Positions 1 through 31,302 of a DNA stretch of 31,302 nucleotides are shown piece after piece; position 1 is the stretch's first letter; each line of letters opens with the position of its first letter. Where the stretch lies: NCBI GenBank assembly GCA_031416315.1, contig JANOTL010000183.1, positions 1-31,302 of the forward strand, given 5' to 3'. The position numbers were made by a program, and so were the translations under genes. The stretch is from Pseudomonadota bacterium (lineage in GTDB: Bacteria; Bdellovibrionota_B; Oligoflexia; Oligoflexales; CAIYRB01). A model generated the notes under the pieces. The model was not told the origin of the DNA, made no database searches, and saw nothing but the letters and a program-made list of their open reading frames with translations.

Positions 1-1
1 A

Positions 2-54
2 CCCTCACCCCGCCGCGCTTCGCGCGAGTCGCCCTCTCCCCCAAGGGGAGGGGG
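2..54. repeat. boxC/CIR-like intergenic palindromic repeat (possibly cut by window edge)
   Basis: CCCTCACCCC (2-11), hairpin CGCGC-TTC-GCGCG (14-26), then CCCTCTCCCC-CAA-GGGGAGGGGG (32-54); matches the CCCTCACCC..CCCTCTCCC..GGGAGAGGG architecture of known intergenic repeats. Confidence 0.6.
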
Positions 55-70
55 TAGTAAGTTACGCCGC

Positions 71-1495
<1,425 letters not shown>

Positions 1496-1510
1496 TTAGG
1501 GATCCCGACT

Positions 1511-2386
1511 TTAGACAGCCTGGGCGCCGGACGTAATTTCGATGAGTTCTTTGGTGATCGCTGCTTGGCGTGCGCGGTTGTACTGGATCTGTTTCGCCCT
1601 GAGCACTTCCTTGGCGTTGTTGGTCGCCGAGTCCATGGCCGTCATGCGCGCACCGTGCTCCGAGGCCGCGCCTTCGAGCATCGTGCGGAAGAGGTTACTC
1701 GCGATCGAGCGACGCAGAAGCCCGGGCAACATGTCCTTGAGCGCGGGCTCCGTGATCAAGAGACTGGCGGCGCTGGCTTCTTTCGGATCGACGCCCTTCG
1801 GCTTCGGGATGGGCAAAAGTTGCTTCACCCTGGGCGTCTGCGACATCGCCGAGCGGAACTCGACGTACGAGATGTAGATCCTGTCGTACTCGCCGGCCTC
1901 GTATTTTTCGGCAATTTCCGCGGCGAGCGCCTGGGCCTGCGTGTACGAGGGTTTGTCGAGGATCTTTTCCCGAATCCCGACCTGCTTGTAGTTCGGGAAC
2001 TTGGTGATGAAGAGGCGCGAACGCTTGCCCCAGGGCGCCACGTCGACCTTTTTGCCTTCCTTGCGCTTCGCTTCGATGAAGGGAAGGGTTGCCTTGAACA
2101 AGTTGGAGTTCAAGCCGCCGCAAAAACCCCGGTCGGTCGCGAGAAGGATCACGAGGACATTTTGCTCGGGTCGCTCGGTGACGAGCGGCGAGTCGAGCTC
2201 GTCGCCGGCGGCGGCGACGAGGCGGGACACCATGGCGTCGAACGCCGTGCCGTACGGACGTGCCGCGACGACGGCCTGGTTGGCGCGCGCGAACTTCGCG
2301 GCGGCGACCAGCTTCATGGCGCGCGTGATCTTCTGCGTGTTCTTCACGCTTTGGATCCGGCGCCGAATGTCCTTCAGACTAGGCAT
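1511..2386 (-). CDS. atpG: F1Fo ATP synthase subunit gamma
   Basis: [54 protein letters not shown]. Start ATG at 2386 overlaps atpA stop (TAATG), shorter than the ORF track. Confidence 0.98.
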   Translation of the reverse strand: MPSLKDIRRRIQSVKNTQKITRAMKLVAAAKFARANQAVVAARPYGTAFDAMVSRLVAAAGDELDSPLVTERPEQNVLVILLATDRGFCGGLNSNLFKATLPFIEAKRKEGKKVDVAPWGKRSRLFITKFPNYKQVGIREKILDKPSYTQAQALAAEIAEKYEAGEYDRIYISYVEFRSAMSQTPRVKQLLPIPKPKGVDPKEASAASLLITEPALKDMLPGLLRRSIASNLFRTMLEGAASEHGARMTAMDSATNNAKEVLRAKQIQYNRARQAAITKELIEITSGAQAV

Positions 2387-3897
2387 TACTTGAAGCCTTT
2401 TTCGAATTCGTCCGCGGCCTTCGAGAAGTCGGCGTCGACCTCTTTGAGCTCGGCCCGCGCCGCGACTTTGTCGAGCACGGCCTGGTATTTGGCGCGCAGG
2501 TGGTCGTGGAAGCCCTTCTCCCAATCACGGAGACGGTTGAGCTCGTGCTTGTCGAGGTAGCCCTTGCCGGCGGCCCACATGGAGGCGACCTGGAGGCCGA
2601 TGTGCATGGGCTCGTACTGGTCTTGCTTCAGGAGCTCGACCAAGCGTTGTCCACGACGCAGAGTCTTCTGGGTCGAAGCGTCGAGGTCGGAGCCGAACTG
2701 GGCGAAGGCTGCGAGCTCACGGTACTGCGCGAGCTCGAGGCGAAGGGAGCCGGCGACCTTCCGCATGGCGGGGACCTGAGCAGCGCTACCGACTCGGGAA
2801 ACGGAGAGACCGGCGTTGATGGCCGGACGCACGCCCGAGAAGAACAGGTCCGACTCTAGGAAGATCTGGCCGTCGGTGATGGAGATCACGTTCGTCGGAA
2901 TGTAGGCCGAGATGTCGCCGGCCAAGGTTTCGATGATCGGGAATGCCGTGATCGAGCCGGCGCCTTTGGCATCGTTCACTTTGCAGGAACGCTCGAGGAG
3001 GCGGCTGTGGAGATAGAAGACGTCGCCCGGGTAGGCTTCGCGGCCTGGAGGGCGGCGGAGGAGGAGCGAGAGCTCACGGTAGGCCGCGGCTTGCTTCGAG
3101 AGGTCGTCGTAGAAGATGACGACGTGTTTGCCCTTGTTCATGAAGTACTCGGCCATCGTGCAGCCCGAGTAGGGGGCGATGAACTGCATCGGGGCGGGGT
3201 CGAGCGCGGTCGCGGCGACAATGATCGTGTAGTCCATGGCGCCGAAACGCTTGAGCTTTTCGGAAACCTGGGCAACCGTCGAGGCCTTCTGACCGATGGC
3301 GACGTAGACGCAGATGACGTCTTTGCCCTTCTGGTTGATGATCGTGTCGATCGCGAGCGCCGTCTTGCCCGTCTGACGGTCGCCGATGATCAGCTCACGC
3401 TGGCCCCGGCCGATCGGCGTCATGGCGTCGATGGCTTTGATGCCCGTTTGAAGAGGCTCGTGCACCGACTTGCGCTCGATGATGCCGGGGGCTTTCACCT
3501 CGACAACGCTGCGTTGGGTCGTCTTGAGCGGACCTTGACCGTCGATCGGGATGCCGAGGCCATCGACCACGCGTCCGAGGAGGGCTTCGCCGACCGGGAC
3601 GGAGTTGATCTGCTTCAGGCGCTTGACGGTCTCGCCTTCGGCGATGCCACTGGTCTGGCCGAAGATGGCGACGCCGACGTTGTCTTCTTCCAGGTTCAAG
3701 ACGACGCCGCGAGTCTTGTTCGCGAACTCCACGAGCTCGCCTGCCATCGCACCTTCGAGGCCGTAAACGCGCGCGATGCCGTCACCGACGGTCAGCACGG
3801 TGCCGGTCTCTTGGAGCTCGGCGGCGTTGCCGAAGCCTTTGAGTTTTTCGCTGATGATGCGGCTGACTTCTTCGACTCGGATCTTTTCAGTGCTCAT
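2386..3897 (-). CDS. atpA: F1Fo ATP synthase subunit alpha
   Basis: GDRQTGKT P-loop, [33 protein letters not shown]. Confidence 0.99.
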
Positions 3898-3913
3898 ACA
3901 GGCTCACAGCTCC

Positions 3914-4456
3914 TCAAACGTTTCCGTGAACGGCGCTGACCGACAGAGCGTCGAGGCGCGTCTTCAAACTCAGGTCGACCAGATTGTTTCCGACGCGCAC
4001 GACGAAACCGCCGAGCAGGTCCGGGTCGACTCTGGGCGTGAGCTCGACTTTCTTTTTCAGCAAACCGGAAAGGGCTCCGGCAATCGCTTCGGTGGTTTGC
4101 GCCTCGACCGGTACCGCTGTCGAGAGGTCCGCCTTGACGCGGCCCTCGGCGTCGTCGACGAGGGCTTCGAGGGCGACGATGACGCTCGGGATCTCGGCGA
4201 TGCGGCCGCCGGCGATCAGGGTCGTGAGGAAGGTGCGCAACGTAGAGGTCGCCTTGCCCAGGTCGAGGGCGTAATTCAACAACTCTTGTTTCAGCGCAGA
4301 CGGCATGACCGGGCTCTTCAAGAGTTTCGCCGCGGCCGGATGCTCGAAGAGCTGACCGACGACCGACAAGGCTTCGAGCTCGGCGCGGGCGACCTTCGGA
4401 TCGTTGCCCATCTGGCCGTAGTAGGCTCTTGCGTAACGTGTGGCTACTCTGCCCAT
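3914..4456 (-). CDS. atpH: F1Fo ATP synthase subunit delta
   Basis: VATRYARA N-terminus, VDPDLLGGFVVRVGNNLVDLSLKTRL C-terminal motif, position between atpF and atpA. Confidence 0.95.
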   Translation of the reverse strand: MGRVATRYARAYYGQMGNDPKVARAELEALSVVGQLFEHPAAAKLLKSPVMPSALKQELLNYALDLGKATSTLRTFLTTLIAGGRIAEIPSVIVALEALVDDAEGRVKADLSTAVPVEAQTTEAIAGALSGLLKKKVELTPRVDPDLLGGFVVRVGNNLVDLSLKTRLDALSVSAVHGNV

Positions 4457-4475
4457 CGTCTCTCCCGGTTCCGCT

Positions 4476-4976
4476 TCAGGCTCTGGTATCGATCTTGGTT
4501 AGGTCGGCGACGCGGCGTTTGATCAGGTCCTGATGGCTGGCCGCGGAGAGCTCGGTCTTGATCTTCGCGACGACGGCGCCACGGACTTGCTGCAAGATCT
4601 CGTCGCGGAGCGCGCCGCGCGCGTTTTCGACTTCGGCTTCGGCGATGCGTTTCGCTTCGAGCTTCAGGTGCTCGGCCAAGCGCTCAGCGTCGGCGACGAT
4701 CTTCGCGGCGTCGGTATCGGCCGAGGATTTCGCGAGTTCTTTGATTTCTTTCAACTCGGAGTCGAGGCGCTCGTAGCGTTTCGTCAGCTCGGCAAGTCGC
4801 GCTTGCGCTTCGTCGTTGGCGCGTTTCGCTTCGTTCACCAGGCGGTCGTAGTCGTTCTTTTTCTTTGCGGCCGCTTCGCGCGCAGGCTTACGGAAGAAGT
4901 AGATCGCGAGGCCGAGGAAAATGAAGAAGTTCGCGTACGGGAGGATCACTCCCATCAGCATGTCGACGTTGTGCAC
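4476..4976 (-). CDS. atpF: F1Fo ATP synthase subunit b
   Basis: N-terminal TM (ANFFIFLGLAIYFFRKP) followed by a long Ala/Glu/Lys coiled coil; GTG start. Confidence 0.92.
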   Translation of the reverse strand: MHNVDMLMGVILPYANFFIFLGLAIYFFRKPAREAAAKKKNDYDRLVNEAKRANDEAQARLAELTKRYERLDSELKEIKELAKSSADTDAAKIVADAERLAEHLKLEAKRIAEAEVENARGALRDEILQQVRGAVVAKIKTELSAASHQDLIKRRVADLTKIDTRA

Positions 4977-4988
4977 GTTTCTAAACCT

Positions 4989-5420
4989 TCACTTCAGCGC
5001 GAGTTGGTAGACTTCTTGAGTCAGAGCTTGGACGACGGCTGGGATCTTCGCGCGCTCGACGGCGAAGACGCGCTGGACGTCTTTTTCGACCGCGGCGACC
5101 GCTGTCTTGGCTTCGGCTTCGGCGGCGCCGACGATCGTCTGGCGACGCGTGATCGCTTGCGCGCGGATCGTCTCTTTGTCTTTTTTCGCCGCGTCGGCGG
5201 CATTGCTCAGCGCGGCGGCGATTTTCGTCGTCAAGACTTCGGCCTCGGTGATCGCTTTGGTCGCGTCGCCCTTGCTGCCGATCGTCAGCCGCTCGCGACG
5301 GTCGCGGACGGTCAAGTAAGGCTCGACGAAGAGCTTCTTGATGATGAAGAAGTTGGCCGCGAAAACGGCGCCTTGAACAAGCAGGACTTGCGGAACGGGT
5401 ACAAGATTCAACGTCGACAT
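4989..5420 (-). CDS. F1Fo ATP synthase subunit b' (second peripheral-stalk subunit)
   Basis: TM then KKLFVEPYLTVRDRRE and coiled coil; ATG at 5420 preceded by AGGTG; tandem with atpF. Confidence 0.88.
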   Translation of the reverse strand: MSTLNLVPVPQVLLVQGAVFAANFFIIKKLFVEPYLTVRDRRERLTIGSKGDATKAITEAEVLTTKIAAALSNAADAAKKDKETIRAQAITRRQTIVGAAEAEAKTAVAAVEKDVQRVFAVERAKIPAVVQALTQEVYQLALK

Positions 5421-5565
5421 ACAGCACCTGCGAGCAATACGCGTGGGATCGATACGAGTCAGTAGCGGCAAAAGCTAATAACGCGGAATCTGGAGGAATG
5501 ACAAGCCGCTTTCGGGCGCGAGGCCTGAGTTCCGTGCCTTGTGGAACAAGGGTAGCAGATTACGG

Positions 5566-6534
5566 CTAGAACTTATGGCCCATGAGCTTGAGAATGCGTT
5601 CCAGCTCGGCTGCGGAGAAGTAGGAGATCTCGATCTTTCCGCGGCTGGTATTGCCGGCAATGCGCACTTTCGTGTGCAGATAGCTGCGCAGGCTTTCGCC
5701 GACGTAGTTCAAATCGGCGTCGTTCTGGAGGCCCTGACCCGGCTTGTCTCCGGCTTTCGTCGCGCCGGAACGGAAGGTCTTGCAGAGCTGCTCGGTCTGG
5801 CGAACGCTGAGCTGCTTGCGCAGGACGACATCACGGGCGCGCAGCATCAACTTCTTTTCTTCTAGGGAAAGAAGCGATCGACCGTGGCCCATCGTCAAGC
5901 GGCCCTCGACGACGTCGTCTTGGATTTCGCGCGGTAGGTTCAGAAGACGCAAGGAGTTCGTGACGGTCGAACGCTCCTTCCCGACTTTGTCGGCGCACTG
6001 CTCTTGCGTCAGGCCGTAGTCGCGAATGAGAGCGGCGTAGGCTTCGGCCTCTTCGATGACGTTGAGGTCTTCGCGTTGGATGTTCTCGATCAAGGCGAGA
6101 CGGAGCATGTCTTCGCTCGCGCCTTCCTTGACGATGGCAGGGATGGAGTCGAAGCCTGCCATCTTGGAAGCACGCCAGCGGCGTTCGCCGGCGACGATCA
6201 TGTACTTGCCGGGGGTCTCAGTGCGCGACACGACGATCGGCTGGAGGAGGCCGTCTTGCTTGAGGCTAGCCGCGAGCTCCTTGAGGGCACCCTCTTCGAA
6301 GACCTTGCGCGGCTGGTTGGGATTCGATTCGATGGCCGACATCGGCAGCCGCACGACCTCGGCTTCCAGCTGCCGACGCTCGGCGGCCGGAGTCGGTGGT
6401 TCGGGCGGCTGCGAGGCCTTGCCTCGACGCGCGGTCTCGATCGCCTCAGGTTGGTCGGCGTCGACGTTTCCTAGCAGAGAAGAGATCCCCTTCCCGAGCG
6501 CCCCTCGACGAGGCGGCGTTTTGTCGCGTTCCAC
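5566..6534 (-). CDS. parB: ParB/Spo0J chromosome partition CTPase
   Basis: LGKGISSLL N-terminal peptide, NPNQPRK, GLLQPI, GERRWRA arginine patch, ENIQREDL, HTH KERSTVTNSLRL. Confidence 0.98.
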   Translation of the reverse strand: MERDKTPPRRGALGKGISSLLGNVDADQPEAIETARRGKASQPPEPPTPAAERRQLEAEVVRLPMSAIESNPNQPRKVFEEGALKELAASLKQDGLLQPIVVSRTETPGKYMIVAGERRWRASKMAGFDSIPAIVKEGASEDMLRLALIENIQREDLNVIEEAEAYAALIRDYGLTQEQCADKVGKERSTVTNSLRLLNLPREIQDDVVEGRLTMGHGRSLLSLEEKKLMLRARDVVLRKQLSVRQTEQLCKTFRSGATKAGDKPGQGLQNDADLNYVGESLRSYLHTKVRIAGNTSRGKIEISYFSAAELERILKLMGHKF

Positions 6535-6549
6535 GGCCGAGTCTCCTCT

Positions 6550-7389
<840 letters not shown>

Positions 7390-7446
7390 GAACTAACTCC
7401 GCTGTGTCTCGTGAGCCACGATTCGGGTTGAGTGGAAAGAGGCCGG

Positions 7447-7475
7447 AATATAACAGCGCCCCCACCCCACGCCAA
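7447..7475 (-). promoter_or_regulatory. Predicted sigma70 promoter of parAB
   Basis: Minus strand TTGGCG (7475-7470), 17 nt, TATATT (7452-7447) with extended -10 TGn. Confidence 0.6.
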
Positions 7476-7479
7476 GCGA

Positions 7480-7495
7480 TGTTCCACGTGAAACA
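7480..7495. promoter_or_regulatory. parS centromere site 1
   Basis: TGTTCCACGTGAAACA, match to the universal parS palindrome. Confidence 0.95.
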
Positions 7496-7529
7496 TTCTT
7501 CGCGCCGTCTTTTGGCGAACGGATGCTGA

Positions 7530-7545
7530 TGTTCCACGTGGAACA
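7530..7545. promoter_or_regulatory. parS centromere site 2
   Basis: TGTTCCACGTGGAACA, perfect palindrome. Confidence 0.95.
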
Positions 7546-7573
7546 TTCCGAAACGACCGCCGTCCCGCTCGAA

Positions 7574-7589
7574 TGTTTCACGTGGAACA
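7574..7589. promoter_or_regulatory. parS centromere site 3
   Basis: TGTTTCACGTGGAACA. Confidence 0.95.
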
Positions 7590-7822
7590 ATCCCTTCCTC
7601 AAGCGGCAGCCCTTCCCCACCCTCTCTGACCACAAACGACCGCGAATCGACTCCGAGCATACGTATTCGAACGATTCGCGCTCATTTCGCTTCCTCGGAG
7701 GCCATAGTTGTCGAAATCGACGCAAGATACTCACGTCCGGCCGACTTTGCCGCCTTTCGACCATAAATTGGCAAAATGCGCCGCCACTTGTGGAATACGC
7801 CGTCGAAACAGTAACTTGTCCG

Positions 7823-7838
7823 TGTTCCACGTGGAACA
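7823..7838. promoter_or_regulatory. parS centromere site 4
   Basis: TGTTCCACGTGGAACA, perfect palindrome extended by flanking G/C. Confidence 0.95.
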
Positions 7839-7885
7839 CCGCGGGAAAATCCGACAAGTCTTCGATTTATTTGAGAAAACCGGGC

Positions 7886-7916
7886 AAAGAAAAAGGCGCC
7901 CCCGTTAGGGAGCGCC
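7886..7916 (-). terminator. Intrinsic terminator after atpE
   Basis: Minus strand GGCGCTCCC-TAAC-GGGGGCGCC-TTTTTCTTT, 31 nt past the atpE stop. Confidence 0.85.
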
Positions 7917-7947
7917 GTTCTCGGCGGATTGCCAAGGAGCCATCAGC

Positions 7948-8268
7948 TCACTTGGTGGTCCAAAGGATCGCGATCACGAATCCGAGGAGTGCCTGGAATT
8001 CCATGAACACAAGACCAAGAATGAACGGCGTAAAGAGTCCGTCTTTCGCTGCCGGGTTGCGGGCAATGCCCTCAACCATCGCACTCGTGGTCTTGCCCTG
8101 GGCGGAAGCAGCGCCGAACGCCGCCAAGCCGATTGCCAACGCTGCGCCGATCGCAGCCAGACCGTTCTGAGTGGCGCCACTTTGGGCCGCAGCGTCTTGA
8201 GCGAAAGCCACGGAACTCAACAGACCAAAACTCAGGGCCGCTACTGCTCTGACAACAAAACCTTTCAT
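7948..8268 (-). CDS. atpE: F1Fo ATP synthase subunit c, with N-terminal signal-peptide-like extension
   Basis: Small-residue-rich helix, ARNP loop, ion-binding Glu in LVFMEFQA; leader MKGFVVRAVAALSFGLLSSVAFA; SD GGAG. Confidence 0.96.
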   Translation of the reverse strand: MKGFVVRAVAALSFGLLSSVAFAQDAAAQSGATQNGLAAIGAALAIGLAAFGAASAQGKTTSAMVEGIARNPAAKDGLFTPFILGLVFMEFQALLGFVIAILWTTK

Positions 8269-8315
8269 CGAGTCTTACTCCACTCAAAAAAGCCTGGAAA
8301 ACGAAACGCTGGACA

Positions 8316-9095
8316 TCAGTGATCGTGCGAGATCGCCAAAGAAATGTAGATGCCGGTCAAGAGCGTGAACACGAAACTCTGGACGACGGCGACCAGAAGG
8401 CCGAGGAACATCAACAATGCCGGAAGAACGATGTAGGAAAGGCTCGTAAACACGCCCAAGAGAGTGTGGTCGCCGAAGATGTTTCCGGCGAGGCGAAGTC
8501 CGAGAGACAGGGGGCGAGAGCCATGGGACACCATTTCAATTGCAAAATAGAGGGGCGCGATGGCGGCGACGGGCCCGAGGAAATGCTTGAAGTAACCGAC
8601 CGCGCCCTGCTCTTTGAAGCCAGCGATGTTGTAGACCAGAAATACGAAAATGCCCATGGCGACGTTCGTATCCATGCTCTCGGTCGGCGGCGGGAAGCCG
8701 GGGACGAGCCCCGAGAGGTTGCACGTCAGAATGAAGATGAAGAGGGCCGAGAGAAACGGGAAAAACTTGCGGAACCCGTGCCCGCAGTTGTCCTTCGCGA
8801 TGCCGTGGACGAAGTCCAGGATGCTCTCGATGACGAAACGCATCGAAAAGTCGCCCGAGGGCCTGACCTCGGCGGCTGATGCCGCCACCGCCGCCTTGTA
8901 CCGCAAACCAATCACAATGATGACGAGCGTGCAAAAAAGCGCGCCCACCGTCGGAACCCACTGATGGTTCGCGTGAAACGCGTCCAAAACCATCTCGTAA
9001 TACGAGATGGTCTGCGGAATGCCGCCCGCCGCGAAGGCCGTGGGCGCAAACAGAAAAGACAGAAGTGGAACGACCGCAGGAGCGAGATTCTTCAC
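8316..9095 (-). CDS. atpB: F1Fo ATP synthase subunit a
   Basis: NLSGLVPG, SRPLSLGLRLAGNIFGDH (essential Arg), VQSFVFTLLTGIY; likely GTG start at 9095 with GAGG 9 nt upstream. Confidence 0.96.
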   Translation of the reverse strand: MKNLAPAVVPLLSFLFAPTAFAAGGIPQTISYYEMVLDAFHANHQWVPTVGALFCTLVIIVIGLRYKAAVAASAAEVRPSGDFSMRFVIESILDFVHGIAKDNCGHGFRKFFPFLSALFIFILTCNLSGLVPGFPPPTESMDTNVAMGIFVFLVYNIAGFKEQGAVGYFKHFLGPVAAIAPLYFAIEMVSHGSRPLSLGLRLAGNIFGDHTLLGVFTSLSYIVLPALLMFLGLLVAVVQSFVFTLLTGIYISLAISHDH

Positions 9096-9149
9096 AGCCA
9101 CGAACCTCAAAAGGAGAGGCGACCACAAAAACAAACAGGGGCCCTGTAC

Positions 9150-9476
9150 TTATCGCAGCTTGTCCGAAGAAAATAGGAAAAATTGCCAGTTGGATTCTGC
9201 TAGGCGACCACCGGAACGCCACGCCCGCCAAGCGATAGCCGCCAGGACTAGCGCCGCGCCCGCCGCGAGGGCCACGCCGCTCAGATCAAACGCGCCGACG
9301 GCGAGCCAAACGACGCCACCGAGCACGAAGAGCCGGAGACAGAAGAAGGCGACGACCACCCCGGAAGCCCGCCGTCCGAAGAAGCTCTGCGCCATCCGCT
9401 TGAGGACGACGACGTCACAGGCGAAGAAAAGAGCGCCAAGGCAGAAGGAAAAGACGTCCGACCAGGCGATCATCAC
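9150..9476 (-). CDS. atpI: ATP synthase accessory membrane protein (AtpI-like)
   Basis: Small multi-TM hydrophobic protein directly upstream of atpB; assigned mainly by position and hydropathy. Confidence 0.6.
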   Translation of the reverse strand: MMIAWSDVFSFCLGALFFACDVVVLKRMAQSFFGRRASGVVVAFFCLRLFVLGGVVWLAVGAFDLSGVALAAGAALVLAAIAWRAWRSGGRLAESNWQFFLFSSDKLR

Positions 9477-9733
9477 TTCTCTACCTTATGATCCGAAGGC
9501 GTCGTGCCCCCGCCGGTGCGCAGTTTTTCCTGTCTGATGGCGTGCCGGACGACGACGTAGAAGGTTTGCGCGGTCGCGAGGATCCCGACCGAGAACGTCA
9601 CGACGTACCAATTGAACGAACGCGCGTGATTCACGTTCAGCCAATTCCCTGCGTACCAAGCGAACAGCAGGAGCATCACCGCCTGCACTTGGGCGGCGAT
9701 GAGATAGGTAAAAGCTTTGGCGAAGCTGTTCAA
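9473..9733 (-). CDS. AtpZ/AtpI-family (ATP synthase 'gene 1') two-TM protein
   Basis: AGNWLN...W pattern between two TMs; TTG start at 9733 with GGAG 8 nt upstream; ATGA overlap with next gene. Confidence 0.65.
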   Translation of the reverse strand: MNSFAKAFTYLIAAQVQAVMLLLFAWYAGNWLNVNHARSFNWYVVTFSVGILATAQTFYVVVRHAIRQEKLRTGGGTTPSDHKVEK

Positions 9734-9750
9734 AAACACTGCTCCGATGC

Positions 9751-9797
9751 TGTGGACAAATTTTCCACAAGAAGCGCGCGGACTTCCATTAACCACA
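9751..9797. promoter_or_regulatory. DnaA boxes upstream of dnaA
   Basis: TGTGGACAA (9751-9759) and TTTTCCACA (9761-9769) as an inverted pair; TTAACCACA (9789-9797). Confidence 0.8.
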
Positions 9798-9825
9798 TGA
9801 TATCGCAGGGGAAAGCAGCGGACAA
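9797..9825 (-). promoter_or_regulatory. Predicted sigma70 promoter of the atpZ/I-atpB-atpE unit
   Basis: Minus strand TTGTCC (9825-9820), 17 nt, TATCAT (9802-9797). Confidence 0.6.
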
Positions 9826-9830
9826 AAGGC

Positions 9831-9860
9831 TTGCCGCCGCGTCGAATCGCATGCTACCTT
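9831..9860 (+). promoter_or_regulatory. Predicted sigma70 promoter of dnaA
   Basis: TTGCCG (9831-9836), 18 nt, TACCTT (9855-9860) with extended -10 TGn. Confidence 0.5.
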
Positions 9861-9922
9861 CGGCGACTGTTTTCACCAATAGAATTCCGAAATTCACAGT
9901 TGCCTGACGCACGAAGTTGCCT

Positions 9923-11383
9923 ATGGAAAAGACTGAAAATTCGACCGCTCACGTCGCGATCTGGAACTCGATCAAGGCCAAGCTCAAGGCCGACCTTCCG
10001 GAGTCGGACTACGAGAAATGGATCGCTCCCCTCCCCGGCAAGTCCGGCGGTCCGCACGAGATCGTCGTCACCTTGCCCAACCTCGTCTTCTATCAAGGGA
10101 TTCACAACGATTTCCTCCCGGAGATCGAGCGATGTAAAGCCGAGCTCGGGCACGAGAACGTCCTGGTCCGCCTCGAGGTCGAGGGCTCGCCGCTCGACGA
10201 CGACCTGGCCGACCTTCTCGCCGAGCAGGGCGAGTCCATGTCCGCGGACACCCCTGAATCTGGTTTGGCGCCCGCCCCCGGCCTGACGCCGCAGGCGAAG
10301 TCGAGCCCCGCGCCGAAGAACGACGAGGGCGGCGGATTCTCGCGCTCGCTCTCGGCCGAAGGCAACCTGAACCGCAATTACACGTTCGACAACTTCGTGC
10401 GCGGCGACTCGAACCAGTTCGCCGTCGCCACCTGCCTTTCCGCCGCGGAAAACCCAGGGAAAGCCTACAATCCGCTGTTTATTTACGGATCGACCGGCCT
10501 CGGTAAAACGCACCTCCTGCATGCCGTCGGCAACCGAGTGCTCGCCTCGAATCCGAACGCGGTCGTGACGTACATCCCGTCCGAACGTTTCATGAACGAG
10601 ATGATCTACTGCATCCGATTCAACAAAACGTTCGAGTTTCGGCAGAAATATCGCAATTGCGACGTGCTCCTCGTCGACGACATCCAGTTCATCTCCGGCA
10701 AACGCGCGACGCAGGAAGAGTTCTTCCATACGTTCAATTCGCTCTATGCCGCGAAGAAGCAGATCGTCATCACCTCCGACCTCTTTCCGAAAGACATCCC
10801 GGAGATCGAGGATCGGCTGCGAAACCGCTTTCAATGGGGCTTAATCGCGGACATCCAGCCGCCGTCGATCGAGCACCGCATCGCGATCCTCCTTTCGAAG
10901 GCGGAAGAGCTCGACATCGACCTGCGCTCCGACGTCGCCGAGTACATCGCCAACCAGTTCAAGCGCAACGTGCGTGAGCTCGAAGGAGCCTTGAAGCGCA
11001 TCAACGCGTTCGCGATGCTTCAGGGCGAGAAGATCTCGATGGACCTAGCGGTCCGGACCTTTCGCGATGTGCTTGGCGAGCCGCCGAAACGCTTGACGAT
11101 CGAGATCGTGCAGAAGACCGTCGCCGAGCACTTCAAGCTCCGCGTCGCCGACATCAAGTCGAAGAAGCGTCAGCGCGCGTTCGCGCTGCCGCGGCAGGTC
11201 GCGATGTATCTCGCGAGGAAGCTGACGACCTCGTCCTTCCCGGAAATCGGCGATAAATTCGGCGGTAAAGACCACACGACGGTGATGCACAACGTGCGCA
11301 AGATCGAGTCGTGCATCACCAAAGATCTCGATCTGAAAGCGCACGTGGAATCGCTCGAGCGGCATCTCGAGCAGCTGCACTAG
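9923..11383 (+). CDS. dnaA: Chromosomal replication initiator DnaA
   Basis: YTFDNFV, YNPLFIYGSTGLGKTHL, LLVDDIQF, TQEEFFHTFN, NVRELEGAL, GGKDHTTV. Confidence 0.99.
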   Translation: MEKTENSTAHVAIWNSIKAKLKADLPESDYEKWIAPLPGKSGGPHEIVVTLPNLVFYQGIHNDFLPEIERCKAELGHENVLVRLEVEGSPLDDDLADLLAEQGESMSADTPESGLAPAPGLTPQAKSSPAPKNDEGGGFSRSLSAEGNLNRNYTFDNFVRGDSNQFAVATCLSAAENPGKAYNPLFIYGSTGLGKTHLLHAVGNRVLASNPNAVVTYIPSERFMNEMIYCIRFNKTFEFRQKYRNCDVLLVDDIQFISGKRATQEEFFHTFNSLYAAKKQIVITSDLFPKDIPEIEDRLRNRFQWGLIADIQPPSIEHRIAILLSKAEELDIDLRSDVAEYIANQFKRNVRELEGALKRINAFAMLQGEKISMDLAVRTFRDVLGEPPKRLTIEIVQKTVAEHFKLRVADIKSKKRQRAFALPRQVAMYLARKLTTSSFPEIGDKFGGKDHTTVMHNVRKIESCITKDLDLKAHVESLERHLEQLH

Positions 11384-11680
11384 AGCCCCCTGCCTGTGGG
11401 AAAGCTGGGGGAACGGGGCGGTGAAACCCGGGGCGAGGCTTGGGGATTGGTGGGGGACAAAAACAGCGGGGGGACTTGTCCCCAATCGAGTCCAGACCGA
11501 GTCCCCCACGAATCCCAGCCCGAACCCACACGGTAAAAACTCAAATCGATTCGTGTAATCGGACCCTTACAGACTTGTCCCCAGCTCAGGCCCAGCATGT
11601 ACTGCTACTTCTTTTGAAAGAAAAAACTCTCTTCCTATCCAAGAAGAAAAGACCGAGCGCACGGAGGTCCCGTCCTTTTT
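11384..11680. other. oriC (dnaA-dnaN intergenic origin with unwinding site)
   Basis: DnaA-box-like 9-mers (TGTGGGAAA 11395, TGGGGGAAC 11406, TGGGGATTG 11441, GGGGGACAA 11452, TTGTCCCCA 11476, GAACCCACA 11522, TTGTCCCCA 11575), GC-rich CAGGCCC, trio-like TAC-TGC-TAC-TTC (11600-11611), A/T-rich tract 11612-11650. Confidence 0.85.
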
Positions 11681-12808
11681 ATGAAGATCACCATCGCCAA
11701 GAATCTCCTCGTGACCGCGACGAACCGCGTCCAGGGAGCGATCACCGAGCGCAGCCTCGCGCAGATCGGACTCAACGCCAAAGACGGACGGCTCCACGTC
11801 TCGGCGACCGATCGCATCCTCGCGGTCTATAGCTCGCTCGTCGCCGAGGTGACTCAATCAGGCACGGTCTTCGTACCGGCTCGTCTCTTCTCGGACGTCG
11901 TGAAGGAATTGCCGGAGGGACCGGTTCACCTGGTTCAGGACGCTTCGTATCTGGTCATCACGGCCGGCGCCGGCGGCGAGTTCGTCATGAAGCTGCCGAT
12001 CGTCGACGACCTCGTCTGGCGCGAGCCCCCGGTCGTCGACTCCGACAACCTCGCCGAGCTCCCCTCGCAGCGCCTGGCGTACATGATCGACCAAGTCCAG
12101 TTCACGGTCGCGCATGACAGTCCGCGTAACTACGGGGCCGTCGGCTTTCTCCACAAGCCCAACAAAGAGACCTGCCGCCTCGTCGGGACCGACGGCTTCA
12201 GACTTTCGTACTGTGAAGTCCAAACGGCGATGCCGGACGGGTTTCTCCATAACGGAGTGTGTCTGTCGAAGCGCGCGCTCAATGAGCTGCAACGCATGTG
12301 TGGCGAGGGTTACGAGACGATCAAGCTGTCGATCTCTGCCGATGAGACGACCCTTGTGTCCGAGGTTCCCGACTACTGCATTTTCGTGCGCCTCTCGGCC
12401 GTCAAGTACCCGAACTACATCGGCGTGCTGCCGAGCAAGAAAATGGCGACAGTGCTCGTCTCGAGGCCCTATCTCCAGAACGTCGCGAAGCGTGTACTCC
12501 TTGCGGCAGACAAGTCTCGGGCTTTGCAGTTGAGCTTTTCGGATTCATCACTTACGTTGAATTCCAAGACGATGGGCAGTTCTGAAAGTCGGGAGACGGT
12601 TGCGCTCGACGACTACCACGGGCCGCGATTCGACATCGCGGTCAACGGTAAATTTCTGACCGACGTCTTCGCGACCACCGAGAGTGAAAGTCTAAGTCTC
12701 CAGTTCAACCAAGAGAGCAACGAGGACCCGATCGTCATCGTGCCCCGCTCGGAGCCATCCGACTGCCGATCGAAACACGTCCTCGTACCCATCAAGCAAA
12801 GCGACTGA
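11681..12808 (+). CDS. dnaN: DNA polymerase III beta sliding clamp (divergent)
   Basis: 375 aa directly after dnaA; SATD, VPARLFSDVVKELP, GTDGFRL, KYPNY, NGKFLTDV, terminal VLVPIK; SD GGAGG. Confidence 0.92.
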   Translation: MKITIAKNLLVTATNRVQGAITERSLAQIGLNAKDGRLHVSATDRILAVYSSLVAEVTQSGTVFVPARLFSDVVKELPEGPVHLVQDASYLVITAGAGGEFVMKLPIVDDLVWREPPVVDSDNLAELPSQRLAYMIDQVQFTVAHDSPRNYGAVGFLHKPNKETCRLVGTDGFRLSYCEVQTAMPDGFLHNGVCLSKRALNELQRMCGEGYETIKLSISADETTLVSEVPDYCIFVRLSAVKYPNYIGVLPSKKMATVLVSRPYLQNVAKRVLLAADKSRALQLSFSDSSLTLNSKTMGSSESRETVALDDYHGPRFDIAVNGKFLTDVFATTESESLSLQFNQESNEDPIVIVPRSEPSDCRSKHVLVPIKQSD

Positions 12809-12834
12809 AAGCGGAACTGAAGCGCGCGGAATAG

Positions 12835-15444
<2,610 letters not shown>

Positions 15445-15464
15445 TCGGTCGAAGGTAGGGACTC

Positions 15465-17918
<2,454 letters not shown>

Positions 17919-17924
17919 GGCGCC

Positions 17925-18221
17925 ATGCCGCTCAAGATCGATCAGGAGCTCGTGCTGCACGTGGCCGGGCTCGCGAACCTCGAGCTCAGCGCGGACGAGA
18001 CGCGCTACTACGAGGCACAGCTCAAAAAGGTACTCGACTACATCGGCATGCTCGATGCGATGCCGGACGAGCTCGGGCCGGCGTGGCGCAGCGACACCCT
18101 GGGTCCGGCGACTCTCGAGCGTCCTGACGCCGAGGTAGCAAGCCTAGACCCCGAGGTCGCGCTCGCCGGCGCCCCGCAAAAGGTCGGCAGCGCGTTTCAG
18201 GTGCCGCGCATCATCGAATAA
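17925..18221 (+). CDS. gatC: Asp/Glu-tRNA amidotransferase subunit C
   Basis: VLHVAGLANLEL, terminal FQVPRIIE, directly upstream of gatA. Confidence 0.93.
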   Translation: MPLKIDQELVLHVAGLANLELSADETRYYEAQLKKVLDYIGMLDAMPDELGPAWRSDTLGPATLERPDAEVASLDPEVALAGAPQKVGSAFQVPRIIE

Positions 18222-18233
18222 AAGGTCCGTCCC

Positions 18234-19709
18234 ATGGCGTCCCCTCAACCGTTCGCGCTCACAGCGTCGGCCATCGCCGCGCAAGTTCGGGCGCAAGACG
18301 CCTCCGCCGTCGAGATCTGCGAGTTCTACGTGAAGCGCACCGCGGCGCACGCGCAGACGCTCAACACGCATCTGTTTTTCGACGCCGATGATGTGAAGGC
18401 CCAAGCGCGAGCGATCGATCAGCGCGTAAGGAGCGGCGAGACGCTACCGCTCGCCGGCGTTCCCGTCGTCGTGAAGGACAACATCTCGACGAAGGGCGTG
18501 CCGACGACGTGCGGCTCGAAAATTCTCGCGGGGTTTCGTCCGCCTTACGATGCGCACGTCGTCGAGCGGCTGCGGGCGGCCGGCGCCGTGATCTTCGCGA
18601 AGGCAAACTGCGACGAGTTCGCGATGGGGAGCTCGAACGAGAACTCGGCTTACGGGGTGGTAAAAAACCCCTGGAATATCAATTGTGTACCTGGCGGGTC
18701 GTCTGGCGGCTCGGCGGCGGCGGTGGCGGCGGACCTGGCTCCGATCGCATTGGGAAGCGACACCGGTGGCTCGATTCGTCAGCCTGCGGCGCTTTGCGGC
18801 GTCGCTGGACTGAAGCCTACATACGGACGCGTGTCTCGCTACGGGCTCGTCGCCTACGGCTCGTCGCTCGATCAGATCGGACCGATGGCCCGGACCGTTC
18901 AGGACATCGCGCTCGTCACGGACGTGATCTCGGGCCACGACGGACGCGATTCGACGTCGTCGAAGTTGGCGGCGACAGAGCTCGCTTCGGCGCTGAAGCC
19001 GGGCGAAAGCGTGCGCGGCTTGAAGATCGGGCTCGTGCGCGAATTTTTCGGCGAGGGCATGGATCAAGCGACGCGCGCCGCGGTGACCGCGGCGATCGAG
19101 ACGTACAAGAGTCTCGGCGCGGTGGTCGAAGAGCTCAGCCTTCCGGCCCTCAAATACAGCATCGCAGCGTACTACATCCTGGCAACGGCCGAGGCGTCGG
19201 CGAACCTCGCGCGTTTCGACGGCGTGCGTTACGGGCATCGCCATCAAGAGCCGGGCATGTCGTTGAAGAGCATGTACCGCAAGTCGCGGAGCGCCGGATT
19301 CGGGCGGGAGGTGAAACAGCGCATCATGCTCGGAACGTTCGCGCTGTCTTCCGGTTATTACGACGCCTACTACGCGAAGGCGAATCGCGCGCGTCAGACA
19401 ATCGCGAACGACTTCGCGCGCGCGTTTCAGCAAGTGGACCTCCTGGTCTCGCCGACGTCGCCGACGGTGGCGTTCAAGATCGGCGAGAAATCGCAGGATC
19501 CGCTGGCGATGTATCTCGCCGACATCTGCACCATCGCCGCCAACCTCGCCGGACTGCCCGGCATCTCGATTCCTTGCGGCGCGGACCCTCAGGGGCTGCC
19601 GATCGGCTTGCAGCTGATGGCGCCGCAATTCGCCGAAGAGAAGCTCTTGAAAGGAGCGTACGCGTATGAGCAAGCCAGCCAGTGGCACCAGCGGCACCCA
19701 AGCCTCTGA
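18234..19709 (+). CDS. gatA: Glu-tRNA(Gln) amidotransferase subunit A
   Basis: VKDN, DEFAMGSS, PGGSSGGSAAAV, GSDTGGSIRQPA, RFDGVRYG, SSGYYDAYY. Confidence 0.98.
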   Translation: MASPQPFALTASAIAAQVRAQDASAVEICEFYVKRTAAHAQTLNTHLFFDADDVKAQARAIDQRVRSGETLPLAGVPVVVKDNISTKGVPTTCGSKILAGFRPPYDAHVVERLRAAGAVIFAKANCDEFAMGSSNENSAYGVVKNPWNINCVPGGSSGGSAAAVAADLAPIALGSDTGGSIRQPAALCGVAGLKPTYGRVSRYGLVAYGSSLDQIGPMARTVQDIALVTDVISGHDGRDSTSSKLAATELASALKPGESVRGLKIGLVREFFGEGMDQATRAAVTAAIETYKSLGAVVEELSLPALKYSIAAYYILATAEASANLARFDGVRYGHRHQEPGMSLKSMYRKSRSAGFGREVKQRIMLGTFALSSGYYDAYYAKANRARQTIANDFARAFQQVDLLVSPTSPTVAFKIGEKSQDPLAMYLADICTIAANLAGLPGISIPCGADPQGLPIGLQLMAPQFAEEKLLKGAYAYEQASQWHQRHPSL

Positions 19710-21153
19710 TTCGGTGCTGGCGCGCTACGAGCCGGTGATCGGGCTCGAGGTGCACTGCCAGCTCAAGACGGCGTCCAAGCTTTTTTGCGGCTGCTCGACG
19801 AAGTTCGGCGCCTTGCCGAATCATCACACGTGTCCGGTTTGTTTAGGCATGCCCGGCGTCCTGCCGGTGCTCAACGCGCAGGTCGTGGACTATGCGGTCC
19901 GGATGGCTTTGGCGATCGGCGCGCAGGTCGCCGAAGTCAGCGTTTTCGCGCGGAAGCAGTACTTTTATCCGGATCTTCCCAAGGGCTATCAGATCACGCA
20001 ATACGACCTCCCCTACTGCTCGGGCGGCGGCGTGCGGCTGTCTTCGGGCAAGTTCGTGAACATGACGCGGATCCACATCGAGGAGGACGCGGGCAAGAAC
20101 GTGCACGCCGACAGCGCGAGCTTCGTCGACCTGAACCGCGCGGGAATTCCCTTGATCGAGATCGTGTCGCAGCCCGAGCTCGCGTCGCCGGACGAGGCGG
20201 CGGATTACCTGAAGCGGTTGCGCTCGCTTGTGCGCGCGTTGGACATCTCCGACGGGAACTTGGAGGAGGGCTCCTTCCGCTGCGACGCGAACGTGTCGAT
20301 CCGTCCGATCGGACAAAAGACGCTCGGCACGCGCTGCGAGATCAAGAACCTGAATTCGTTCCGGAACATCGAGAAGGCGATCGGCTACGAAATCCTTCGG
20401 CAGGCCGACGTTCTCGACAACGGCGGCGCGATCAAGCAGCAGACCTTGCAGTTCGACGCCGGCACGGGTCGGACGAGCGCCATGCGGAGTAAGGAAGATA
20501 GCCACGATTATCGGTACTTCCCGGACCCAGACTTGGGACCGTTGCGCATCTCGAAGGAGCGCGTCGCGGTGATTCGCGCGGCCCTGCCGGAGTTGCCGGA
20601 AGCGATGGCCGAGCGCTTCAAACGCGAGCACGGGCTCAATGACTACGACGCCGCCCTGCTCACCAGCGATCGCGACCTGGCGCACTATTACGAGAAGACC
20701 TTGAAGCTCGTCGGCGCAAAGGTTCAACCGAAGATCGTGGCGAACTGGATCACGAGCGAGTTCCTCCGCGAGGTGAACACGCGCGAATGGAATCTTGCGG
20801 CGCCGCCCCTGACGGCTGAGCACTTGGCGGAATTGCTGCGGCTCATCGGCGACGAGACGATCTCCGGAAAAATCGCGAAAACCGTCTTCGAGACGATGGT
20901 ATCCGAGGGCGGCGCGCCGGCCGAGATCGTGAAGGCGAAGGGGCTCGTGCAGGTGAGCGACACCGGCGCGATCATCGCCGTCATCGACAAGGTGCTCGAC
21001 GCGAGCCCGAAGCAGGTGGCGGACTACCTCGGCGGGGCGGAGAAGCTGATCGGCTTTTTCGTGGGCGCCGTGATGAAGGAATCCGGTGGTAAAATGAACC
21101 CCGGGCTGGTCAACAAAGTGCTGAAGGAGCGCCTCGAGGCGCGGAAGAAGTGA
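19666..21153 (+). CDS. gatB: Asp/Glu-tRNA amidotransferase subunit B
   Basis: IGLEVHCQL, YFYPDLPKGYQITQ, IHIEEDAGK, DLNRAG, RCDAN, EIKNLNS, DYRYFPDPDL; start at ATG 19666 (SD AAGGAG) or GTG 19714. Confidence 0.98.
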   Translation: MSKPASGTSGTQASDSVLARYEPVIGLEVHCQLKTASKLFCGCSTKFGALPNHHTCPVCLGMPGVLPVLNAQVVDYAVRMALAIGAQVAEVSVFARKQYFYPDLPKGYQITQYDLPYCSGGGVRLSSGKFVNMTRIHIEEDAGKNVHADSASFVDLNRAGIPLIEIVSQPELASPDEAADYLKRLRSLVRALDISDGNLEEGSFRCDANVSIRPIGQKTLGTRCEIKNLNSFRNIEKAIGYEILRQADVLDNGGAIKQQTLQFDAGTGRTSAMRSKEDSHDYRYFPDPDLGPLRISKERVAVIRAALPELPEAMAERFKREHGLNDYDAALLTSDRDLAHYYEKTLKLVGAKVQPKIVANWITSEFLREVNTREWNLAAPPLTAEHLAELLRLIGDETISGKIAKTVFETMVSEGGAPAEIVKAKGLVQVSDTGAIIAVIDKVLDASPKQVADYLGGAEKLIGFFVGAVMKESGGKMNPGLVNKVLKERLEARKK

Positions 21154-21204
21154 CGCCTGACGCTGCAAGACGAGATCGTTGCGATCTTTCGCGAGTTCCG
21201 GGAG

Positions 21205-22242
21205 ATGGGGCTCTACACGCACGCCTATGCCGCGATGGGATCTTTGGCCGCGCCCGAGCCGGAGTTTTCGTATGCAGAGCTTCCGGACGGCCGCTCGGTT
21301 TTCGACCTGGCGAGCCTGACGAAAGCCTTGGTCACGACTCCCCTCGTCTTCTCGGCGTTCGAGAAGGGCGCTCTGGAGCGCGAAAGCGGGGGGCCGACGG
21401 TCGGAACCTGGATCGACCGGGAATCGCACCAGAACCTGCCGGAAGCGGTCCTGGGCCTATCGGTTCGCAGTCTGCTCAAGCACGAGTCCGGATTGCCGGC
21501 TTGGCGCAATTTTTGGCTCGAATGGTTAGGGGTCGGGCGCGAGGGCCACTCGCGCGAGATCCGGATCTGTGACGGGATTCGACGGGCTTCTGCGGCCTTG
21601 GATCCGCGGAAGCCTCAGCTTTACAGCGATGTCGGGTTCTTGCTCCTGGGACTGTGCCTCGAGCGCACTGGTGGACTGCCGCTCGTCGATCAGTGGCTAG
21701 GTTTGTGCCGGGATTCGATGGGATTCGATCCCGCGGCGCTCGGTGTGAACTATGCGACGCGATATGAAGGGATCCGCGGCATCGCCGTCCCAACGTCTTT
21801 CTGTGCGCTCCGGCAGCGCCAGCTTTGTGGCGAAGTCCACGACGAGAACTGTGCGAGCCTCGGTGGGGAGACCGCTCATGCGGGGCTCTTTGGAAGTGGG
21901 GAGGCCCTGTGCCGCTACCTGCATGCATTTGCGGGGTCGGCCCTCGGAAAGCGGGTGCTGGCCTCGAACGCCGCGGAACGAAAGATTCCGCCCGGCGAGC
22001 CGCCGCATCAGCCGTGCCTCGGCTGGCGACAAGGTGGGGATCCAGGCGCAGCGGGATTCGGTGATGGAATCGCCATGGGACACCTGGGCTTTACGGGGAC
22101 GGCCTTTTGGGTTTATCCCGAGAGCGGCCAGTACGCCGTCCTGCTCACGAACCGCGTCGCGACGGGCCGGATCAATCCGGCCATAGCCCAAATGCGGCGG
22201 CAAGTGTTCACGAGCTTTGGGCGGCGCCTCCCCGGCCGTTGA
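21205..22242 (+). CDS. Serine hydrolase, beta-lactamase class C/EstB-like family
   Basis: SxxK in FDLASLTK, LLKHESGL, YSD, GEVHDEN, HAGLF, HLGFTGT, VLLTNR; no signal peptide; true start may be further upstream (21157/21163). Confidence 0.88.
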   Translation: MGLYTHAYAAMGSLAAPEPEFSYAELPDGRSVFDLASLTKALVTTPLVFSAFEKGALERESGGPTVGTWIDRESHQNLPEAVLGLSVRSLLKHESGLPAWRNFWLEWLGVGREGHSREIRICDGIRRASAALDPRKPQLYSDVGFLLLGLCLERTGGLPLVDQWLGLCRDSMGFDPAALGVNYATRYEGIRGIAVPTSFCALRQRQLCGEVHDENCASLGGETAHAGLFGSGEALCRYLHAFAGSALGKRVLASNAAERKIPPGEPPHQPCLGWRQGGDPGAAGFGDGIAMGHLGFTGTAFWVYPESGQYAVLLTNRVATGRINPAIAQMRRQVFTSFGRRLPGR

Positions 22243-22260
22243 ACCGACTCGGAGTCACAT

Positions 22261-23370
22261 TTGTACATCGTCATCGGGCGCGGCATTGCCGGGCTCGCGG
22301 CAGCCTGGGAGCTCGCGCGTGCGGGACGGGGCCCGATCACGCTCATTGGTCCTGACGAGGGACGAAACGCTGCCACGACGGCCGCCGTAGGGCTGTCGGC
22401 CGTAAAGGGCTTGGAGGCTGGGCATTCTGCGCTCATGGCCGCCAAGATCGCTGGGCACCAAATGCTTCCCGGTTGGCTAGCAGAACTCGAAGCCGAAAGC
22501 GGGATACGGATTGCACGTCGCTTTGGCGGCACCTTCGGGGGCGCGATCGAGCCGTGGATCAACAGGACGGGATTCGAAGCGATCCATACACGGGTTTTCC
22601 ACAGGGTGCCCCCAACTACCCCCAGGGTCGAAGTCCTTGACCTAGTAGCGCTTCCGCCTGAGCTAAAAAACTTGTCCCGTGTTCTTCCCCAGGTGCAGGG
22701 CGTCTTTCGCTTTCCGCATGATGGCTGGTTCGACCCTCGTGCAACCTTGGTCGCTCTGACTGCGGCACTCCGTACTCGCGCCGTGAGGATTCAGTCGGAT
22801 TCCGTCATCCGAATCGTTCCCCATCCCGATCGCGGGGTCGTCGTTGAGGCGGAACGCGGTTCCATCCGCGGCGATGACGTGATTCTCGCAGCCGGATGGT
22901 GGTCGACACAGATCCTAAATAATTCGGGATGCTACCATGCCGCGCAACGCGCCTTTGCCGGCGAGACCTTAGTCGCCGATGTCGACGACGGGATTCCCGA
23001 GCTCGTCGCGAGCTTTGGTAAGGAGAATCTGATCCGGGTCGAAGGCCAGCTGCTCGGAGGTTCGAATACCTATGAAGTGGCCCCGGATGGACTGCTCGGT
23101 CCGACACCTGAGACTCGTGCGGCCCTAGCGTCCCGCTTCGCTTTTTTGGCACCCGGATTGTCATGGCCTCGGACGCTCTTCGGGGTGCGGGGCCGGGTCC
23201 GAGACCGCCTACCGCTCTTTGGGCCGCTCCTGCTCCCCGGTGGGCAGCGGCAAATCACCCTCATGACCGCTTACTACAAGAATGGCCTGCAGCTGGCCCC
23301 TCATTTTGCTCGCCTTTTCGCCACTTCCGCACCCCTTGTACCGTTTTCTCCAGCCCGCTTTTCCCTCTAA
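22261..23370 (+). CDS. FAD-dependent oxidoreductase, glycine oxidase/D-amino-acid oxidase family
   Basis: Rossmann VIGRGIAGLAAAWEL, DGWFDP, VILAAGWWS, GVRGRVRDRLP, YYKNGLQLAP; TTG start with GGAG 6 nt upstream. Confidence 0.82.
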   Translation: MYIVIGRGIAGLAAAWELARAGRGPITLIGPDEGRNAATTAAVGLSAVKGLEAGHSALMAAKIAGHQMLPGWLAELEAESGIRIARRFGGTFGGAIEPWINRTGFEAIHTRVFHRVPPTTPRVEVLDLVALPPELKNLSRVLPQVQGVFRFPHDGWFDPRATLVALTAALRTRAVRIQSDSVIRIVPHPDRGVVVEAERGSIRGDDVILAAGWWSTQILNNSGCYHAAQRAFAGETLVADVDDGIPELVASFGKENLIRVEGQLLGGSNTYEVAPDGLLGPTPETRAALASRFAFLAPGLSWPRTLFGVRGRVRDRLPLFGPLLLPGGQRQITLMTAYYKNGLQLAPHFARLFATSAPLVPFSPARFSL

Positions 23371-23467
23371 GCTTTTTTGTGCAGATTTTGCCCATTCGGT
23401 TCCGGCACGAATCTGGCTCTTGTACTGGTCAGTCCCCAGGCATCGCCGGGGGAACCGGTGCAGAAGC

Positions 23468-23476
23468 TGTGGATAA
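23468..23476 (-). promoter_or_regulatory. Perfect DnaA box (TTATCCACA)
   Basis: TGTGGATAA on plus strand, intergenic, 38 nt upstream of the ATG at 23515. Confidence 0.65.
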
Positions 23477-23514
23477 GTTGTTGATGTGAGTGTGAATTGA
23501 GCGGGAGTGGAACA

Positions 23515-26061
23515 ATGCGGCACCTTTTCAAAGCGTCGATTTCCCTGACGGTCGTCGGGGTCCTGAACACCTTGAGCAGCACGGCTTACGCCGGACCTCG
23601 ATGCGTGGCGGACCTCTCTAGGGTCGACCCCGCCTTCTGCGTTAACGACGGACAATCGCTCAATTACAGCTGGTCCGCGAACGACACGGCCTTCGATTTG
23701 AGCGCCAAGCTCTGTCTGGTCGACAACTCGGGCGTCGGCAATCGCCGCGACCTGGTTTTCGCACTCGATCGGTCCCAGTCCATCTGGGGCGCTGACGCGA
23801 TCAACAAGAAGCTCGGAGCCGATCAAGTCGCGATGACGAAAGCGATGCTCGCCACACTGCGCGACGAGGCGAAAGCTAACCCGGACAAAGCTCCCAAAGT
23901 CGGGCTGATGGCCTTTTCGGTCGATCCCGCCTGTCAGGAATGGGCCGGCGAGCCGATCGTGATCGAGAAAACGTTCCCGTGCCGCTTCGTCAAAGCTGCG
24001 ACGCTCGTCGATGACGCGCATTACGCCAAGCTCGAGGCCTTCCTTGCGGAGACCGACGGCAAATACGCTCAGGGCGGGCTTGCGCAGACGAGCGACGTCG
24101 AAATCGTGGCGAGCCTCCTCGCCGACGATCAATTCGCGCTGGCAAGCAGCAAGAAAGCCGGACTGGTCCTCATGTCGGACGGACGCAGCTACAAAGGGGC
24201 GGCGAGCGACCAATATGCCTATCTCCGCTCGGGCGCCTACGCCAAAGCACTGGCAGACGGCGTAACAGCGTTTTCGAAGCCGGCGCTCAAAGGTTACGAA
24301 ATGATTTTCGCGCTCGCGCCGATCAAGGCGCCGGCCTTTGACGAGACGCATGCAGACGGACTCAGCGTTATGTGCAAACTCGCGGGCGCCGAGCCCGTCG
24401 ACTGCACGGCGCCGGTGGACTTCTCGACGCCGATGACGTGGCCCTCGAACAAACTCGACGGCCGCTCGTTCGCTGAGGCGCTTACGGTCGCCACCGGCAC
24501 GCCGGCCGACCGCGTCTTCGAACTGAAGGACAAGGCGAGCTTTGACCTTGCGCTGGACAAGCTGCGCATCACCGAAACCGGCGCCGCGCCGATCACGGGC
24601 GTAAGCTACTCAGTCGCGGGCGGCGCCCCGCAGCCGGCGAATCTCGAAGGCGTGCGCTTTACGATCCCGGCCTTGCCAACGGGGCAGGTTCTGCCCGTCG
24701 AGCTCCTCGTGCGCGTCAACACCCAAGACGTCAAGATTCCGCTCAACGTCATGACCGAGCTGTCGGCGAACGCCGGCGTCGAGCTGGCCGACAAAGAAAT
24801 GTTCTGCCTCGCGGGCGAGCAGATCGCGCCGGCGATCGAGAAACCGAAGCTTTCCCTAGACGATCTCCAGGGCGGTTCAGGAAGCTGCGGCGTCGCCGCG
24901 AGCGCGTCGGGCGCGTCGAAAGCGCCTTTTCTCGGGCTCTTTCTGCTACTGCCGGCGATCTTCGCCTTGGCTCGCCGTCAGCGCGCGCAGCTCGCAGCTG
25001 TCGCCGTCGCGGGGCTCTTCGCCGCCGAAGGCGCCAGTGCTGACGAAGCCAAAGGCCTGAACGCCATGCATCACCGCCCGGTGCTCGACGGCGCGGGTAA
25101 CACCGAGAAGGCCTCCGGCTTGGGCGCCGGGCAGCTGAAAGCCGGCCTTTTCCTGGACTACGCCAACGACGCGGTCGAGCTCTCCGGCAAGAAGGGCAAG
25201 CGCCTGGATTCAGTGGTCGATGATTTGGCCTCGATGCATGCGGTCTTCGGCCTCGGCTTGCACAAGAAGCTCAGTTTGGGCCTCGATCTACCTTACGTGC
25301 ACAAGACCGACATCGACCGCAGAATGGCGGGCGACAGCGACGACGGCCAGAAGCTCGGCCGGCCGAGCGACGCGGCGGCGCAAATCAAATTCACGGTCAC
25401 GGAAAGCCCGACGTTTGCGTTCGCGCTGATCCCGACGGCAACGATCCCCATGGGCGAGCCCGAGAATCTGACAGGAGACGGCACGCCGAACTACGGCGCC
25501 TTGCTCGCCTTCTCGGGCAGCGAAGGACTCTTGAACTGGGGCGCGAGCGTCGGCTACTTGCACCGTCAGGAAGCTTTGGTCCTCGAAGACGACCGGGCGC
25601 GGACCGTGAAGGTGCGCGGCCAGTTCCCGATCTCCATGGGCCTCGATTATCAGGTCGCGCGCCTCGTGCGGGTCGGCGGGAACTTGCAGTTCAAGCCGAC
25701 GTCGGGCGAGCGGATCGACTTCTCGAAAGCGAATCCGGCCGAATGGCAGGCGATCGGGAAGCTCAGGTTCCTGCCGACGCTCGAGACGACGCTCGGCTTC
25801 GGGACCGGCATCGGTAAAGGCTACGGCTCACCGGACTACCGCGTGTTTGCGGGTGTGAGCTGGGTTCCCGGCGCGAGCGTCCGGACCGCGGATGCGCCGA
25901 GGGCGGCGCAGGTGAAGGCGAAGGCGGAAGTGAAGCCGACGCCGGCGAAGGTCGCGCCCGTGGCGGCGAAGCCCGTCGTGGCGAAGTTGGCGCCGGTCAA
26001 GGCGAGCGGCAGCAAGGCGGCCGTGGCGAAGGCCGCGCCGAAAGCGGCAAAGAAGAAGTAG
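23515..26061 (+). CDS. Exported multi-module protein: vWA domain, internal sorting/TM segment, second signal peptide, outer-membrane beta-barrel, Lys/Ala-rich tail
   Basis: Signal peptide ending TAYA; MIDAS DRSQS (23767-23781) and LVLMSDG; GGSGSCG..TM..RRQR (24871-24984); amphipathic beta-strands ending GYGSPDYRVFAGVSW; SD GGGAG. Confidence 0.8.
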   Translation: MRHLFKASISLTVVGVLNTLSSTAYAGPRCVADLSRVDPAFCVNDGQSLNYSWSANDTAFDLSAKLCLVDNSGVGNRRDLVFALDRSQSIWGADAINKKLGADQVAMTKAMLATLRDEAKANPDKAPKVGLMAFSVDPACQEWAGEPIVIEKTFPCRFVKAATLVDDAHYAKLEAFLAETDGKYAQGGLAQTSDVEIVASLLADDQFALASSKKAGLVLMSDGRSYKGAASDQYAYLRSGAYAKALADGVTAFSKPALKGYEMIFALAPIKAPAFDETHADGLSVMCKLAGAEPVDCTAPVDFSTPMTWPSNKLDGRSFAEALTVATGTPADRVFELKDKASFDLALDKLRITETGAAPITGVSYSVAGGAPQPANLEGVRFTIPALPTGQVLPVELLVRVNTQDVKIPLNVMTELSANAGVELADKEMFCLAGEQIAPAIEKPKLSLDDLQGGSGSCGVAASASGASKAPFLGLFLLLPAIFALARRQRAQLAAVAVAGLFAAEGASADEAKGLNAMHHRPVLDGAGNTEKASGLGAGQLKAGLFLDYANDAVELSGKKGKRLDSVVDDLASMHAVFGLGLHKKLSLGLDLPYVHKTDIDRRMAGDSDDGQKLGRPSDAAAQIKFTVTESPTFAFALIPTATIPMGEPENLTGDGTPNYGALLAFSGSEGLLNWGASVGYLHRQEALVLEDDRARTVKVRGQFPISMGLDYQVARLVRVGGNLQFKPTSGERIDFSKANPAEWQAIGKLRFLPTLETTLGFGTGIGKGYGSPDYRVFAGVSWVPGASVRTADAPRAAQVKAKAEVKPTPAKVAPVAAKPVVAKLAPVKASGSKAAVAKAAPKAAKKK

Positions 26062-26142
26062 ATCGCAGGCCAGGCGAGCTATTCGCGAGGTCGGCTCTTG
26101 TCCCGGAGGCGCGGAGGCGGACGGGCCTAAACACCTATAAGT

Positions 26143-27249
26143 TTAGAAGGCGAACAGGACCCCGAGCCCGAGCTCGAGCCCGAGTTTGCCTTTTTTGTGC
26201 GCCAGTTGCGTTTGCAGGTCTTTGCCGGCGTCGGCGACGCCGCGCGATTCCTCGGCGTCGAGGGCACCTTCGAAGGCCTTGCCAAATTCCGCCACCGGGA
26301 TGCCGATGGTGAGCCCGGCGCGGGCGCCGACCAGCTTCACGAAGTTGATCTCACCGTTGGCGCCCAGACGAAGCGAGAGCACCGCGAGCTTGGAGCTGGC
26401 TTCCGTCAACTTCACGTCCGCGACGCCCGTGTCGTCTTTTTTCAGCGCCGTGATCGAAACCGTCGAGAAATCCAGGTCGAGACCGGCGAGGAAGTTGAAG
26501 TTCAGGAGCGGGCCGACGGGGAGTCTCAGATACTGGAAGTCGGTGGAGAGGCCGAAAGCGGACGCCTGCTGCTCGACCGTCACGTACGGGTTGTTGCGCT
26601 TCGGCTGGTAATCGGCCTCGATCTGCGAGGGCGTGAAGCTTCGGTAGCGCAGGCCGGGGACGATGGCGAAACGGGTGCCGAGCGGGATCGCGGCCTCGAC
26701 GTTGAGGCCAAAGTACGTGCTCTTGATCTCCTCGTCTTGCGACCAAAGGGTCGCAGGGGTCGCGCTCGTGGGCGCCTTGTAAGCTAGCTTCTGATAGGTC
26801 GAAGGCGTCATCGGGGCCGCGCCGTAGAAGCCCACGACTCTGAAAGGGTTCTTCTTTTTCTTCTTGAGCGGCTTGGTTTTGATGACGACTTTTTCGCCTT
26901 TGGCCGGCTTGTCGCTGCCCGCGGCCTCACTGCTGCCGAAGCCCGCGTCGCTCCCCTCGCCCGCGCTCTTACGCGCGATCATCCCGACCTCGATGGCGTC
27001 GAGGTCCTTCTTGGTCTCGACCTTCACCTGGATCAGCGTGTCCTTCGCCTTGGTGACGGCGCCGCAGCCGACGTCGGCGCCGCCTTCCTTCGCGAAGCAG
27101 ACCTTGTCGCCTTTCGCAAAGATCTCCACCTCTTCGATCTCAACGTCGACCATCTTCTTCTTCGCGTTGATCTCTTTGACGACGCCGGCATGGGCCGGAG
27201 CCGAGGTCAGGAGCGCAACGAGCACGAGCCAGCCGGAGTGCCGCATCAT
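26143..27249 (-). CDS. Putative outer-membrane beta-barrel protein with N-terminal soluble beta domain
   Basis: Signal peptide MMRHSGWLVLVALLTSAPAHA; alternating-hydrophobic strands; terminal beta-signal GLELGLGVLFAF; ATGA overlap with upstream gene. Confidence 0.78.
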   Translation of the reverse strand: MMRHSGWLVLVALLTSAPAHAGVVKEINAKKKMVDVEIEEVEIFAKGDKVCFAKEGGADVGCGAVTKAKDTLIQVKVETKKDLDAIEVGMIARKSAGEGSDAGFGSSEAAGSDKPAKGEKVVIKTKPLKKKKKNPFRVVGFYGAAPMTPSTYQKLAYKAPTSATPATLWSQDEEIKSTYFGLNVEAAIPLGTRFAIVPGLRYRSFTPSQIEADYQPKRNNPYVTVEQQASAFGLSTDFQYLRLPVGPLLNFNFLAGLDLDFSTVSITALKKDDTGVADVKLTEASSKLAVLSLRLGANGEINFVKLVGARAGLTIGIPVAEFGKAFEGALDAEESRGVADAGKDLQTQLAHKKGKLGLELGLGVLFAF

Positions 27250-28436
27250 TTCTCGATCCGTCCTGAACGCCAATCCGTCATGCTCACGAGCCAGCCTTCC
27301 TTGGCCCAGAGCTGGTGCGTCGTGAGCTCGGCGAGCAACACGTGCTTGCCGTCTTCCAGGCCCTGCAGGAGCTTCGAGTCGATCTCGGCCGTGCGTTTCT
27401 CCGCCGGGAACACGCACTGAATTGCGTCAGCATCCTCGGCGCGGCCGATCAGGACGACCAAGTAGGACGGGTCGGGCAACGCGCCGGCGTACGTCCACGA
27501 GATCTTGAGCGGCTTGGCCGGGTCGATCTTCAGGGCTTCCGGGGAAGTTGCGAGCTGTGGCGCTTCGAACGCCTGGACCTCGGTCGACTCCATTTCCATG
27601 TTCTGGATCTTCACCACCGGGCGGGCGACGACCATGAAGTCCTTGGCGCGCAGTTGGTACAGCAGCGTCCACTTATCGACGCCCTCGTTGACCGAGCCAT
27701 AGGCGAGCGTCAGGCGGTCCTTCGCCTCCGGGTGGACGCTGGCAGCTCCGGTGGCGAAGTCCTTGGACGCCAGGTTCTGAATGGCGACGTCGGCGGCGGC
27801 GCCTCGGAAGGGCAGGATGTCCTTGCTGAACCCGGCCCGGCAGCCCGGCGTGCGGCGCAGGCGGGACCGGATGCCTTCGGTGTCTAGGCTCTCGGCCAGT
27901 TGATGATGGTGGACCTCGGCGGCGCGCAAGGGGACGTCGAAGCGAGCGACAAGGAGGTCATTCAGCTTGCCGTCATCGACGGGATCTTTGCTCGGGTCGA
28001 TGACAGCACTGGGGCTCGGGGCTTCCTTGACGATCACGGACTCCGCGTTCTCCTTCTTGCCCGTCGGCACCCAAACGCGGATGACGACGTAGTAGAGGGC
28101 GTCGGTCCGCAGGCCGTCGATCTTCTCGGTGATCTCGCTGCGACCGGCGGCGCCTTCGCCGCAAGCCTGCGTTTTCGGAGTCGCTTTGGTCGGCTCGGTC
28201 TTCCCGTCCTGGGAGTACACGTCGAGCTCGCAGAGCGTCTTTTTCTTGGTCTTGAAGGTCAGGCGCGCGGCGTCACCGTCGCCGATCCGGTCGAGGAAGA
28301 TCGACGAGCGGTCGATGAGCCGCTCCGTCGAGGCCGTCTTCTTGCCGTCGCTCTTCTTCTTTGGCTTGAGAAAGCAGCCGCTCGCCGCCACGACGAGGGT
28401 CAGAAGCGCGACGAGCGCACGCGGCTTGGGCGTCAT
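27246..28436 (-). CDS. Hypothetical lipoprotein with probable Ig/Fn3-like domains
   Basis: Lipobox LVVAASG-C after basic N-terminus and hydrophobic stretch; IDGLRTDALYYVVIRV resembles the Fn3 'gL.p.t.Y.v.v' motif. Confidence 0.75.
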   Translation of the reverse strand: MTPKPRALVALLTLVVAASGCFLKPKKKSDGKKTASTERLIDRSSIFLDRIGDGDAARLTFKTKKKTLCELDVYSQDGKTEPTKATPKTQACGEGAAGRSEITEKIDGLRTDALYYVVIRVWVPTGKKENAESVIVKEAPSPSAVIDPSKDPVDDGKLNDLLVARFDVPLRAAEVHHHQLAESLDTEGIRSRLRRTPGCRAGFSKDILPFRGAAADVAIQNLASKDFATGAASVHPEAKDRLTLAYGSVNEGVDKWTLLYQLRAKDFMVVARPVVKIQNMEMESTEVQAFEAPQLATSPEALKIDPAKPLKISWTYAGALPDPSYLVVLIGRAEDADAIQCVFPAEKRTAEIDSKLLQGLEDGKHVLLAELTTHQLWAKEGWLVSMTDWRSGRIEK

Positions 28437-28543
28437 CAGGACTCGCGATCATTTTGAAGGAATGGACAGTCTCAAGTTTATCAGAATCACCGGGAGCGCG
28501 GAAAAGCCCCGGTTCTTATGGGAAAAACCGCCAATTCTGGGCC

Positions 28544-28572
28544 TTGACCAAGAGGTGTCTCGGCACTAGAGT
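28544..28572 (+). promoter_or_regulatory. Predicted sigma70 promoter of pyrG-kdsD
   Basis: TTGACC (28544-28549), 17 nt, TAGAGT (28567-28572). Confidence 0.65.
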
Positions 28573-28638
28573 GAACTCCCGTCCAGCTAAGCATTGCGCG
28601 TTCCGCTCAAAATCCCCGTCCAAGACGCAGGTCGATCG

Positions 28639-30257
<1,619 letters not shown>

Positions 30258-30261
<4 letters not shown>

Positions 30262-31220
30262 ATTTCGTCGCGTGGGGGAGGGCGACGCTCGCGACGGAGG
30301 CCGAGGCGTTGGGCGCGACGGCGGCGCGCCTCGGACCGAGTTTTGCCGATGCTTGCGAGGCGATCCTGAAACGCCGCGGCAAGGTGATTACCACGGGGCT
30401 CGGGAAATCGGGACACATCGCGCGCAAGATCGCGTCGACCTTGTCTTCAACCGGAACTTCCGCCTTTTTCCTGCACCCGACCGAGGCGCTGCACGGCGAC
30501 TTCGGCATGATTCAGCCGGACGATTCGCTGATCGCCATCGCTTACGGCGGCGAGACGCAGGAGGTGCTGGAGGTGGCGCGGTTCGCGCGACGCCTGCACG
30601 TGCCGGTGATCGGGATCACGGGGAAGCTCGAATCCTCGCTGGCGACCATCAGTGATTACGCCTTGGACGGCAGCGTCGTGAAGGAGGCCGATCCGCACAA
30701 TCTGGCTCCGACCTCGTCGTCGACCGTGGCGATCGCCCTGGGCGACGCGATCGCCTGCGCCTTGGCGCAGGCGAAGGGCTTCAGCTCAGGCGATTTCGCG
30801 GCTCTGCATCCCGGCGGCTCGCTCGGGCGGCGGCTGTCGCGCGTGGCAGACCACATGCACACCGGCGTAAGGCTGCCGCGCGTGCGCGAGGACGCGGATT
30901 TCCATCAGACGCTCGAGGCGGTCACGGCGCATAACTTCGGGATCGTGGCGGTCGTGTCGCCTGAGGACGTTCTCATCGGCGCGGTCTCGGACGGCGACGT
31001 GCGGCGGGCCTTGCTCAAGCTGGACGGGGCGGCGTTGAAGTGCCGGGCGCGGGACGTGATGACGAAGGCCCCGAAGACCGTGACCTCCGATGCTTTGGCG
31101 CTCGACGCCTTGACCCTGATGAACGAGAAGCAAATCACGCAGCTGTTCGTTACCTGCAAGGACGGAAAGCTGGCCGGCATCGTACGCCTGCACGACCTTT
31201 TGGCGGCGAAAATCGTCTGA
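30258..31220 (+). CDS. kdsD: Arabinose-5-phosphate isomerase, KpsF/GutQ family (SIS + CBS pair)
   Basis: [39 protein letters not shown]-terminal CBS domains; ATGA overlap with pyrG. Confidence 0.93.
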
Positions 31221-31302
31221 GATATCGTGTAGACTGAAAGTCCGTCGATAAACGGCCATCTGCCGCCGCGCCAGCGGTGCGGAGATCCTCACTTACTCGA
31301 CG

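Follow-up and report, generated by a model that had tools for sequence, protein, structure and literature searches.

The open reading frame at positions 23515-26061 of the window (the whole 31,302-nt stretch of DNA analysed here) is probably a naturally occurring gene fusion, kept in relatives, of a TraA-TraB-like pair, and sequence comparisons suggest that its product is a precursor that is cut into two envelope proteins. The frame is intact and translates into 848 aa with no stop codon inside, as the first-pass annotation had described. From the N- to the C-terminus, the predicted protein comprises a signal peptide, a vWA-like domain with eight cysteines, a Cys sorting tag, a helix, the basic motif RRQR, a second signal peptide (ASA/D), a TraB/FapF-like barrel and a basic tail. 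The features are as follows, with counts of rows referring to alignments of relatives:

23503..23507, + strand: Shine-Dalgarno-like GGGAG of the main ATG, with a pairing energy of –7.7 kcal/mol compared with –2.1 kcal/mol for an internal TTG
23515..23592, + strand: predicted signal peptide 1 (residues 1-26, ending AYA), read from the sequence; same layout in relatives
23593..24885, + strand: passenger, a putative divergent vWA-like domain with eight conserved Cys (Atlas VWA, Pfam VWA, Cys alignment)
23767..23781, + strand: MIDAS-like DRSQS (residues 85-89), partially conserved in the alignment, with SDG (residues 221-223) at 24175-24183
24868..24891, + strand: tag signature QGGSGSCG with the invariant Cys458 (24886-24888), candidate lipidation and cleavage site
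24925..24972, + strand: helix 1 (residues 471-486), by alignment the part of the tag that lies in the membrane; contains the invariant Pro480 and the in-frame TTG (24967)
24973..24984, + strand: basic loop RRQR (residues 487-490), putative cytoplasmic turn of a helical hairpin (at least two Lys/Arg in 25/27 rows)
24985..25041, + strand: predicted second signal peptide, hydrophobic helix 2 plus the cleavage motif ASA (residues 507-509), from the alignment and stand-alone barrels
25042..25872, + strand: predicted outer-membrane beta-barrel, TraB/COG4313/FapF-like by profile matches, with no OmpA domain after it
25873..26061, + strand: Ala/Lys/Pro-rich basic tail and stop codon; in the alignment, variable in length and missing from some relatives

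The eight passenger cysteines lie at residues 30, 42, 67, 140, 156, 287, 297 and 431, and no Cys occurs downstream of Cys458. Upstream of the gene, at 23468..23476 on the – strand and 39-47 nt 5΄ of the start codon, there is a perfect match to the DnaA-box consensus; it is the sole perfect box in the window and one of 11 genome-wide. A sigma-70-like promoter was looked for without success.

We examined whether relatives share the fused layout. Among 131 genomes searched, the junction was read through in all seven that contained the N-terminal part, and none was split. A metagenome scan yielded two loci, one also fused and read through and the other ended by the contig edge. The N-part profile matched 28 proteins (query included; 25-52% identity), each of which likewise reads through, and no short homologues consisting of the N-part only were found among 8000 candidates, a weak negative given the word-based selection of these candidates. 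Taken alone, the reads lend weak support: run X1 matched the whole stretch with 0 differences, but this run may itself be the source of this DNA; run X2 covered only 24594-24889.

The barrel family presented a broader picture. Among its 159 proteins, 78 consisted of the barrel alone with an ordinary signal peptide and 79 were fused behind a Cys tag, a share raised artificially by the presence of the junction in the search profile. The tag matched a Gly..Cys pattern in 69 of the 79 fused proteins and a CFI-box-like pattern in 4 (our literature search returned nothing on CFI-box-CTERM). In the 42 fused proteins that were scanned, the passengers were unrelated (TSP3, FG-GAP, Calx-beta, Big, DUF4215, PA14 and vWA), and an OmpA match was listed for 26 of them. 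A barrel tree of 155 rows (77 fused) required at least 24 changes between the fused and alone states. In G048, the equivalent gene slot is occupied by an unfused barrel that itself carries a signal peptide, and given that the stand-alone barrels P0033, P0037, P0043 and P0072 fall within or beside the vWA-fusion clade, split vWA and barrel pairs may exist. The genome also contains a second fused gene (G000:C118), which combines a tag and a second signal with a non-barrel partner. This gene formed one frame in 7/12 genomes and two ORFs in 2/12; in the split version of G029, the second ORF has a Shine-Dalgarno sequence, an ATG and an ordinary signal peptide. Of 50 homologues of G000:C118, 30 end at the tag and 18 continue past it.

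The conservation of the junction goes beyond chance. At least two Lys/Arg residues separate the helices in 25/27 rows, consistent with the earlier proposal that RRQR serves both as stop-transfer and as the n-region of a second signal peptide; the arrangement is not universal, as 2/27 rows have fewer than two basic residues and one relative (P0022/L006) lacks the basic loop. An AxA-like motif directly precedes the barrel start in 21/27 rows, with 6/27 lacking it by the pattern used, and Ala at –1 is kept in 22/25 family rows (alignment A3). Where the barrel stands alone, this position is taken by an ordinary signal peptide (median barrel start, residue 29.5). Both the family rows and these barrels thus support the assignment of the hydrophobic helix with ASA as a putative second signal peptide. 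Each of the two signals therefore occupies a position that it holds in separate proteins, namely stand-alone barrels and terminal tags, and the order of tag, second signal peptide and barrel put forward in the first-pass annotation is upheld. The precursor is probably cut in two because an end-of-protein tag sits before a second export signal; the polyprotein reading is strengthened accordingly, with cleavage as its predicted part.

We then considered the identity of the tag. Cys458, Gly454 and Pro480 were invariant in 27/27 rows at 16-52% identity to the query, and Pro480 was present in 25/25 rows of A3. The tag resembles MYXO-CTERM in its invariant Cys, helix and Arg-rich cluster, and differs in having Pro480 within the helix and in being followed by 358 residues rather than lying near the C-terminus. 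MYXO-CTERM is described as restricted to Myxococcota and Bradymonadales, with a helix that holds neither Pro nor charge (Haft, bioRxiv 10.1101/2023.06.07.544157). Against TIGR03901 (MYXO-CTERM), the tag scored 17.3 bits (16.6 bits on the excised junction), below the cut-off of 20, and another protein of the same genome scored 27.2 bits. GlyGly-CTERM was rejected, since TIGR03501 gave no match at the junction at E ≤ 10. Of the two tag types initially suggested, a MYXO-CTERM-like one thus stands, below the cut-off. Approximately seven ordinary terminal tags in the genome, located on protease-like proteins, share the C-G-V form of this tag; the extra tag proteins C211, C169 and C118 were accepted by eye with scores within the range of the reversed-ORF control (best control, 13.5 bits). 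A fused barrel is absent from most of the genome's tag proteins. Myxosortase NF040593 had no match in the genome, NF040914 was found in 0/31 genomes and the four CPBP proteins of the genome each fell below the Mrt cut-offs; absence of a myxosortase is not proven because the genome is 93% complete. GspD of a type II secretion system (T2SS) scored above its cut-off, and a GspF-like gene shares its contig. According to PMC11980579, MYXO-CTERM proteins use T2SS; cleavage of TraA by MrtX and T2SS dependence have also been published (PMC11980579, PMC12045341, PMC3325183).

Judged by profile comparison, the barrel is homologous to the N-terminal outer-membrane barrel of TraB, which supports the earlier barrel assignment. 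It matched NF033763 (TraB) with an E-value of 1.6e-4 and 19.8 bits (cut-off, 700), as did 19/27 rows; PF13557 was matched in 18/35 rows, the FapF profile gave an E-value of 1.4e-4 over ~80 of 302 profile positions, and hhalign gave 99.9% to the TraB part of P0129, which from its sequence looks like a natural TraA-TraB-type fusion. By analogy with FapF, we infer 12 strands. The strand-alternation scores of the two halves (0.83 vs 0.64) show a slight separation and are no proof. Pfam and PDB searches with the close family gave no match; a PDB search with alignment A4 returned, among the best 60 of 84 matches, only OmpA-type domains contributed by other rows. Pfam found no OmpA domain after the barrel, where a basic tail stands in its place, and the query had no Pfam match to the TSP3 repeats of TraB either. 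The genome also has three OmpA-bearing barrel paralogues, which by eye have no tag-bearing neighbour among ORFs of at least 230 aa.

By sequence profile, the passenger is a candidate for a vWA fold. Atlas gave a VWA match (0.91, 132 shared features) that is a lead only, Pfam VWA (PF00092/PF13519) gave an E-value of 0.045 and 14.4 bits (gathering score, 23.8), and 4/27 alignment rows matched PF00092 at E ≤ 0.05. All nine Cys, Cys458 included, were present in 25/25 rows of A3. The eight passenger residues probably form four disulfides, which would leave Cys458 free because their count is even. The query has the DxSxS and the D of a MIDAS, and its Thr is not placeable. Across A3 the first D and first S were kept in 25/25 rows, the second S in 12/25 and Asp222 in 20/25. 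Thus, of the vWA MIDAS claimed initially, the vWA assignment holds at the level of homology and the MIDAS is kept only in part; as roughly half of this family has a degenerate MIDAS, metal-dependent adhesion is unsure.

On these grounds, we propose the following pathway. Sec would export the vWA-like part by means of signal peptide 1; helix 1 would stop transfer, RRQR would remain in the cytoplasm and helix 2 would restart export, so that the barrel sequence enters the periplasm. Signal peptidase I would very probably cut at ASA/D (509/510), yielding a 339-aa barrel of ~36 kDa for BAM. On balance, we expect Cys458 of the tag to receive a lipid and one of the genome's CPBP intramembrane proteases to cut the tag, as it would the ordinary terminal ones, giving a ~46-kDa lipid-anchored vWA protein. 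T2SS might then place this protein on the surface, where it could act, at close to even chances in our estimate, as an adhesin or receptor beside the barrel with a 1:1 supply.

Cleavage by signal peptidase I alone would also free the barrel, and would leave the vWA part (~50 kDa) hairpin-anchored in the inner membrane, facing the periplasm, the tag then being a relic or out of the sortase's reach. The lack of a protease above the myxosortase cut-off and the low TIGR03901 score agree with this, and a hairpin may hinder an intramembrane protease. We nevertheless consider it unlikely, since the invariance of Cys458, Gly454 and Pro480 fits a tag that is still read, the signature recurs at the end of this genome's secreted proteases, and PMC11980579 cites evidence that such tags function mid-protein. 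Another source of the barrel would be an internal start at TTG 24967 (MARRQRAQLAAV...), in effect two overlapping genes with no intervening stop codon, which the first-pass annotation had ranked as the weaker option. This TTG lies inside helix 1, two codons 5΄ of RRQR, and initiation there would produce a well-formed signal peptide; Shine-Dalgarno pairing is also weak at the listed start of some other genes in the window. However, its pairing energy ranks 34th of 46 in-frame start-like codons, start-like codons differ in place among the seven relatives with DNA (only past the basic loop in L032, only within helix 1 in L031), and Met is absent from the junction in 8/22 family rows and scattered in the others; moreover, the upstream product would read through regardless. 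An internal start is thus poorly supported and very unlikely.

Slightly less probable again is a barrel that serves as a dedicated exporter of the N-part, in the manner of FapF or of two-partner secretion within one gene. The sole solved relative that we found, FapF, is a 12-stranded barrel secreting unfolded amyloid subunits, and barrels of this family have repeatedly been fused to surface-type passengers. Yet the passenger is likely folded (four disulfides and a lipid anchor) and would be too large for a 12-stranded pore, most tag proteins of the genome have no fused barrel, and tag proteins use T2SS, of which GspD is present; TraA and TraB, in addition, reach the outer membrane independently of each other (PMC12045341, PMC3325183). 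The earlier suggestion that the barrel exports the adhesin is therefore weak. The absence of any split in 7/7 genomes, together with a few junctions that lack a clear AxA or basic loop, could instead point to an uncut protein that tethers the two membranes across the envelope, its hairpin seated in the inner one and its barrel in the outer one. Ala at –1 is widely kept, however, and we give this reading little credence because the stretch between ASA and the conserved start of the barrel is just ~6 residues long, apparently too short to cross the periplasm. Finally, independent read support is thin, as an assembly artefact that removed a stop codon might predict, but six other genomes and all 28 N-part-profile proteins read through, and we dismiss this explanation as refuted by relatives.

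The preferred reading, a precursor cut at both signals, can be extended, although we offer the extension tentatively and do not regard it as the likelier case. A Cys tag, a basic turn and a second signal peptide might constitute a general bacterial polyprotein joint, arising repeatedly when a tag-bearing gene fuses to a downstream exported partner, barrel or not. The joint would be read by signal peptidase I and by a CPBP sortase not yet described, acting on a Pro-containing Cys tag that is probably Oligoflexia-specific, and would yield a lipid-anchored surface receptor and an outer-membrane barrel at 1:1; in this family, the two would form a TraAB-like contact device that lacks OmpA, and DnaA may control its gene. 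If the precursor reading holds, annotation mistakes many such genes (77 fused rows in one tree) for single OmpA-family or hypothetical proteins; it would also follow that 'C-terminal' tags can function within a chain in nature and that Cys-tagged surface proteins in general have TraB-like barrels as partners. The lineage adds a compact 848-aa test case, a natural fused/split control in the second gene and a Cys-tag system without a named sortase.

In type Va autotransporters, a passenger is joined to its own barrel without inner-membrane helices; this class was rejected, as the junction has two hydrophobic helices and no autotransporter Pfam match was obtained. Bradyrhizobium FbcH, the precursor of cytochromes b and c1, is split at an internal signal-peptide-like site, but it differs in giving inner-membrane respiratory proteins and in having neither a sorting tag nor a barrel. 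Descriptions of bacterial precursors that are cleaved at an internal signal peptide are rare. Our literature search for such polyproteins cut by signal peptidase returned only a viral review, and the one printed example of the layout that we found is an untested remark in PMC11980579. The Cys-type C-terminal sorting systems (MYXO-, JDVT-, Synerg- and CGP-CTERM with Mrt proteases) share with the present tag a Cys motif, membrane helix and basic cluster, several clients per genome and the presence of CPBP proteases, whereas in the present tag the Pro is invariant and a single Cys occurs, and none of the Mrt models reached its cut-off. The FapF/COG4313 channels (PF13557; PMC5557850; see also PMC4493636) are related to the barrel by sequence profile, but FapF exports amyloid as an unfused trimer that has a coiled coil and a plug (PMC5557850).

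The closest parallels are TraA-TraB and MXAN_5598. In TraA-TraB (NF033759, NF033763; PMC3325183, PMC12045341), a tag-bearing surface protein is encoded directly upstream of a homologous barrel, and the published TraA:TraB ratio is 1:1. However, TraA and TraB are encoded by separate, overlapping genes, the former having PA14 and Cys repeats and the latter TSP3 and OmpA, and the present barrel reaches 19.8 bits against the 700 of the TraB model. No TraA, PA14 or Cys-repeat match occurred in any of the 27 rows, and no TraA homologue was found in a search whose control was silent too; hence, nothing ties the gene to outer-membrane exchange. MXAN_5598 of Myxococcus xanthus, by the Discussion of Guo, Haft and Wall (mBio 2025, PMC11980579), joins an adhesin, an internal MYXO-CTERM, an outer-membrane barrel and OmpA; the authors liken it to a fused TraA-TraB and propose that its N-part is processed and surface-anchored, and in the available text they neither name a second signal peptide nor test the proposal. 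The layout is thus not without a described precedent, as had been supposed. Compared by description only, both proteins have a signal peptide, a surface-type N-part, an internal Cys tag and an outer-membrane barrel in one ORF; the present one differs in its vWA-like passenger, its inferred non-myxobacterial host and its lack of OmpA and of a recognised myxosortase. What is new here is a lineage that is probably Oligoflexia, a Pro-containing tag under the MYXO-CTERM cut-off, and the lack of both a recognisable myxosortase and an OmpA domain.

The first-pass annotation had described a one-frame fusion, and this observation was confirmed; all features that it named were found at the positions given. 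Reads of run X1, possibly the source of this DNA, were identical to the stretch with zero differences, and run X2 gave partial coverage only. The fusion gene is preceded by gyrB, gyrA, gatA, gatB, a beta-lactamase-like gene and an FAD oxidoreductase, and lies about 12 kb from dnaA. The whole protein had no match in Pfam and one weak match in NCBIfam (TraB, residues 540–798). The features discussed here are as follows.

Window 23515–26061 (+): fusion gene; single open frame, 848 aa, good Shine-Dalgarno sequence
Window 23468–23476 (–): perfect DnaA-box consensus just upstream of the fusion gene; possibly a promoter under DnaA control or a site linked to the origin
Window 9751–9797: three DnaA boxes, one mismatch each, immediately ahead of dnaA and probably marking the replication origin
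Window 26143–28436 (–): pair of convergent genes, neither with a clear Pfam assignment; the product of one resembles a lipoprotein, that of the other may have a C-terminal barrel
G000:C118:7738–9777 (–): second internal-tag fusion in the source genome (L048, L057)

Twelve homologues (38–50% identity) shared the layout of the fusion protein. Because that search admitted proteins of fused length only, it was not the unbiased test, which was instead the genome search. The N-part had matches in 7 of the 131 genomes of the class, and in all seven the tag read in frame into the barrel, so the fused layout was indeed present in related genomes; in two (G028 and G034) the gene was interrupted by contig ends, elsewhere than at the tag–barrel joint. 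Of two metagenome loci, one was fused and the other was cut by a contig end. The gene order around the fusion gene was conserved among relatives.

Sequence comparisons indicate that the junction consists of a genuine tag and, after it, a genuine signal peptide, and in this part the first-pass interpretation was supported. A junction-plus-barrel profile search yielded 4173 cluster representatives; we examined 159 proteins, namely 146 new ones from this search and 13 from the fused-length homologue search. The barrel stood alone directly after an ordinary signal peptide in 78 and was fused in 79 (the remaining two were fragments), a ratio that is not a frequency because the profile favours fused forms. 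The fused proteins carried a Gly..Cys pattern (69), a CFI-box-like pattern (4) or a Cys tag recognized by eye (6), and the passengers of the 42 scanned were mutually unrelated. The end of the second signal coincided with that of the stand-alone barrels' signal peptides. A FastTree phylogeny of 155 barrels (four short rows dropped) implied at least 24 fused/alone changes, with gain and loss not distinguishable and no shuffle control for the label. Four stand-alone barrels fell in or beside the vWA-fusion clade, which counts against an invariably fused state. In genome G048 the same slot (L008:1250–2364) held only a barrel with its own signal peptide; its frameshift near 1434, after about 60 codons, would reflect an assembly error or a broken gene.

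Perfect DnaA boxes occurred in four of the eight loci examined for this gene slot: that of the fusion gene, L031, where the distance to the gene is unchanged, L075, with two boxes, and L008, with one box and three further near matches; none was found in L033, L034, L003 or L006. The convergent gene pair was kept beside both the fusion gene and the barrel-only gene. A 2635-aa frame in another related genome (L025/L073, G043:C42), with Asp-rich repeats, a barrel and an OmpA-like tail, had the same joint but without a clear Arg cluster.

In the second internal-tag fusion, a trypsin-like lipoprotein carries the same tag and continues, through a basic loop and a second signal peptide, into a domain that is not a barrel. 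Of the 12 genomes with this family, seven had it as a single frame and two (G029 and G033) as two ORFs, and in three it was cut or weak. In G029 the tag terminates at a stop codon, and the following gene has a Shine-Dalgarno sequence, an ATG and a plain signal peptide. Among 50 homologues, 30 stopped at the tag, 18 continued and two showed no tag. Judged from these sequences, the family is a natural control that shows the origin of the joint, and its split genes show both signals to belong to separate proteins. By eye, the joint was apparently reduced to one helix in four fused protease homologues (P0168, P0169, P0190, P0206), which would alter the topology of the downstream domain.

The genome appears normally to employ the junction-type tag at protein termini. 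A junction-derived profile found terminal tags on seven proteins (contigs C39, C117, C223, C169, C16, C211 and C153). Four of the seven belong together, and the two of these that were scanned were M4-like; the others are a subtilase and a pair named by eye as matrixin-like. Five of the seven scored above the best reversed-ORF control. These protease-like proteins carry C-G-V, a helix with Pro and a basic end. With TIGR03901 (cut-off 20 bits), the subtilase tail scored 27.2 bits versus 17.3 for the fusion junction. The genome encodes a T2SS and four CPBP proteases; none of the four scored above a myxosortase cut-off, and none of 31 related genomes passed NF040914. A lineage-type tag without a sortase over any Mrt cut-off possibly points to an unnamed sorting system.

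For the N-part, VWA clusters ranked first in the ESM Atlas (0.91) and Pfam VWA matched below threshold. PF00092 matched 4 of 27 aligned rows, two of which (P0035 and P0041) were more distant fusions, P0035 being aligned over junction and barrel only; MtsD matched two rows weakly. The eight N-part Cys were kept in 25/25 rows, and the MIDAS was degenerate in about half. For the barrel, the TraB profile matched 19/27 rows and PF13557 18/35 relatives, and a barrel-only profile retrieved FapF from the PDB (E 1.4e-4), described as a 12-stranded barrel (PMC5557850). By hhalign, the barrel matched the TraB part of P0129 at 99.9%. P0129 unites PA14, a Cys repeat, a tag, a signal peptide and a TraB-like barrel in a single protein, apparently a natural TraA–TraB fusion.

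Following established Sec and signal peptidase I rules and the MYXO-CTERM pathway (PMC11980579), from which every step is inferred, Sec would export the N-part, helix 1 would stop transfer and helix 2 would mediate re-entry; signal peptidase I would then cut at 509/510 and BAM would insert the barrel. Cys458 would be lipidated, a CPBP protease would cleave the tag and the T2SS would display the N-part, with N-part and barrel supplied 1:1. Expected masses are 89 kDa (precursor), 36 kDa (barrel) and 50 or 46 kDa (N-part). Translation might instead start internally at the in-frame TTG at 24967, but this is unlikely: its anti-Shine-Dalgarno pairing is poor (rank 34/46), it has no conserved counterpart in seven relatives with DNA, and junction Met positions are scattered or absent across the family. 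We consider cleavage at the second signal peptide quite probable, and favour the full two-protease, surface-display model with more reserve.

The annotation's claim that no such class had been described did not hold: the layout has been published for MXAN_5598 of Myxococcus xanthus, an adhesin/internal MYXO-CTERM/barrel protein, as an untested proposal (PMC11980579), so the fusion gene is not a new class. Within the openly accessible literature that we searched, no paper dealt with the second signal peptide or with cleavage. The DnaA box by the fusion gene echoes a remark that MXAN_5598 is situated among cell-division genes. TraA and TraB are reported to act 1:1, localize independently and still mediate adhesion without the OmpA domain (PMC12045341), which fits the barrel as partner rather than exporter; their genes overlap (PMC3325183, PMC6372800). 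The fusion protein would work like a fused TraA–TraB, but it falls outside TraA, TraB and strict MYXO-CTERM; relative to MYXO-CTERM as defined by Haft (bioRxiv 10.1101/2023.06.07.544157), its tag differs in having one Cys and an invariant Pro. The present case contributes a non-myxobacterial lineage having its own Cys tag with no named sortase, a vWA passenger, the absence of OmpA, and the fused/split control with a non-barrel partner provided by the G000:C118 family.
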